A stretch of 64,000 nt of DNA from the NCBI GenBank assembly GCA_037146775.1, contig JBAWWL010000006.1, positions 79,120 through 143,119 of the forward strand, read 5' to 3'. The position numbers and the translations under genes are program-made. Positions 1 through 64,000 of the stretch are shown here, one piece after another (positions within the stretch are counted from its first letter, which is position 1; every line of letters starts with the position of its first letter). The notes beneath the pieces were generated by a model that was not told where the DNA came from, did not search any database, and saw only the letters and a program-made list of their open reading frames with translations. The stretch is from Candidatus Omnitrophota bacterium (GTDB lineage: Bacteria; Omnitrophota; Gorgyraeia; Duberdicusellales; 4484-171).

Positions 1-1219
1 ACTTTCTTCCCCGTTCCATGTAATTCGAAAACATATCAAAACTGGAACACATTGGTGAAAGCAAAACCGTATCTCCTTTAACTGCCTGCGCAAAAGATGT
101 ATCCACCGCATCGCCCAAAGAAGAAAAAGACTCAACCGACACGCAAGTAGCCAAAGCTGCGCGTATCTTATGCGCAGCTTCGCCGAAAAGATTGACTTTT
201 TTTACGTTTCTAAGATACGGCGTAATAGCACCGTAGTCTACCCCCTTGTCTCGTCCGCCCGCGATTAAGATAATAGGGCCTTTGATATTCTGAAAAGCCC
301 AGATAGTAGAAGAAGGGTTGGTTGATTTAGAATCATTAATAAACGTAACGCCTCTCACCTGACGAATAACCTGCATACGATGCGGTATCCCCTTAAAACG
401 AGAAAACACACCCGCACATGTTGTTTTATCAACGCCAAAAATGCTTCCAATTTTATAGACGCACGAAAAGTTTGAGTTCGAAAACTCATCGGAAAAATGC
501 AGTATTTGCGATGGAATTTTCTTTTCAATGTCACCATACAGCCGTATATGCTTGTTGATAACAGCATAATCTTCTTTTTTTTGATTCCGGAAAATATTCA
601 TTTTGGCATCAAAATATTCCTTAAAAGAGGCGTGCCGGTCAAGATGATTCGGTTCAATATTCAGCAAGGCCGCCACAAATGGGCGAAACTCCAGAATTGT
701 TTCCAACTGAAAAGAACTTATTTCTAAAACGATCACGTCGGTCTTACGTGTATGTAAAATAAACGACGAGACGGGAATACCAATATTACCTCCCAAAAAA
801 ACTCTTTTTCGTTTCTCTTTAAGCGCGCGATAAGTAAGAAAAGTGGTGGTAGTTTTACCGTTTGTGCCGGTTATGGCAACGAATTTTGCCTGAGTTAGCC
901 ACGAAGCAAACTCTACTTCTCCTACCACGGGGATATGAAAACCGCGGGCAATCTCGACCACGTTCGACGCATGAGGATCTACGCCGGGGCTCAACACCAC
1001 AAGATCGGCTTCTTTGATAAAGCTTTCACTATGACCTCCAAACTCGAAATCCACTCCCTTGCGCCGGAAATTATCGATTAAGGAAGTGTGAAAAAAGTTG
1101 CGGGCCCTGCATTCAGTAACGCGTGGCTCCTTGGCTAACTCAAGCAGCACGTTACATAACGCAATGCCGCTCTTACCCCATCCTGCAACGCAGACTTTTT
1201 TAATGCCGTCAATATTCAT
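1..1219 (-). CDS. murD: UDP-N-acetylmuramoylalanine--D-glutamate ligase MurD (3' end cut by window edge)
   Basis: My reverse-complement translation from the ATG at 1219..1217 reads MNIDGIKKVCVAGWGKSGIA...VAITGTNGKTTTT, a Rossmann N-terminus and the Mur-ligase P-loop. The start overlaps the mraY stop (ATGA). It sits last in the dcw gene order. The ORF track does not list it because it runs off the window. Confidence 0.85.
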   Translation of the reverse strand, partial: MNIDGIKKVCVAGWGKSGIALCNVLLELAKEPRVTECRARNFFHTSLIDNFRRKGVDFEFGGHSESFIKEADLVVLSPGVDPHASNVVEIARGFHIPVVGEVEFASWLTQAKFVAITGTNGKTTTTFLTYRALKEKRKRVFLGGNIGIPVSSFILHTRKTDVIVLEISSFQLETILEFRPFVAALLNIEPNHLDRHASFKEYFDAKMNIFRNQKKEDYAVINKHIRLYGDIEKKIPSQILHFSDEFSNSNFSCVYKIGSIFGVDKTTCAGVFSRFKGIPHRMQVIRQVRGVTFINDSKSTNPSSTIWAFQNIKGPIILIAGGRDKGVDYGAITPYLRNVKKVNLFGEAAHKIRAALATCVSVESFSSLGDAVDTSFAQAVKGDTVLLSPMCSSFDMFSNYMERGRK

Positions 1220-2298
1220 CTTAATTTAAGCGTTAAAAATGAGGCGACCGCACACATGATCGACACAATCCACAGCCGCACGATAATTTTCGGCTCCTTC
1301 CAGCCTAACAACTGGAAATGATGGTGCAGGGGTGCCGCCTTGAATAAACGCTTCCCACGTATGCGCACCGAAAGTATCTGTAAGATAACACTAAGCGCCT
1401 CAGCGACGAAAAGCCCACCGCTGATAATCAAAAGAAATTCTTTCTTCACCAGTAAGGCGACAACGCCGATAACTCCCCCCACAGAAAGCGCACCCACGTC
1501 GCCCATAAATACTTCAGCCGGATAGGAATTGAACCATAAAAATCCTAACCCTGCACCTATAAGCGAAAAACAGATAATTGCTAATTCTCCCACGCCAGGA
1601 ACATATGGTATAAATAAATAACTGGCAAATTTTATATGGCCAGCGAGATAACTTAAAATAGCGAACATGAGCGAATTAATAATAATAGAACCAATCGCTA
1701 AGCCGTCTAAACCGTCAGTAAAGTTTACCGCATTCGAGGTAGCGACAACGATTAAAGCTGCCCAAAAAATATAAAAGACACCTAAATCAATCACTATCCG
1801 CTTAAAAAAAGGAAAATCCCAAGTAGTCGAAACATTTCTGTTACAGACGATAAGAATACCAAGCGTCACGCCAACCGCAATTTGGAGAAATAGTTTCCGG
1901 GAACGCGAAAATCCTTTCCCTCTCTTGAGTTTGCACATATCATCCGCGAGCCCAACCACACCAAGCGCTACCATCACAAACAACACCAGCCATACAAAAT
2001 AATTATCCAGCCTTGCCCACATTAAGCTCGAAAAAAGAACGGAAAAAATAATCAAAACACCACCCATGGTCGGCGTACCTTTCTTGCCTTCGTAAAGCGA
2101 GGTCAGACGAACGTGGCCATACATGTCTATTTTCTCTACGATTTGCAGTCGCTGGAGTTTTTTTAAAGTTACTCCCCACAACGACATGACAAGAATAAAT
2201 GAAGTAATAAATGCGCAACCGCCCCTAAAGGTAATATACTTCACAACGTTAAAAGGAAAAAACAACTTGGCCAAGGGATATAAAATATAATAAAGCAT
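1216..2298 (-). CDS. mraY: phospho-N-acetylmuramoyl-pentapeptide transferase MraY
   Basis: 360 aa polytopic membrane protein with MraY motifs (GLADD, NAVNFTDGLDGLA) and its dcw-cluster position. Confidence 0.93.
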   Translation of the reverse strand: MLYYILYPLAKLFFPFNVVKYITFRGGCAFITSFILVMSLWGVTLKKLQRLQIVEKIDMYGHVRLTSLYEGKKGTPTMGGVLIIFSVLFSSLMWARLDNYFVWLVLFVMVALGVVGLADDMCKLKRGKGFSRSRKLFLQIAVGVTLGILIVCNRNVSTTWDFPFFKRIVIDLGVFYIFWAALIVVATSNAVNFTDGLDGLAIGSIIINSLMFAILSYLAGHIKFASYLFIPYVPGVGELAIICFSLIGAGLGFLWFNSYPAEVFMGDVGALSVGGVIGVVALLVKKEFLLIISGGLFVAEALSVILQILSVRIRGKRLFKAAPLHHHFQLLGWKEPKIIVRLWIVSIMCAVASFLTLKLR

Positions 2299-2318
2299 GA
2301 TCTCCTTTTTTTAGGCTT

Positions 2319-3662
2319 TCAGCTTACCAACGCCACTACTTTTTCTAACTCCATTCTCCTTGAACCTTTTAAAAAAATCACATCGCCCTTTCTTGCTTTT
2401 TTCTTAATAAAATCAGCTATTGCCTGGTGAGAATCGCAGTGATGCACGCTACCGTGGCCGATTGCCTGCAAGGTATCCTTGACACAAGCCGCATGCATTC
2501 CATAGGTAAGGACATGCTCAAAATTACTCTTCGCAATACTATGTGCCAACCGTGTATGATAATACAGGCTTCTGTCACCTAATTCAAGCATGTCACCTAC
2601 GATAGCAATTTTGCGCGCCGGGTACTTGCGCACAAAATGTAATGCTTCCTGGAACGAATACGGATTAGCGTTGTAGGCATCATTCAGGAAAATTAAACCG
2701 TTTACTTCTTTAGTTTCCATCCGCTGAGAAGGAAAATCACGAAATTCATTCATCATACGCACCAAGTCGTCCAACGCTCTTCCAGAAAGGCTCGCAGCCG
2801 ACAAAGCCGCCAGAGCGTTATAGATAAACCCCTCAAAAGGAGTTGCCAGAGTCAATACGCATCTACCTTGAACAAGAAAAGTTGCCGTACTCAAGTCACT
2901 CTTGAGGCGGTGCGCCCAAAGAACATTATCCTTCTTATGCATGCCGAACCAGTATGCCCTCTTACAAAAATTAATCTTCCGAAGATAAGCATCATCCCTG
3001 TTTAACACCGCGCGTATATTCGGATTTGTTTTCAAAAGTGCGGTTTTTTCTTCAAAAATACCCCGTAAAGTTTTCAGACCTTCCAAATGTACCGGCTTAA
3101 CGAATGTCAGGATACCTATATCCGGCTGAGAGATGTCGGCCAATACGCGTATCTCACCCGCCGCATTAGTGCCCAATTCCAGTATAAGCGCATCCTCGTC
3201 TTTAAGAGAAAAAATTGTTTTACCTACGCCTAAAAGATTGTTTTCGGTTTTATAATTCTTCAGCACTGTGCTGTCGCGGCTCAAAAGAAAACCGAGCATC
3301 TCTTTCGTCGTTGTCTTTCCTACAGAGCCGCTCACTGCATACACCAAAGGATTTTTTTTGAGGCGTACATACCGAGCAATGCGCTTAAACGCCTCGTACG
3401 TATCGTCAACGATAAAAAAAGGAACATGAGCCTTGGTAGGAATAAAACGTTCCGCGATAATTAATGATGCACCGTTTTGCACCGCCTGCTCGATGAACTC
3501 GTGGCCATCTTTGTGCTGACCGCGTAAAGCAATAAAAGCCTGACCTCTTGCGATCGAACGCGAATCGATCGAAAAACCGTCTAACGGCCTAAAAAAATAA
3601 ATATTGTAAATTTTATTCGGTTTAGTCAATCGTTCTAATTGTTTAAAATCATTTATAAGCAC
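2319..3662 (-). CDS. murF: UDP-N-acetylmuramoyl-tripeptide--D-alanyl-D-alanine ligase MurF
   Basis: 447 aa Mur ligase with P-loop GSVGKTTTKEM. It lies between murE and mraY. Confidence 0.9.
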   Translation of the reverse strand: MLINDFKQLERLTKPNKIYNIYFFRPLDGFSIDSRSIARGQAFIALRGQHKDGHEFIEQAVQNGASLIIAERFIPTKAHVPFFIVDDTYEAFKRIARYVRLKKNPLVYAVSGSVGKTTTKEMLGFLLSRDSTVLKNYKTENNLLGVGKTIFSLKDEDALILELGTNAAGEIRVLADISQPDIGILTFVKPVHLEGLKTLRGIFEEKTALLKTNPNIRAVLNRDDAYLRKINFCKRAYWFGMHKKDNVLWAHRLKSDLSTATFLVQGRCVLTLATPFEGFIYNALAALSAASLSGRALDDLVRMMNEFRDFPSQRMETKEVNGLIFLNDAYNANPYSFQEALHFVRKYPARKIAIVGDMLELGDRSLYYHTRLAHSIAKSNFEHVLTYGMHAACVKDTLQAIGHGSVHHCDSHQAIADFIKKKARKGDVIFLKGSRRMELEKVVALVS

Positions 3663-5113
3663 GTTGCACCAGCCAACTCACATATGATATTACTATCCTT
3701 AAATACTATTCTTTTTGTGCCGACGATCTGATAGTCTTCGTGGCCCTTGCCCGCAACCAGCACGCAACAATCAATATATTTTGTTTTTAAAGAAAGTGCT
3801 TTGCCAAGAGCTTCCCTCCTGTCCACCGTAATTGCGTAATTACGGTTGCTAAATCCTTTGGCGATAGAATGGCAGATCTCCCGCGGATCTTCATTGCGAG
3901 GATTGTCAGAGGTAATAAAAGTAAAATCGGCTCTGGACGCCGCAACGCTTCCCATAATCTTTCGTTTACCTTTATCACGGTTACCCCCACACCCAAACAC
4001 GCATATAACTTTTTTATATCCAATGTCTTTGAGCGTATCAAGCGCTTTTTTTAACGAATCAGGCGTGTGCGCATAATCGACAAACACATCCGGCACGACT
4101 TCCTGCAATCTCCCCTCGACACCACAAAAGGAAGAAAGCTTTTCTGCGACATCCGCCAAACGAAAACCTAACGCACAGACACTTGCGGTAGCCGCTAAAA
4201 TATTATAAATATTGTGCCTGCCTAAAAGCGAGCAGTTTATCGGAAACGCTTCTTTGCCATGCATAATATCAAACGCAATACCGCTCTTCGTAACACGCGG
4301 CACCCGCGCCCTATAGACAGCAGGATGTATTATTCCGTACGAAGATGCATTCTTAAACTGTGCCAGAAGTTTTCGGCCATACGCATCGTCACCGTTTACA
4401 GTCATACACGCATCAGAGTTATCAATAAAGAGCTGCTTTTTTGCCTCGAAATAATGCTTCATTGTCTTATGGTAATCCAAATGCTCCCTGCTCATGTTCG
4501 TAAATATGCAAGCTTTAAAATGAATTCCTTGTATACGTTTTTGCACTATTGCGTGCGATGACACTTCCATAATAATATACTTGCAGCGAGCATCTTTGCT
4601 CTCTTTACATAATTTACGCAGCGTCAGATAGTCGGGAGTAGTATGAGTAGCGGCATAAGAACGATTTCCGATGATATATCTCACCGTTCCTATCAGCGAT
4701 ACTCGTTCGCCCAGTTGTTTAAGCATATGATACACGCAATAGGCGATGGTAGTTTTCCCTTTCGTACCGGTCACACCTATAAAAATAAAATCAGCGGGAT
4801 CAAAACCGTAAAAAGCATCTGCCGCCCTATAAAGCGCTTCCTGGGCATCTTCGACAAAAAGTACAGGAACATGTATATCAAGACACTCTATGGCTGCGCG
4901 ATGCCGACGCGAAGCCACAAACACAGCAACCTTATACTCGATAGTTTTTAAGACCGATAAAATATCAAAATTGTTTCTTTCGATGACAAAGAACATATCT
5001 CCCCTACGTACCAGACGTGAGTCATCGCTTATACCTTGAACCTTGAGATTCATGAGGCGGTCAGAGAATGTCCGATGCGTAAAAATTTGCCGCAATGTCA
5101 TATACACTTTCAT
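3653..5113 (-). CDS. murE: UDP-N-acetylmuramoyl-L-alanyl-D-glutamate--2,6-diaminopimelate ligase MurE
   Basis: 486 aa with P-loop GVTGTKGKTT. The DNPR motif (SDNPRNEDP) is typical of meso-DAP-adding MurE. It overlaps murF by 10 nt. Confidence 0.9.
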   Translation of the reverse strand: MKVYMTLRQIFTHRTFSDRLMNLKVQGISDDSRLVRRGDMFFVIERNNFDILSVLKTIEYKVAVFVASRRHRAAIECLDIHVPVLFVEDAQEALYRAADAFYGFDPADFIFIGVTGTKGKTTIAYCVYHMLKQLGERVSLIGTVRYIIGNRSYAATHTTPDYLTLRKLCKESKDARCKYIIMEVSSHAIVQKRIQGIHFKACIFTNMSREHLDYHKTMKHYFEAKKQLFIDNSDACMTVNGDDAYGRKLLAQFKNASSYGIIHPAVYRARVPRVTKSGIAFDIMHGKEAFPINCSLLGRHNIYNILAATASVCALGFRLADVAEKLSSFCGVEGRLQEVVPDVFVDYAHTPDSLKKALDTLKDIGYKKVICVFGCGGNRDKGKRKIMGSVAASRADFTFITSDNPRNEDPREICHSIAKGFSNRNYAITVDRREALGKALSLKTKYIDCCVLVAGKGHEDYQIVGTKRIVFKDSNIICELAGATCL

Positions 5114-5120
5114 AAAACGA

Positions 5121-6863
5121 TCAGTCTCCGGTATCTACGTCCTCATCGCTGACTGCGCCTACCTGGTCTTTAGACGGGCGCGAAATACTTTCCGTCTGAG
5201 CTTTCCCTCCGCGTAAATATTTTATACTTTGCTCCGCTACCTTTCGAAAAAGTGGCGCAGCCACCACGCCGCCAAAGTGTGATTTCTTTGGCTCAAAAAC
5301 ACTCACACCAATAACTATAGGCGGGTCGAGCTCGCTGACAAAACCGATAAATGATGCGCGATATTGTGTCGACGAATATCTTTTAAGTTCTACGTCGTAT
5401 TTTTGAGCGGTTCCGGTTTTACCACCCACCTTTACCCCCTTAATGGCCGCCAGTTTTCCCGTACCATCCGCTACGACATCTTCCAAAATGGCACGCGCTC
5501 TTTCTGCGGTACTGGGTACAATAATTCTTTTCTTTTCAATCGGCATCTGCCTGTAGGCGTCTTGCGTAGCGATAGCAGCTACAATGTGTGGCTTTACCAG
5601 ATACCCTCCGTTAGCCACAACTGCAAACGCCCTCACCAGTTGCAGGAGGTTCACCCCAACCTCCTGACCGATAGGCATAATATATCCCGAAGTGTTTGAC
5701 CAGGCAAAAAGCGGCTTAACATTACCTCGCACTTCACCAGGCAAATCAACGCCGGTTTTTTCCCCAAACCCAAGCTTCTTCATGTAAAGATGAATCGTTG
5801 GCCGGCCCAAGAAATTAGCGATTTTACCTACGCCGATATTGCTTGATTTCTTAAAAACTTCGCGGAAAGTAAGTATACCATACGGTTTCCAGTCATGCAA
5901 AGTACTGCCCGGGATTTTGAAAGCACCATTCTCGCAAAAAATACGGTCTTGATCGCCAAACTTTTTCTGGTCAATCGCTGCAACCAAAGTAACCATTTTA
6001 AAAACAGAACCCGGCTCAAACATATCGCATACCGCTTTGTTTCGCATCAACTCGGAAGAAACTCCTTCGAGATTGTTGGGATTAAATTGCGGGTAATTAG
6101 CCAAGGCGAGTATTTCGCCGGTATTCGCATTCATCACTACAACGCTGCCTTCTCGAGCTGAAAATTTTTTGATAGTTTCTTCCAAATAATTCTCTGTCCA
6201 ATATTGTATCTGGCTATCAATCGTTAAAATAATATCGCGGCCTTCCTGGGGAGTAATAATGGTAGGAGTAAGAATCACTTCGCGGGAAGCAGAATCCTGC
6301 AATACCCTCACCATACCGTCTTTACCGCGCAAACAATTGTCATAGTACAGTTCTAAACCGTCGAGCCCCCTGTTATCAATATCGGTGATACCTAACACGG
6401 ATGCAGCAAGTTTTTCCTGCGGATAAAATCGTTTATACTCTCTTAAAAAACCCACGCCTTTCAACTTGCGTTTCGCGATCTGTTCCTTCTGCCCCCAGGA
6501 AACCTTGCGCTTTATCCAGACAAATCTCTTTTTTTTGGATAACTTTTCTTTCACCTTTTGCCCCGATAACCCTAGTTGCGAAGAAAGTATCGCCACGGTA
6601 AGGTTAGGCTTGGTAATAAAAAGCGGGTCGGCAAAAACAGAGTGGGTATTTATCTCGGTAGCCAGAAGTCTACCCTTACAGTCAAAAATAGTACCACGTT
6701 TTCCTAGGAGCGGAATAATCCGATAGTATTGGTTTTGAGCCAGATGCTGGAAGAAATCACTGCGGAAAACCTGCAGATATACGATACGCAAAGAAATAGT
6801 GAGGAATAAAACAAGGAAAATTATATATACAGCATGTATGCGTAAAGTATCCCTTGTTTTCAC
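5121..6863 (-). CDS. ftsI: penicillin-binding protein / peptidoglycan D,D-transpeptidase FtsI
   Basis: 580 aa with an N-terminal membrane anchor and transpeptidase motifs SxxK (GSVFK), SSN and KTGT. Confidence 0.9.
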   Translation of the reverse strand: MKTRDTLRIHAVYIIFLVLFLTISLRIVYLQVFRSDFFQHLAQNQYYRIIPLLGKRGTIFDCKGRLLATEINTHSVFADPLFITKPNLTVAILSSQLGLSGQKVKEKLSKKKRFVWIKRKVSWGQKEQIAKRKLKGVGFLREYKRFYPQEKLAASVLGITDIDNRGLDGLELYYDNCLRGKDGMVRVLQDSASREVILTPTIITPQEGRDIILTIDSQIQYWTENYLEETIKKFSAREGSVVVMNANTGEILALANYPQFNPNNLEGVSSELMRNKAVCDMFEPGSVFKMVTLVAAIDQKKFGDQDRIFCENGAFKIPGSTLHDWKPYGILTFREVFKKSSNIGVGKIANFLGRPTIHLYMKKLGFGEKTGVDLPGEVRGNVKPLFAWSNTSGYIMPIGQEVGVNLLQLVRAFAVVANGGYLVKPHIVAAIATQDAYRQMPIEKKRIIVPSTAERARAILEDVVADGTGKLAAIKGVKVGGKTGTAQKYDVELKRYSSTQYRASFIGFVSELDPPIVIGVSVFEPKKSHFGGVVAAPLFRKVAEQSIKYLRGGKAQTESISRPSKDQVGAVSDEDVDTGD

Positions 6864-6935
6864 TTTGATTTATATGAAAAGAAAAATGTCTTTAGAATTA
6901 CACAAAACTATCCGCCTATAGCAACACTGATGACC

Positions 6936-7319
6936 CTACTGCTGTTCGTTAGCTAACGCGGTTGAAGAACCAGCCGGAATACCTAACAAGCCGTTCACAA
7001 GAGACGCAAACGTATACCGGCTTTTATGGACCGGCGCTCTCCTCAAGTTTAAAGCAAGAACCTTTTCTGCTGGGATGAATTTATTCTTTTCTGCCCACTG
7101 GTTAACTTTTGACACCGATGTTTCTTTAGTGAAATTATACACTAAGTAGTCGCGCTTATCAACAAGTTCGTTGTAGATATGATGGTTCTTGCTCAGCTTG
7201 TAGGCTTCAACATAAATGAGGACCTTCTGGTGAAGGTATAAAAAAGAGGCTAAAAAGATGAAGACGGCCAATATTGGTATGATGATATGTTTCATATATT
7301 TATCGTTTCTCAGCCACAC
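6936..7319 (-). CDS. ftsL: cell division protein FtsL-like (single-pass membrane protein)
   Basis: Small bitopic protein (TM IIIPILAVFIFLASFLYL) between rsmH and ftsI, the canonical FtsL position. The real start is probably the internal MKHIII. Confidence 0.55.
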   Translation of the reverse strand: MWLRNDKYMKHIIIPILAVFIFLASFLYLHQKVLIYVEAYKLSKNHHIYNELVDKRDYLVYNFTKETSVSKVNQWAEKNKFIPAEKVLALNLRRAPVHKSRYTFASLVNGLLGIPAGSSTALANEQQ

Positions 7320-8250
7320 GTAACTTTGCCGAACGAGATGCTGGATTCTGCCCTATCTCCGTTGTGCCGGGAGTGAGCGGTTTTTTTGTAACCAACGTAA
7401 GGATATCTTCCTTGGAATAACGCCGCAGAGTGTGTTTGACTATTCTGTCTTCCAGAGAATGAAAAGAAATCACCGCTATTCTGCCATTTTTTGACAGCAA
7501 TCCGATTGCCTTTTCAATCCCCGCCCCTAACACTTCGAGTTCCCTGTTCACCGCTATACGTAAAGCCTGAAATATCCGCGTTGCCGGATGAATCTTGTAT
7601 TTGAAACTGCTTGCAGGAACCGAATGCACCACAATATCCCGTAATTGCGCCGTAGTAGCAATAGGTTCGCGCTTACGCACTTCGAGCAGGGCACGGGAAA
7701 TTCTCTTGGAGTAACGCTCTTGACCGAATTTGCGAAAAATATTTTCCAGTTCATCCTCGCTCAAATTGTTTACCAGGTCATACGCAGAAACGAACGACCG
7801 TTTATCCATGCGCATATCAAGCGGCCCTTCTTTAAAAAGGCTGAAACCTCTTTCGGCGTCACTAAGTTGATATGTTGAAAGGCCTAAATCAAAGAAAAAA
7901 GCATCAACATGCGCTATCTTTAACTGAGCCAGTATGATATCGAGATTAGCGAAATCACCGCGCACGAGAGTAAATCGGCCTTCAAAATTTTTGAGCCGAT
8001 CTGCCGCAAGCATCAAAGACGCCTCATCCCGATCGATACCGATAAGATGCGCATCGGAAGGCAGCGCGTCAAAAAAATGCAGGGAGTGAGACGCTAATCC
8101 CAGCGTACAGTCAACAATAATCTTTTTGCACGACAGATCCAACAAACGCACTACCTCTTCAGACATAACTGGATAATGGTGCGTTTCGTTCATAACAGGG
8201 TTAATTTGTTTTAACGTATTCATTTTTTCATATTGTACACGAATGTACAA
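7300..8250 (-). CDS. rsmH: 16S rRNA (cytosine1402-N4)-methyltransferase RsmH
   Basis: SAM-binding motifs (VDCTLGLASHS, FFDLGLSTYQL) and its position after mraZ. Confidence 0.9.
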   Translation of the reverse strand: MYIRVQYEKMNTLKQINPVMNETHHYPVMSEEVVRLLDLSCKKIIVDCTLGLASHSLHFFDALPSDAHLIGIDRDEASLMLAADRLKNFEGRFTLVRGDFANLDIILAQLKIAHVDAFFFDLGLSTYQLSDAERGFSLFKEGPLDMRMDKRSFVSAYDLVNNLSEDELENIFRKFGQERYSKRISRALLEVRKREPIATTAQLRDIVVHSVPASSFKYKIHPATRIFQALRIAVNRELEVLGAGIEKAIGLLSKNGRIAVISFHSLEDRIVKHTLRRYSKEDILTLVTKKPLTPGTTEIGQNPASRSAKLRVAEKR

Positions 8251-8291
8251 AAATTACAAATCATTTGATACCAAAATATACGCAAAATTTG

Positions 8292-8726
8292 TTACTCAAA
8301 CAAATTTTCTGCTGTTTCTTCAAAGTGCTTCTTGTTGTTTTCATAGTAATTGTTCCATCGCTGGCTATCCCAAACCTCGATCCGATCCGCCACACCTACG
8401 ATTATGATCTCTCTCTTGATTTGCGCAAATTCCTTAAGGTAACCGGGAATCGTTACGCGGCCCTGCGTATCTATTTCAACTTCTACGGCTCCGCTAAAAT
8501 AAAGACGATTAAAAGACCGACCTTCCTGTTTCGTGAAAGAAACTGCCTTCAACCGCGCTTCGAGAGATTCCCAGACACTTTCCGCGAAGAGGAAAAGACA
8601 GCCCTCGAGGCCACGGGTCATATAAAAATTCTTTTTCTCGAGGGCTTTGATTTTTTCCCGAAATCTTGACGGTAAAATAAATCTATCTTTATTATCTAAT
8701 GTATGTGTATATTCGCCATACCACAT
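8292..8726 (-). CDS. mraZ: transcriptional regulator MraZ
   Basis: 144 aa with two MraZ/SpoVT-AbrB repeats (NKDRFILPSRFRE and DTQGRVTIPGYL). It is the first gene of the dcw cluster. Confidence 0.9.
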   Translation of the reverse strand: MWYGEYTHTLDNKDRFILPSRFREKIKALEKKNFYMTRGLEGCLFLFAESVWESLEARLKAVSFTKQEGRSFNRLYFSGAVEVEIDTQGRVTIPGYLKEFAQIKREIIIVGVADRIEVWDSQRWNNYYENNKKHFEETAENLFE

Positions 8727-8812
8727 TCCACTTCACTCCACTTTATTCCACATCATAACTATATGACTTTTATTGAATTTTGTCAAGCGGTTTCGGGGAA
8801 TAAATCGTTGAA

Positions 8813-8828
8813 CCACAACAAGTTGTGG
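8813..8828. promoter_or_regulatory. perfect inverted repeat CCACAAC-AA-GTTGTGG upstream of mraZ (candidate operator in the dcw promoter region)
   Basis: A 7+2+7 palindrome 85 bp upstream of the mraZ start. Further GTGG/CCAC motifs lie nearby (8823, 8856). Confidence 0.25.
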
Positions 8829-8898
8829 CTAAAATTGGCGGTAATACTATATTTTGTGGTTATCTATGCAGTGTCCAAACGTATTATTATATGCGATA

Positions 8899-9843
8899 TT
8901 ATATGCCAGGGTGGCGGTGATATTTTTCACTGATATAATTGACATCATGGTTGATTGCTTCCTTCAATACGCTTTGCGAAACAAATTTTTTTTCCGCCCT
9001 GATTTTTTCTAAAAAAAATATTTTAATTGTTTTCCCCAAAATGTTTCCAGAAAAATTAATGAGGTGCGCTTCGATAACCTCATCCTCCGTATTGCTTACT
9101 GTGGGGCGTTTCCCGATATTAAGCGCGCACACATACGTACTGTCCTCTATCTTCGCAATAGCGGCATATACTCCGGATGAAGGCACAATATAATCAAACG
9201 GATGGATATTGGCGGTAGGAAATCCGAGCGTCATTCCGTAGCCACTTCCCCGAATAATTTTTCCCTTGAGACAATAATCTCTTCCAAGCATTTCCCTCGC
9301 GCTGCCAAACGCCGCTCTTTTCACGTATTCACGGACAACAGAACTGCTGATGGCAATACCGTTTTTGCGCCGTTTCTCAATAACGGAAACTGCGAATTGA
9401 TAGCGGCCCGCAAGCTGCTGCAAAGTATACCGGCTGCCATGGCCTTGATAACCAAAACGAAAATCTTCCCCCACGATAATCTTCTTAATCAGAAAATACC
9501 GCATAAGATACCGCAAAAACTGTTCGCTTGAAAGCTCAAGCAGTTTGGCGTTAGTTTTAAGCAGCCAAAGACAATCTATTCCGAGCGATTCAAAAATGTT
9601 TTTTTTATCCTCAAGATCAGTGAGTAAACCAAGGGAAATATTCTTGGGGGTAACGCGTATCTTGGCAAGACGTTGCGGTGGCACATCAAAAGTAATCGCC
9701 AATGAAACAAGCTGGCCGCGGAGAGCCTCTTGGCGCACCTTACGTAAAAGAAATTGATGCCCAAGATGAACACCGTCGAACACGCCTATAGTAGCTACAC
9801 ATGCTTTTTTTCTAGAGGGTAATTTTGCGTAAATGACTTTCAT
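8899..9843 (-). CDS. ribF: bifunctional riboflavin kinase / FMN adenylyltransferase RibF
   Basis: N-terminal nucleotidyltransferase motif GVFDGVHLGHQ and a C-terminal riboflavin kinase domain (GFPTANI). It overlaps truB. Confidence 0.9.
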   Translation of the reverse strand: MKVIYAKLPSRKKACVATIGVFDGVHLGHQFLLRKVRQEALRGQLVSLAITFDVPPQRLAKIRVTPKNISLGLLTDLEDKKNIFESLGIDCLWLLKTNAKLLELSSEQFLRYLMRYFLIKKIIVGEDFRFGYQGHGSRYTLQQLAGRYQFAVSVIEKRRKNGIAISSSVVREYVKRAAFGSAREMLGRDYCLKGKIIRGSGYGMTLGFPTANIHPFDYIVPSSGVYAAIAKIEDSTYVCALNIGKRPTVSNTEDEVIEAHLINFSGNILGKTIKIFFLEKIRAEKKFVSQSVLKEAINHDVNYISEKYHRHPGI

Positions 9844-10492
9844 CTATGTCGCCGATTTTTATAGCATCATCTAACTTAAACGGCCCAACGCTCAACCTTT
9901 TTATTTTAATGATGTGAGCTCCGCAGGTAAGATTTTCGCCGATATCCTCGGCAAGTTTGCGTATATAAGTCCCTTTGGAACAGCGGACATAAAACTCAAC
10001 AAAAGGAAGATCAATCCTCAGTATTTTTAAGTTATGTATATGTATCTTACGCGGCTGTCGCTGCACCACAATACCTTTACGCGCAAGACTGTAAAGACGC
10101 TTGCCCCCTACCCGTATCGCGCTGACCATGGGAGGAACTTGTTCGATCTCACCTTCAAAAGATGCAAAAGCCCGGCGGATCATCTCCTCGTTAATTGCCT
10201 GATAATCGTGTTTCTGGGTGACAGTTCCTTGCGAATCACCGGTCGTAGTAATTTCACCTAACTTAAGCTCCCCCAGGTATTCCTTATCGAAACTGACAAA
10301 TTTAGGAAATAATTTTGTGTATCCGCCAACTAAAATAATCAAAAGGCCTTCAGCTAAAGGATCAAGCGTTCCCGCATGCCCAACTTGTCTTATCCCCAGT
10401 TTTCTTCTCACGCAGTCAACAACATCGTGAGAAGTCATATTGCCTTCTTTGTTAACGAGGAGAATGCCTTCGCTTGTGTTTTTCTGTATCAT
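9812..10492 (-). CDS. truB: tRNA pseudouridine(55) synthase TruB
   Basis: Catalytic motif GHAGTLDPLAEGLL. Position between nrnA-like and ribF. Confidence 0.92.
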   Translation of the reverse strand: MIQKNTSEGILLVNKEGNMTSHDVVDCVRRKLGIRQVGHAGTLDPLAEGLLIILVGGYTKLFPKFVSFDKEYLGELKLGEITTTGDSQGTVTQKHDYQAINEEMIRRAFASFEGEIEQVPPMVSAIRVGGKRLYSLARKGIVVQRQPRKIHIHNLKILRIDLPFVEFYVRCSKGTYIRKLAEDIGENLTCGAHIIKIKRLSVGPFKLDDAIKIGDIDESHLRKITL

Positions 10493-10525
10493 ACGTACGT
10501 ATTGTGAAAAAAATATTAAAAAAAA

Positions 10526-11473
10526 TCAGCGCAATCGATTCGTATAACGTTTGACAAAAGAAATTACTTTCTTTTCAACGTGCGGCAAGGTATCTTCGAT
10601 AGTTGTACCACTGGCGCTCCTATGTCCTCCGCCACCGAAAAACTGAGCGATCCTGTTGACATCAACTGTCGGACGCGAACGAAAGTTAACCCTTATTCTG
10701 TTCTTTTCAACCTGTTTAAAAAGGATAAGCACTTCAACATTCTTCAATAATCTCATGATAGAAAAAATTACTTCGGTAAGATCATAGCTTTTTTCCTCCC
10801 ATCGCCCTATTACTGCCCAGCAAATTTTTCGAGAGGAATCGAATTTAAGCGAAGCAATAACCTTCCCAATCAATTTTAAATCTTGGTCTTCGCACAAGCT
10901 GTGCGTATGCTCATAAATCATGCGCGGGCATAAGCCGAAATGCATTAAGTTGGCAACAATGCGATGTGTTTTTTTGGTGGTATTAGTATAAGTAAAGTTT
11001 CCTGTATCGGTAAAAATGCCCGTGTACAGGCAAAGAGCGATATGTTCATCCATGACATTCGCTTTCCTGCAAAGAGTATAAAGCATTTCGCACGCAGAGC
11101 TCGCCTTAGGATCAACCCAGTTAACGTCGCCAAAGAAAGTATTGCTGATATGGTGGTCGATATTTACGATACATCCTACCTGGCTTAGATAATCCTTTAC
11201 TTTACCCGTACGGGAAGAATCGGAACAATCCAAAACCAGCGCTACGTCAAAATGATCTTTTTCAACCGAATTCTTAACGACACGGGAGTAGGGAAGAAAT
11301 TCGTAAATCTCGGGAGTAATGTCGTTATTATAAATTACCGCCTGCTTACCGAGTTTACGCAACAGCCTATACGCAGCCAGCTCCGAACCAAGAGCGTCGC
11401 CCTCGAGGCTTACATGCGCGGTAATCAGAAACCGTTTACCTTGCTGTATTTTCTTTATGACGTCTTTTAGCAT
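10526..11473 (-). CDS. nrnA: DHH/DHHA1 family phosphoesterase (NrnA-like oligoribonuclease/pAp phosphatase)
   Basis: DHH motif (NIDHHISN) and DHHA1 motif (GGGGHRSASG). It sits in the conserved rbfA-nrnA-truB context. Confidence 0.78.
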   Translation of the reverse strand: MLKDVIKKIQQGKRFLITAHVSLEGDALGSELAAYRLLRKLGKQAVIYNNDITPEIYEFLPYSRVVKNSVEKDHFDVALVLDCSDSSRTGKVKDYLSQVGCIVNIDHHISNTFFGDVNWVDPKASSACEMLYTLCRKANVMDEHIALCLYTGIFTDTGNFTYTNTTKKTHRIVANLMHFGLCPRMIYEHTHSLCEDQDLKLIGKVIASLKFDSSRKICWAVIGRWEEKSYDLTEVIFSIMRLLKNVEVLILFKQVEKNRIRVNFRSRPTVDVNRIAQFFGGGGHRSASGTTIEDTLPHVEKKVISFVKRYTNRLR

Positions 11474-11476
11474 TGC

Positions 11477-11848
11477 TTAATCTTTAAGGTGTTCTTTACG
11501 CCGTTTGGCATCATCGGCCTTTACTTGCTCTATTTTTTGATACATATCAACACTGTATTTTATCGAATCGTCCGGTATGAAATGGAGTTCCGGCAGAATT
11601 TTTATGCGTATGCTATTGCCCAACCGCATACGGATAAAACCGCCCATTTTATTCAATATATCTTTTGCCTTGTCATACTTAGTGTCATCAAGTAAACTAA
11701 AATATACTTTACTCTCCTTAAGATCGACGGTCGTTTCCACCCTGGTAACAGAAATTATCCCCAAATGAGGGTCATCAACCTCTCCCTGAATTATTTCCAT
11801 AATCCTCTTTTGCAACTCGCTGTTTACCTTTTCCATCCGTAACGACAT
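11477..11848 (-). CDS. rbfA: ribosome-binding factor A
   Basis: 123 aa RbfA-like KH fold protein in the rbfA-truB neighbourhood. Confidence 0.82.
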   Translation of the reverse strand: MSLRMEKVNSELQKRIMEIIQGEVDDPHLGIISVTRVETTVDLKESKVYFSLLDDTKYDKAKDILNKMGGFIRMRLGNSIRIKILPELHFIPDDSIKYSVDMYQKIEQVKADDAKRRKEHLKD

Positions 11849-11939
11849 ATCATTTCTCCGTAGCTATGTTTATATAACGTTTTAAAAAACAGTTAATGCA
11901 CCCGCAGGAAAAGGATTATAGCGTAAACCTCATTACTTA

Positions 11940-13244
11940 TCAATGATTTACTTTTAACTCCAACGTGCCATGGGTACCAAACAGCCGCACGGCAAGGCCT
12001 TGCGCCGCATTCAACTCTTGCCGGAAAGTAGAAAATCCTTTGTCCAATTTCATATAGAGCAGTTTTTCGAGAATCGTGCCATAAATGGTACAAGGCTTAA
12101 ACCCTAGACGCTTCAGATCTGCCCCCTTAAGCCTTAAGCGCACCTGTACCAATTTAGAAAAAAATAATGCGATGTGTTTTCGTATACGTTTATCGGGATA
12201 ATACGCGTAAAAAAACAGGATACATTCAAAACTAAACGGGTTGAGAAACTGATAAATTTCATGAGGCACTAATCCAGTTCGCAGGCGTTGGATACGTGAA
12301 CGATTTGTATGTGCCGATAATACTCTTATCTTGTCACCCTTATGCAAACCAAACCGTTCCACAAAATGATTGATACTTCCGGAAGAAAGCTTACAGGTAA
12401 TCGCACACAAATATAAGAGCCACTCCTCAAGCTTACGATGTGTATGACAACGTTTAAGATAAAAAATGATTGCCTGTTCGATACGCTGTAAAAGCAACAT
12501 ATCTTGTTTGGTCAATCGCAATTTCTTGTCAATGAACGAAAAAGCGCCCAGTGAATTGATCCGCTTAATATAACGACAAGGTTGCGGTTCCTTCAAGATC
12601 GGGATCAACTCATCACGCAACCGATGAGGGTTCACCCAGCGTAGCGCACCGCGCCGTAAAGCTGTTTGCAAAAGGCACCGTGTCTTTTTCTCGATCGTAA
12701 AAGAAAACCGCTGTTCAAACTTTATGGCGCGCAAAATTCGTGTGGGGTCGTCAAGAAAACTATTTTCATGCAAGACCCGGATAAGACCACGTTTGAGATC
12801 GATCAACCCGTTATGTAAATCGATAAGAGTACCATAATCATCCCTATTGAGGCTTATTGCCATAGCATTGATGGTAAAATCTCGACGCGCAAGGTCGCGC
12901 GACAGTTCTGCCGGTTCGACCGAAGGAAGCGCGCCCGCATGTGCGTACGTTTCTTGACGTGCAGTCGCAAAATCTATCTGATACTGATCATAATATACCG
13001 TAGCGGTACCGAAACTATGATGTTTTTTAAACTGTTTCTTGTGAGTGTGCGCAAAGGCTTGAGCGAACAATATTGCATCTCCTTCGACCACGATATCAAG
13101 ATCAACAATATTTTTTCCGAGGATCAGATCCCGCACCACCCCCCCCACAAGATACACGCGGATTCCGGCGGAATCAGAAAGCCTAGAAATGTTTTTTAAA
13201 ATAGAAGAGAAATCTTTTGACAATATTCGTAATTTATTTTTCAT
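11940..13244 (-). CDS. tRNA nucleotidyltransferase / poly(A) polymerase family protein, paralog 1 (no HD domain)
   Basis: Class-II nucleotidyltransferase head: LVGGVVRDLILGKNIVDLDIVV and RRDFTINA. No HD motif. 434 aa. Confidence 0.75.
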   Translation of the reverse strand: MKNKLRILSKDFSSILKNISRLSDSAGIRVYLVGGVVRDLILGKNIVDLDIVVEGDAILFAQAFAHTHKKQFKKHHSFGTATVYYDQYQIDFATARQETYAHAGALPSVEPAELSRDLARRDFTINAMAISLNRDDYGTLIDLHNGLIDLKRGLIRVLHENSFLDDPTRILRAIKFEQRFSFTIEKKTRCLLQTALRRGALRWVNPHRLRDELIPILKEPQPCRYIKRINSLGAFSFIDKKLRLTKQDMLLLQRIEQAIIFYLKRCHTHRKLEEWLLYLCAITCKLSSGSINHFVERFGLHKGDKIRVLSAHTNRSRIQRLRTGLVPHEIYQFLNPFSFECILFFYAYYPDKRIRKHIALFFSKLVQVRLRLKGADLKRLGFKPCTIYGTILEKLLYMKLDKGFSTFRQELNAAQGLAVRLFGTHGTLELKVNH

Positions 13245-13248
13245 ATTA

Positions 13249-14136
13249 CTATTTTGCGCGAGGATGAAACTTTCCGTGTATTTCTTTCAGCCGCGACTGG
13301 TTGATGTGGGTATAAATTTGCGTTGTCGTAATACTGGTGTGGCCCAGCATTTCTTGAACGCTGCGTAAATCCGCCCCCCGTTCCAAAAGGTGCGTAGCGA
13401 AAGAGTGGCGAAGCGTATGCGGACTGACTTTCTTCTTTACCCCCGCCTCATGCACCGCCTTTTTAATCATTTTCCAAATACTCTGTCGCGAAAGCCTATG
13501 GCCGCCTTGAGCCAAAAATAAATATATTGCCGCCTTTCTTCCCAACAACTTCCCTCGCGAGGCCTCAAGATATGTGTGCAAAAAACCTTGCGCGATTTTT
13601 CCCAGAGGAACAATCCGTTCCTTAGAACCTTTGCCCTTACATTTGAGAAAACCTAAATCAAGATTTAGGTCGGAAAGCTTAAGAAATGAAGCTTCGGAAA
13701 CACGCAAACCCGTCGCATACATCAATTCCAGTATCGCCCTATCTCGCAACCCCTGGGCATTCCGCTTATTTTTCACCTTTAAAATTCTATTTACTTCTTC
13801 ACAGCTCAAAAAAGAAGGGATCTTTTTCTCTACCTTGAGCGCTTCAAGAAAATCTGCCGGATTTGAGGTGGTAATTTTTTCCCGTACCAAAAAACGGTGA
13901 AAATTCTTAACTGTAGAAAGTATACGTGAAATACTTATTACTGATATTTTATTGCGCAGAAAAAATAAAAAGCCGCCGATATCTTTCGATGTGATTTTGG
14001 CTGGTTCGACAATCCCCTGTTCTCGTAAGTAAGCGGTATATTTCTTTAAATCCTGTTGATAAGAAAGTATTGAATTCTGTGATAGCCCTTTCTCAACTTT
14101 TAGATAATCGTTGAATGCTTCGCAATAAATTTCCAT
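13249..14136 (-). CDS. tyrosine site-specific recombinase XerC/XerD
   Basis: Phage-integrase catalytic box (HTLRHSFATHLL...LGH...IYTH) and an N-terminal SAM-like core-binding domain. Confidence 0.85.
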   Translation of the reverse strand: MEIYCEAFNDYLKVEKGLSQNSILSYQQDLKKYTAYLREQGIVEPAKITSKDIGGFLFFLRNKISVISISRILSTVKNFHRFLVREKITTSNPADFLEALKVEKKIPSFLSCEEVNRILKVKNKRNAQGLRDRAILELMYATGLRVSEASFLKLSDLNLDLGFLKCKGKGSKERIVPLGKIAQGFLHTYLEASRGKLLGRKAAIYLFLAQGGHRLSRQSIWKMIKKAVHEAGVKKKVSPHTLRHSFATHLLERGADLRSVQEMLGHTSITTTQIYTHINQSRLKEIHGKFHPRAK

Positions 14137-14763
14137 TTATACCAAAAACGGATTCGTCTCCTGCTCTTTCTTAACGGTTGTCGCAGGGCCGTGGCCGGGA
14201 TACACAATCGTCGCGGGAGGCAAGGTAAGTATTTTTTCTTTTATGGAGGTAACGAGCGTATCCTGCGAGCCGAGGGGAACGTCGGTTCTGCCTATTGAAT
14301 GAGAAAAAAGCGTATCGCCGCTGAAAACCCACCCCCCCAACAACAAAGAAATAGATCCTGGCGTATGACCGGGCGTGTGCAGCACCGAAATCGTATGAGA
14401 GCCGAAAGATAAAACTCCCCCCTCATCTATCGGCAATGGCTTCTTGCAGACGCTCAATGGCGCAGAAAAATACGAGGAACCATTGAGCCGCATATCTTCC
14501 AAAAAAGGCATATCGGCCGGATGAAGGTAACATTTCTGGGTAAATGCATCAAGCGAGGCAATATGGTCAAAATGACCGTGAGTAATAACGAGGAACAGAA
14601 TATCTAATTGTTCTTTGCGGATAAATTCCTGAACCGGTTCGCTTTCACTGGGAGCATCGACAACAAATCCTTTTTTGCTTTCCTTTTCAAAAATAACATA
14701 ACAGTTATTGTAAAGAGCCCCCAGAACAAATGTTTTTAAGCTTATATCTTGCATGCGCAACAA
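14137..14763 (-). CDS. MBL-fold metallo-hydrolase (glyoxalase II-like)
   Basis: HxHxDH motif (ITHGHFDHI) with downstream His/Asp ligands. The start is probably the internal MQDIS. Confidence 0.8.
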   Translation of the reverse strand: MLRMQDISLKTFVLGALYNNCYVIFEKESKKGFVVDAPSESEPVQEFIRKEQLDILFLVITHGHFDHIASLDAFTQKCYLHPADMPFLEDMRLNGSSYFSAPLSVCKKPLPIDEGGVLSFGSHTISVLHTPGHTPGSISLLLGGWVFSGDTLFSHSIGRTDVPLGSQDTLVTSIKEKILTLPPATIVYPGHGPATTVKKEQETNPFLV

Positions 14764-14921
14764 GTGTTTGATTGTTATGTAAGCCGCTACGATGCGTTGT
14801 GAAGCGTTCCGGTAATAGAAGACCCCATAGGCATACCTTTTTAGCAGTATCTCTGTCTACCGATAGACATGCCTAGACGTGGCCTTTTGCAAAGGCGGAT
14901 AAACGCGAAACTGTACCGCGC

Positions 14922-15416
14922 TTACTCCATCCATTTCTGTGCATCGGTATAATTAAACTCTGCCTCAAACTTTCTCTGAAAATGCTCAATTCTCTGTATA
15001 AGCACGTTACGCTCGACGCTGCTCATGTTTGGATCTCGCGTAATCGCCTCTCTTACCTTGGTTAAATCCTGATAAAGCGGATAGATCTTTTCTTTACCCT
15101 GCTGATTATAAAACATTGTTATTTGTTCCAGGTTCATAACTGCCTCATTAATCGCGCGCTTATCCCGTTTCATGCTGTATCCTTTCTGCAACGATTCGTT
15201 CAACTCTTCAAGCCATCCCCTGACAAAAAGATAATAATCAATATATGCCTCCCGCGATGGCTTATTGGGATAGTTCTTAAAATCAACGTATACTGGCGCT
15301 TTTTCTTCAAACTTTTTCTTGCGTACAAACTTCTTACGCAGAGTATAACAGCCACTGGTCAAAAAAAGCGCCATAATAAGTAACCAGAACACGCCTTTCT
15401 TCATATTTGCAATCAT
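14922..15416 (-). CDS. hypothetical lipoprotein
   Basis: Signal peptide with lipobox (LFLTSGC). The mature part is helical and K/E-rich with no recognisable domain. Confidence 0.5.
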   Translation of the reverse strand: MIANMKKGVFWLLIMALFLTSGCYTLRKKFVRKKKFEEKAPVYVDFKNYPNKPSREAYIDYYLFVRGWLEELNESLQKGYSMKRDKRAINEAVMNLEQITMFYNQQGKEKIYPLYQDLTKVREAITRDPNMSSVERNVLIQRIEHFQRKFEAEFNYTDAQKWME

Positions 15417-15509
15417 TTATCTACCGCCTATACTTCATCCGCATAACCGGGGAAATTGTTTATGTTGATGTAATTATACCACGCAAGCCTAAAAAAGCTA
15501 TATAAACCT

Positions 15510-16256
15510 TCAATATTTTACCTTCATCAGATAGAGCCCGCAGGCCGGAGCAGGTTTATTGTGATAGTGTCTTTTCCTTTCTAAGACACTCAGCGCCTCG
15601 TCGACGGTAATTCTCCCCTCGCCTATGGCTACCAGAAAAGAAACAATATTTCTGGCCATATTCCTTAAAAATCCATTCGCTTCTATATCGACATGAACTA
15701 AACTCCCCTTTTTACGTAAAGTGATAGCCTTGATGCACCGAGTACAATCATTATAACTTCTCTCTTCTTTAGCAAAAAGAGAAAAATCTTTTTTTCCCAT
15801 AAGCTCACGCGCCACTCGACGCATTGCGACCAGATCAAGGACCCGTGGCCTATGCCAGGCAAAATTCTCCCAGAACACACTTGCGTCTTCACGATTCAAG
15901 ATAATATAGCGGTATATTTTTGATTTTGCCCAAAAACGCGCATGAAAATCTGCCGGAACTATTTTTACGCTTTTAACCCTTATATCTTGCGGCAAAAATG
16001 CGTTCAAGCCGCTTTTGATATTTCTTAAAGGGATTTGCGAGTCTATCTTAAAATTTATTGCCTGCCCCCCAGCATGCACCCCCCGATCAGTTCTGGAAGC
16101 GTAAGTAATTCTGATTTTTTTCTTATATAGCTTAAACAGCGCCCCCTCGAGGGCTTCTTGAACACTATTTTCTTTGATATCTTTTTTATTTTGCAGCTGA
16201 AAACCAAAATAATTGGTGCCAAGATATTCGATTTTGAGAAAAATATTTTTTAGCAT
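15510..16256 (-). CDS. truA: tRNA pseudouridine(38-40) synthase TruA
   Basis: Catalytic motif RTDRGVHA. 248 aa. Confidence 0.92.
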   Translation of the reverse strand: MLKNIFLKIEYLGTNYFGFQLQNKKDIKENSVQEALEGALFKLYKKKIRITYASRTDRGVHAGGQAINFKIDSQIPLRNIKSGLNAFLPQDIRVKSVKIVPADFHARFWAKSKIYRYIILNREDASVFWENFAWHRPRVLDLVAMRRVARELMGKKDFSLFAKEERSYNDCTRCIKAITLRKKGSLVHVDIEANGFLRNMARNIVSFLVAIGEGRITVDEALSVLERKRHYHNKPAPACGLYLMKVKY

Positions 16257-16454
16257 ATCGTTTTCTATCTATATCTTTATATTTTCGAAGGCAATCGAAC
16301 GGATTCCGGGTAACACTTATACTCTATAATATCTGCATATTCTTATACAATTCTGTGTTTTTTGATATTATAGATATAATACTGAATACTGCAAGATTTT
16401 TTCTTTACAATGCAATATAACCGTGCTATAAATCGAGAATGGATAATAAACTTA

Positions 16455-16634
16455 CATAAGAACCCAATCCAGTGGACTGTATCCACGGCTTTGGATTGGA
16501 CTCTTTAGGCAGTCGAACCTTCTAAATATCGAGAACAAATTCTACGATTTTTTCCCGAAAAGGTTCGACATAATTCGACTATAGATTTTTTCTTCGAAAA
16601 ATGCAAGTCTCATTAGCTGATTTTTGTGTTAGAT
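16455..16634 (+). repeat. structured ~175 bp repeat, copy 1 (ends TGTGTTAGAT)
   Basis: About 90% identical to copy 2 at 17227..17405. It contains hairpins CCAATCCA(N20)TGGATTGG and GTCGAACC(N40)GGTTCGAC, and ends in GTTAGAT. Confidence 0.85.
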
Positions 16635-16657
16635 TGAAAAAATAAAAGGAAAACCCT

Positions 16658-17218
16658 ATGTTGAAAGCAAAAATAATCTTAGTGTTTACTTTATCGCTGA
16701 TTTTGTTTCCCACATTTACCTGCCATTCTCAAGATGCAGCCGAGTTAACTGATCCTGCTTCGGATGGAATATATAAAATGGGGCCTGCCACAGTTAAATT
16801 TATCCCGCCGCCGGGATGGAAACGTAAGACAAATGCAGATCCAGCAATTGGAATAATTCATCGAGTTGAATTTGCTCATCCCTCCGATGAATTGACAACT
16901 ATTCAAATCGAAATTCAATCGCCAACCCCTTACGCTAACTTCGGTGAGGAAGAAGCCTTAAACCGTTTAATGGAGCAATCTTTGGGAATGTCCCCGCAGA
17001 AAATAACCTTTGCCGGCCAAAAGGCTATATCAAGCGTATCGGAAAGCTTTGGATCCAAGATAAAAATGATTTATTTTGTAAAAGGTAATGCCCTTTTCTA
17101 TATTATAATCACTCCCAGCAAAAATGAAGAATTTGATAAACTATTAGCTGTCGCTGATGAGTGCTTAAAAAGTTTTGAAATAATTTCCATAGAGACATCA
17201 AACAATAACAGCCTTTAA
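16658..17218 (+). CDS. hypothetical secreted protein (cassette-like ORF)
   Basis: 186 aa with an N-terminal signal peptide (ILVFTLSLILFPTFTC), RBS AAAGGA, and no recognisable domain. It is plus-strand, unlike every flanking gene. Confidence 0.55.
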   Translation: MLKAKIILVFTLSLILFPTFTCHSQDAAELTDPASDGIYKMGPATVKFIPPPGWKRKTNADPAIGIIHRVEFAHPSDELTTIQIEIQSPTPYANFGEEEALNRLMEQSLGMSPQKITFAGQKAISSVSESFGSKIKMIYFVKGNALFYIIITPSKNEEFDKLLAVADECLKSFEIISIETSNNNSL

Positions 17219-17226
17219 AATAGACT

Positions 17227-17405
17227 GTCTAACAACCCAATCCAACGGACTGTACTCACGGCTTTGGATTGGACTCTTTAGGCAGTCGAACCTTCTAAAT
17301 ATCGGGAAAAATTCTACGATTTTTTCCCGAAAAGGTTCGACATAATTCGCTATAGATTTTTTCTTCGAAAAAATCTAAGTCTCATTAGCTGATTTTTGTG
17401 TTAGA
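17227..17405 (+). repeat. structured ~175 bp repeat, copy 2 (GTCTAAC...GTTAGAA termini)
   Basis: Full-length copy between the secreted ORF and yefM. It starts GTCTAACAACCCAATCC and ends TTTTTGTGTTAGAA. It has three hairpins: the 8-bp CCAATCCA/TGGATTGG stem, the 8-bp GTCGAACC/GGTTCGAC stem, and AGATTTTTT-CTTCG-AAAAAATCT. Confidence 0.85.
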
Positions 17406-17430
17406 AATAATAAAAAATAAATTAGTACTA

Positions 17431-17460
17431 TTGACAAAACGTACGCAATATGGTACGCTT
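17431..17460 (+). promoter_or_regulatory. yefM-yoeB promoter/operator: TTGACA -35-like hexamer plus two GTAC-core repeats spaced 12 bp centre-to-centre
   Basis: TTGACA at 17431..17436, then CGTACG (17440..17445) and GGTACG (17452..17457). GTAC cores 12 bp apart match the known YefM-YoeB operator architecture. The ATG is at 17479. Confidence 0.5.
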
Positions 17461-17478
17461 TAGTAGAGGTGATCTAAA

Positions 17479-17721
17479 ATGACAACATTAAGCGCTACTC
17501 AAGCAAGGAACCGGCTATATAAATTGTTAGATGCTACCGCTTTATCCCATGAACCTATCCAAATTACCGGCAAACGCCACAATGCTATTTTAATTGCCGA
17601 AGATGATTGGCGTTCAATCAAGGAAACATTATATTTGCTCTCCATTCCGGGAATGAGGAAATCTATCCAAAAAGGATTGAAAACTCCTGTTTCAAAATGC
17701 GCTAAATCTCTTAAATGGTGA
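17479..17721 (+). CDS. yefM: type II antitoxin, Phd/YefM family
   Basis: 80 aa. The N-terminus MTTLSATQARNRLYKLLD...EPIQITGKRHNAILIAEDDWRSIKETLYLLS is typical YefM. It overlaps the toxin gene by 7 nt. Confidence 0.85.
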   Translation: MTTLSATQARNRLYKLLDATALSHEPIQITGKRHNAILIAEDDWRSIKETLYLLSIPGMRKSIQKGLKTPVSKCAKSLKW

Positions 17722-17981
17722 ATTGGCAATTAGTCTACACTAAGCAGGCGCAAAAAGACGCTAAAAAGCTCGCTACCGTTGGTCTGCAGCTAAAAGCACA
17801 GGAACTCCTTTTAATCTTACAAAAAAATCCTTTTCAAACTCCTCCCCCATTTGAAAAATTAGTTGGTGATTTGGCTAGAGCTTACTCACGTAGAATAAAT
17901 ATTCAGCATCGGCTTGTATACCAAGTCATTAAAGAATTACGAACTGTAAAAATCATCCGGATGTGGACGCATTATGAATAA
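17715..17981 (+). CDS. yoeB: type II toxin YoeB/Txe (RelE superfamily mRNA interferase)
   Basis: 88 aa with YoeB hallmarks: W..VYTKQAQKDAKKL, NPF, EKLVGDL, YSRRINIQHRLVYQV, RMWTHYE. Confidence 0.88.
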   Translation: MVNWQLVYTKQAQKDAKKLATVGLQLKAQELLLILQKNPFQTPPPFEKLVGDLARAYSRRINIQHRLVYQVIKELRTVKIIRMWTHYE

Positions 17982-17987
17982 ATTAGT

Positions 17988-18047
17988 TTCTAACAAGTCA
18001 ATCCAGCGGACTGTACTCGCGGCTTTGGGTTGAACTCTTTAGGCAGG
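17988..18047 (+). repeat. structured repeat, copy 3 (5' ~55 bp only), abutting the asd stop
   Basis: TTTCTAACAAGTCAATCCAGCGGACTGTACTCGCGGCTTTGGGTTGAACTCTTTAGGCAG aligns to the first third of copies 1 and 2. Confidence 0.8.
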
Positions 18048-18057
18048 TACAATCCTG

Positions 18058-19101
18058 TTATTTAGTAATGAGGTATTCGGCAATTTGCACTGCATTAGAT
18101 GCGGCGCCTTTTAAAAGGTTGTCGGCGACAACCCATAACCAAAGGCCATTTTTAACGAAAGGGTCTTTGCGGATACGCCCGACAAATACTTCATCTTTAC
18201 CCTCCGCGTCCTTGGGCATTGGATAAAGACTTTTCTTGACATCGTCAACCAAAATAATGCCGGGAGCTTTTGAAAATAAACTCTTTACCTTGTCTGGAGT
18301 GATAGTTTTTGCGGTTTCAATGTATACAGCTTCGGAATGCCCTGTTCTCACCGGCACCCTTACGGTAGTAGCTGAAATTTTAATCTTATTGTCGTGCATT
18401 ATTTTATGTGTTTCCTTGACTAACTTCCATTCTTCACTGGTATAATCAGCGTCCGAGAACCCTCCGATATGCGGAAAAACATTATAGGCGAGCTGCTGCG
18501 GCATTGCTCTTTCAGAGGACAAATTACAGAAAATAGAATTCTGACTTCTGTCTTCTGACTTCTGACTTCTCAAGACTATTTCTTTATTTTCCCTCCAAAG
18601 CTGCTCTACCGCATTCTTGCCTGCCCCGGAAGAAGCCTGCAGAGTGGTAACGATTACTCTTTTGATTCCAACTTTTTTATGAATTGGCCAAAGAGCTACC
18701 ACCATCTGAATTGTTGAACAATTAGGATTAGCAATGATACCTTTATGTTTTTTTATATCTTTGGCGTTTACTTCCGGCACGACCAGAGGAACGTCTTTCT
18801 GCATACGAAAGTCCGCTCCGTTGTCAATCACTACAGCGCCACATTTAACTGCACTCGCCGCATAAGTGGCTGCCGCGCCTTTTTCGCCTTCGGTGCCGGC
18901 AAATAATGCAATATCAATACCCTTAAAAGCATCGTCTGAAATAGCCTCAACATTGTATGATTGCCCGTCAACATCAATAGTACGGCTGGTGCGCGCAAAG
19001 ACTTTCAAGGCAGCAATCGGGAAATTACGCCGCCTTAGGCAGCGTAACATTTCAATGCCGACCACGCCCACGCCTACTACCGCAACATTATATTTCTTCA
19101 T
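18058..19101 (-). CDS. asd: aspartate-semialdehyde dehydrogenase
   Basis: NAD(P) Rossmann N-terminus (VAVVGVGVVG) and active-site Cys in NPNCSTI. It carries an in-frame heptamer-repeat insertion (RSQKSEDRSQNS) at 18538..18572. Confidence 0.92.
   Translation of the reverse strand: MKKYNVAVVGVGVVGIEMLRCLRRRNFPIAALKVFARTSRTIDVDGQSYNVEAISDDAFKGIDIALFAGTEGEKGAAATYAASAVKCGAVVIDNGADFRMQKDVPLVVPEVNAKDIKKHKGIIANPNCSTIQMVVALWPIHKKVGIKRVIVTTLQASSGAGKNAVEQLWRENKEIVLRSQKSEDRSQNSIFCNLSSERAMPQQLAYNVFPHIGGFSDADYTSEEWKLVKETHKIMHDNKIKISATTVRVPVRTGHSEAVYIETAKTITPDKVKSLFSKAPGIILVDDVKKSLYPMPKDAEGKDEVFVGRIRKDPFVKNGLWLWVVADNLLKGAASNAVQIAEYLITK
18538..18572. repeat. heptanucleotide tandem repeat (CTTCTGA-like, 5 units) inside asd
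   Basis: ATTCTGA CTTCTGT CTTCTGA CTTCTGA CTTCTCA. This is the same heptamer as the apbE 5' array. Confidence 0.85.
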
Positions 19102-19147
19102 ACTGTATCCTTTCTCTTGACGGACGACTTACGTACGTCCCTACATA

Positions 19148-19600
19148 CTATTTTTCGTACAATAAAACTTCGTCTTTATCTTTATCGATCGTTTCCAATA
19201 AAGCCTTATCGCTTGTTCGATAATATTTCATTAAATCATCCGTGAGCTTAAGCATAGCATCCGCATAGCGCAACATTCGCTCTTTAGACGAAACGTTTTC
19301 CTCTGCCACGATCTCCTTTCTGTATATCTCGGTAACAGTCTTGGCCGCCTCAACTATTTTCAAACAATCTTCACCGCTATAGCCTCGGCCCTCAAGATCT
19401 TCGGCGTAAGTAATAAGCCATCGCGGAGAAAACCGCGCATTATATACTGCTTCATCCTGCGCCCGCTGGGCCTCCTCGATATCTTCTTCAACCTGCGGCC
19501 AAACCGTAGCACTTAAACCAAGCAAAGCCACACAGATACTCGAAACGATAAAAACTTTTTTCATGGATAGCCCCTCCCACTTGCTAATTTTTTGAAGCAA
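19148..19600 (-). CDS. hypothetical secreted helical protein (CPRWL-motif family, short paralog)
   Basis: Signal peptide (real start probably MKKVFIVSSICVALLGLSA near 19564). Motifs ARFSPRWLITYAEDLEG and ERMLRYADAMLKL are shared with the neighbouring ORF. Confidence 0.5.
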   Translation of the reverse strand: MLQKISKWEGLSMKKVFIVSSICVALLGLSATVWPQVEEDIEEAQRAQDEAVYNARFSPRWLITYAEDLEGRGYSGEDCLKIVEAAKTVTEIYRKEIVAEENVSSKERMLRYADAMLKLTDDLMKYYRTSDKALLETIDKDKDEVLLYEK

Positions 19601-20519
19601 GATAATCGGCGATTTCTTTTTCTTTGGCCAATGCCTCTTTCTGGAATTTTAAAGCATCGACAGCAATACTTTCATTACCTGTTTTATACGCTTCGACCAA
19701 CCCTTGAGCATAATTGACCATCGCCGTTATGTAGGCCGCATATTTATCGCGTAAGACCGTATCGTTGGTTCCCGCCGTAACTTCTTTTCCGAAAACTTTG
19801 CTGATATCGGTTGAAGCCTGGGCGGCAATTGTACACTCTCCACACACAATGCCTTTTTTCGAAGACGCCTGTTTTGTAAGCTGAAGTTTATCGGCATAAA
19901 GTGATTCGCTAAGCGTCGTGAGCCAGCGAGGACACATTCCCATTGAAAGGCGCAGCATCGTATCATCATTGGCTGCCAATGGTTCTCGCAATAATTTTTC
20001 TATAATGGCATTATACCTTGCCGCATCTTCAAGATATTTTTTAGCTACGTTCCCCGCTCCGGTATCAGCACTTTTATAAGATCGTATCTGGTTATCGGCT
20101 GCCTGGATAAGTAATCGTACGTAACGTAGCATGTCTTCTTTCAATCCCAAATCCTTAATGCCCACCATATAGGCGTCTTTCTCCGTTTTTACTTTCATCA
20201 GCTCTTTTTCGACCAACTCCAAAAGGCCTTTTGCCGATTGCGCTATTGACGTAGCGTCGCTAATTTTACCTTTAGCATGGAGGTAGCTGCTTAGCGCAAG
20301 AAGGTAACGCGGACAGGCAAATTTTGCGTTTACTAACGCATACTCCATAGCCACCACGGCATCTTCTATGGTTTTTTTGGATCGCAGGGCCTCGTCTTTC
20401 GCACTCGTGGAGTCGGTAACAGGCTTAGCGGTATCTATGTTTTGCGGCTGCGCGGTATATACATAGCATAATGAGCATAAAAAAAAGGCATATATTAGAT
20501 AATTACTTTTCTTTTTCAT
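19584..20519 (-). CDS. hypothetical secreted helical protein (CPRWL-motif family, duplicated domain)
   Basis: 311 aa with a signal peptide. The motif appears twice (AKFACPRYLLALSSYL and GMCPRWLTTLSESL), plus EDMLRYVRLLIQ. Confidence 0.5.
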   Translation of the reverse strand: MKKKSNYLIYAFFLCSLCYVYTAQPQNIDTAKPVTDSTSAKDEALRSKKTIEDAVVAMEYALVNAKFACPRYLLALSSYLHAKGKISDATSIAQSAKGLLELVEKELMKVKTEKDAYMVGIKDLGLKEDMLRYVRLLIQAADNQIRSYKSADTGAGNVAKKYLEDAARYNAIIEKLLREPLAANDDTMLRLSMGMCPRWLTTLSESLYADKLQLTKQASSKKGIVCGECTIAAQASTDISKVFGKEVTAGTNDTVLRDKYAAYITAMVNYAQGLVEAYKTGNESIAVDALKFQKEALAKEKEIADYLASKN

Positions 20520-20583
20520 CTATCCTCCTTTTTTATGCACTACGGCACACCAATGGCCGAAAAATTAGCGCAGCAAGAAACAG

Positions 20584-21663
20584 TTATCGTAATTCTTTTA
20601 CCGTAAGATCGCCGACCTCTTCGGTGGAATATCCCATTTTTCCTGCGGCGAGGCTCTTAAGCTTTTTCGTAACAACCGTAATCACGGCTTTCTCAATGGC
20701 CTGCGCAGCTTTCACTTCACCTATATGTTCAAGCAACATTGCCATAGCGCAAATAGCCGCTAAAGGATTGATAACATTCTTGCCTGTATATTTAGGAGCA
20801 CTGCCTCCGATAGGTTCAAACATAGACACGCCATCCGGGTTAATGTTGCCTCCCGCAGCAATACCCATCCCGCCCTGGATCATGGCACCCAAATCCGTGA
20901 TAATATCTCCAAACATGTTATCCGTAACAATAACATCAAACCATTCAGGATTCTTTACAAACCACATCGTCGTTGCGTCGACATGCGCGTAATCGGTGGT
21001 AATGTCCGGGTACTCTTTGGCAACTTCCATAAAAGTACGCTGCCACAGATCCCACGCATACGTCAATACATTAGTTTTGCCGCAAAGCGTCAGCTTTTTC
21101 TTCTTATTGCGCTTTCTGGTATATTCAAACGCGTAACGGATACAACGCTCGACGCCTTTACGGGTGTTGTACGAAATTTGGATAGCCACTTCATCACGAG
21201 TGCCCTTATTCTTAAACTCCCCCATACCCTTATAAAGACCTTCTGAATTCTCGCGTATCACCACAAAATCGATATCTTGAGGTGTTTTATCCTTAAGCGG
21301 GCAAAATGCCGAATTATACAAGGCAACCGGCCTAAGATTAATATACTGATCCAAAGAAAAACGTAATTTCAACAGTATCCCTGTTTCTAAAATACCCGGC
21401 TTTACGTCAGGATGCCCTATGGCTCCCAGATAAATTGCCTGATATCTTTTCAATTCTTTAATATCCTCGTCTTCCAGTGTTTTTCCGGTTTTAAGATAGC
21501 GTTCACCGCCGAAATCAAACTGTTTAGCTTCATAGGTAAAACCAAACTTGGAACTTGCGGCCTGTAATACCTTTAAACCCTGGGCAATGACCTCGGGGCC
21601 GGTACCGTCGCCAGGAATAACCGCGATGCTATACTTGTTGCCCATAATATTAGTTCTCCTCAA
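20584..21663 (-). CDS. leuB: 3-isopropylmalate dehydrogenase family protein (LeuB-like)
   Basis: Isocitrate/isopropylmalate dehydrogenase fold: VIPGDGTGPEV, IRENSEGLY, TDNMFGDIITDLGA. It is adjacent to leuCD. The real start is probably MGNKY at 21645, with RBS GAGGAG. Confidence 0.75.
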   Translation of the reverse strand: MRRTNIMGNKYSIAVIPGDGTGPEVIAQGLKVLQAASSKFGFTYEAKQFDFGGERYLKTGKTLEDEDIKELKRYQAIYLGAIGHPDVKPGILETGILLKLRFSLDQYINLRPVALYNSAFCPLKDKTPQDIDFVVIRENSEGLYKGMGEFKNKGTRDEVAIQISYNTRKGVERCIRYAFEYTRKRNKKKKLTLCGKTNVLTYAWDLWQRTFMEVAKEYPDITTDYAHVDATTMWFVKNPEWFDVIVTDNMFGDIITDLGAMIQGGMGIAAGGNINPDGVSMFEPIGGSAPKYTGKNVINPLAAICAMAMLLEHIGEVKAAQAIEKAVITVVTKKLKSLAAGKMGYSTEEVGDLTVKELR

Positions 21664-21910
21664 TCCATTTAATAGATTCTTTATTCAAGAAAATAGTGGC
21701 ACGTTTTTTGGTCAGGAAATTAAGCAACTGGAACGAATGCACTTCCTTGACATTTTGAAACTCCGCCTCGGTCATCACCAGAAAATCGCCCTTCATCGCA
21801 TTAAGATAATCAATCAAGCGAAAACCTTCGTCGATATAGACGTATCCTTTCGCAAAACTGCCGTCGATACAAAATACGCACACTTTACATTTAATCTTTG
21901 GCACCTTCAT
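21650..21910 (-). CDS. small Cys-containing hypothetical protein (86 aa) between leuD and leuB
   Basis: Strong SD (AAAGGAGGG, 8 nt upstream of the ATG at 21910). Motif CKVCVFC. The stop lies 5 nt before the leuB ATG. It overlaps the leuD 3' end by 20 nt in another frame. Confidence 0.45.
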   Translation of the reverse strand: MKVPKIKCKVCVFCIDGSFAKGYVYIDEGFRLIDYLNAMKGDFLVMTEAEFQNVKEVHSFQLLNFLTKKRATIFLNKESIKWIEEN

Positions 21911-22403
21911 TGCGCTTGCCCTCCTTTAACTTTACCCAACTCGTAAGCCCCTGCGCTTTCACTATGTCTTGCAAAAATACAGGAAAAGACTGTGCGCGAT
22001 ACTCCCGACCCTTTGTAAGATTCTTTATTATACCCTTTGATAAATCTATTTCAAGCATATCGTTTTGTGCAATATCAGCTGTCTCGCGGATCTCAAGAAT
22101 AGGTAGCCCCCTGTTAATAGCGTTCCTAAAAAATATCCTAGCAAAGCTGGAAGCAATAACCGCAGTTACACCGCAACCCTTAATACTCACCGGAGCATGT
22201 TCTCTGCTTGAACCGGAACCAAAATTATTGCCGGCAACAATAATATCGCCGGGTGTAACTTTCTTGACAAAATCCGGCTGGATGTTTTCCATACATTTTG
22301 AACCCAAAAACTTCTCATCTTGAGAATCAAGATATTTAGCCGCGATAATATCGTCGGTATTTATATTATTGCCAAAAATATGTGCTTTTCCTTTAAGGAT
22401 CAT
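21891..22403 (-). CDS. leuD: 3-isopropylmalate dehydratase small subunit (short archaeal/Thermotoga-type LeuD)
   Basis: 170 aa aconitase swivel domain (GNNFGSGSSREHAP). Confidence 0.8.
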   Translation of the reverse strand: MILKGKAHIFGNNINTDDIIAAKYLDSQDEKFLGSKCMENIQPDFVKKVTPGDIIVAGNNFGSGSSREHAPVSIKGCGVTAVIASSFARIFFRNAINRGLPILEIRETADIAQNDMLEIDLSKGIIKNLTKGREYRAQSFPVFLQDIVKAQGLTSWVKLKEGKRNEGAKD

Positions 22404-22422
22404 AGTATTCCGGATTCAAGTT

Positions 22423-23697
22423 CTAGTTAATCTCTTCGGGATGCGTAATGCGCCCTTTAAGCGCGCTTGAAGCGGCTACCGCCGGGGAACTTAGATAGAC
22501 AAAACTTTCCGGATGCCCCATTCTACCGACAAAATTCCTATTAGTGGTAGCTAGCGCCACTTCCCCTTTATCTAAAATACCCATATGCCCGCCCAAACAG
22601 GGGCCGCAGGTAGGAGGGCACACCATGCATCCGGCTTCCACAAACACTCTCATCAGCCCTTCTTTTTCTGCCTGTAAGGAAATCTGCGGAGTTGCCGGTA
22701 ACACCACAACCCGTAAACCTTTCTTAACCTTTTTGCCTTTTAAAATAGCGGCGGCAATCCTTAAGTCGGTGATTCTGCCGTTCGTACAAGAACCGATAAC
22801 CACCTGGTCTATCTTCACACCAGCCAGCGCACTTACCGGTTTTGTATTGCTAGGTAAATGCGGACAAGAAACTACCGGCTCAAGTTTGGTCACATCTATC
22901 TCGATTACTTGCTCATAAACCGCATCCTTGTCGCTCTTCAGGCGCTTCATAGCATCTGTAACCCGCAAAGCATTGTGAGTGATTTTTTTTAGGTATGAAA
23001 ATGTTACTGCGTCAGGCTCGACCACTCCGGTTTTCGCTCCAGCTTCAACAGCCATATTCGTCATGGTCAGCCGATCATCCATCCCAAGCGTCTTCACCAG
23101 CGGGCCGCCAAATTCCATTACCTTATACAATGCGCCGTCCACGCCGATAGTGCCAATAGTATGTAAAATTAAATCTTTGCCGCCAACCCACTTCTTTAAT
23201 TTTCCTTTATAGATAAATTTCAGAGTACGCGGAACTTTAAACCAACATTTCCCTTCCTTCATGGCTACCGCCAAATCCGTAGACCCAACCCCAAAGGCCG
23301 CGGCTCCTATCGCACCCAATGTGCAAGTATGCGAGTCGGCCCCCACCACGAGACACCCCGGCCGCACCAATGCTTGCTCGAGCAAAAAAATATGCTCAAC
23401 ACCGCAACGGTTAATATCGAAGAAATTCTTAATGCGATACTGCCGAGCAAATGACTGTAACACTTTTACATTGTTTGCCGCCTTTAAATCTCTTGCGGGA
23501 AGAAAATGATCACAGATAAAACCTATTTTTTTAGTATCAAAAACAGAATCAAAACCGACCTTGCAAAACTCCTTCACCGCCAAAGGCGCGGTAATGTCGT
23601 TGCCGAAACAAAAATCTACTTTCGTATAGACAAAATCTCCCAACGACTTCTGCATGGAGGCTCTTAAAAGTATTTTTTCTACGATCGTCAAACCCAT
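22423..23697 (-). CDS. leuC: 3-isopropylmalate dehydratase large subunit (short-type LeuC)
   Basis: 424 aa aconitase catalytic domain with Fe-S cysteines (GSCTNGR, CPPTCGPCLG). Confidence 0.8.
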   Translation of the reverse strand: MGLTIVEKILLRASMQKSLGDFVYTKVDFCFGNDITAPLAVKEFCKVGFDSVFDTKKIGFICDHFLPARDLKAANNVKVLQSFARQYRIKNFFDINRCGVEHIFLLEQALVRPGCLVVGADSHTCTLGAIGAAAFGVGSTDLAVAMKEGKCWFKVPRTLKFIYKGKLKKWVGGKDLILHTIGTIGVDGALYKVMEFGGPLVKTLGMDDRLTMTNMAVEAGAKTGVVEPDAVTFSYLKKITHNALRVTDAMKRLKSDKDAVYEQVIEIDVTKLEPVVSCPHLPSNTKPVSALAGVKIDQVVIGSCTNGRITDLRIAAAILKGKKVKKGLRVVVLPATPQISLQAEKEGLMRVFVEAGCMVCPPTCGPCLGGHMGILDKGEVALATTNRNFVGRMGHPESFVYLSSPAVAASSALKGRITHPEEIN

Positions 23698-23710
23698 ATT
23701 TTTGTATTAT

Positions 23711-24952
23711 TTATTTCTTGAACTTTTTGACAAGAAGCGTAGCGTTGTGACCGCCAAAACCTAAAGAATTGGAAAGGGCGATCTCAAGATCCGCCTGTTT
23801 CGCCTTGTTCGGGGTATAATCCAAATCACACTCCGGGTCAGAATGTTCATAGTTGATCGTGGGCGGAATAACTTTCTCTATCAAAGACTGGCAAATTACA
23901 ATAAATTCTATAGCGCCTGCAGCACCGAGGGTATGACCGGTCATAGACTTGGTAGAGCTTATATGAATGTTCGTTGGGTTATTACCAAACACTTTCTTTA
24001 TGGCTAATGTCTCGGTCTTATCGTTAAGCTGGGTACTGGTACCATGCGCATTAATATACATCTTTTCGTGAACGGAAACTTCGCCTTCCTTCAGGGCAAA
24101 TTCCATTGCTCGCGCGGCAGACTCGCCTTCCGGATCGGGCGCGGTAATATGATATGCATCGCAAGTAGCGCCATAACCGCATATTTCTCCATAGATAGTC
24201 GCGCCTCGAGATAGCGCGTGTTCCATGGTTTCTAAAACTACAATTCCTGAACCTTCCGCTATGACGAAACCATCTCTTTCCCTGTCAAAAGGACGACTCG
24301 CATGCTGGGGATCATCATTACGTTTAGAAAGCGCTCTGAGGGCACAAAATCCTCCCACCCCCATCGCGGTAATACAGGCTTCCGCGCCACCGCAAACCAT
24401 CACGTCAGCGCGCCCGTGTTTTACTATCGCATACGCTTCGCCGATCGCATGGGCACCGGAAGCACACGCCGTCACTGTGCAAAAATTTATCCCTTTTAGA
24501 TGATTATACAAGGCTACCGCTCCCGCTGCTTCGTTGGTAATAAGCGTCGGTATCAAAAACGGAGAAATTCTACTCGGGCCTTTCTGCAAATAAGCAAAGC
24601 ATTCGCTCTCGACAACCTGCAAACACCCGATCCCCGAACCGATGATGACTCCTATACGATAGGGATCAATAGTCTTTAGATCTACTCCGCTGGTTTTGAG
24701 AGCTTCTTCGGTGGCCTTAAGTGCAAATTGAACAACACGAGGAGTTCTTTTTATATCTTTCGGCAAGATAAAGGCAGGGGGAACAAAATCTTTCGCTTCT
24801 CCCGCAATCCGAGAATCAAATTTGCTTGCATCAAATTGCGTAATACAGCCAATGCCGCTCTTACCGTTAACGAGCGAATGCCAAAAAGATGATAACCCTA
24901 TACCCACGGGCGATACTACCCCGTAGCCAGTAACTACAACTCTTCTCTCCAT
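23711..24952 (-). CDS. fabF: 3-oxoacyl-ACP synthase II
   Basis: KAS catalytic triad: Cys in TACASGAH, His in HGTSTQ, His in GHTLGAAG. Confidence 0.93.
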   Translation of the reverse strand: MERRVVVTGYGVVSPVGIGLSSFWHSLVNGKSGIGCITQFDASKFDSRIAGEAKDFVPPAFILPKDIKRTPRVVQFALKATEEALKTSGVDLKTIDPYRIGVIIGSGIGCLQVVESECFAYLQKGPSRISPFLIPTLITNEAAGAVALYNHLKGINFCTVTACASGAHAIGEAYAIVKHGRADVMVCGGAEACITAMGVGGFCALRALSKRNDDPQHASRPFDRERDGFVIAEGSGIVVLETMEHALSRGATIYGEICGYGATCDAYHITAPDPEGESAARAMEFALKEGEVSVHEKMYINAHGTSTQLNDKTETLAIKKVFGNNPTNIHISSTKSMTGHTLGAAGAIEFIVICQSLIEKVIPPTINYEHSDPECDLDYTPNKAKQADLEIALSNSLGFGGHNATLLVKKFKK

Positions 24953-24961
24953 CTAAAAGAG

Positions 24962-25207
24962 TTATCCTTCTTTCTTCTTGGCTTTTGTATCGATATATTT
25001 TACGGCTTCGCCGACAGTCGTGATCTTCTCGGCGTCCTCATCGGGAATTTCGATGCCAAACTCTTCCTCTAACGCCATAACTACTTCTACGGTATCCAGA
25101 GAATCCGCCCCTAAATCATCGACAAAGGAGCTCTCCGGTTTAATTTCCTCTTTCTTTACACCGAGCTGTTCAGCTATAATTTCCTTTACTTTCTCCTCAA
25201 CGCTCAT
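24962..25207 (-). CDS. acpP: acyl carrier protein
   Basis: 81 aa with the phosphopantetheine-attachment motif [10 protein letters not shown]. Confidence 0.95.
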
Positions 25208-25263
25208 TGCTACCTCCTTTCTTATGCTTGTTCACCCAGATACTGTACGTGTTACTTTCCTAA

Positions 25264-25998
25264 TTAAATCATACCTCCATCAACCACTATTACCTGACCG
25301 GTAATATAATCAGCATCTGACGACGCAAGGAAAAGTACTGCCCTCGCCACATCGCCTGGCTCACCCATCCTGGCCAAAGGAATACGTTTAAGCATTTCTT
25401 CTTTTATCTTTTCGTTAAGCTTTTCGGTCATCGCGGTTCGAATATACCCGGGAGCAACCGCATTCACATTAACATTCCTCGAACCGAATTCCCGCGCCAA
25501 AGACTTTGTCAATCCAATGAGGCCGGCCTTGGAAGCGGCGTAATTTGCCTGGCCAAAATTGCCGACGATTCCGATAATAGAAGAAATATTGATAATTTTT
25601 CCGCTGCGCTGCTTTAGCATCGCCTTGTTCACTGCTTTTATACAGTTAAAGGCGCCTTTAAGATTAACCGCCAAAACCTTATCCCAATCGCTTTCAGAGA
25701 GCCGTAGCAGGAGATTATCTCTTGTAATTCCTGCATTGTTAACTAATATATCAACTCTCCCAAAGATGTCAATAATTTTATTAATATTTTTCTCTACTTC
25801 CCCGATATTGGTCACATCAACCTTTGCCCACATTGCCTCACTAACACCCTTCAACTCCGTGACCGTCTGCTCAAGCTGAACCTCGTTGACATCAAGAATA
25901 GCCACCTTGGCCTTTTCTTTGGCAAACCCGAGAGCGATTTCCTTGCCAATACCCTGGGCACCGCCGGTCACAATAACCACCTTATCTCGAAAACGCAT
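25264..25998 (-). CDS. fabG: 3-oxoacyl-ACP reductase
   Basis: SDR motifs TGGAQGIGK, NNAG and YAASKAG. Confidence 0.92.
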   Translation of the reverse strand: MRFRDKVVIVTGGAQGIGKEIALGFAKEKAKVAILDVNEVQLEQTVTELKGVSEAMWAKVDVTNIGEVEKNINKIIDIFGRVDILVNNAGITRDNLLLRLSESDWDKVLAVNLKGAFNCIKAVNKAMLKQRSGKIINISSIIGIVGNFGQANYAASKAGLIGLTKSLAREFGSRNVNVNAVAPGYIRTAMTEKLNEKIKEEMLKRIPLARMGEPGDVARAVLFLASSDADYITGQVIVVDGGMI

Positions 25999-26029
25999 CT
26001 TGTACCTCCGTTATTGAAAAAATAATGCT

Positions 26030-26926
26030 CTATATACCTGCAAGATCTTCTTTCTTTTCCACATTCACTACTTTGAGTCCGGGGTTTATTTTTCGGATTA
26101 AACCGCGCAACACCTTTGACGGACCAACCTCAAAGAAAACATCCACCCCGCTCTGCTGGAGCTTCAAGACACAGTCGTTCCATAAAACGGTTGAAGTTAA
26201 CTGGTCAAGAAGATTTTGTTTAATCTGGTCTTTATCTCGGGAGAATCCGGCGGTAACGTTACTGACTATCGGGATAAGCGCATCTTTGAAAGTAACGGTA
26301 TCAAGCACTTTTTTCAGATGCTTTTTTGCCGGCGCCATAAACGGAGAATGGAAACCACCACCCACCTCAAGCGGTATCACTCGAGCGCCCAAAGCCTCCA
26401 ATACTTCCTTTATTTTTTCTGCATCTTCTTTTTTAAAAGAAATAGCGGTCTGCGCGGAAGAATTGATATTCGCGATATAAAAACCGAGTTCTTGGCTTTT
26501 TTTGGCCAAATCCTGTCTTGTTACTCCAAGCACCGCATACATAGAAGAAGGCTCAAGTTGTGACGCCTCCTCCATGGCCCGGGCTCTCTCTTTTACGATA
26601 AAAACAAGAGCTTTCATATCAACCACGCCCGCAGGATAAAGACACGTATATTCTCCTAAACTTAAACCGGATAAAAAATCTATGGCGATCTTTTTTTCTT
26701 TAAAAAGTTCGTAACTAACCAGTGAGGTAGCTAAAATAGCCAATTGCTGAGTTTCGGTTTTTTTTAATACTTCGCTGCTACCCTCAAAACAAACTTGCGA
26801 AATCTTAAAACCCAAAACACTATCAATGTAGTCAAAAGTTTCTTTCGCTCTGGGAAAAGCGTCATAAAGATCTTTGCCCATCCCCTGATATTGCGCACCT
26901 TGCCCGGGAAATACTATAGCTTTCAT
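26030..26926 (-). CDS. fabD: malonyl-CoA:ACP transacylase
   Basis: FPGQGAQYQGMG and active-site Ser in GLSLGEY. Confidence 0.92.
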   Translation of the reverse strand: MKAIVFPGQGAQYQGMGKDLYDAFPRAKETFDYIDSVLGFKISQVCFEGSSEVLKKTETQQLAILATSLVSYELFKEKKIAIDFLSGLSLGEYTCLYPAGVVDMKALVFIVKERARAMEEASQLEPSSMYAVLGVTRQDLAKKSQELGFYIANINSSAQTAISFKKEDAEKIKEVLEALGARVIPLEVGGGFHSPFMAPAKKHLKKVLDTVTFKDALIPIVSNVTAGFSRDKDQIKQNLLDQLTSTVLWNDCVLKLQQSGVDVFFEVGPSKVLRGLIRKINPGLKVVNVEKKEDLAGI

Positions 26927-26992
26927 TTTTTATTGTTCAGAGCTCAACGTTCGATGTTCAGTGAAATAGTAAACTCCTTAGTTCTTCGACAT

Positions 26993-27018
26993 TGAACGTT
27001 CAACGTTAAACGTTGAAC
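26993..27018. promoter_or_regulatory. palindromic operator-like site inside the fab operon (TGAACGTTCA; GTTCAACGTT-A-AACGTTGAAC)
   Basis: A perfect 10+1+10 palindrome at 26998..27018 overlaps the TGAACGTTCA palindrome at 26993..27002. AACGTT occurs four times across 26945..27015, in the fabH-fabD intergenic gap. Confidence 0.4.
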
Positions 27019-27022
27019 CTAC

Positions 27023-27997
27023 CTATATCCATCTAAGAACACAGCTACCCCAAACCAACCCGCCGCCGAATGCGTCCATAACCACGATATCGTCTTTTTT
27101 GATCCTGCCCTCTTCCCACGCCTCACACAGGGCTACCGCGCTGGAAGCAGACGACATGTTGCCGTAGCGAGAAATATTCACATATATTTTGTCGTGCGAC
27201 AAACCCAACCGGGTTGCAACCGCATTAATAATACGCTCATTAGCTTGATGAGGGATCAAAAGGTGTATATCGGAAGGACTAAGGTTTGCCTCTTTGAGGG
27301 CATGCTTCGCTGCGCCTACCATAACCCTCACCGCAATACGAAAAAGTTCATTGCCCCTCATCTTAATATAATGTTGCCGATGTTTCAGTGTTTCTTCGGA
27401 TACGGGATGTCGCGAACCACCGCCAGGAAGCATCAAAAGTTCGGCTTGTGAACCGTCGCTGCCCAAATAAGCGCTCAAAAAACTATCCTTTTTATTTTCT
27501 ACCAAAACCGCTGCGCCGGCGCCGTCACCGAAAAGAATGCAAGTAGAGCGGTCTTGCCAGTCAGTCACACAAGAAAGAACCTCTGCCCCTACCACCAATG
27601 CGTTTTTATACAAACCACCCTTGATGAATTGCCACGCACTGGTAAGAGCATATACAAAACCGGCACACGCACCGGATAAATCAAAACAGGCGGCGTGGGT
27701 TGCCTTTAGAGAATTTTGCAGATAACAGGCGGTCGAAGGAAAATGCATGTCAGGGGTAATCGTAGCAACAATGATCAGCTGGATATCGCTTGCTTTAAGG
27801 CCGGCGCGTTTTAGGGCACTCTTCGCAGCTTCAAACGCAAGTTGCGACGCAGCCACGCCTTTGTCGGCTATCCTTCTTTCTTTAATGCCTGTACGAGTAC
27901 TAATCCATTCGTCAGATGTATCGACCATCTTTTCTAAAGCAGCATTGGTCAATACGTGCGGTGGTAGATATTTCCCTAATCCAACTATTTTTGCCAC
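27023..27997 (-). CDS. fabH: 3-oxoacyl-ACP synthase III
   Basis: Active Cys (SGACAGF), His (PHQANER) and Asn (GNMSSAS). Confidence 0.92.
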   Translation of the reverse strand: MAKIVGLGKYLPPHVLTNAALEKMVDTSDEWISTRTGIKERRIADKGVAASQLAFEAAKSALKRAGLKASDIQLIIVATITPDMHFPSTACYLQNSLKATHAACFDLSGACAGFVYALTSAWQFIKGGLYKNALVVGAEVLSCVTDWQDRSTCILFGDGAGAAVLVENKKDSFLSAYLGSDGSQAELLMLPGGGSRHPVSEETLKHRQHYIKMRGNELFRIAVRVMVGAAKHALKEANLSPSDIHLLIPHQANERIINAVATRLGLSHDKIYVNISRYGNMSSASSAVALCEAWEEGRIKKDDIVVMDAFGGGLVWGSCVLRWI

Positions 27998-28016
27998 GGT
28001 AAAATACGCTCCTTTT

Positions 28017-29051
28017 CTACGCTGCTGCCAGTAAAGCTTTAATACTTTCAGTCTGACAAATTTCGTTGACTTTTGATTTGATTTTTATATTTAAATCGTG
28101 CTTGAGCTCATTTATTGCCGCTCGTATGGCATTTTTAACCGCCAGGTCATTTGAGCGGCCATGACCGATGATAACCACGCCGTCTACCCCTAAAAGCGGC
28201 GCACCGCCGTACTCCGCATAATCAAGTAACCTTTTAAATTTGCGCAAACTCCTCTTGATTAAAAATAAACCAAACAGGCCAAGAGGATCTTTTTTGATGG
28301 TATCAAAAAGAAGCCTACCCATAGCCTCCGCGCAACCCTCGGTAACCTTTAGGGCAACGTTTCCAACATAACCGTCAGAGATAATACAGTCACATTTACC
28401 CGTAAAAATATCCTTTGCTTCTAAATTACCGATAAAATTAACCGGCGATGCAGCAAACAACTTGTGCGTATATTTAACAAAATCAGGCCCCTTGGTTTCT
28501 TCCTCTCCAATATTAAGCAGCCCTACCGTAGGATTTTCCTTGTGCAATACAGAGCTATAGTACACCGAGGCCATAATACCATATTGAAAAAGATGCAGCG
28601 GCTTAGGGTCAATGTTTGCGCCCACGTCAATAACCAAAGAAACTCCTGCGCGTGTAGGCAGCAGTAAACCAATACCGGGACGCTCCACTCCTTCGATGAG
28701 GCCTAAGGTGAGCGTCGAAGCACATACTCCGGCGCCGGTATTTCCACAGGAAACTAACGCATCAATTTTGCGTTCTTTCAAAAGATTAGCTCCCACCACA
28801 AGAGAAGAATTCTTTTTCCTGCGTATCGAGGTAGCCGGAGATTCGCCCATGCCGATTTTTTCGGGAGCATTCACGACGGTAAATTTTTTTAAATCCGCCT
28901 TATGTATACGCGCCTGGGCTTCAATTTCTTCTTGTACACCAATAAGCACTATTTCTTCATCGAATTCCTGCTGTGCAAGCAAGGCTCCCTTAAATATCTC
29001 CTGGGGTGCATGGTCTCCTCCTGAGACATCCAATCCGATCCGATATTTCAT
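28017..29051 (-). CDS. plsX: phosphate acyltransferase PlsX
   Basis: 344 aa PlsX fold. It follows rpmF as in the conserved rpmF-plsX-fabH cluster. Confidence 0.9.
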   Translation of the reverse strand: MKYRIGLDVSGGDHAPQEIFKGALLAQQEFDEEIVLIGVQEEIEAQARIHKADLKKFTVVNAPEKIGMGESPATSIRRKKNSSLVVGANLLKERKIDALVSCGNTGAGVCASTLTLGLIEGVERPGIGLLLPTRAGVSLVIDVGANIDPKPLHLFQYGIMASVYYSSVLHKENPTVGLLNIGEEETKGPDFVKYTHKLFAASPVNFIGNLEAKDIFTGKCDCIISDGYVGNVALKVTEGCAEAMGRLLFDTIKKDPLGLFGLFLIKRSLRKFKRLLDYAEYGGAPLLGVDGVVIIGHGRSNDLAVKNAIRAAINELKHDLNIKIKSKVNEICQTESIKALLAAA

Positions 29052-29251
29052 CTTTGCTCCTTCCTTTTCTCTTTTAATTCAATCTTGATTATTTCTTTGC
29101 CGGCATAATAACCACAGAAAGGGCACACCATATGAGCGGGTTTCAGTTTACGACATTGCTTGCATACTACCAAAAGCGGCACTGCCAGTTTTTGATGCGT
29201 TCGATGTTTTCGAGAGCGAGATTTCGAATGTTTTCGTTTAGGAAGAGCCAT
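29048..29251 (-). CDS. rpmF: 50S ribosomal protein L32
   Basis: 67 aa. N-terminal MALPKRKHSKSRSRKHR and the zinc ribbon CKQC...CPFCGYY. Confidence 0.9.
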   Translation of the reverse strand: MALPKRKHSKSRSRKHRTHQKLAVPLLVVCKQCRKLKPAHMVCPFCGYYAGKEIIKIELKEKRKEQR

Positions 29252-29298
29252 AAAACCTCCTTTTGGTTATATTCGATATACTATGCTGAAATTATTTC

Positions 29299-29709
29299 TT
29301 ACGCACTACACCTACATTGCTCAAAGTTTAAATTTACTTTACAGCCAGGACATAACCCTTTACACTCCGTGCTGCAAAGCACTTTCATGGGAAAATTAAG
29401 CAATATCTCTTCGCGAATATCCTTGTCAATCTCAAGATACTTTCCTAAATGATGTACGTTGTAGTTCAATGTAAATTCTTGCGTTGTAGTTTGTCTTTTT
29501 TCTTCCAGACAACGCGAACAACAAATATTCCTGTGTACAGTAACGACTGCCTCAACGATGATTTCTTTATCAAAACGCGCAAAACTGCAAACCAGGTGTA
29601 TAGCGTCAACAAATTTTACGTCAAAACTGTCTAAATCCCACCCTGTAACGGGAATATCTTCTTGTAATGTAAGCGGTTCGCTGTCTATTCGTTCTATCTC
29701 TACCTTCAT
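29299..29709 (-). CDS. yceD: YceD/DUF177 family protein (23S rRNA accumulation protein)
   Basis: 136 aa with the C-terminal CxxC pair (CSTECKGLCPGC). It sits upstream of rpmF as in many bacteria. Confidence 0.8.
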   Translation of the reverse strand: MKVEIERIDSEPLTLQEDIPVTGWDLDSFDVKFVDAIHLVCSFARFDKEIIVEAVVTVHRNICCSRCLEEKRQTTTQEFTLNYNVHHLGKYLEIDKDIREEILLNFPMKVLCSTECKGLCPGCKVNLNFEQCRCSA

Positions 29710-29746
29710 ATTACCCCGCGCCCCTATACTACGCTAAGCGCTAATA

Positions 29747-30244
29747 CTATACCTGGGATGTGCCTGCCTGAGGCAACTTTCTCTTAAGCGCCTTCAATAC
29801 ATGTGCCGGCAAAAACTGCTTCAAATCAGCGCCCAGGAAAGCCGCCTCTTTTATCAAACGGGAAGAAATATAGGAATAATACGGGTGAGGCATGAGAAAG
29901 AGTGTTTCGACATCGGAAGCCAGGCTCCGGTTGGTCAAGGCCATCTGAAATTCGTATTCAAAATCAGAGATCATACGCAAGCCCCTGATAATAACTTTGG
30001 CATGATTTATTTTGGCAAACTCTACTACAAGGCCGTTAAACCCCTCAACCGTAATCCCCCTTATCCCCTTAGTTGCTTCTCTAACCATCTCCAACCGCTC
30101 GGAATAGGAAAAAAGGGTGTCCTTAGAGGGATTTTCTACTACGGCAACAATGATTTTCCCAAAAATAAGCGCGGCTCTTTTAATAATATCAATGTGACCG
30201 TTGGTGACCGGGTCGAAAGTCCCTGGGCAAATAGCTTTATTCAC
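29747..30244 (-). CDS. coaD: phosphopantetheine adenylyltransferase
   Basis: GTFDPVTNGH (HxGH nucleotidyltransferase motif). 165 aa. Confidence 0.93.
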   Translation of the reverse strand: MNKAICPGTFDPVTNGHIDIIKRAALIFGKIIVAVVENPSKDTLFSYSERLEMVREATKGIRGITVEGFNGLVVEFAKINHAKVIIRGLRMISDFEYEFQMALTNRSLASDVETLFLMPHPYYSYISSRLIKEAAFLGADLKQFLPAHVLKALKRKLPQAGTSQV

Positions 30245-30800
30245 TGCGAAGAATCTCCTCTTTTCGGTATATCAATAAAAGAGTCTGGCCGTATTTCTTC
30301 TCCACAATAAGCGAAAATCGCTTGCTTTCCTTAAGAAATTCGTCGCGATGATAACAAAAACCTATCACGTAGCCGGAAGGCGTTACTATATCATATTCCT
30401 CCAATGCTTGCAAGATTTTTCTCAGCATTCCCTGATAATAAGGGGGGTCAAGAAAAACAATATCGAAACTACGCCGCTGAACACAGAAATCATGGACCGC
30501 AACATGCGCATCTTTTAAATAAGCTTGGGCATTGGAAGTACTTTTAAGGGCGGTAATATTGGCCCGGATCGCTTCTACGGCTTGATTTTCTTTATCAATA
30601 CATATCAGACTTGCGGCTCCGGACGAAAGGGCCTCCAGCCCCAAAGCACCGGTTCCGGCGAAAAGATCTAAAATATGCTTACCCTCAATTTCGGACCGCA
30701 ACATATCAAAACATGATTTCCTAAGATGGACGGCAACCGGCCTGGTGCCCAGAGAACACACCAAACGCCTGCCTTTGAACTGTCCTTGTATTATTTGCAT
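30237..30800 (-). CDS. rsmD: 16S rRNA (guanine966-N2)-methyltransferase RsmD
   Basis: DLFAGTGALGLEALS and FLDPPY motifs. It is paired with coaD as in Bacillus ylbH-ylbI. Confidence 0.9.
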   Translation of the reverse strand: MQIIQGQFKGRRLVCSLGTRPVAVHLRKSCFDMLRSEIEGKHILDLFAGTGALGLEALSSGAASLICIDKENQAVEAIRANITALKSTSNAQAYLKDAHVAVHDFCVQRRSFDIVFLDPPYYQGMLRKILQALEEYDIVTPSGYVIGFCYHRDEFLKESKRFSLIVEKKYGQTLLLIYRKEEILRSE

Positions 30801-30802
30801 AG

Positions 30803-32887
30803 TCAGTTCGTCACACTTTCAGCATGCTGTGGCTGAAATGCTGAAGTTAACACCTCAAGATAATCCTTAATTGAGCGATGTTCAAGCTTTTCTAACGAAT
30901 GATCGTTCTTAATCACCCGGTAAGCGTATAACCGCGCCTGCTTTAATACTTCTAGATCCCGTAAAGGATTGGCTATCTTAAGGTTAGGCAAGCCATGCTG
31001 AAGTTCACCGAAGAAATCACCGGGCCCGCGCAAGCGCAAATCATCTTCCGCGATAAGAAAACCGTCGTTAGTGGAAGAAATGGCCTTAAGCCTCCGGGAA
31101 GCGTTCTCGGAAATATCGTCCGCGCTAATCAGAATAAAATACGGCTGATGCGTTGAACGCTGGATCCTTCCGCGCAGTTGATGCAATTGTGCCAGGCCAA
31201 ACCGTTCGGGATTCTCTACCATCATGACCGTGGCGTTCTCGATATTGACCCCCACCTCAACGATAGTCGTAGCTACCAAGATATGTATTTTTTTCTCCCG
31301 AAACTTTCGGATAGTTTCTTGCTTCTGTTTCGCCGTAAGCTTTCCATGAAACATATCCACCGAAAAATCGCTAAACTGGCGTGAAATATTTACATACATA
31401 GTTTCCAGGGACTGCAAATCCTCATCCTCGCTTTCCTCTATAACAGGATAAATAATATAGGCTTGGCGCCCTTGACGCAGTTGCTGTCCTATAAAACGGT
31501 ATATTTCCGCTCGCTGGCTCTCTTTTATCCACTTTGTTTGGGGAAGAAGCCTGCCTTTAGGTAATTCCCGTATTATCGAAATATCCAGATCGCCGTATAA
31601 CGAAAGCGCTAAGCTTCTCGGAATAGGAGTCGCGCTCATCACCAAACAATGGGGGTTATTTCCTTTCTTGGGTAAAAGCATGCGCTGAGCAACTCCGAAT
31701 TTATGCTGTTCATCGATTACCGCTAAACCTAATCGCTTGAATAAAACATCTTTTTGTATAAGCGCATGCGTTCCGATAACTATGTCGATAGCGCCCGACC
31801 GTAATCCCTCATAGATACGCTCGGCGTCTTTGGCGGCAAACGAAGAAGTTAAAATCTCGATACGAAAGCCTAACCCCGAAAACATTTTTTCCAATGTTTC
31901 TTTATGCTGATACACCAGGATTTCGGTAGGAACCATAAGCGCGGCCTGTAACCCCGAACGCGCACATAAGGCAATCGCAAACGCGGCAACAACGGTTTTG
32001 CCGCAGCCGACGTCGCCCTGCAAGAGCCGATGCATCGGATAAGACTGAGCCGTATCACTGGTAATTTGTCTTATTGCTTCTTCCTGTGAGGCAGTGAGCG
32101 TAAAATCTAAATTACGCCGCAAGACAGATATCATCTCCCGATCGAAGGTAAACGAAGTTGCCTCCTGAAGCCGATGTTTTGCCTTACGCAAATAAACTAA
32201 AATCTGCGAAAAAAACAGTTCTTCAAAAATAAAACGTTCTCTTGAACGCTGGCTATCTTCCCAGGAATTAGGAAAATGCATAGCTTCCAAGCTCCACATG
32301 ATATTAGGAATATCTTTTTCTTTTCGTATATAAAAAGGTATGGGGTCGGCCAAACTGTTGCGCAGCTGTTCAAACGCGCCGCGAACAATTTTACGTATGA
32401 ATTTCTGAGTTAAAGATCCCGCAAGGCTGTAAATACCGACAATCCTGCCCACATCAAGTGAATCTCCTTTGTCGGGACGATAATACTGGCCGAAAACAAT
32501 CCTAAGTTTATTGCGTTTATACGTCGGCTTACCATACACCATAAGTTCTTCGCCAGCCAAGAGTTGGCGGGCGAGATATTCCTGGTTAAACCACATGCAT
32601 TCGACAGCACCAGTTTCGTCCCCCAGCATGATTTCGAATATACTTTTTATTCTTTTTGCGTTAGCAAAACGTGGTATTCTGCTAAGTTTCGCCGCCAGGA
32701 TTTTACCTTTTATTACCGCTGGCTCATTTACCTTTAATTCAGTTATCTTCCTGACGTTGCGCCGGTCTTCATAGCGAAACGGAAAATAATAAAGCATATC
32801 TCTGACCGTATGCACCGACAGTTCGTTAAAAATCGCTTCTTTTTTCGGGCCTACGCCCTTAAGATATCGTATCGAAAGATGATCCAT
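30803..32887 (-). CDS. recG: ATP-dependent DNA helicase RecG
   Basis: 694 aa with an N-terminal wedge domain, Walker A (GDVGCGKT), DEQH box (VIDEQHKFG) and helicase motif VI (QLRGRIQRS). Confidence 0.93.
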   Translation of the reverse strand: MDHLSIRYLKGVGPKKEAIFNELSVHTVRDMLYYFPFRYEDRRNVRKITELKVNEPAVIKGKILAAKLSRIPRFANAKRIKSIFEIMLGDETGAVECMWFNQEYLARQLLAGEELMVYGKPTYKRNKLRIVFGQYYRPDKGDSLDVGRIVGIYSLAGSLTQKFIRKIVRGAFEQLRNSLADPIPFYIRKEKDIPNIMWSLEAMHFPNSWEDSQRSRERFIFEELFFSQILVYLRKAKHRLQEATSFTFDREMISVLRRNLDFTLTASQEEAIRQITSDTAQSYPMHRLLQGDVGCGKTVVAAFAIALCARSGLQAALMVPTEILVYQHKETLEKMFSGLGFRIEILTSSFAAKDAERIYEGLRSGAIDIVIGTHALIQKDVLFKRLGLAVIDEQHKFGVAQRMLLPKKGNNPHCLVMSATPIPRSLALSLYGDLDISIIRELPKGRLLPQTKWIKESQRAEIYRFIGQQLRQGRQAYIIYPVIEESEDEDLQSLETMYVNISRQFSDFSVDMFHGKLTAKQKQETIRKFREKKIHILVATTIVEVGVNIENATVMMVENPERFGLAQLHQLRGRIQRSTHQPYFILISADDISENASRRLKAISSTNDGFLIAEDDLRLRGPGDFFGELQHGLPNLKIANPLRDLEVLKQARLYAYRVIKNDHSLEKLEHRSIKDYLEVLTSAFQPQHAESVTN

Positions 32888-32899
32888 AAAAGGCTATTG

Positions 32900-33829
32900 T
32901 TACGATATATTTGTATACTGAGCAATGATTTCTCGGTGATCAAAAGCAATATGGCTGGGTAGGTTATCCAACGTAAATACTTGCGCATTTTTTGCATCGC
33001 TTGCAGCCGACAAAACCCCCTCTCCCTTTCCGATAAACACTACAGAAACAGTATGAAAACGGGGATCCCGTCCTGGGTCAGAACGCACCATAAATTGTTT
33101 TACGTCAACAAAAGTAAGGTTGGTTTCTTCCTTGACTTCCCGTACAACCGCGTGCTCAACACTTTCACCATAATCGACAAAACCACCAGGCAAAGCCCAG
33201 CCTAGCGGTGGATTCGTGCGCTCTACCATAACAATCCCCCCTCGATACATCACAATACCGTCAACAGTAAGAAAGGGGCCCTGGCATATCTTCCGAATAA
33301 GATGCTCTAAATAATCGCATACATTTTTATTAAAAATATTAAACGCCTCATCGGAAAATAATACAAAAACTATTTTTTTCAACGTAGGCTGTTCGGTTTC
33401 TTGAAGATAACGAAAAACCTCCTGAGCCATTATTTTGGAGGCCGTTTCATAGGAAAACTTCCCCACCCCACAGCCTAAAGCGCAAAACGAAAGTGAACTA
33501 ATTTTATTCTTTTGCGCAACTAAAAGAGTATTTAATGTTGCTTTCCGAACAATGGCTTCGTTAGTTTTGAAATCCATTTTCATCGTGGCGGCATGAATAA
33601 TATATTTTGCTTTTAATGAGCCTGCACCGGTTAATACTGCCTCTCCCACTTCTACCGGCCCCTGACGCACGGCTTCTTCCTCAATCTGCGCGCCGCCTTT
33701 TTTCTTCAGCGCTCCGGCCACGCCGCCACCCATATAAAACTCGTTATTCGCGGCATTAACTATCGCCTCAGTATCAGCGAGGGTAATATCACCCTTGGTT
33801 ACCATTATTTCAGTATCCTTTATTTTCAT
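32900..33829 (-). CDS. Macro domain (ADP-ribose binding/deacylase) fused to a Nudix hydrolase
   Basis: N-terminal Macro motifs (GDITLADTEAIVNAANNEFYMGGGVAGAL) and a C-terminal Nudix box (GGFVDYGESVEHAVVREVKEETNL). Confidence 0.8.
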   Translation of the reverse strand: MKIKDTEIMVTKGDITLADTEAIVNAANNEFYMGGGVAGALKKKGGAQIEEEAVRQGPVEVGEAVLTGAGSLKAKYIIHAATMKMDFKTNEAIVRKATLNTLLVAQKNKISSLSFCALGCGVGKFSYETASKIMAQEVFRYLQETEQPTLKKIVFVLFSDEAFNIFNKNVCDYLEHLIRKICQGPFLTVDGIVMYRGGIVMVERTNPPLGWALPGGFVDYGESVEHAVVREVKEETNLTFVDVKQFMVRSDPGRDPRFHTVSVVFIGKGEGVLSAASDAKNAQVFTLDNLPSHIAFDHREIIAQYTNIS

Positions 33830-33856
33830 TATACCCTCCGCTGCACGATTGCAGTT

Positions 33857-34162
33857 CTATTTCAGCAATGCTTTATTATCTTTGATTGAAATAACTTGCG
33901 CTTTGCGCAAACCAGCAAATTTTACTCCGCATTCTACCATCGTACCGATGGTGATAGCTATAGCGAAAAAAATCAATAGCAACAACAGTATAATTTTCGG
34001 TTTATTTTTTATCTTCCATGCCACCACGATCGAACCTATCAGCCCAAGAGAACTGATACCCATATCGCCCGACAATGAGCTAAAGATAAGACAAGAAAGA
34101 AGAATAAATGTTATACACGACAGAAAAATTATTATCTTCTTCATAAGATATAACCAGAACAA
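33857..34162 (-). CDS. small hypothetical membrane protein (3 predicted TM helices)
   Basis: Hydrophobic 101 aa ORF with no motifs. Confidence 0.4.
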   Translation of the reverse strand: MFWLYLMKKIIIFLSCITFILLSCLIFSSLSGDMGISSLGLIGSIVVAWKIKNKPKIILLLLLIFFAIAITIGTMVECGVKFAGLRKAQVISIKDNKALLK

Positions 34163-34189
34163 TTTTATCCTGGCACCGTATCCTTGCGA

Positions 34190-35632
34190 TCAACCGCTAA
34201 CTTTTGCCTTTTTAACCAAATCTTTAGCAACTAGATATGCCTGGTTTTTGTTCTTTACCTTTCCTAAAACCTGTTCTTCTTTTATTTTCTTTAATATTTT
34301 TCCTACCAAAGGCGAGGGGGTTATATTGAACTTACGCATCACGTCATAACCATCAACTAGCCGAGGCAGGGGCTTTTTCTTTTTATTCGTAAAATAACCA
34401 TTCATCAACCCAAACATTACTTTTTCATGCCTTTTTCGCTTGTAGGCATTGGTCAGCGGCCCGCGGGTCGCACGCCAATCAGAAAGAGAAAGTACGATCA
34501 CCGCCGCTCCCTCCTCCTCGGTATCCCGGAAAAAATGATAGATCGCGCGCTGTGAAGGCGTTACCTGATCTGCCAGATAACCCGGCCTAAGATGCCAAAA
34601 AGTAAGTTTTTTTAACAGGTCCTTCTCCCGCAAAGAAAGCCGTAAACCTTTCGCCACATGCTCCATCAAATCCCGGCCTATCTTTTCGTGCATATGAAAA
34701 ATAGTTCTTTTACCCTTTTTACGCTTAGCGAGAGGCTTGCCGATATCATGCAAAAGACAAGCTAATTTGATAATCTGAAAACGCCTTCTGCCTTGAGCCA
34801 ACTCTTCCTGCAAATACTCGCGCAACTCTTTATGCTTAACCAATCGCCTGCGGTATAACAGCTCAAACTCCCGCAACGCTTCCAAAGAATGCTGCCACAC
34901 ATCGAGATGATGGTATCCGCCCTGCAAAACTCCCCGGCAACGGCTGACCTGAGGGATAATTTCGTCGATGATCTTAAATTCATCCATGCGCTTTATCGCC
35001 GGGTAGGACGACGACGAGGCAAATATTTTGAAAAGTTCTTCGTTAATACGCTCCCGAGAAACATTTCGCAGGAGATGCTTATGTTTGACCATCGCTTTTT
35101 GCGTATTTTTTTCCAGCCGGCAACCGTAATTTACCATAAACGAAAATCCTCTTAAGATACGCAACGGATCTTCAACAATCACCCTTTCCTGTACAGTACG
35201 TATTATTTTTTTACGCATATCCTTGCGGCCCTGGAAATAATCGATCAAAGGCGCTTGAGACGCATCGAGGGGCAAAGCTAGCGTATTGATGGAAAAGTCG
35301 CGCAGGCTTAAATCTTCGCGGATATCTTTGCCGCGCATACGCGTAAAATCATAGGTATATATTTTTTTGTTGCGTTTCAAAATAACACGAAAGCTACCCT
35401 GGCGTTCATCGAGCACAATATATTTGGAATGTATTTTTTTTGCGAATGCACTGGCAAAAAAACGTGCTTTTTTCTCTACACAAAAATCAAAGTCGCACAA
35501 CTCTTTTGTACGTTTCAGATAAATATCCCGTAAAAATCCCCCTACCAACCACACATGGTTATGTTGTTTTCTGGCCAATGCCGCGATAAGCGAAAAATAA
35601 GGAATTTTTTTAGAAAATAGGCTCTCTTTCAT
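34190..35632 (-). CDS. CCA-adding tRNA nucleotidyltransferase family protein with C-terminal HD domain, paralog 2
   Basis: Head domain (LVGGFLRDIYLKR..DFDFCV, LRDFSINT) plus an HD phosphohydrolase motif (LLHDIGKP with upstream H..H). Confidence 0.85.
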   Translation of the reverse strand: MKESLFSKKIPYFSLIAALARKQHNHVWLVGGFLRDIYLKRTKELCDFDFCVEKKARFFASAFAKKIHSKYIVLDERQGSFRVILKRNKKIYTYDFTRMRGKDIREDLSLRDFSINTLALPLDASQAPLIDYFQGRKDMRKKIIRTVQERVIVEDPLRILRGFSFMVNYGCRLEKNTQKAMVKHKHLLRNVSRERINEELFKIFASSSSYPAIKRMDEFKIIDEIIPQVSRCRGVLQGGYHHLDVWQHSLEALREFELLYRRRLVKHKELREYLQEELAQGRRRFQIIKLACLLHDIGKPLAKRKKGKRTIFHMHEKIGRDLMEHVAKGLRLSLREKDLLKKLTFWHLRPGYLADQVTPSQRAIYHFFRDTEEEGAAVIVLSLSDWRATRGPLTNAYKRKRHEKVMFGLMNGYFTNKKKKPLPRLVDGYDVMRKFNITPSPLVGKILKKIKEEQVLGKVKNKNQAYLVAKDLVKKAKVSG

Positions 35633-35759
35633 AAAAATACCTGTCGTTTTAGCAGCATGATTCTAAGATTTTGCTGCATATGTCATCCCCACATAATACA
35701 TGCATTGCATTATGCGCATAAAATTCTGCCTTCCGGAAAACGTTACGCTGCTTAACGTA

Positions 35760-36161
35760 TTAAATTCCTTCCGATAATTTATTTAATACCATCTCGTCAA
35801 CAAAAAGCGGGGATTTCGTTCGTACCGCCAAAGCGATACTGTCGGAAGGGCGGGCATCCATAATTTTTATACCGTCGACACCTGAAGAAAGGTATAACTT
35901 AGCATGAAACGTATTGTCGATCAATTTATCAATCACTATTTTTTCTAAATGCACGCCATAGGCATCAAGAAAAGCACACATCAAATCATGAGTAAGCGGT
36001 CGAGGCGGAACAAAACCGTTCACCTGCATCCGTATTGCAGCTGCCTCGGCCATTCCGACAACAATAGGCAAATAACGGTTGCCGCCCTTTTCCCTAAGGA
36101 CAACTACCTGTTCCCTTTTTTCTTCGTCGATAATAATACGGGAAATCTCTACTTCAATCAT
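35760..36161 (-). CDS. bifunctional nuclease (BFN/DUF151) domain protein
   Basis: 133 aa with the characteristic LPIVVGMAEAAAI motif. Confidence 0.7.
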   Translation of the reverse strand: MIEVEISRIIIDEEKREQVVVLREKGGNRYLPIVVGMAEAAAIRMQVNGFVPPRPLTHDLMCAFLDAYGVHLEKIVIDKLIDNTFHAKLYLSSGVDGIKIMDARPSDSIALAVRTKSPLFVDEMVLNKLSEGI

Positions 36162-36235
36162 TTTTTTCTTGCGATAACAAACAACGGTATTGCATGAAGC
36201 GTTTTGGCAGATGGGGATCGAGCGACCTAAACTAG

Positions 36236-36700
36236 CTATTTGATCTTTTTACCTAAAATGTCGCGCAGCTCTCGCATAAACTGGTTAATATCTTTAAACT
36301 GACGGTACACCGAGGCAAACCGTACATATGCCACATCATCCAGCTTGTATAGCTTCTCAATCACTAATTCCCCGACATGCCGCGATTCCACTTCTTGATC
36401 AAATTTCTTCTGTATTTCTGTTTCAACCTCGCTAGCCAGCTGCTCTATCTTTTCCATGCTCACGGGACGTTTCTGGCACGCATTGCGTAAACCTGATAAT
36501 ATTTTCTCGCGACTGAAAGGCTCTCTCCTGCCATCTTTTTTAATCACCATCAGGGGTGTTTTTTCGATATATTCATAAGTGGTAAAACGCTTGCTGCACT
36601 CAAGACATTCACGCCGGCGCCTCACTGCGGTCGCATCCGCCGTTTCCCGGGAGTCAATGACTTTATCCTCGTTATGGTTACAATACGGACATTTCATCAC
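36236..36700 (-). CDS. nrdR: transcriptional repressor NrdR
   Basis: MKCPYC...CLEC zinc ribbon plus an ATP-cone domain. 154 aa. Confidence 0.93.
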
Positions 36701-37173
36701 GACCTTCCTTTTTTGAATTTACGCATATTTACCTTTGCCTCTTTCAAAAAATCAATAGCCATTTTATCGGGATACTCACCGGAAATAATCACTTCTTTCA
36801 CTCCGGCGTTGATCAGCATTTTTGCGCAAATACTGCACGGTGTATGGGTAATATAAATAATACTTTCTTTCACCGATACGCCGTGGCGCGCCGCCTGCAA
36901 CAATACATTCTGCTCGGCATGTAACCCTCTGCACATTTCGTGCCGCTGACCCGAAGGGATATTAAGCGTCTGGCGCACACATCCCCCTTCGGCACAATGC
37001 GCAATGCCGGTAGGCGCACCGTTATAGCCGGTAGCAAGGATCTGTTTGTCTTTCACCAAGACCGCGCCTACCTTACGACGCAGGCAGGTAGAACGCTCGC
37101 TCACCAAGAAAGCGGCCCGTATGAAATATTCGTCCCAGGTTGGTCTCTTATTATTCTTGGCCATATTATACAA
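36697..37173 (-). CDS. dCMP deaminase (zinc-dependent cytidine/deoxycytidylate deaminase family)
   Basis: HAEQNVL and PCSICAK zinc-binding motifs. 158 aa. Confidence 0.88.
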
Positions 37174-38419
37174 CCTTTATGTCGGCGTAAAGCGGAAAAC
37201 GATTCGTAAATTCTAAAACCTTATTCTGTAGTTTCGCAAGCGCAGCCTGATCTTCTGCGTTCATTAACGCCTCGTCAATGAAACCGGCGATAAGATCCAT
37301 GTCCTGCTCCTTCATGCCCCGAGTAGTGATAGCCGGAGTACCGATGCGAATACCGCTGGCGACTGCCGGAGGTTTAGGATCGTAGGGGATCAGATTCTTG
37401 TTAACGGTAATATTGACATTTCCCAGTACCAGGGTCGCAAGTTTTCCGGTAACATTTTTAGCCCGTAAATCGACCAGGAAAAGATGCGTATCCGTCCCCC
37501 CGGAAACAATACGATATCCTTTCTTTTGCATGCACTCGGCAAAATGCCGGGCATTACACATAACTTGTTTTTGATATACTTTAAAATTATCCTGTAAAGC
37601 CAAACCGAAAGCAACCGCCTTCGCCGCAATCACATGCATAAGAGGCCCGCCTTGAGTTCCGGGGAATACTGCGGTATCTATTTTTTTAGCAAACTCATTG
37701 CGGCAAAGAATAAAACCAGAACGCGGGCCGCGTAATGTTTTGTGCGTGGTAGACGTCACAAATTCGGCCACATCGCACGGGTTAGGATATAACTTTGCCG
37801 CCACCAAACCGGCAAAATGCGCCATATCGACCAAAAGATAAGCTCCGACCTTGTCGGCAATCGCTCGGAATTTTTTAAAATCAATGGTCCTTGGATAAGC
37901 GCTCGCTCCGGCGATAATCATCTTCGGCTTATGAGTAAGCGCCAATGTTTCTATCTCATTGTAATCGAGAGACTCCGTTTCTTTATTTACTCCATATGCA
38001 ACGATATGATAAAATCTACCGCTAAAGTTTAAAGGATGGCCGTGAGAAAGGTGACCGCCGCAAGCCAAATCCATAGCCAAAATCGTATCGTTCGGTTCCA
38101 ACACCGCCATCATTACCGCCATGTTCGCCTGGGTACCCGAATGAGGCTGCACATTAGCATGCTCACAACCAAACAATTGCTTTACGCGATCCCGAGCCAA
38201 ATCTTCTGCTTCATCGACAAACTCGCACCCGCCGTACCAGCGGGCCTTAGGATATCCTTCGGCATATTTATTCGTCAAAACCGTTCCCTGAGCTTCCATA
38301 ACCGCCAATGAAGCAAAATTTTCGCTGGCAATAAGTTCAATATGTGCACGCTGTCTCGTGAGTTCCTTAAGCATGCTGGCGTAAACCTGAGGATCAACCC
38401 GTTTTAATTCTTCAAACAT
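37166..38419 (-). CDS. glyA: serine hydroxymethyltransferase
   Basis: 417 aa with the PLP-lysine region [12 protein letters not shown]. Confidence 0.95.
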
Positions 38420-38861
38420 TTTCTTTCTCCTCTATTTCTTTTATTTTATTAAGCCTGCGTATATGCCTTCCCCCCTCAAACGATGTTTTAAGCCATGCCG
38501 CGACTATCCGTTTAACCTCTTCTTTCGTTACGAGATACGCCGGCAATACCAGAACGTTGGCATCATTATGCATCCTCGATAAAGTCGCGCTCTTAACATT
38601 CGACACGAGTGCCGCACGCACACCCTTAACCTTGTTGGCGGCTATCGCGCTTCCTACGCCGGTATAACAGATAAGAATGGCCCGGTCAGCCTCATTGTTA
38701 CGCACCGCAACCGATGCGGGATACATATAATCTGGATAATCACAGGAATCAAGCGAATAGGTACCGAAATCGTTCACCACATAACCGCGCGAAGCCAAAA
38801 ATTGTGCTAAAAAGTTTTTGAGCTTAAAACCGCGATGGTCACTTGCTAACGCTATCTTCAT
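38412..38861 (-). CDS. rpiB: ribose-5-phosphate isomerase B
   Basis: 149 aa RpiB/LacAB fold ([21 protein letters not shown]). It sits just before glyA, as in Bacillus. Confidence 0.88.
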
Positions 38862-38891
38862 ATATTCCTTTCTTTGTACGGTTTCCTAAAT

Positions 38892-39956
38892 CTAAAGCCA
38901 TTCTGTAAGTTCAATGATCGCTTTCTTAATAATACCATACACCTTCTGGTATACTTCAAAGTTTTCGCCGATCGGATCGGGTATGTCGTGTTCAAGTTGA
39001 GCCGGTAAAAATTTCTTTAAACCGAAGACCCTGCCCTCGACGGTAGGCTCAAGCCGTAAAATATAATCGGTATGGCTATCTTCCATCGTAAAAATAAAAT
39101 CGGAAGAAAGAATGATCCTGCGGTCTATCCGCCGCGACGAGAAATTGTCTATACGCATCTCTTCCTGTTCAAGCAATATGTCCTCAACCGCCGAAGAAAG
39201 ACGTAACCCTCCGACAGTAGAAGTACCGCGCGAAATAATTTCGTGCCTTCCCTGTAAGTACGGTTTAGCCCGATCCAAATATTTCTCCAAGAGAAACTGC
39301 GCCATGGGAGAACGACAGGAATTGCCCGTACAAACAAAAAGAATTCTTTTTTTGATAAACGTCTCGATAATCTGGCGTTCCGCAACCACCCCTTCCCGCA
39401 CTACCTTAAAAGGAGAATAGGTAAGGTCGACTATGGTTGATGATTTCTTATATAAAGACTCGCCGCCATCCACAAGCAAATCAATCTTGTTGCCGAAAAC
39501 CGCTTCGACCTCAGGAGCGGATACCGATTCCTTGGCTCCGTTTATATTCGCCGAAGGCAGATAGACTCCTCCTTTGAGTTGGCGCAAAATCTCCCTAATC
39601 ACAGGATGTGCCGGAACCCGTACGCCGACCTTCTCGCCTTGCGGCGAGTAGTAAATAATAGTGAGCGGCCCCGGCCAAAACTTCTCTATCAAACGATAAC
39701 CAAAAGGAGGCAAGGTAATAAAGTAGCCCTGCGATGCCTTCTCGGAATCGCCGACCGCAATAGTAAACGGCTGACCCGAAGGCCTTTGTTTGAGTGTATA
39801 CAACCGCTCGACAGCGCTCTTCTGCTCGGGCAATGCAGCTAAACCGTACACCGTTTCAGTAGGCAGCCCCGCTATACCACCCCCCAAAATAGCCTCAACC
39901 GCAATCTTCACGAAAGATGGATCAATATCTTCGGGATGGATATGAATTTTTTTCAT
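38892..39956 (-). CDS. fusion: L-threonylcarbamoyladenylate synthase (TsaC/YrdC domain) + low-molecular-weight protein tyrosine/arginine phosphatase
   Basis: N-terminal YrdC-like domain (ILGGGIAGLPTETVYGLAA). C-terminal LMW-PTP signature with the CX5R P-loop (ILFVCTGNSCRSPMAQ) and the catalytic Asp region (DIPDPIG). Confidence 0.8.
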   Translation of the reverse strand: MKKIHIHPEDIDPSFVKIAVEAILGGGIAGLPTETVYGLAALPEQKSAVERLYTLKQRPSGQPFTIAVGDSEKASQGYFITLPPFGYRLIEKFWPGPLTIIYYSPQGEKVGVRVPAHPVIREILRQLKGGVYLPSANINGAKESVSAPEVEAVFGNKIDLLVDGGESLYKKSSTIVDLTYSPFKVVREGVVAERQIIETFIKKRILFVCTGNSCRSPMAQFLLEKYLDRAKPYLQGRHEIISRGTSTVGGLRLSSAVEDILLEQEEMRIDNFSSRRIDRRIILSSDFIFTMEDSHTDYILRLEPTVEGRVFGLKKFLPAQLEHDIPDPIGENFEVYQKVYGIIKKAIIELTEWL

Positions 39957-40429
39957 TGCTGAAATTTTTTCTTAATCAGAACTAAAGCGCGGCCATATGC
40001 TTTGTCTTTTAGTGCCAGGATTTCCAACGCAAAAATGATCGCATTAATAAAAGCACTTTTGCCGACACCGGAAGAAACCAAGCCTAAACCCTTAGGAATA
40101 CTGACCATAGAAAAAAGAGCGTCCAAGCCATCGAGCATACCACCTTTAAGGGCAACACCGATAACAGGAATATGTACATAAGAAGCAATAAAGCCGGGCA
40201 GAGCCGCAGCCATGCCGGCGCAGGCGATAACCACCTCAACACCGTCTTTTTCTAAAGTTTTACAAAAAGCCCGCAAGGTATCGGGGTTACGGTGCGCTGA
40301 GATAATTTGTAAAACATACGGTATGCGAGCCTGGGAGAGAAGCTCAAAACCAGCCTGCAACTCTTCCTTATCGCTTTTACTTCCCAGCACAATCGCTATC
40401 TTCTCTTTCATAAGATCCTCCTTCATCAA
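39953..40429 (-). CDS. purE: 5-(carboxyamino)imidazole ribonucleotide mutase PurE
   Basis: IISAHRNP and ACAGMAAALPG motifs. 158 aa. Confidence 0.9.
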   Translation of the reverse strand: MMKEDLMKEKIAIVLGSKSDKEELQAGFELLSQARIPYVLQIISAHRNPDTLRAFCKTLEKDGVEVVIACAGMAAALPGFIASYVHIPVIGVALKGGMLDGLDALFSMVSIPKGLGLVSSGVGKSAFINAIIFALEILALKDKAYGRALVLIKKKFQQ

Positions 40430-40433
40430 AGCG

Positions 40434-41516
40434 TTATCTTTCTTTTACGGCCGAAACTTCATTACGTTCGTTGTATTGTATATCGTAAATTTTTTCCTTT
40501 GATGGTGTTTTTGATGATGTTTTTATAGGCTCCTTTAGTGCCGCACATTGACGGCCGGCATTTTGGCCTGCACGCTCCAGCGCCAGGATAAAGGCATCAT
40601 TCGTTATTTGATTATACCACTTTCCGGCGGGAGAATTCCAAAACACGATATACTGCCTTAATTCATCGTCAGAGAGCGATTGATAGGTATAAAGAAAAGA
40701 AATCGAAATAATATTGCGTTCGTTTAAAAGCAACCTTAGCTGCGTTTTCATCATGTCTACTGTCTTCTCCAGCTCCCCGGCCGCAAAACGTTTATCTTCG
40801 GGTAAAATCGGATCTATCGCCTGGGCAATACTTTTAAAAAGCGCTGTCGTCATCACCACCTGCGTATCGCTTGCCGCTACCGCCTTATCGAGCTCTTTAA
40901 TCAAAGCCAGGCGTTCAGGCGAAGGCGGATGCGACGGTAGCGTGTCGGCAAATTTTTGTATCTCAGTTACCGGCACCGAACCCGCAACTTTCTCGTCCAA
41001 TGCACTAACCTTTTTTGCCAGCGGCGAGGCCAAAAAATCGCTCACTCCAATAGCGTGTGCCTGGTCAAAATGATTCTGAAAATACTCGGTAACAATCTGG
41101 TAGAGCACATCCGGACGATATGCATCAACGACAATCTTACTGCCTGCTTCGTAACGTTCGGGATCTATCTGCTCTTTATGCTGGCTATATTCATCACAGA
41201 CACGGAGCGATAACTGCTTTAGCTGCTCCTGCGTCCCGGCAACCGCGAGCAAACGCTCAAGCTGCGCGGTTTTATATAATGCTTTGGCCTTATTGTCGTC
41301 GGCAGAAGCCTCTTTAGAAGAAGGGTCGATACGAGCGATCTCGTCGTTATAAAATTTTAACTCCACCCCGTTAAATTCCACCGTAATATGGCTGTCAGAC
41401 CGTTCAACGATCAATCCTTCGATTTGTTTACCGTTTTTTAAAAAAATAGTGTCAGCATAAAGAGGTAATCCCATAAAAGAAAAAATTATAGCCAGAACAT
41501 ATATTTTAATTTTCAT
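40434..41516 (-). CDS. hypothetical secreted protein
   Basis: Signal peptide (MKIKIYVLAIIFSFMGLPLYA). It has a small N-terminal beta-rich module followed by a long helical region, with no recognisable catalytic motifs. Confidence 0.5.
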   Translation of the reverse strand: MKIKIYVLAIIFSFMGLPLYADTIFLKNGKQIEGLIVERSDSHITVEFNGVELKFYNDEIARIDPSSKEASADDNKAKALYKTAQLERLLAVAGTQEQLKQLSLRVCDEYSQHKEQIDPERYEAGSKIVVDAYRPDVLYQIVTEYFQNHFDQAHAIGVSDFLASPLAKKVSALDEKVAGSVPVTEIQKFADTLPSHPPSPERLALIKELDKAVAASDTQVVMTTALFKSIAQAIDPILPEDKRFAAGELEKTVDMMKTQLRLLLNERNIISISFLYTYQSLSDDELRQYIVFWNSPAGKWYNQITNDAFILALERAGQNAGRQCAALKEPIKTSSKTPSKEKIYDIQYNERNEVSAVKER

Positions 41517-41619
41517 ACGGCTGTTCGTTTTACCTGCTCTGTTATCCCGCCATGCACTATTCTTCGAAATTAAACTGTAGCTCGATAGTAAGGATTTATT
41601 TTACTCGTTCGGTCAAAAA

Positions 41620-42915
41620 TTACAACGCTTTCTTTCCGATATCCCGGCGATACTGCATCCCATCAAAACTAATTTCCTCAACTGCCCGGTAGGTCTTGGT
41701 AATAGCTTCGCTGATAGTCCCGCCTAAACCGGTAACACCCAAAACCCTTCCTCCGCTGGTGAGACATGTCTCCCGGGCAAGCGTGTGGTCGGTTTTGCGT
41801 TTTGTCCCTGCATGAAAAATAATGATATCTTCCATCTGCGCTGCCTGTTCCAACCCAAAAATTTCCTTGTCTTTCTCATACTCACCAGGATAGCCCTTCG
41901 AAGCACAGACAACACACACGCAGGCACGTTTATCCCATCGCAGATTTCCAAACGAGGAAAACTTGACTAACTTACCCGCGGCGGTTGCCAACATAACCTC
42001 TAAAAGATCGGACTCCAGACGGGGTAAAATAGCTTGTGTCTCCGGGTCGCCAAAACGAACATTAAACTCCAAGGCTTTTGGGCCTTCCTTGGTTAACATA
42101 ACACCGGCGTAGAGGACACCTTGATACATAATACCTTGTTTAGCTAAACCATCAATTGTACGATAGATAATTTTTTCTAAAATCTCGCTGAATACTTCTG
42201 GCGTCACTATTGGCGCGGGAGAATATGCGCCCATGCCACCGGTGTTGGGTCCGGTATCACCGTCAAAAATTCGTTTATGATCCTGGCTGGATACCAACGG
42301 CACTACGGTCTTGGAGTCAGTAAAAACAAGGATGGACGCTTCCTGGCCCTCCAAACATTCTTCAATAATAACTCTGTTGCCTGCATCGCCGAAGATCCTT
42401 TCCTCCATCATCACACGCACAGCCTCTTTGGCTTCATCCACAGAAGCTGCCACCACCACACCTTTGCCGGCGGCTAAACCATCCGCCTTTACCACGCATC
42501 GGCCGCCGATAGCTTCTATGTATTTTTTTGCGCTTAGAGGGTTATCAAAAACTTTAAAATCGGCGGTAGGAACACCACAGGTAGCCATCAGTTTCTTCGC
42601 GAATACTTTGCTGGCTTCAAGCTGCGCGGCATGTTTGCTGGGGCCGAATAACTTCAAGCCATAACGCGTAAATTCATCGGCGATGCCCGCAACAAGCGGC
42701 GCTTCCGGCCCCACTACGGTAAGATCTATTTTCTCTTTACGAACAAAGTCCGCCAATCGCTCAATATCATCACCTTTTATCTCAAGGCTCTGCGACAGTT
42801 CGGCTGTTCCACCGTTTCCCGGAGCACAAAAAATCTTATCTACCAGCTTGGACTGACTAATCTTCCATACCAAGGCATGCTCCCTGGCACCGGAACCAAT
42901 GACTAAAACCCTCAT
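41620..42915 (-). CDS. purD: phosphoribosylamine--glycine ligase
   Basis: 431 aa ATP-grasp. MRVLVIGSGAREHAL is the classic PurD N-terminus. Confidence 0.93.
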   Translation of the reverse strand: MRVLVIGSGAREHALVWKISQSKLVDKIFCAPGNGGTAELSQSLEIKGDDIERLADFVRKEKIDLTVVGPEAPLVAGIADEFTRYGLKLFGPSKHAAQLEASKVFAKKLMATCGVPTADFKVFDNPLSAKKYIEAIGGRCVVKADGLAAGKGVVVAASVDEAKEAVRVMMEERIFGDAGNRVIIEECLEGQEASILVFTDSKTVVPLVSSQDHKRIFDGDTGPNTGGMGAYSPAPIVTPEVFSEILEKIIYRTIDGLAKQGIMYQGVLYAGVMLTKEGPKALEFNVRFGDPETQAILPRLESDLLEVMLATAAGKLVKFSSFGNLRWDKRACVCVVCASKGYPGEYEKDKEIFGLEQAAQMEDIIIFHAGTKRKTDHTLARETCLTSGGRVLGVTGLGGTISEAITKTYRAVEEISFDGMQYRRDIGKKAL

Positions 42916-42928
42916 AACAAGTTTTCTT

Positions 42929-43116
42929 AAAATCCTAAACCCTAAATCCTAAACTCTAATGGTTCGACTACGCTCACCATTAGTCCTCAAGCGAAGTCGA
43001 AAGACTAAACCCTAAATAAACTCAAAATTCAAATTATCAAAACTCAAAACCGTTTTGACCTTTGAGTTCAGAGTTTTGGATTTGTTTAGGGTTTATAGTT
43101 TAGTGTTTAGAGTTTA
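42929..43116. repeat. STRR-like heptamer arrays in inverted orientation (AAYCCTA x4 ... GTTTAGN x5) around a central palindrome
   Basis: AATCCTA AACCCTA AATCCTA AACTCTA at 42929..42959. GACTAAA CCCTAAA plus AAACTCA-type units at 43004..43051. GTTTAGG GTTTATA GTTTAGT GTTTAGA at 43076..43116. Centre CTCAAAACCGTTTTGACCTTTGAG. Confidence 0.8.
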
Positions 43117-43156
43117 CCAATACTATTCCCTTATTTTATTTTTTCTCACCACTGGC

Positions 43157-44011
43157 TTATTTCTTTAAAGGCAACACTCCAGCCATCTCACCAATCACAT
43201 TAACCAAATCACTGTCAGAAGGAACAACAATCTTGGCATTATTTGCAAGCGCTTTTTCTACCATTTCAAGCCGGCGTAAGAGCTGGGCATTGCCCACAAA
43301 ATATTTCTCTGCCGCTTCATTAACTAACTGGATCGCCTCAGCTTCGCCCTGCGCCTGTAAGATCCTTGCCTGTTTTATGCCTTCTGCCTTCTTAATCTCG
43401 GCACGTTTTTGTCCATCAGCGGCAGTCTCGGTAGCAGTAGCAAAATCTACCGCTGCGATTTTTTCGTTTTCCGCCTTTACTACTTTGTTCATCGTCTCCT
43501 GCACGTCTTTAGGCGGATCTATCTCTTTCAATTCCGTTCTGACAATTTCTAGTCCCCAGCTCTGCGTTTCATCACAAAGAGTTTTGTGTAGCTCAGCGTT
43601 AATTTTTCCCCTCTCACTGTTGGCGGATTTTAAGGTAAGGGTACCGATAATATTCCTCAAGGTAGTCCTGGCTAAATTTACTATCTGCCACTGATAATTA
43701 TTTACGTTATATTGCGAGCTCTTAACGCTCTCCTCGTCCGCTTTTACCTTGAAATAAACCTGCGCATCGACTCTGGCATTTAAATTATCGTTGGTAATAA
43801 TCTCTTGCGGTTCAGCATCCACCATCTGTTCGGTCACGTTCACCGGATAAATATGTTCGATAAGAGGGATTATCCAGTTAAATCCCGGTATAGCAAAACG
43901 ATTATACTTACCCAGCCTCTCAATCAAACCTCTGTGGGTAGGCCTGACGATCCTTATACCTAAAAAAAATATTACCAGTGCAACAAGCACAACTAACTTC
44001 ACCATACCCAT
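43157..44011 (-). CDS. SPFH/band-7 (stomatin/prohibitin-like) membrane protein
   Basis: N-terminal TM (LVVLVALVIFFLGI) followed by the SPFH core and a coiled-coil tail. 284 aa. Confidence 0.85.
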   Translation of the reverse strand: MGMVKLVVLVALVIFFLGIRIVRPTHRGLIERLGKYNRFAIPGFNWIIPLIEHIYPVNVTEQMVDAEPQEIITNDNLNARVDAQVYFKVKADEESVKSSQYNVNNYQWQIVNLARTTLRNIIGTLTLKSANSERGKINAELHKTLCDETQSWGLEIVRTELKEIDPPKDVQETMNKVVKAENEKIAAVDFATATETAADGQKRAEIKKAEGIKQARILQAQGEAEAIQLVNEAAEKYFVGNAQLLRRLEMVEKALANNAKIVVPSDSDLVNVIGEMAGVLPLKK

Positions 44012-44032
44012 CTTACACCTCCTTACACCTGT

Positions 44033-45043
44033 TTACCCTAATAGTATCTGTTTATCGCTTTTGATAATTTCTCCGATAAGCCACGATTTCAGTCCTAAAT
44101 GAGATAATTGCAAAACTATTTTCTTGGCGATTGCCGGATTAACAACCAAAACCATACCTATGCCCATATTAAAAACAGTATATAATTCTTTCTCTTCGAT
44201 AGAGCCATTTTCCTGGATAATTTTAAAGATTCTCGGCACTTCCCAACTATTCCTGTCAATCGCCATTGCTAAACCCTGCGGCAGAATCTTGGTTGCTTTT
44301 TTGTAAAATGCTCCTCCGGTAATATGCGCCATCGCCTTTATTGCGGTGGGCTTGGAACTTAAAGAATGTAAAAGCGATAGTATTGGTTTCACGTAAATAC
44401 GTGTAGGCTTAAGTAATTCTTTCGCATAGGTAACGATACCTTTTTCACCCAAAACTTTTCTGGCGAGAGAAAAACCGTTAGAATGTAGCCCATTCGATTC
44501 TAGGCCGATGACCGCGTCGCCTCTTTTAATACAGGCCCCGTTGATCATTTTGTCTTTATCTGCAATACCGACGCAGAAACCTGCTAAATCATATTCATCT
44601 TCTTTATACATCCCCGGCATTTCGGCTGTTTCGCCGCCAATCAACGAACAATTCGACTCAACCAGTCCCCGGTGGATACCGGAAACTACCAACTTAAGAA
44701 TATCCGGTTTTACTTTGCCGCACGCAATGTAATCCAAAAAGAATAGAGGCCTGGCGCCTAAACAAATTACATCGTTAACATTCATCGCGACTAAATCTAT
44801 ACCTACCGTATTGTGGATTCCTACCTCTTGCGCAATTTTCAGTTTTGTGCCCACGCCATCGGTAGAAGAAACTAAAACCGGGTTTTTATAATCCTTGAGA
44901 AACGGCCCAAGGTCAAAAGGGCAACCAAAAGCCGCTATCTTGCTTAATGCATCGGTATACAAAAAGCTTTTGATACCTTTAACAAAATCATCTGCTTTTT
45001 TAATATCTACTCCTGATTTTTTATACGTCAGCGCCATTACCAT
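44033..45043 (-). CDS. purM: phosphoribosylformylglycinamidine cyclo-ligase
   Basis: Typical PurM N-terminus LTYKKSGVDI..A and the AIR synthase fold. Confidence 0.92.
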   Translation of the reverse strand: MVMALTYKKSGVDIKKADDFVKGIKSFLYTDALSKIAAFGCPFDLGPFLKDYKNPVLVSSTDGVGTKLKIAQEVGIHNTVGIDLVAMNVNDVICLGARPLFFLDYIACGKVKPDILKLVVSGIHRGLVESNCSLIGGETAEMPGMYKEDEYDLAGFCVGIADKDKMINGACIKRGDAVIGLESNGLHSNGFSLARKVLGEKGIVTYAKELLKPTRIYVKPILSLLHSLSSKPTAIKAMAHITGGAFYKKATKILPQGLAMAIDRNSWEVPRIFKIIQENGSIEEKELYTVFNMGIGMVLVVNPAIAKKIVLQLSHLGLKSWLIGEIIKSDKQILLG

Positions 45044-45060
45044 CTCCTAATATAATCTTC

Positions 45061-45172
45061 AGGTATAATTTATTAAGATTATACCTGATTACACTGATTT
45101 AAAATCGATTACACAGATTAAGAGTTTCTAAATGAAATGTGTGGGATTCTCTCTAAAATAATCTGTGTAATC
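45061..45172 (-). promoter_or_regulatory. purM leader with TATAAT-containing hairpin and three GATTACACAGATT-type repeats
   Basis: AGGTATAAT(N8)ATTATACCT inverted repeat at 45061..45086. GATTACACTGATT (45087..45099), GATTACACAGATT (45107..45119), and its exact reverse complement AATCTGTGTAATC (45160..45172). Confidence 0.35.
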
Positions 45173-45208
45173 TTCCCCTGATCTTCTTAAATTGCGGCAT
45201 CCTAATCT

Positions 45209-46612
45209 TTATGTGATACCTTTTTCCAAAACATACTTGCCTTCATGAGCAAGCCCGACAGGATAATTCCCTGACCAACAAGCCGTACAATAGTGATTTT
45301 TTGGATTTTTGAAACAACCGAGCATTCCCTCCAAGCTTAGATAACCCAGGCTGTCCACGCCCAAATACTTCTCTATTTCCTTTACGTTCTTATCGTAAGC
45401 TATTAACTTGTGCGAATCGGGAAAATCTATACCATAAAAACATCCGAATTTATGCGCGGGGCATGATATACGCAAATGCACTTCTTTTGCCCCCATATCA
45501 CGAAAACTTTTTACACGTATCCGCGAAGTAGTCCCGCGCACGATAGAATCATCGACGATAATAACTTTTTTCCCTTTCACTACCTGTTTAAGTATATTAA
45601 ACTTTAAACGTACGCCAAATTCTCTTTTTTCCTGCTGCGGCTGAATAAACGTCCTCCCGATATAATGGTTTCTTATGATGCCAACTTCAAGAGGAATGCC
45701 TGATTCTTTGGAAAAACCTAGGGCTGCCGAGGTTCCTGAGTCAGGAACACCGACAATTATATCTGCCTTAACCGGATGCTCTCTTGCAAGCTGACGGCCT
45801 AGCTTCTCTCTGACTAAATGCACGGTTTCGCCAAAAATGATTGAATCCGGCCTGGCAAAATATACGTGCTCAAAAGCGCAAAAACCGTGTTTAGCCTGTT
45901 TTGATGCGTACATATAAGAAGTAATGCCTTTTTTATCTATCACCGCAATTTCACCGGGTTCAATTTCCCTTAAGAAACTTGCACTCACTAAATCTAAAGC
46001 ACAGCTTTCCGAAGAAATAAATAAAGCGCCGTCCCTGCGGCCTATGCATAAAGGCCGGATCCCCAAAGGATCTCTTATACCAATAATATTGTCTTTAGTC
46101 ATGAGTAAAAGCGAAAACGCGCCTTTGATCTTCTTTAAAGCATCGATGATTTTTTCTTCAAGCGATTTCTTTTTCGAATGCATAATAAGATGCAAAATAA
46201 GCTCTGAATCCGATGTCGTTTGAAAAATGGCACCTTTGTTCTCTAAATACTGACGTAAATCTTTGGAGTTAATTAAATTTCCGTTATGTGCAAGCGAAAG
46301 CGGCAATTTGCTCGAATCAGCAAAGAGCGGCTGAGCATTGCGCAGAGCGCTAGAGCCGGTAGTCGAATATCTTACGTGCCCTATGGCCTGCGAGCCTTTT
46401 AACTTACCGAGCTCACTTTCCGGAAAAACATCGCTCACCAAACCCATGCCCAGATGCGCATTAAAAGTTGAGCCGTCAAAAGAAATAATACCGCACGATT
46501 CCTCGCCTCTATGCTGTAGAGAATAAAGCCCGAGAAAAGTAAGCAGGCTGGCTTCTTTATTATTATAAACGCCGAATAATCCGCAATACTCTTTTAACCG
46601 TTTTATTTTCAT
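45209..46612 (-). CDS. purF: amidophosphoribosyltransferase
   Basis: Ntn-amidotransferase N-terminal Cys (CGLFGV) and the PRTase motif VIIVDDSIVRGTT. Confidence 0.93.
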   Translation of the reverse strand: MKIKRLKEYCGLFGVYNNKEASLLTFLGLYSLQHRGEESCGIISFDGSTFNAHLGMGLVSDVFPESELGKLKGSQAIGHVRYSTTGSSALRNAQPLFADSSKLPLSLAHNGNLINSKDLRQYLENKGAIFQTTSDSELILHLIMHSKKKSLEEKIIDALKKIKGAFSLLLMTKDNIIGIRDPLGIRPLCIGRRDGALFISSESCALDLVSASFLREIEPGEIAVIDKKGITSYMYASKQAKHGFCAFEHVYFARPDSIIFGETVHLVREKLGRQLAREHPVKADIIVGVPDSGTSAALGFSKESGIPLEVGIIRNHYIGRTFIQPQQEKREFGVRLKFNILKQVVKGKKVIIVDDSIVRGTTSRIRVKSFRDMGAKEVHLRISCPAHKFGCFYGIDFPDSHKLIAYDKNVKEIEKYLGVDSLGYLSLEGMLGCFKNPKNHYCTACWSGNYPVGLAHEGKYVLEKGIT

Positions 46613-47376
46613 AAAAAGTATTTTACGCCATTTTCAAAAATCTTTAGGCCAAAAGGATAAAGTTTCTTTTTTTTCCAATAAGGCCACTGGTGTTCAAAAA
46701 TAAACCTTTCCGGATGAGGCATAAGACCAAAAACTCTTCCGGTTTTATCGACGATACCCGCAATGCTACGCAAAGAACCATTGGGATTGAAAGGATAACC
46801 CGCAGCATCACCGCCTTTATCGACATAGCGCAAAGCAACCTGGTTATTTTGCTCTATGGCATCCAGAACGGCCTTTTCTGCATAGAATTTCCCTTCACCA
46901 TGCGCCACCGGAAAATTTATAATCTCCGGGAAATCTTTTAGCCATATATTTTTTACCTTTGACTTTGGACTTTTGACTTCTAAATATGTCCACCTATCCT
47001 CAAATCTTCCGGAATCATTACCAGTCAAAGTAACTTTCTGCTGAAAATCCAAGTCCGGTAATATGCCGGTTTTTACTAACGCCTGGAAACCATTGCATAT
47101 TCCTATCATCAAACCGCCTCTCTCGATAAACTCCCCCAGCTCCTTTTTAAACCATAAAAGTAATTCTAAAGATAAAATCTTACCCGCACCCAAATCATCG
47201 CCATAGCTAAAGCCTCCCGGAATAGCAATGATCTGATAATCGCAAAGCCTTGCGTTTTCTTTTATGTGATTGATATGATACAGATATGTTTGAGCGCCGG
47301 CCAAAGCAAAAGCAAATTCTGTTTCCTTATCGCAATTTGTCCCGGCAGTCCTTAAAATTAATACTTTTGGCTTCAT
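46609..47376 (-). CDS. purQ: phosphoribosylformylglycinamidine synthase, glutaminase subunit PurQ
   Basis: Class-I GATase triad (GICNGFQ, HGEG, MPHPER). 255 aa. Confidence 0.92.
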   Translation of the reverse strand: MKPKVLILRTAGTNCDKETEFAFALAGAQTYLYHINHIKENARLCDYQIIAIPGGFSYGDDLGAGKILSLELLLWFKKELGEFIERGGLMIGICNGFQALVKTGILPDLDFQQKVTLTGNDSGRFEDRWTYLEVKSPKSKVKNIWLKDFPEIINFPVAHGEGKFYAEKAVLDAIEQNNQVALRYVDKGGDAAGYPFNPNGSLRSIAGIVDKTGRVFGLMPHPERFIFEHQWPYWKKKKLYPFGLKIFENGVKYFL

Positions 47377-47390
47377 ATTTATAATACGAA

Positions 47391-50279
47391 TCAGCGAAAT
47401 TCTTGAAAAGTTTCAGTCCAAGATTTTCTTAATTCTTCTATACCTAAGCCGATAAGCTCCTGCGAATCGTTGGCGTATACCGTCATTTTTTTCTCTTTTG
47501 ATACGCAGCCGATAAGGCCAACGGGCAAACCCTTTAATTCTTTCTCAAAATCAGCCTTTTTCCCTTTCTCTACCTCTACAACAAAACGTGTGGGAGACTC
47601 CGAGAATAGGACTTCCGCATTACACATGTCTGCCGCCTGCGGCACATCGGAAAGAAAAATGCTCGCCCCCAGCCCAGAACTCATACACATTTCAGCCACT
47701 GCCACCGTAAGCCCGCCCTCCGACATATCGTGGCAGGCAGTAACTAATTTTTTTTGTATTGCGCTGCTGAGTTTTTCGAATATCTTCTTGGCAACTTTTT
47801 TATCAACTTTAGGCACCATGCCGCCTTTTATTTTAAAATTCCTGAAATATTCTGACGCACCCATTTCTGGTTTAGTAAAACCCACTGCATATATCAAATT
47901 GTTTTCTTTTTTAAAATTCGCACTGACGGTAACTCGCCAGTCATCCAAGACTGAGACAGCAGAAACCAAGAGCGTTCCGGGAATAGCAATGTGTTTATCC
48001 TCTACCGTATATTCGTTATAAAGACTGTCTTTCCCGGAAATAAAAGGTACACCAAAATAGGTTGAAAAATCGTAAGCGCCGAATGCGGCACGCACCAAGG
48101 CTCCCAACTGCTGTTTGTCTTGCGGCGAACCCCAGCAAAAATTATCCAGGATAAAAGTCTTCTCAAGGCCAGCGCCAACACAGACGACGTTGCGCAAAGC
48201 CTCATCTATGGCCAAAGCGGCCATCCAATAGGGATCAATATCCGAATAGAAAGGATTTATTCCCAGCCCCACGGCAACACACTTCTCGCTCTGCAAATCG
48301 GGGCGTACCACACTGGCGTCAGATACCGAAATATTTTCTATCCCGTATATGGATTTAAGCACTGAACCGGCCTGGACTTCGTGATCATACTCCCGCAAAA
48401 CCCAATCTTTACAAGCGATATTGGCCGAAGCAAGAAGTACCTTCAGTTCTTTGTTGTAATTTTTGCGATCCTCTAGATCCGTTACGCTCTCACCTTTAGA
48501 TACCCACAAAGCCTGCTTCTTCAGCTTGGGCAATTCGAAGATAAAATCCATATCCAGTTCGCACACCTTATTCTGCTCATAAAAAAGGGTTAATTTTTTG
48601 TTATCAATTACTTTCCCTATAACAGTAAGGTCCACATCCTCTTCCTGAAAAATCTGTTCTAGTTTTTCAAGATTTTCTTTTTTAGCAAAAAATACCATGC
48701 GTTCCTGCGATTCCGATATCCAGATTTCAGTATACGAAAGGCCTGCATATTTAAGCGGGACTTTTTCTAAGTATACTTCGACGCCGTGCTCTTGTGCCAA
48801 TTCCGTAACCGCGCTCGAAAGCCCGCCCGCACCGCAATCAGTTATCGCAGCAAATAAATTTTTGTCGCGCGCACGCAATATTGCTTCGGTAACTTTTTTC
48901 TCCTCAATCGCATTGCCGATCTGGACTGCGCTCATCAAAGCCACTGTCTGTTCATCCAGCTCTTTGGAAGAAAAAGTTGCACCATGTATCCCGTCCCTTC
49001 CGGTTTTCGCTCCGCAAAGAATAACCAGATCGCCCTCGTCAACCTTCTTAAACGCTTTGTTCTTCGGAATAAGGCCTAATGTTCCGCAGTACACTAAAGG
49101 ATTGCCCAGAAAGCGTTCCTCGAACAAAACCGCACCCGCAATCGTTGGTATTCCCATTCTGTTCCCATAGTCACGCACACCCTTTATCACGCCTTTTATT
49201 ATTCTTTTTGGATGCAACAAACCCGGAGGCAAGTCATCATACGAAATATGCCAAGGAGCAAAACAAAAAATATCTACCGAAGCAAATGGTTTTGCCGAAC
49301 ATCCTGTGCCCAAAATGTCGCGTATAACACCTCCTATCCCCGTGGAAGCGCCACCGTAAGGCTCCAGACTAGAGGGATGATTGTGCGTTTCCACCTTAAA
49401 GCAAATATCAAAATCTTTATTGAACTTTACCACGCCGGAGTTGTCATGGAAAACCGAAATGCACTGGCGAGAATTAATTTCGTTGGTTGCCTTCATTATG
49501 GTAGATTTCAGAAGATTATGTATGGTGGTTTTTTTTATAGATCTTAAATGCTCGTCCTTTTCCTCATATTCAATAACCCCCCTGAAAGTCTTATGCGCAC
49601 AATGCTCTGACCATAACGTAGCTATTGTTTCTAACTCGCAATCGGTGGGGTTCCTTTTAAGATTTTTAAAATAATCTTTGATAATCCGCATCTCTTCCAA
49701 ACTCAACGACAGACAGCCATCGCGGGAAATTTTAAGTAACTGTGCATCACCGGCGTTTAGCATGTCAACGGTTGTCAAAGCAAAAGTATAGTTACCGCCG
49801 AGAAATTCATCCAAAGTATCCATCTTCGACGCTCTATCGTAATCTAACACATGTTCAATCAACGGGTTATATAATAATTTGCCTGCGATACTGCGTATTT
49901 CTTCTTTGCGCAAGCCTTCAAATCTGTAATATCGGCCTATCCGTGTATTTCTAACTTCAAAAGACAGATCTTTAATGGCTTTTTCCAAAGAAAGAGCCAC
50001 GGGGTCGGTCACGCCGATATTATATGTGATAACTATTTCGTTGGACTGCGGCTTTTTTCCGAAAAGCCCTTTATGGAAAGAATATGTTTCTATCACGGGA
50101 TCTGTGAGCAAAGAAGAAGTTATAAACTTGATGTCTTTTTCGCTATAATTGCCTTCAATAAAATAAACTTTGCGCAGATAAACTTTGCAGTTCTTTACCA
50201 GGCCCAAATCTTTTATCTGGGAAGCTATACTTTTAGAGGGAACCTCCTCTCGAGGAAAAACGTCTATTCTCCAAATCAT
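47391..50279 (-). CDS. purL: phosphoribosylformylglycinamidine synthase: tandem PurS-PurS N-terminus fused to small-type PurL
   Basis: 962 aa. Residues 1-70 and ~90-160 are two PurS-like repeats (IKDLG/IKDLS, YFIEG/RFEG, LLTDPVIETY/LLYNPLIEHV). The PurL core starts near WSEHCAHKTF. Confidence 0.9.
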   Translation of the reverse strand: MIWRIDVFPREEVPSKSIASQIKDLGLVKNCKVYLRKVYFIEGNYSEKDIKFITSSLLTDPVIETYSFHKGLFGKKPQSNEIVITYNIGVTDPVALSLEKAIKDLSFEVRNTRIGRYYRFEGLRKEEIRSIAGKLLYNPLIEHVLDYDRASKMDTLDEFLGGNYTFALTTVDMLNAGDAQLLKISRDGCLSLSLEEMRIIKDYFKNLKRNPTDCELETIATLWSEHCAHKTFRGVIEYEEKDEHLRSIKKTTIHNLLKSTIMKATNEINSRQCISVFHDNSGVVKFNKDFDICFKVETHNHPSSLEPYGGASTGIGGVIRDILGTGCSAKPFASVDIFCFAPWHISYDDLPPGLLHPKRIIKGVIKGVRDYGNRMGIPTIAGAVLFEERFLGNPLVYCGTLGLIPKNKAFKKVDEGDLVILCGAKTGRDGIHGATFSSKELDEQTVALMSAVQIGNAIEEKKVTEAILRARDKNLFAAITDCGAGGLSSAVTELAQEHGVEVYLEKVPLKYAGLSYTEIWISESQERMVFFAKKENLEKLEQIFQEEDVDLTVIGKVIDNKKLTLFYEQNKVCELDMDFIFELPKLKKQALWVSKGESVTDLEDRKNYNKELKVLLASANIACKDWVLREYDHEVQAGSVLKSIYGIENISVSDASVVRPDLQSEKCVAVGLGINPFYSDIDPYWMAALAIDEALRNVVCVGAGLEKTFILDNFCWGSPQDKQQLGALVRAAFGAYDFSTYFGVPFISGKDSLYNEYTVEDKHIAIPGTLLVSAVSVLDDWRVTVSANFKKENNLIYAVGFTKPEMGASEYFRNFKIKGGMVPKVDKKVAKKIFEKLSSAIQKKLVTACHDMSEGGLTVAVAEMCMSSGLGASIFLSDVPQAADMCNAEVLFSESPTRFVVEVEKGKKADFEKELKGLPVGLIGCVSKEKKMTVYANDSQELIGLGIEELRKSWTETFQEFR

Positions 50280-50413
50280 GGAATAAATGGAAGGTTATTG
50301 CAGACAAAATAAATTATGGAACGCCCCACGGGTATGTCTATATGTTCACATCCATCGAAGCACGAGCGCTATATCCTGCGCCAAAGGCGAATCATTCTTT
50401 GGCTAAAACCACA

Positions 50414-51769
50414 TCACAGGCCGCGGCTGGAAGTCAATAAACCTACTCGCCTGTAAATCTTATCCACATTATGCAAATAAGCGTATGGATCAAAGAATTG
50501 CTCTATTTCCTTTTTCGCAAAATACTTTGCAATTTCTTTATCTTTTAAAACTTCTTCCTTAAAACTTGAGTTATTATTTATAACCTTCAGAGAAACAGCC
50601 TGTACAATATCATAAGCCTTCATCCTGGCTAAACCCTTCTCCATCAGCTTCAGTAGAATTCTTTGCGAATAAATAAGGCCTCTATTAAGCTCAATATTGT
50701 AAAGCATGTGTTGAGGGTTAACTCTCAAGCCCCTGACAACCTCGATTGTTTTTTTAAGCATATAGTCCAAAACAATCGTTGAATCTGGCAAAATTACCCG
50801 TTCCACCGAGGAATGAGAAATATCTCTTTCGTGCCATAAACTTATATTTTCAAACGCAACCAGCATGTTGCCGCGCAGGAGCCTGCTCAAGCCGCAAATC
50901 CTCTCGCAGATAACAGGGTTCTGTTTGTGCGGCATAGCGCTTGAACCTTTTTGCCCCTGATAAAACGGCTCTTTGGCCTCATTAACTTCCGTACGATGCA
51001 GGTGCCTAATCTCAGTAGCAAAACGCTCGAGAGTGGCACCGATAGTTGAAAGCGTCGCAAGATAATAAGCGAATCTTTCCCTGGATACCACCTGTGTTGA
51101 AACGGCTGCATGAGCTATGCCGATTTTCTTGCAAATATATTCTTCGACTTTCGGCTCAAAATAAGCAAATGTTCCTACGGCTCCCGAAACTTTTCCGCAC
51201 GCAGTATAGTCTAAACTCTCTTTAAGTATTTTTTCTTCCTGGCACAAATCATTATAAAGATAAAGAAATTTCAGGCCAAAACTATATATCTCAGCGTGTA
51301 CACCATGCGTTCTTGCCACACAAAGCGTATCTTTATACTGCAACGCCTTCGCCCGAACTTCCTTCAACAGTAACGCTAAATCCTTCAAAATAATCTCAGT
51401 CGCATCCTTAATCTGCCACGCAAGAGTAGTGTCTAGAAGATCGGAGGAAGTAATCCCTACGTGCAGATATTGCGCAGCCGAACCGATTTGCGCAGAAATA
51501 CTCTTGATGAAGGCGATAATATCGTGGTGGGTTTTTTCCTCTATTTTCTTTATCTGAGAAGGGAATATTTTGACTCTCTGCAGCTTTTTTGCCGTCCCTT
51601 GCGGGATAACTTTCTCTTTCTCAAGAGCTTCGCAGAGCAGGATCTCAATGGCCAGAAAACGCCTGAACTTCTCCTCGTCGCTCCAAACTTTTCCTATCTC
51701 AATAGGGGTATATCGCTCTATCATGGCAGTAGTATTTTTACCTTCCTGTCTGTTGAAACAGTAACACAA
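50414..51769 (-). CDS. purB: adenylosuccinate lyase
   Basis: Fumarate-lyase signature GSSAMPHKQNP. The real start is probably MIERYTP. Confidence 0.92.
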   Translation of the reverse strand: MCYCFNRQEGKNTTAMIERYTPIEIGKVWSDEEKFRRFLAIEILLCEALEKEKVIPQGTAKKLQRVKIFPSQIKKIEEKTHHDIIAFIKSISAQIGSAAQYLHVGITSSDLLDTTLAWQIKDATEIILKDLALLLKEVRAKALQYKDTLCVARTHGVHAEIYSFGLKFLYLYNDLCQEEKILKESLDYTACGKVSGAVGTFAYFEPKVEEYICKKIGIAHAAVSTQVVSRERFAYYLATLSTIGATLERFATEIRHLHRTEVNEAKEPFYQGQKGSSAMPHKQNPVICERICGLSRLLRGNMLVAFENISLWHERDISHSSVERVILPDSTIVLDYMLKKTIEVVRGLRVNPQHMLYNIELNRGLIYSQRILLKLMEKGLARMKAYDIVQAVSLKVINNNSSFKEEVLKDKEIAKYFAKKEIEQFFDPYAYLHNVDKIYRRVGLLTSSRGL

Positions 51770-51925
51770 CCATAACGGTTTCCCGGAACGAGTAACCTTT
51801 GTATCTTATCAAAACAAACTAGCCGCGTCAATTAAATAAACGAGAAAAATAAGAAAAAGACTGTTTTTATTGTCTGCTTCACGCCTCACCAAAATATCAG
51901 GTATATCCGTGGCGCGAAAATTGAT

Positions 51926-51960
51926 AAAAATAAAAGGCCCCTTTCGTACGAAAGGGGCCG
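51926..51960 (-). terminator. Rho-independent terminator after the 51986..52693 gene
   Basis: GGCCCCTTTCG-TAC-GAAAGGGGCC hairpin. On the transcribed minus strand it is followed by TTTTATTTTTAT. Confidence 0.85.
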
Positions 51961-51985
51961 GATACTATCAAACTTTCTGAATTAT

Positions 51986-52693
51986 TTATAGGTCATTACG
52001 CCGATTTTCGGGCTGCAACGCATCCCATGGCCGCTTTTCTTCGAGCGGGTAACCATACTGCGCTATTTCATTAGGGAAAGGAAAAGTAACTACTTCGTAA
52101 ATACCGGAAGCAATTCTTCCCATCGGAAATACGAACGCTTTAGCCAAACCCTTGAAAGGCTTATCCTCGCTGATGCCTTTGCCTAACTGTCCGGGCATAT
52201 CGAGTATGCCGAAACACGCATTAATGGTACCGCGGAAAATTTTTCTTTTCATCGGCCGAAGGCCATCCCTTAAGCCATCTTTCAGTAAAGAATAATGTGT
52301 TCCTTCTTCCCACGCATATTTAGCATCTAATGGCATACCTATACCATCGTTATCTTTCGGATTAGGTAAGGGAAAAGTAACAAATTGATATACTCCATCC
52401 GCCGTTCTTCCTATACTATGGATAAAACCCCTAAAAAGGCCAAAAATACCGCCAAGGAGTTTATTCTTTTTCTCCTCTCCCCATCCTTTCTTGTAACCTT
52501 TAACGGTCTGGTAGGGAACTTCCAGCCAGCCGGTAAAAACGTTGATTGCGCCTTCTTTGGCTTTTTTGGCAGAATCCTTCATATAGCAACGGTCAGCGGC
52601 AAATCCTGGTAAGGAAATCAAAAAAATCGAAAGGGCAAGTAAAATTAAAAACTTCTTCATCCCTCTACCTCCTCCTTTTAACCCATACCACAT
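51986..52693 (-). CDS. hypothetical secreted protein with internally duplicated ~60 aa module
   Basis: Signal peptide MKKFLILLALSIFLISLPGFAA; the likely start is near 52660, with RBS AAAGGAGGAGG. The repeats are GRTADGVYQFVTFPLPNPKD..PLDAKYAWEEG and GRIASGIYEVVTFPFPNEIAQYGYPLEEKRPWD. Confidence 0.55.
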   Translation of the reverse strand: MWYGLKGGGRGMKKFLILLALSIFLISLPGFAADRCYMKDSAKKAKEGAINVFTGWLEVPYQTVKGYKKGWGEEKKNKLLGGIFGLFRGFIHSIGRTADGVYQFVTFPLPNPKDNDGIGMPLDAKYAWEEGTHYSLLKDGLRDGLRPMKRKIFRGTINACFGILDMPGQLGKGISEDKPFKGLAKAFVFPMGRIASGIYEVVTFPFPNEIAQYGYPLEEKRPWDALQPENRRNDL

Positions 52694-52801
52694 CTTTTTA
52701 TATTCATCATGAATAAAAAAGTGCGGTTCCTGTAATTCGTGTTACCTTATAATATACTACATTTTATTGTAACAGCCAAAAAAGCATTGTCAATAATAGA
52801 G

Positions 52802-53674
52802 TTATTTGGAATGCAATAATGTTAATAACGCATTCCATTCTTCCTCTTTCATGGAAAAACTTTCTTCCGGATGAGGAAAAGCAACGCCTTGAACATCCGC
52901 AATAAAAGCCGCAACCCCTTCTTTTACATGCAAAGAAAGGTCTTTGTATACCCGCACAAATTTTGGTTTGATCTTTTTATACAACCCAAGCATATCGTAA
53001 AGCACAAGCACTTGGCCATCGCAGTATGCGCCCGCACCGATACCAATGGTCGGTATATTAACGTTGGCTGTAATATAATGGGCAAGCTGATACGGGATAC
53101 ATTCAAGGACAATGCTAAATACGCCGAGCTCTTCTAAATATTTTGCCTGTTTGACCAAACGCATGGCTGATTCTTTATCTTTGCCCTGCACCTTATATCC
53201 TCCAAGCAAATGTGCAGTCTGCGGAGTGAGGCCAATATGGCCCATGACCGGAATATTGTTTTTGATCAGATTGCCGATGATGGCCGGACAGTCTTTCGGC
53301 CCCTGAGAAGTTCTCTTGGCACCGTCAAACCACTCTATCTTTACCGCGCGAGCGCCTGCTTCCATAAACTTGCGGGCGTATATAAGACTTTTTCCCGGAT
53401 TTTTTTGGTAACTCACATAAGGCATATCCGCAACCACCAAACTGTGCTTAACCGCCCGAGCTACTGCAGCGGTATGGGTAAGCATTTGCGCAAAACTCAC
53501 CTTACGCGTTTCAGTAAGCCCGAGTAAAACGTTGGCAAGAGAATCACCCACCAAAAGCATATCTACGCCGGCCTCATCCAAAAGCTGCGCAAACGAAAAG
53601 TCGTAACAGGTCAGCATAGTAATCTTCTGATTGCCTTTTTTGGTAATAATCTCCTTTACGGTAATAGTATCCAT
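52802..53674 (-). CDS. panB: 3-methyl-2-oxobutanoate hydroxymethyltransferase
   Basis: 290 aa PanB TIM-barrel. LLVGDSLANVLLG carries the conserved metal-ligand region. Confidence 0.9.
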   Translation of the reverse strand: MDTITVKEIITKKGNQKITMLTCYDFSFAQLLDEAGVDMLLVGDSLANVLLGLTETRKVSFAQMLTHTAAVARAVKHSLVVADMPYVSYQKNPGKSLIYARKFMEAGARAVKIEWFDGAKRTSQGPKDCPAIIGNLIKNNIPVMGHIGLTPQTAHLLGGYKVQGKDKESAMRLVKQAKYLEELGVFSIVLECIPYQLAHYITANVNIPTIGIGAGAYCDGQVLVLYDMLGLYKKIKPKFVRVYKDLSLHVKEGVAAFIADVQGVAFPHPEESFSMKEEEWNALLTLLHSK

Positions 53675-53710
53675 AATATTCGTACCTCGTCGTCGTACTA
53701 ACGAAATGAG

Positions 53711-54853
53711 CTATCTTATTTTATGTATGCGTTTTCCGTCTTTATCTACGGTTACCACAAATATTCTCATGGCAGAAGGAAAAGTTGCAAGTATTTTTTT
53801 CGCCTCCATGAGCCCACTAACACAAAAAGCAGTAGCAAAACTATCAGCAGTAACGCAACGCTTAGCGATAACGCTGACACTAGCAATGTTATTATCTACG
53901 GGATAGCCGCTACGCGGATCGATCAAGTGAGAATAACGTTTTCCGGCAAGCTCAAAAAACTGTTCATAACCTCCTGAAGTTGTAATCGCTTCATCAATAA
54001 GAACCTCTTTTTCTATAATGCCTTCTAAGTCTTGCGGGTTCTTCACTCCTACTACCCATGGTTTGCCGGAATTTCTTCCTAGGCAATAAATATCACCTCC
54101 GGCATTAATTATAGCATCGGATATGCCGCGCATTTTCAACTTAAGAACTGCCTGATCAACCATATAACCTTCAGCAATAGCGGCTAAGTCTATTTTTAAA
54201 CCTGCTTTTTTCATTACGACAGTCTGCGCTTCAATATTCACCTCAAAACCGTCCATGCCACACTTCTTTTTTAATTCTTCAATCTCTTCTTTCGCCGGTA
54301 ATTCCTTAATCGCACCACGTTGAATCAGGTTTTTCCAGAATTCAAACAAGACACCATAGCTTGGATCAAACGCCCCAGCGCTTATATTATACACTTCGCG
54401 AGAAATCTGTAAAACCTCAATCATTTCCTTAGAAACCTTAATAGGAGAATGATAAGTATTGTTTAAGCGGCTTAATTCCGAGGTGGGATCATAAAAATTA
54501 AAAACTTTGTCTAAACGCTTAAACTCTTCATATACTATAGACGCCGCTTCCCGGCGGGAAGAAGTAACTTCCAGGAATGTTCCGCAAATCACAAACTTAT
54601 TCTTATAAAGCGGTCTAGCACAGGAACAAACGCACAAATAACAAATAACAAATAACAAATGACAAAAAATAGACAGTATCGAACCTTTAATCTGCCCAAA
54701 ACCTTTTTTCTGGTTTCTGTCCTCTGTCTTCTGACTTCTGACTTCTGTCCTCTGACCTCTGACTTCTGTCCTCTGACCTCTGACTTCTGTCCTCTGACCT
54801 CTGACTTCTGACTTCTGACTTCTGATAGCAGCGTTTAAGTTTTTTTCAACCAT
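53711..54853 (-). CDS. apbE: FAD:protein FMN transferase (ApbE/Ftp family) with heptamer-repeat-encoded N-terminal tail
   Basis: ApbE motifs AIINAGGDIYCLG and TSGGYEQFF. The N-terminus RSQKSEV(RGQRTEV)3RSQKTED and the hydrophobic FVICYLCVCSC segment are encoded by tandem heptamers. The start is uncertain (ATG at 54853 overlaps the polX 3' end). Confidence 0.82.
   Translation of the reverse strand: MVEKNLNAAIRSQKSEVRGQRTEVRGQRTEVRGQRTEVRSQKTEDRNQKKGFGQIKGSILSIFCHLLFVICYLCVCSCARPLYKNKFVICGTFLEVTSSRREAASIVYEEFKRLDKVFNFYDPTSELSRLNNTYHSPIKVSKEMIEVLQISREVYNISAGAFDPSYGVLFEFWKNLIQRGAIKELPAKEEIEELKKKCGMDGFEVNIEAQTVVMKKAGLKIDLAAIAEGYMVDQAVLKLKMRGISDAIINAGGDIYCLGRNSGKPWVVGVKNPQDLEGIIEKEVLIDEAITTSGGYEQFFELAGKRYSHLIDPRSGYPVDNNIASVSVIAKRCVTADSFATAFCVSGLMEAKKILATFPSAMRIFVVTVDKDGKRIHKIR
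54634..54668. repeat. heptanucleotide tandem repeat (ACAAATA)x5 inside the apbE 5' region
   Basis: ACAAATA ACAAATA ACAAATA ACAAATG ACAAAAA. It is read in-frame as the hydrophobic FVICYLCVC segment. Confidence 0.85.
54704..54815. repeat. heptanucleotide tandem repeat (CTTCTGA/CCTCTGA/CTTCTGT) x16 at the apbE 5' end, with a 21 bp higher-order period
   Basis: 16 contiguous 7-mers. Three copies of the 21 bp unit CTTCTGT CCTCTGA CCTCTGA give the in-frame RGQRTEV x3. Confidence 0.9.
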
Positions 54854-56547
54854 TTGTGTAATTTATTTATATCCATGCAATTTATTATGTCGCCTTTTTC
54901 AAGCCAGCCTCGACGGGCCACACTAATCCCCAGGCCTATGGACGTCAAATGTTCAAGCCTATGACTATCAGAACCCAAAGAAAGTTTTACGCCCATTTTT
55001 TTTGCCTGCATAACATGTATATCGTTCAAATCCAATCGGGAAGGATAACAGTTAATTTCCATGGCTACGCAATAATCCCGTGCAACCTTAAGGATTTCGT
55101 CAAGATCAATATCGTAAGCGGCTCGTGCCCCCCACAACCTTCCCGTTGGATGAGCGATCACGTTGACATATTTATTTTTACACGCAGCGATAATACGCTT
55201 GGTCAACTGACGCTTTGATTGTTTAAAGCCTGAATGTATCGCTGCGATTACCAAGTCGAACTCCTTCAAGAGACTATCGGGATAATCCAGCCGGCCATTT
55301 GCATCGATATCCACCTCAGTACCACACAGAAGCCGCAGCGCACTCTTGGTATTTATTTTTTTTATTTCTTCAATCTTTCGATACACCTCCCTCGCTGAAA
55401 GCCCGTGAGCAACTTTCAAGCCTTGTGAGTGATCACAGGCGCCAAGGTATTGATAACCAAGAGCGGAAGCCGCGTTCGCTATATCAGTCAACGAAGCCAA
55501 ACCGTCGCTATAGCGGGAATGTACGTGCAAGTCCCCTTTTATGTTTCCCAACGTAACCAGTTTCGGCAAACGGTTCTTCAAGGCTGCCTCTATTTCTCCC
55601 CGGTCTTCCCTGAGTTCTGGCGGTATAAAAGCCATATGCAGCAAGGAAAAAATAGCGCTCTCGGTTTTACCGGCTACACATTTTTCTTTTTTAAATACAC
55701 CGTACTCGTTCATTTTAAGGCCGTATTTTAGCGCCAGTTGGCGTATTTTTATATTAAATTCTTTCGACCCGGTAAAATAAAGCAAAGCCGAGCCAAAACA
55801 ACTTTTCTCAACTACCCGCAAATCAACCTGCATACCATTTTCTTTAGTGACAACTGACGACTTCGTTTCTCCCTTTACTAAAACGTTCTGCACCGACTCA
55901 CAGCTAGTAAAACGCGCCATCACCGGCAATGGTTTCTTTGATACCACCAAAATATCAATATCACGAACAGTATCTTTCCTACGGCGCAACGACCCTGCGA
56001 TTTCTATCGCCCCTACCTCCTCCATCGGCCGCAATACTTCAAAAAATTCTTCTGCCAGACGAAAAGCAAAATGCAAAGGAGTGCGGGCGCTGCCTTTTTC
56101 CAAAAGTTCTATGCCCCGTAAAATATTTTCTTCGGTTTTTTCCCGGATACCTTCCAAAATACGCAATTTCCCCTGGCGGGCAGCTTGCGCTAATTGAGGT
56201 ATGTTTTCTATATGCAATGTTTCATAAATCTTTTTCACCGTTTTTGGCCCCAAACCCGGTATTTCCGTCATCGCCACAACACCGGCAGGAATTTTCTTCT
56301 TCAACTCTTCGTAAAACTTTAGTTTTCCTGTTGTCACAAGTTCGGTAATTTTATCAGCCAGATCATTACCGATGCCGGGTAATGTTGTCAAATTGCCCTC
56401 TTGGACAAGCGCAAGAAGATCCTGGGTCAAATCTTCGATGATTTGCGCTGCACGCTCATAGGCACGGATACGAAAGGAGTTGCTTCCTTCAAGTTCTAAC
56501 AGTGTAGCGATTTCCCGCAGGATACGACAGATATCTTGATTCTTCAT
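54835..56547 (-). CDS. polX: DNA polymerase X family protein with C-terminal PHP phosphoesterase domain
   Basis: Pol-beta-like nucleotidyltransferase (GSLRRRKDTVRDIDILV), HhH motifs (LPGIG, IPGLGPKT) and PHP domain (DLHVHSRYSDG, HPTGR). 570 aa. Confidence 0.88.
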   Translation of the reverse strand: MKNQDICRILREIATLLELEGSNSFRIRAYERAAQIIEDLTQDLLALVQEGNLTTLPGIGNDLADKITELVTTGKLKFYEELKKKIPAGVVAMTEIPGLGPKTVKKIYETLHIENIPQLAQAARQGKLRILEGIREKTEENILRGIELLEKGSARTPLHFAFRLAEEFFEVLRPMEEVGAIEIAGSLRRRKDTVRDIDILVVSKKPLPVMARFTSCESVQNVLVKGETKSSVVTKENGMQVDLRVVEKSCFGSALLYFTGSKEFNIKIRQLALKYGLKMNEYGVFKKEKCVAGKTESAIFSLLHMAFIPPELREDRGEIEAALKNRLPKLVTLGNIKGDLHVHSRYSDGLASLTDIANAASALGYQYLGACDHSQGLKVAHGLSAREVYRKIEEIKKINTKSALRLLCGTEVDIDANGRLDYPDSLLKEFDLVIAAIHSGFKQSKRQLTKRIIAACKNKYVNVIAHPTGRLWGARAAYDIDLDEILKVARDYCVAMEINCYPSRLDLNDIHVMQAKKMGVKLSLGSDSHRLEHLTSIGLGISVARRGWLEKGDIINCMDINKLHKWLKKT

Positions 56548-56638
56548 ATAAAAAGCATCTTATAATAGGACAATTCGTACCAATAGTTGTGGTTTATCGA
56601 ATATGGATAAAAAGATTCACAGGTATGCGCAAACGCCA

Positions 56639-57073
56639 TTAACGTATGCGGTTTTTATAAGAAGCAGTAACTTTGTTTTTTGCTCCGCCGCGCACCGTAA
56701 ACTCTCCCGTAACAGTGATCTCGTGAGGATTTAAAACTCGCCGCAAATCCTCTAAAATCTTATTCACCACATGCTCGTTATAAATCTTAACATTACGATA
56801 AGAGTATAAGTAGTACTTTAACGACCTTAACTCAACCAGTTTTTTACGCGGAACATATTGTATAATAAGGCAGGCAAAATCAGGCAGGCCAGAAAAAGGG
56901 CACAATGAAGTAAACTCACCGTTTGAAAGTTCGACATTAATTCTGCGATGAGGATATTCATACCTAATAGTTTGCAATATCGACGAATCAATATCCTTGG
57001 GCAGAAAAGTATTCCCCAAGGTCTTTTTCGCTTTTTTTTCTATTGCGTTCGATAATCTATCTTCGTAAATCAT
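56639..57073 (-). CDS. queF: NADPH-dependent 7-cyano-7-deazaguanine reductase (type I QueF)
   Basis: QueF motif ELRSLKYYLYSY and the catalytic Cys in TSLCPFSGLPDF. 144 aa. Confidence 0.88.
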   Translation of the reverse strand: MIYEDRLSNAIEKKAKKTLGNTFLPKDIDSSILQTIRYEYPHRRINVELSNGEFTSLCPFSGLPDFACLIIQYVPRKKLVELRSLKYYLYSYRNVKIYNEHVVNKILEDLRRVLNPHEITVTGEFTVRGGAKNKVTASYKNRIR

Positions 57074-57148
57074 TGTATGATATGTTACTATACCGAGTAT
57101 TTATTATATCAAAGTTTTCAGGAAAAAGGTTGTAAATTTTAAAACAAC

Positions 57149-57889
57149 TCAGGCTGGCAAACGCTTGCGTTGTGCGGGAGCCTGGATATCAAAATCAAGA
57201 TGATAACAAAGGAATTCCCGCAAAATGTACGTGATTTCCTTTTCACAGTCACGAGAAGGATTCAAGCGCAGCATAAGGGAAAATTCGCTATTTTGGATAT
57301 ATACAAGCGAAGAAATGGTTTCCTTGCTAATTTTCCTTGCGTCACCCACCTGGCCATGGCAGTCGCCGCAGACCAAACCGCCACGGGAAACGCTAAAAAC
57401 AGATTCTTCCTGTATCCGGCCATGGCACATAATGCATTTATTGAATTCCGGCTTGAATCCCGAAATGGTCAAAAACTTAATCAAAAACATGTAACATATT
57501 TTCTTCTCTTCTCCTTGTTCAAGCGCTAAGAGCGCATTCTTGAGCAACGCAAACACCTCATAATTAACATCCCATGGCTGCATCGTCCTGTCAATCAGAT
57601 TCAAAAATAAGGCAGCTACTGTGGCCTTAGCGATATCTTTTCTTAAAAAATCATAGTCGTGCACTAAATCAGTAAAAGAGATAAGCCAGATATCGCGTTT
57701 CTTTGGATAAAAAACGAGCTCATTAAGACTAAAAATATCTAAATTGGATGAAAATTCTTTCTTCTGCGTATAGAACCCTTTTAAAATACCGGTTATCTTA
57801 CCAAAACGCAATGTATAGAGACTGGCGATAACGCTGGTTTCCCGGAAATTGTGCCGCCTCAATACGAATCCAACATCTTTCTCAACCAT
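57149..57889 (-). CDS. recO: DNA repair protein RecO
   Basis: OB-fold N-terminus and a C4 zinc motif (CIMCHG...CGDCHG). 246 aa. Confidence 0.8.
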   Translation of the reverse strand: MVEKDVGFVLRRHNFRETSVIASLYTLRFGKITGILKGFYTQKKEFSSNLDIFSLNELVFYPKKRDIWLISFTDLVHDYDFLRKDIAKATVAALFLNLIDRTMQPWDVNYEVFALLKNALLALEQGEEKKICYMFLIKFLTISGFKPEFNKCIMCHGRIQEESVFSVSRGGLVCGDCHGQVGDARKISKETISSLVYIQNSEFSLMLRLNPSRDCEKEITYILREFLCYHLDFDIQAPAQRKRLPA

Positions 57890-57940
57890 ATGTTTGCGCC
57901 ATATAAAACATTACGTTCATATGTATGCACCGCACTGTTA

Positions 57941-58420
57941 TCAACTTTTTCCCACGGCTACACGCGTTCTAAGTGCGCCTAGCAGATACTTCTCTTTTTG
58001 CCGCATCAAGTCTCTATCTTTCTTTTTAATATCATCATACCCCAAAAGATGCAAAATGCCATGGATAAGATATAAAAGCATTTCTTCATACCAATAAACT
58101 CCGTAACATTTAGCCTGTCGCACCGCCTCCTCAACCGAGACCACCACCTCACCCAGATACCCCGGATCGAATTCATCATCAAGTATAAAAGCGATAACAT
58201 CCGTAACGCGGCGACGGTGCAAAAATTTTTGATTTAAGGAAGTAATTAAAGTATTGTCACACAGGAGGAAGGATATACGTTTCGAGCGGATACCAAGCAG
58301 CTCATACACATCTCGCAATACATACGATAGCTTTTTAGGACTTATTTTCTTTATCTTTTGGTGATTTGTTATTTCTATCTTCATCCTTCGAGTAGTTAAC
58401 GCGGGTGTGGAAAAGTGCAT
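57941..58420 (-). CDS. ybeY: rRNA maturation endoribonuclease YbeY
   Basis: H3 metal motif HGILHLLGYDD. The real start is probably the internal MKIEI. Confidence 0.92.
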   Translation of the reverse strand: MHFSTPALTTRRMKIEITNHQKIKKISPKKLSYVLRDVYELLGIRSKRISFLLCDNTLITSLNQKFLHRRRVTDVIAFILDDEFDPGYLGEVVVSVEEAVRQAKCYGVYWYEEMLLYLIHGILHLLGYDDIKKKDRDLMRQKEKYLLGALRTRVAVGKS

Positions 58421-59735
58421 TTAGTATATGAGTAAACTTTTCCGTGATTTTTTCTAGGTCTTTAAGGGTAAGCGTGCTCTCGTCGAGCTCGCCCTCCAAA
58501 AAGCGCTTTTTCATTACTTCCCGTACCATTTCTTCTATCCGGGAAGGTGTCGGCTCGTCTAAGGTACGCGATAAAGCCTCAATAGTATCTGCCAACGCCA
58601 CAATCGCAGTCTCTTTGCTCTGCGGCTTAGGGCCGGCATAACGATAATCCTCTTCATGCTCTTTTTCCGGTTCAAGTTCTTTGGCCCGCTGATAAAAATA
58701 ATAAACCAAAGTCCGGCCATGATGTTCGGAAATAAAATCAATAATACGGGGTTTAAGCTTATATTTACGCGCAAATTCAATACCATCCTTAACATGATTC
58801 ATAATAATAATTTTGCTCATTGACGGCTTCAAGTCCTTATGACTATCCTTATAGCCGATAACATTCTCGACGAAATAGTTTGGCTTCACCATCTTACCTA
58901 TATCATGATAATAGGCACCTACCCGCGCAAGCAAAGCATTAGCGCCAATTGCCTGCGCAGCCGCTTCGCTCAAATTTCCCACTACCAGCGAATGTTGATA
59001 CGTTCCGGGGGCCTCCAGGATAAGGCGGCGCAACAAAGGATGATTGAATCCCGAAAGTTCAAAAAGAGAAATGTTGGTCACCACTTTAAAGATATATTCG
59101 AAAACAGGAAGAGACCCTAATACAACTATTGAAGAAATCAAACCGCTTAAGAGACAAAATAAAAGCAAACTAAAATCGGCGCCGGGAAACGGCATAAAGA
59201 GCTGTTCTCCCCTCACTCGCTCAATGAGTATAGCCACGACACATTGGACAAGACCCGCCACAAGCCCTGCTTTTAGTATCTGAAAACGGCCCTGGACCCG
59301 GAAAGAAAGAATAGAGGCGGTCAGGGCTGCGGCAAACAAACTCATACCAACGTTTAAATTGCAGCCATCAATGCTAGTACCCATTGAAAGAAAAAAAAGC
59401 GAAAACAAAAATGAAAGCTCAAGATTATCGAAAAGTAAAGTCACCAGCATCGCCATCGCAATAGCAGGAATACCATAGGCGGTAAGCTTGAACGTAATAG
59501 TAACCAGTATAGATAAAAGTATCCCCAGTGCTCCCAGTAAACACAGGTCGAAAGCGGATGGAGACGTTTCACTTCGCTTTGAAATGTTAAGGTATACGAT
59601 AAGTATAAACGCAAAAATCAAAGGAGAAATATCTATGGAATAGATGAAAAAAATAGTGGCCGCACCCAGAAAAAAAAGCACGGAGACCAGGAGGCTGTAT
59701 GGATTAATTAGCTTTTTCCCTATAGAAATTTTCAT
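58335..59735 (-). CDS. 7TM receptor with intracellular HD phosphohydrolase (YqfF/PgpH-like; candidate cyclic-di-AMP phosphodiesterase)
   Basis: Seven N-terminal TM helices and a C-terminal HD domain (YYHDIGK). It sits in the conserved phoH-yqfF-ybeY context. Confidence 0.85.
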   Translation of the reverse strand: MKISIGKKLINPYSLLVSVLFFLGAATIFFIYSIDISPLIFAFILIVYLNISKRSETSPSAFDLCLLGALGILLSILVTITFKLTAYGIPAIAMAMLVTLLFDNLELSFLFSLFFLSMGTSIDGCNLNVGMSLFAAALTASILSFRVQGRFQILKAGLVAGLVQCVVAILIERVRGEQLFMPFPGADFSLLLFCLLSGLISSIVVLGSLPVFEYIFKVVTNISLFELSGFNHPLLRRLILEAPGTYQHSLVVGNLSEAAAQAIGANALLARVGAYYHDIGKMVKPNYFVENVIGYKDSHKDLKPSMSKIIIMNHVKDGIEFARKYKLKPRIIDFISEHHGRTLVYYFYQRAKELEPEKEHEEDYRYAGPKPQSKETAIVALADTIEALSRTLDEPTPSRIEEMVREVMKKRFLEGELDESTLTLKDLEKITEKFTHILNALFHTRVNYSKDEDRNNKSPKDKENKS

Positions 59736-60669
59736 ATGCCTGAATTATTTTTTGAATCAAAGGATTTCGCACCACATCATTTCTGCCTAAATAAACAAAT
59801 TTGATATCCTCTATCGCTTTTAAAATCTCGACTCCCTCAAGGAGCCCTACCGGTTTTCCGCCCGGAAGATCGCTTTGCGTAATATCACCGGTAATCACGG
59901 CTTTCGAATCAAACCCCAAACGGGTAATGAACATTTTCAGCTGTTCGGTAGTACAGTTCTGCGCTTCATCCAAAATAACAAATGCATTATTTAAAGTTCT
60001 ACCTCGCATATAGGCCAACGGGGCCACTTCAATGACCCCTGTTTCGATAAATTCTTCTATCATTTCTGCTTCCATCATATCATAAAGCGCATCGTAAAGC
60101 GGCCTAAGATACGGTCCCATTTTTTCTGCCATATCGCCAGGCAGAAACCCCAGCGACTCCCCTGCCTCGATGGCCGGTCTGGTCAAAATAATCCTGCCGA
60201 CATTCTTACGCATGAGAAAGTTAACCGCCAAAGCCATAGCTAAATAAGTTTTGCCGGTTCCTGCGGGGCCAATAGAAAAAATGACATCATGTTTGCGTAT
60301 CGCTTTAATGTAATCCTGCTGTCCTTGTGTTTTAGGCAACACCAACCGTTTACGCGTTGAAAAGACACGGATGCCTTGGCTATCTTCATCCTGACGCACC
60401 CCCTCATCTCCGGATAGGTGAACGGCATTAAGATACTGACTAAGTTCTGTTTGGCTGAATACCATTCCTTCCCGGGCTAAATCCATCATCTTAGTAATAA
60501 AATGTAAAGCTTTTTCTATCCGCTTGCTTTCGCCCTTGACAAGGATGCCGTCGGCACGCAAAGCAATCGTTACTTTCAATTCTTTTTCGATGAATCGTAA
60601 GTTTTTGTCCTCTATACCACAAATATCTCGTACCCGAGAATAGTCGTCAATCTTGATAAGCTTTTCCAT
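59704..60669 (-). CDS. phoH: PhoH-like ATPase (KH domain + P-loop NTPase)
   Basis: Walker A motif GPAGTGKT. 321 aa. Confidence 0.9.
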   Translation of the reverse strand: MEKLIKIDDYSRVRDICGIEDKNLRFIEKELKVTIALRADGILVKGESKRIEKALHFITKMMDLAREGMVFSQTELSQYLNAVHLSGDEGVRQDEDSQGIRVFSTRKRLVLPKTQGQQDYIKAIRKHDVIFSIGPAGTGKTYLAMALAVNFLMRKNVGRIILTRPAIEAGESLGFLPGDMAEKMGPYLRPLYDALYDMMEAEMIEEFIETGVIEVAPLAYMRGRTLNNAFVILDEAQNCTTEQLKMFITRLGFDSKAVITGDITQSDLPGGKPVGLLEGVEILKAIEDIKFVYLGRNDVVRNPLIQKIIQAYENFYREKAN

Positions 60670-60753
60670 GACAAAAAAATACGTATCGGCACCGACGTCA
60701 TGTGCATAACATACTCACTGCCGACACACTGAAAAACGCAGAATAGTATATTC

Positions 60754-61320
60754 CTATTTTTCTAAAACAGGTATTTTGATTGTTTTCCCCGGATAGACCT
60801 TGTCGGGACTCGCAAGAACGTCTCTGTTCTCTTCGTAAAGCTTGTGCCACTTTTTTGTGGTACCGTAGAACTTTTGCGATATTTTTTGAAGCGTATCGTT
60901 CTTTTCTATTTTGTAATAATTATATTTCTTTTCTGTAGTCGGCTCCAGTTCATTTTCCTCGATTTCTTCTTCTGTCACTGCTTCGTCAACAACGGTTTCT
61001 TGAGCCTGAATCTGAGGGGCTTGCACCTTTTCTTTCGAGATAGGATGCGAACCCAACTCTACCTCCAGCACCGAAATAGTACGTGTGTCTTTTAGATGTG
61101 TTGTTTTCTCCGATGACGACGGCGTACCAAATAAATAACCCTGATTACCTTCCACGGTAGTATCTACTCTTGGCTTCTCGACAGTATACGTACGCGTCAA
61201 ACAACCGCTCAAGAAAAATACGCCGATAGCTATCCATACATACCTCATACTACCTCCCTCCTTACATCCATAACTCTCGCGCCCGCAATGGTTTACGGTA
61301 CAAAACACGCCCGATTTCAA
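60754..61320 (-). CDS. LysM domain lipoprotein
   Basis: Lipobox (FFLSGC; the likely start is MRYVWIAIG), an acidic linker and a C-terminal LysM (YYKIEKNDTLQKISQKFYG...YPGKTIKIP). Confidence 0.7.
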   Translation of the reverse strand: MKSGVFCTVNHCGRESYGCKEGGSMRYVWIAIGVFFLSGCLTRTYTVEKPRVDTTVEGNQGYLFGTPSSSEKTTHLKDTRTISVLEVELGSHPISKEKVQAPQIQAQETVVDEAVTEEEIEENELEPTTEKKYNYYKIEKNDTLQKISQKFYGTTKKWHKLYEENRDVLASPDKVYPGKTIKIPVLEK

Positions 61321-61356
61321 AACCCGGTAGTGAACGCAAGAATTAAACGATATTAT

Positions 61357-62748
61357 TTATTCCTTCTTCTCCTCCTGAACTAACTTGATATAAATCTCTT
61401 TCAGCTGTTTTTCTTCCACCATCGAAGGTGCATCGGATAACGGACAAATACCTTTTTGCGTTTTAGGAAATGCGATAACATCCCGGATACTTTCTGAATT
61501 GGTAATAATTGCATAAAGACGGTCGAGGCCGAAGGCGATGCCGCCATGAGGCGGAGCACCGTATTTGAACGCGCGCAGCAGAAATCCAAACTTTTTCTCG
61601 GCATCCTCGGTAGATATACCTAAGATATTAAAAATCTTTCCCTGCAATACCGGCGAATGGATTCTGATAGAACCACCGGCAATTTCCTGGCCGTTCAAGA
61701 TAAGATCGTAGGCTCTGGCTTTTACCTGCGACAGGTCGTTACTGTCCAGAAGCGGAATATCCTGCACTTGCGGTGACGTGAACGGATGATGACATGCCTG
61801 CCATCGTTTCTCTTCCTGACTATATTCAAACAACGGAAAATCCACTACCCAGCAAAAACGGTACTCTCCTTCTCCGATGTCCGGTTTGTCTGAATTATAT
61901 TTTTCCATCGCATGACGATAAGAAATGCGCGTAAAAGGCGTTTTTATTTCCTTCCCCAATACCGTCTTGAATGTATAGGCAACTAATTCCTCCATTAAAC
62001 CGATGATATCTTCTTCTTCAATGAAAGACATCTCGATATCAAGCTGAGTAAATTCCGGTTGACGGTCTTTGCGTAAATCCTCGTCACGGAAACAGCGCGC
62101 TACTTGATAATACCGGTCCATGCCTGCCACCATAAGAATCTGTTTAAAAAGTTGGGGCGATTGCGGAAGAGCGTAAAAACGATTGGGATTCAAGCGCGAA
62201 GGAACCAAGAAATCTCTCGCGCCCTCAGGCGTCGATTTAGTAAGAAACGGCGTTTCTATTTCCAGAAACTCGCGTTCATTCAAAAAACTTCTCATAGCTT
62301 GATTGTAGGTGTGGCGCAGCATTATCTTCTCTAAAGATTTCCTTCTACGTAAATCAAGATAGCGGTAGGCGAGTTTCACTTCTTCGCCGATATCGATATT
62401 GTCATCAATCGCAAAGGGCAAATCAAGCGACGGATTAAAAATTTCTAGCTCCTGAGCCAACACTTCGACAAAACCGGTAGGTAGCTTGGGGTTCTCTGTT
62501 CCTTTTGGCCGAGGATTGACTGTGCCTTTAATCCGAATAACATCCTCGCTGCGCAAGCTCTTTGCTTTTTCGTAAGTTTCCTTGTCCGGCTTAGGTAAAA
62601 AAACTACCTGGGTAAGGCCGTATCTATCCCTGATATCAATAAAAATAATTTTTCCGTGGTCACGGCGGGACGCAACCCATCCGCAAAGCGTTGTTGCGCT
62701 GTTAATATAATCCTGAGTTAATTCACCGCACGTATGTATTCTAAGCAT
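61357..62748 (-). CDS. aspS: aspartyl-tRNA synthetase, bacterial type but lacking the GAD insertion domain
   Basis: MLRIHTCGEL N-terminus, QSPQLFKQ, and class II motifs (FRDEDLR, GLDRL). Only ~20 residues (DKPDIGEGEYRFCWVVDFPLFE) lie where bacterial AspRS carries the ~100 aa GAD domain. 463 aa. Confidence 0.9.
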   Translation of the reverse strand: MLRIHTCGELTQDYINSATTLCGWVASRRDHGKIIFIDIRDRYGLTQVVFLPKPDKETYEKAKSLRSEDVIRIKGTVNPRPKGTENPKLPTGFVEVLAQELEIFNPSLDLPFAIDDNIDIGEEVKLAYRYLDLRRRKSLEKIMLRHTYNQAMRSFLNEREFLEIETPFLTKSTPEGARDFLVPSRLNPNRFYALPQSPQLFKQILMVAGMDRYYQVARCFRDEDLRKDRQPEFTQLDIEMSFIEEEDIIGLMEELVAYTFKTVLGKEIKTPFTRISYRHAMEKYNSDKPDIGEGEYRFCWVVDFPLFEYSQEEKRWQACHHPFTSPQVQDIPLLDSNDLSQVKARAYDLILNGQEIAGGSIRIHSPVLQGKIFNILGISTEDAEKKFGFLLRAFKYGAPPHGGIAFGLDRLYAIITNSESIRDVIAFPKTQKGICPLSDAPSMVEEKQLKEIYIKLVQEEKKE

Positions 62749-63985
62749 AGCGTTTTAAAAAAGAAAGTATGTCCTGTTTTTTTATTTTTTCTTGGGTGGA
62801 TTGAGCCATATTCTTTATCATTACGGCTCCTTCCTTCCATTCTTCTTCACCCATAATAATCACAAACTGCGCGCCTTTTCTTTCGGCAGTACGTAGCTGC
62901 GCCTTGAGAGATTTAGCGCAATAATCCGTATCGCAAGAAATGCCTGCCTGCCGTATAGTCTGGATCAAATTCAAGCTCTCCTGGCGTAAAGTTTCGCCTA
63001 TCACAGAGACAAAGACCTTTATAGCCGCCCCTTCGCCGCTCTCCTTCAAAAGAAGTAATACTCGTTCCACTCCGAAAGCAAAACCAATTGCAGGAATGTC
63101 CGGACCACCCAGGCGCGTAATAAGATTGTTATATCTTCCCCCGGCGCCTACGGCGTCTTGCGAGCCTAAAGCTTCAGAGGTAATTTCAAAAACCGTGTTG
63201 GTATAATAATCAAGTCCTCGCACAAGATAGGGGCTATGAGTATAAGAAATGCCTAAGCCGTCCAGCAAAGCAAGAACTGCGCGAAAATGCAACCGGCAGG
63301 ATTCACACAAATGGCTATCTCCCAATGCAAGAGACGCGACAACTTTTTTACACCGCTCTTCTTTGCAGTCAACGATACGCAAAGGATTTTTTTCTAGCCG
63401 GCGCTGACAATCTTCGCACAACTCTTTTTTTCTTTCTGCCAAGCTTTGATGCAGACTTCTTGCGAAACGCTCTTTATCTTCTGCACAACCCAGAGTGTTA
63501 ATCTTTAAAGTTTTCTGAGTTATACCCATTGCCTCTAGAATACTAAGCGCGACACTCACTACCTCAGCGTCGATAAGAGGCTGAGCTGAGCCAATCGCTT
63601 CGACGCCAATATGATGAAACTGGCGCAACCTTCCCTTCTGCGGCCTCTCTCCGCGAAACATTGGACCAATATAGGAAAATTTATAGAAATCGCTCTGTGT
63701 ATGAAGCGCATTTTCTAAGTAATATCTGATAACCTGAGCGGTCCCTTCCGGACGCAGCACAATTTCTTTATCTTGTATCTTAAACATCTGTCGCTCGACA
63801 ATATCGGTTGCTTCCCCTACGCCCCTCTTGAATAAACCCTCTTCCTCTAGAATCGGCAGGCTGATCTCTTCGTAGCCACAGCGCTTAAAAATATCCCGTG
63901 CCATGCAAACAAGCATATTAAAAAGGCGGGTTTCTTGAGGACCAAAATCATGGGTTCCCCTGATGCTTTGATAGGTTTTTACCAT
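62741..63985 (-). CDS. hisS: histidyl-tRNA synthetase
   Basis: Class II motifs (FRGERPQKGRLRQFHH, GGRYNNL, AIGFAFGVERVLLLL). 414 aa. It overlaps aspS by 8 nt. Confidence 0.92.
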   Translation of the reverse strand: MVKTYQSIRGTHDFGPQETRLFNMLVCMARDIFKRCGYEEISLPILEEEGLFKRGVGEATDIVERQMFKIQDKEIVLRPEGTAQVIRYYLENALHTQSDFYKFSYIGPMFRGERPQKGRLRQFHHIGVEAIGSAQPLIDAEVVSVALSILEAMGITQKTLKINTLGCAEDKERFARSLHQSLAERKKELCEDCQRRLEKNPLRIVDCKEERCKKVVASLALGDSHLCESCRLHFRAVLALLDGLGISYTHSPYLVRGLDYYTNTVFEITSEALGSQDAVGAGGRYNNLITRLGGPDIPAIGFAFGVERVLLLLKESGEGAAIKVFVSVIGETLRQESLNLIQTIRQAGISCDTDYCAKSLKAQLRTAERKGAQFVIIMGEEEWKEGAVMIKNMAQSTQEKIKKQDILSFLKRYA

Positions 63986-64000
63986 ATAAAGTGCGGAGCT

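Follow-up and report, generated by a model that had tools for sequence, protein, structure and literature searches.

How did a short run of plus-strand genes, punctuated by a structured repeat, come to lie between truA and asd in an uncultivated Omnitrophota bacterium? The 64-kb stretch of DNA that we analysed (the window) carries nearly all of its long ORFs on the minus strand; the first-pass annotation had placed every housekeeping gene there, which holds for every identified long ORF, though not for every long ORF. The truA-asd interval is a plus-strand islet in which three same-orientation copies of the repeat surround a secreted orphan ORF and a yefM-yoeB pair, and its genes are those initially described:

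15510-16256, minus strand: truA (TIGR00071, 197.8 bits), the flank on the array-head side
16454..16634, plus strand: repeat copy 1 (w1), 181 nt, attC-derived, of a long three-hairpin type
16658-17218, plus strand: ORF186, an orphan with an N-terminal signal-like segment
17227..17406, plus strand: repeat copy 2 (w2), 180 nt, the sole copy with both ends and ~91% identical to copy 1
17479-17721, plus strand: yefM (Pfam PhdYeFM_antitox)
17715-17981, plus strand: yoeB (Pfam YoeB_toxin; the yefM-yoeB pair matches TIGR02116 with 89 bits)
17988..18046, plus strand: repeat copy 3 (w3), 59 nt, a truncated attC with its left end only
18058-19101, minus strand: asd (NF011456, 411 bits), the distal flank of the array

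The islet had been proposed to be an integron cassette array of the CALIN kind, a cluster of attC sites lacking an integrase, which is a category said to go back to the 2016 IntegronFinder paper of Cury et al. An islet bounded by miniature transposons (MITEs) and a phage remnant had been named as alternatives.

Coordinates and alignment agree on three same-strand copies of the repeat, the third of them truncated, as originally reported; the full-length unit, first estimated at ~175 bp, measures 180-181 nt. All three copies (two full-length, one truncated) lie within 1.6 kb in direct orientation, and a 21-nt core of the repeat matches only at these copies in the 64-kb window, where shuffles expect 0. 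Copy 2 reads R'' GTCTAAC, a 5-nt spacer, L'' AATcCAAC, a three-hairpin variable region, L' GCTGATT, a spacer and R' GTTAGAA. It thus carries both inverse core sites of an attC, the seventh base of R' being A and not the Y of the GTTRRRY consensus. In copy 1 the L'-spacer-R' end is intact (CTGATTTTTGTGTTAGAT, with R' = GTTAGAT) and the R'' core is mutated, its left end reading ACATAAG instead of RYYYAAC with the AAC gone. Of the attC core boxes claimed at the outset, those of copy 2 and the right end of copy 1 stand, and the left end of copy 1 falls away. Copy 3 consists of R'' TTCTAAC, a spacer, L'' AATcCAGCGGAC and hairpin 1; it has neither L' nor R', and 11 nt beyond it comes the asd stop codon. 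We regard copy 3 as a truncation because the last attC before asd in a related Omnitrophota locus, L136, is complete, with a spacer of ~100 nt. Reading copy 3 as a complete short attC (R'' TCTAAC, hairpin 1 and TTTAGGC as a pseudo-R') was rejected because the hairpin has no bulged bases, a GTT core is lacking and L136 has a complete attC there. Degenerate R''/R'-like motifs (TCTAAA, TCTAAG, TTTAGGC) also occur within the three-hairpin interiors.

Copy 2 folds strongly both as bottom-strand DNA (-36.4 kcal/mol, z = -7.4) and as top-strand RNA (-61.8 kcal/mol, z = -7.6). This fold z-score, the hairpin-rich interior and the 7-nt terminal inverted repeats (TCTAACA/TGTTAGA) are features that a MITE or REP-like dispersed element, inserted three times by chance around two genes, would share. 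Such elements come in many dispersed copies, however, and the window holds just three, which share a single locus and orientation; copy 2 shows no flanking target-site duplication, and the terminal inverted repeat is merely 7 nt long. The MITE-bounded and phage-remnant alternatives raised in the first-pass annotation found no support.

If the repeats are attC sites, the G|TT crossover rule places the boundaries of cassette 1 at a distance matching the repeat spacing of 772-773 nt:

16629..17400, plus strand: cassette 1, 772 nt, from the TT of the R' of w1 to the G of the R' of w2, carrying ORF186 and attC w2
17401..18046, plus strand: cassette 2, yefM and yoeB, ending in the truncated attC w3

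Neither Pfam nor NCBIfam has a match for ORF186, and a homologue search returned one distant relative in an unrelated, non-cassette context, so that ORF186 stays an orphan. Cassette 2 contains operator-like GTACGC repeats. A promoter of its own had been assigned to yefM-yoeB, in agreement with the -35 element TTGACA that we read from the sequence (17432-17437), though a simple consensus scan does not report it.

Among the matches that they listed, exact-pattern scans of genome, metagenome and viral collections showed no copy of the repeat in other genomes. Among species-representative genomes, GGACTGTAYNCRCGGCTTTGG gave four matches, none of them (0/4) similar beyond the pattern; the flanks of three, closely inspected by eye, placed these at gene ends with what we read as a 'GLYARLW' coding motif of an ABC transporter, and they were rejected. 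With GGRTTGRACTCTTTAGGCAG, metagenomes yielded 118 matches, of which all those inspected were unrelated, nearly all from one human-gut locus with nothing alike beyond the 20-mer, and a two-box attC pattern had 0 matches among viral contigs.

Comparison of the truA-asd junction across relatives, as the first-pass annotation had suggested, revealed arrays of up to 17 cassettes and, in two relatives, an integron integrase (IntI) at the array head (loci L132, L133 and L136). L136 is arranged as fabF-leuCD-DUF6812-leuB-asd, four cassette ORFs, intI and truA-ORF-MBL-XerD, so that both flanks are syntenic with the window. In L134, asd is followed by a 7.5-kb array of 17 short minus-strand ORFs, including BrnT/BrnA, HepT/MNT, HicA and NYN, and then by truA-ORF-MBL-XerD; asd is the array border in both L134 and L136. 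At least nine short array ORFs lie beside truA in L126. In L132 and L133, a 414-aa recombinase is encoded immediately upstream of truA and divergently from the cassettes. It scores 416 bits against the integron integrase model TIGR02249 (cutoff 265) in a single full-length stretch, and can be aligned with VchIntIA (PDB 2A3V; E = 5.6e-77) over its entire length, the IntI-specific segment included. Two of these integrase genes are positioned as follows:

1751-2995 of L132: intI, preceding truA at 3000
8001-9236 of L136: intI, preceding truA at 10390

The window extends 16.4 kb beyond the islet on one side and 46 kb on the other and contains no IntI, which bears out the statement that no integrase lies nearby. 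A phmmer search of the 64 kb returned a single tyrosine recombinase, which is not IntI:

13249-14136: XerD, housekeeping, the nearest tyrosine recombinase, 2.3 kb off and divergent from the cassettes

The proximity of this gene, within the conserved truA-ORF-MBL-XerD block, raises the question of whether the modules were moved by XerD in the manner of dif modules, or by some other recombinase that is not an integron integrase; besides integron integrases, Xer proteins are the tyrosine recombinases known to use single-stranded substrates (PMC5027507). The window protein nevertheless scores 361.7 bits against the XerD equivalog (cutoff 329.6), as opposed to 148 bits against the integron integrase model (cutoff 265), the latter split over two stretches, as would be expected if the IntI-specific segment were missing. 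Furthermore, the same XerD block occurs without an array in L130, a true IntI stands at the array head in L132, L133 and L136, and the sites have the architecture of attC, not dif. Together these observations render mobilization by Xer so improbable as to be nearly negligible.

The assignment of attC architecture derives from the inter-ORF sites of the relatives. These share the ends of the window repeat (TCTAACAAnnnAATCCAGCGGAC ... CTGATTTTTGTGTTA) around variable middles, with total lengths of 57-184 nt, and all 21 retain TAAC/GTTA or close variants. Their common plan consists of 7-nt R boxes, 5-nt spacers and bulged bottom-strand G16 and T23 (top-strand C16 and A23) with a 6-bp stem between them, in line with the published attC architecture of extrahelical bottom-strand G16 and T23/24 separated by a 6-bp stem (PMC5027507). 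In an alignment of 17 sites, 82% of cells are paired versus 33-46% when the partner is slid, with compensatory changes in 11 pairs, and the canonical fold of the short sites lies within 0-3.4 kcal/mol of the minimum free energy. A covariance model built from 13 short Omnitrophota sites (R1) pinpoints the plasmid R100 aadA1 attC (43.8 bits, E = 2.7e-8) and also detects sites outside its training set beside another IntI in L135.

The cassettes also bear the mark of past movement. Across 21 cassettes, the complementarity between R'' and the beginning of the cassette to which it belongs extends over a mean run of 6.9 nt versus 4.5 nt for the site's own 3' R', a value that 0 of 20,000 permutations reached. 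In the window, the reverse complement of the w3 R'' (GTTAGAAAC) equals the first bases of cassette 2 (GTTAGAAAT) over 8 nt, and the same comparison for cassette 1 and w2 is a tie (6 nt versus 6 nt). Such a match between R'' and cassette start is a sequence-level signature of recombination through a circular cassette. It also runs counter to a dispersed MITE, as do the confinement of the relatives' sites to arrays in constant orientation relative to the ORFs, the conservation of ends around middles that make sites of 57-184 nt, and the occurrence of IntI at this position in relatives. We therefore consider a MITE origin highly improbable and already largely refuted.

Overall, we put the probability at roughly 90% that the islet is what is left of a sedentary chromosomal integron, located between asd and truA, that has decayed to a CALIN. 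The original CALIN proposal is upheld mainly by the related Omnitrophota, with their same-locus arrays, IntI, site architecture and cross-recognition of the aadA1 attC. With attC status assigned by homology with this family, the window holds at least two attC sites and no integron integrase nearby, which is the definition of a CALIN.

The region between truA and copy 1 retains further traces of an array head, identified by a four-way alignment of the window, L132, L126 and L134:

16362..16402: conserved regulatory block (TTGATATTATAGA...CAAGATTTTTT), directly upstream of truA in the window
16404..16433, plus strand: Pc-like promoter read from the sequence, with -35 TTTACA, a 17-nt spacer and extended -10 TGcTATAAAT, pointing into the array

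In relatives the regulatory block lies between the integrase gene (or truA) and attI, preceding intI in L132 and L136, and is a putative divergent promoter region. The promoter arrangement is conserved in L126, with similar arrangements in L132, L134 and L136; a simple consensus scan does not report it because the -10 hexamer ends in A. The description of the first ORF as promoterless thus gives way to a conserved sigma-70-like promoter upstream of copy 1 in an array context, which is presumably active. The attI motif of the relatives (ATATTAATTGTTAG) is absent from the window in the same alignment, and w1 sits where relatives have attI.

Are the window sites still competent? The two full-length copies align end to end with b0, a 184-nt site of the L134 array, and this three-hairpin architecture is kept between genomes whose TruA proteins are 65% identical. 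At 180-181 nt, w1 and w2 exceed the usual attC range of 57-141 nt (PMC5027507), a caveat that the first-pass annotation had rightly attached to its proposal. Its second caveat, that the interior folds as separate hairpins, was equally sound. DNA folding disfavours the canonical R/L-box fold, which lies above the minimum free energy by +9.7 kcal/mol in w2 and +15.3 kcal/mol in w1. Both sites have C16 and A23, and their L stem can form no more than ~4 of its 6 pairs. When the bottom strand was examined for an R-L hairpin, another of the proposed checks, the R box paired in w2 (probability 0.65) and could not form in w1, and the predicted L-box pairing probability was ~0 in both. The way in which the two long sites fold leaves L'' locked in an internal hairpin.

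A covariance search of the proposed kind was negative. Model R1 found no significant match in 16200-18200, where its best score (11.6 bits, E = 0.12) fell on copy 3 with a spurious right half. R1 also misses b0, b2 and b4, sites of 145-184 nt inside the L134 array, so the miss in the window is at least partly a limit of sensitivity. Searches against Rfam, at gathering thresholds on the whole window and at permissive E-values on 16200-18200, gave noise only, such as snoZ103. By homology and position, then, the window copies are attC sites, but probably inactive ones.

The opposite case is that the array is live, a CALIN and not a fossil, shuffled in trans by an IntI encoded elsewhere in the genome. 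Copy 2 would be the best candidate for such a site, as it keeps both R boxes, C16 and A23, and its R box is predicted to pair. The related long site b0 stands inside a 17-cassette array, and past recombination of long sites is evident from others such as b4, whose R'' matches the cassette start over 10 nt; the metagenome-assembled genome (MAG) is also incomplete, leaving room for intI elsewhere. Against this, the AAC core is gone from w1 and R' from w3, which leaves each cassette without a full pair of competent sites; the predicted L-box pairing is close to nil and the attI core is missing. Among the 120 best IntI homologues, moreover, 0 of the 18 NCBI-sourced ones checked fell in the accession range of this MAG (MEI83497xx), which is a weak argument. 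We judge a trans-served array in the window to be quite unlikely. More generally, there is a small chance that these integrase-less arrays are still recombined in trans.

From the site homology, the site-family architecture, the integrases of the relatives and the synteny, we infer a history of loss events, site inactivity and promoter use that leads to this decayed integron. Ancestrally, an IntI encoded just upstream of truA would have recombined folded, single-stranded attC sites with a double-stranded attI (...ATATTAATTG|TTAG...), and circular cassettes would have been inserted singly downstream of the Pc promoter. The ORF186 and yefM-yoeB cassettes were probably gained through such IntI-mediated insertions. 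Later, intI and the attI core would have been lost from the window genome, copy 1 would have lost the AAC of its R'' and copy 3 its L'/R' half. Given the loss of intI and attI, the damaged copies and the L'' locked in a hairpin, the array is now most likely frozen. ORF186 may still be transcribable from the conserved Pc-like promoter, and the toxin-antitoxin pair, presumably expressed from the promoter within its cassette, would be expected to lend the locus stability.

As an element the islet clearly belongs to a known kind, and it reveals no new mechanism. The best-known sedentary chromosomal integron is the Vibrio cholerae superintegron with its VCR attC sites. As in sedentary integrons and CALINs generally, the ORFs are short, mostly promoterless and of one orientation, each followed by an attC; the attC sites are highly similar within the array, and toxin-antitoxin cassettes have promoters of their own. 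The fixed chromosomal location inherited across related genomes is shared with sedentary integrons, and the lack of an integrase in the window with CALINs. Unlike typical members of either group, the window array has two cassettes only and 180-nt sites, with damage to both outer sites and folding energies that speak against the canonical fold. Its host, moreover, is an uncultivated Omnitrophota.

The aadA1 attC of the class 1 integron In2 on plasmid R100 has the same terminal boxes (GTCTAAC...GTTAGAT) and likewise a 5-6-nt unpaired spacer, a 3-bp stem, bulged C16, a 6-bp stem and bulged A23 (top strand). In contrast, it is 60 nt long with a tiny terminal loop, whereas the window sites have a ~120-nt three-hairpin interior and can form 4 of the 6 L-stem pairs. 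Long branched variable regions similar to those of the window sites have been described for chromosomal integrons (PMC5027507). A more speculative proposal is that the three-hairpin sites (w1, w2 and b0 of L134) constitute a distinct composite attC subtype whose interior perhaps has a function of its own; we consider this unlikely. Such an interior might act between cassettes at the RNA level, as an insulator or terminator, or might lock cassettes in place, and a function of that kind would allow the composite site to persist after integrase loss.

The 414-aa IntI of the relatives belongs to a large environmental set of homologues, 410-450 aa long with an N-terminal extension, from Omnitrophota, Ratteibacteria and Thermodesulfobacteriota MAGs, many of which are labelled 'integron integrase' by NCBI/JGI. 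The window encodes none of them and shows the state after integrase loss.

The locus thus represents a sedentary chromosomal integron at a fixed housekeeping position (asd, array, intI-truA) in several Candidatus Omnitrophota lineages, an uncultivated phylum. Stages of its decay lie side by side: complete integrons (L132, L136), long arrays that keep attI and have lost intI (L126, L134) and, in the window, a two-cassette fossil with damaged end sites. They form a natural series for the study of integron decay and of the survival of toxin-antitoxin cassettes and long attC sites after integrase loss. A covariance model that has no difficulty with short attC sites misses those with ~120-nt branched interiors, so arrays may be under-called in such genomes. 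Finally, GC skew and gene orientation place the bottom strands of the window attC sites on the presumed lagging-strand template, unlike those of most chromosomal integrons, among which this orientation is a minority (5/30; PMC5371416).

The structured repeat is present in the window as three direct copies, all on the same strand (16200-18100), and these bracket two units, ORF186 followed by yefM-yoeB, between truA and asd:

15510-16256, minus strand, truA, flank of the islet
16454-16634, plus strand, repeat copy w1, 181 nt
16658-17218, plus strand, ORF186, 186 aa with a signal-like N-terminal segment
17227-17406, plus strand, repeat copy w2, 180 nt, ~91% identity to w1
17479-17721, plus strand, yefM
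17715-17981, plus strand, yoeB
17988-18046, plus strand, repeat copy w3, 59 nt, left end only
18058-19101, minus strand, asd, other flank of the islet

Across the 64-kb window, a 21-nt repeat core matched at w1, w2 and w3 only, where no match was expected by chance, and w2 folds strongly on either strand (z-scores near -7.5). The minus strand holds nearly all long ORFs of the window and every ORF identified. Coordinates, ORF calls and the core search thus bear out the first-pass annotation, which had described a three-copy repeat islet around plus-strand genes at this junction. ORF186 matched no Pfam or NCBIfam family and is an orphan. An Rfam search of the window returned no match. Scanning species-representative genomes, metagenomes and viral contigs for exact patterns gave chance matches only, and the repeat itself was not recovered beyond the source MAG. 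Searches of the literature on Omnitrophota or Omnitrophica and integrons turned up nothing that seemed to concern this asd-truA locus.

The integron question was settled by the genomic contexts of the closest TruA homologues, which come from other Omnitrophota (63-68% identity). The JGI metagenome contig L134 carries, after asd, 17 short ORFs that all run opposite to asd and truA and include BrnT/BrnA, HepT/MNT, HicA and NYN, and then truA-ORF-MBL-XerD. At least nine comparable ORFs adjoin truA in L126 (GCA_030692055.1). In two further loci, L132 and L133, the gene directly upstream of truA encodes a 414-aa recombinase and diverges from the small ORFs. Its product scored 416 bits on the integron-integrase model TIGR02249 (cutoff 265) over a single full-length stretch, and its alignment with structure 2A3V, the Vibrio cholerae integron integrase (E = 5.6e-77), runs end to end and takes in the IntI-specific segment around KYPNA...WQYVFP...RRHH. 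L136 reads fabF-leuC-leuD-DUF6812-leuB-asd, four small ORFs, intI, one ORF and truA-ORF-MBL-XerD, and is syntenic with the window on both flanks. An attI-like junction, ATATTAATTG|TTAG, is conserved ahead of the first cassette in L126, L132, L134 and L136. With arrays and IntI at the truA-asd junction of relatives, the window islet is orthologous in position to a complete chromosomal integron.

Many Omnitrophota and other environmental MAGs already have annotated integron integrases of this clade, which span 410-450 aa, versus ~320 aa for VchIntIA. These enzymes carry a ~90-aa N-terminal extension before the VchIntIA-aligned region (L132:1751-2017; L136:8001-8270; homologues), which appears conserved rather than a mis-called start, as query coverage is 97-100% among the 120 best-scoring homologues.

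The relatives' intergenic array sites share their ends with the window repeat, reading (A/T)TCTAACAAnnnAATCCAGCGGAC ... CCGCTGATTTTTGTGTTA on the ORF-sense strand, and range from 57 to 184 nt. Ungapped alignment of both arms of 17 sites supported a fold with a 7-bp R box, a 5-nt spacer per arm, a 3-bp stem, a bulged top-strand C16, a 6-bp stem, a bulged A23 and then a variable stem. In this structure 82% of cells are paired, versus 33-46% with the 3' partner slid; in 11 pairs both partners have changed, and the observed covariation score was reached in none of the shuffles. Read on the bottom strand, these bulges become G16 and T23, which lie 6 bp apart, and the spacers are 5 nt; Nivina et al. 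2016 (PMC5027507) describe the same attC architecture. Moreover, the reverse complement of a site's R'' agrees with the start of that site's cassette over a mean run of 6.9 nt (21 cassettes), against 4.5 nt for R' at the site's own 3' end, and none of 20,000 permutations was as high. Such a pattern is expected for cassettes passing through a circular form with crossover at G|TT. Finally, a covariance model trained solely on 13 short Omnitrophota sites (R1) found the aadA1 attC of plasmid R100 exactly (43.8 bits, E = 2.7e-8), directly after aadA1, and also, in L135, sites outside the training set that lie next to another IntI. The relatives' array sites are therefore attC sites.

The first-pass annotation had read the islet as a possible integron-cassette array lacking an integrase, and these results back it. 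We classify the element, with a probability of roughly 0.9, as a CALIN, that is, an attC cluster lacking integrase, or a decayed sedentary chromosomal integron. Its unusual features are 180-nt sites with a three-hairpin interior, a location between asd and truA that stays fixed in divergent relatives, and a visible series of decay stages. A MITE reading of the repeat was rejected because the relatives' sites are confined to arrays, invariably in one orientation, with conserved ends and variable middles.

The supposition that no integrase lies nearby held for the 64-kb window, where the sole tyrosine recombinase (13249-14136) is a housekeeping XerD, with 361.7 bits on the XerD equivalog model (cutoff 329.6) and 148 bits on the integron-integrase model, whose cutoff is 265. 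Of the 120 best IntI homologues 18 were checked, and no accession among these 18 falls in the source MAG's range. In the window (13249-16256) and in every relative examined, among them L132, L134 and L136, the block of XerD, MBL-fold hydrolase, small ORF and truA lies beside the array head; in the window XerD is 2.3 kb from the array, divergent from the cassettes. An interpretation of the islet as a Xer module was rejected on these scores and because the truA-XerD block is also present at L130, a locus without an array.

By homology, w1, w2 and w3 are assigned to the relatives' attC family: both arms are nearly identical to those of the relatives' sites, and the L134 array holds a 184-nt site, b0, with which w1 and w2 align over their full length, three-hairpin interior included. 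The window sites nevertheless look decayed, and two of the checks proposed at first pass, bottom-strand folding and a covariance-model search, point the same way. Relative to the minimum free energy, the canonical R/L-box fold costs 9.7 kcal/mol in w2 and 15.3 kcal/mol in w1 (DNA parameters), and the L-box pairing probability is ~0, since L'' is taken up by a local 9-bp hairpin; for the relatives' short sites the cost is 0-3.4 kcal/mol. The best R1 score in the window was 11.6 bits (E = 0.12, not significant), partly a sensitivity limit, as R1 likewise fails to detect the 145-184-nt sites of L134. About 4 of 6 L-stem positions of w2 can pair. The R box of w1 cannot form, as ACATAAG stands where RYYYAAC is expected; w1 occupies the relatives' attI position, where alignment revealed no attI core. 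Whereas the last attC of L136 is complete and followed by a ~100-nt spacer, w3 ends after the first hairpin, 11 nt short of the asd stop codon. The w3 R'' matches the yefM-yoeB cassette start over 8 nt. This match, a sign of past activity, suggests entry of the unit as a cassette.

We envisage an ancestor with intI-truA and an array running toward asd, in which IntI acting on folded bottom strands would have inserted cassettes at attI. Later loss of intI and the attI core, with damage to both outer sites, would have left a frozen two-cassette array. A conserved promoter pointing into the array (TTTACA, 17-nt spacer, TGcTATAAAT; 16404-16433) could express ORF186, and the toxin-antitoxin cassette, with its own TTGACA and operator-resembling GTACGC repeats, is probably transcribed independently; a simple consensus scan listed neither promoter. 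Toxin-antitoxin cassettes are known to stabilise chromosomal integron arrays in general.

Plus-strand GC skew is uniformly negative over 1-64000 (-0.10 to -0.19) and the minus strand carries nearly all long ORFs, so the attC bottom strands (minus strand) of the array (16454-18046) would lie on the lagging-strand template, with replication direction taken from skew and gene orientation alone. This orientation is a minority among sedentary chromosomal integrons and associated with small arrays (PMC5371416).

Several minor features were observed. The w2 interior (17276-17406) and the same part of w1 contain degenerate box-like TTTAGGC (after hairpin 1), TTCTAAA and ATCTAAG, and in the long L134 sites b1, c1 and b2 a whole short L-box hairpin comes first, with CTTAGAC next; the long sites may have arisen by fusion, either of two attC sites or of an ORF-less cassette. 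'Cassettes' that are very short and have no ORF lie at L136:7790-7830 (for example GTTAGCGCCAATAATAATTGGCGCTAAC, directly after attI) and L132:930-975, with only ~13 nt between R' and the complementary R''. Mid-array in L126 (2960-3080), a ~110-nt fragment of the asd 3' end, close to window 18058-18170, is preceded on the array-head side by a degenerate R''-L'' remnant and followed by further cassettes, which suggests that rearrangement or extension carried this array past the former asd boundary. The L'' region of L134 site b2 (6350-6375) has an insert, a small GC-rich palindrome (CTGCCTGCCGGCAGGCAGG and variants), which recurs in L126 intergenic regions (2790-3275 and 5758-6000), resembling a miniature hairpin repeat. 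Within the window asd coding region, a tandem 14-nt duplication (TTCTGACTTCTGTC / TTCTGACTTCTGAC, 18539-18566) encodes the low-complexity Asd peptide ...RSQKSEDRSQNS...
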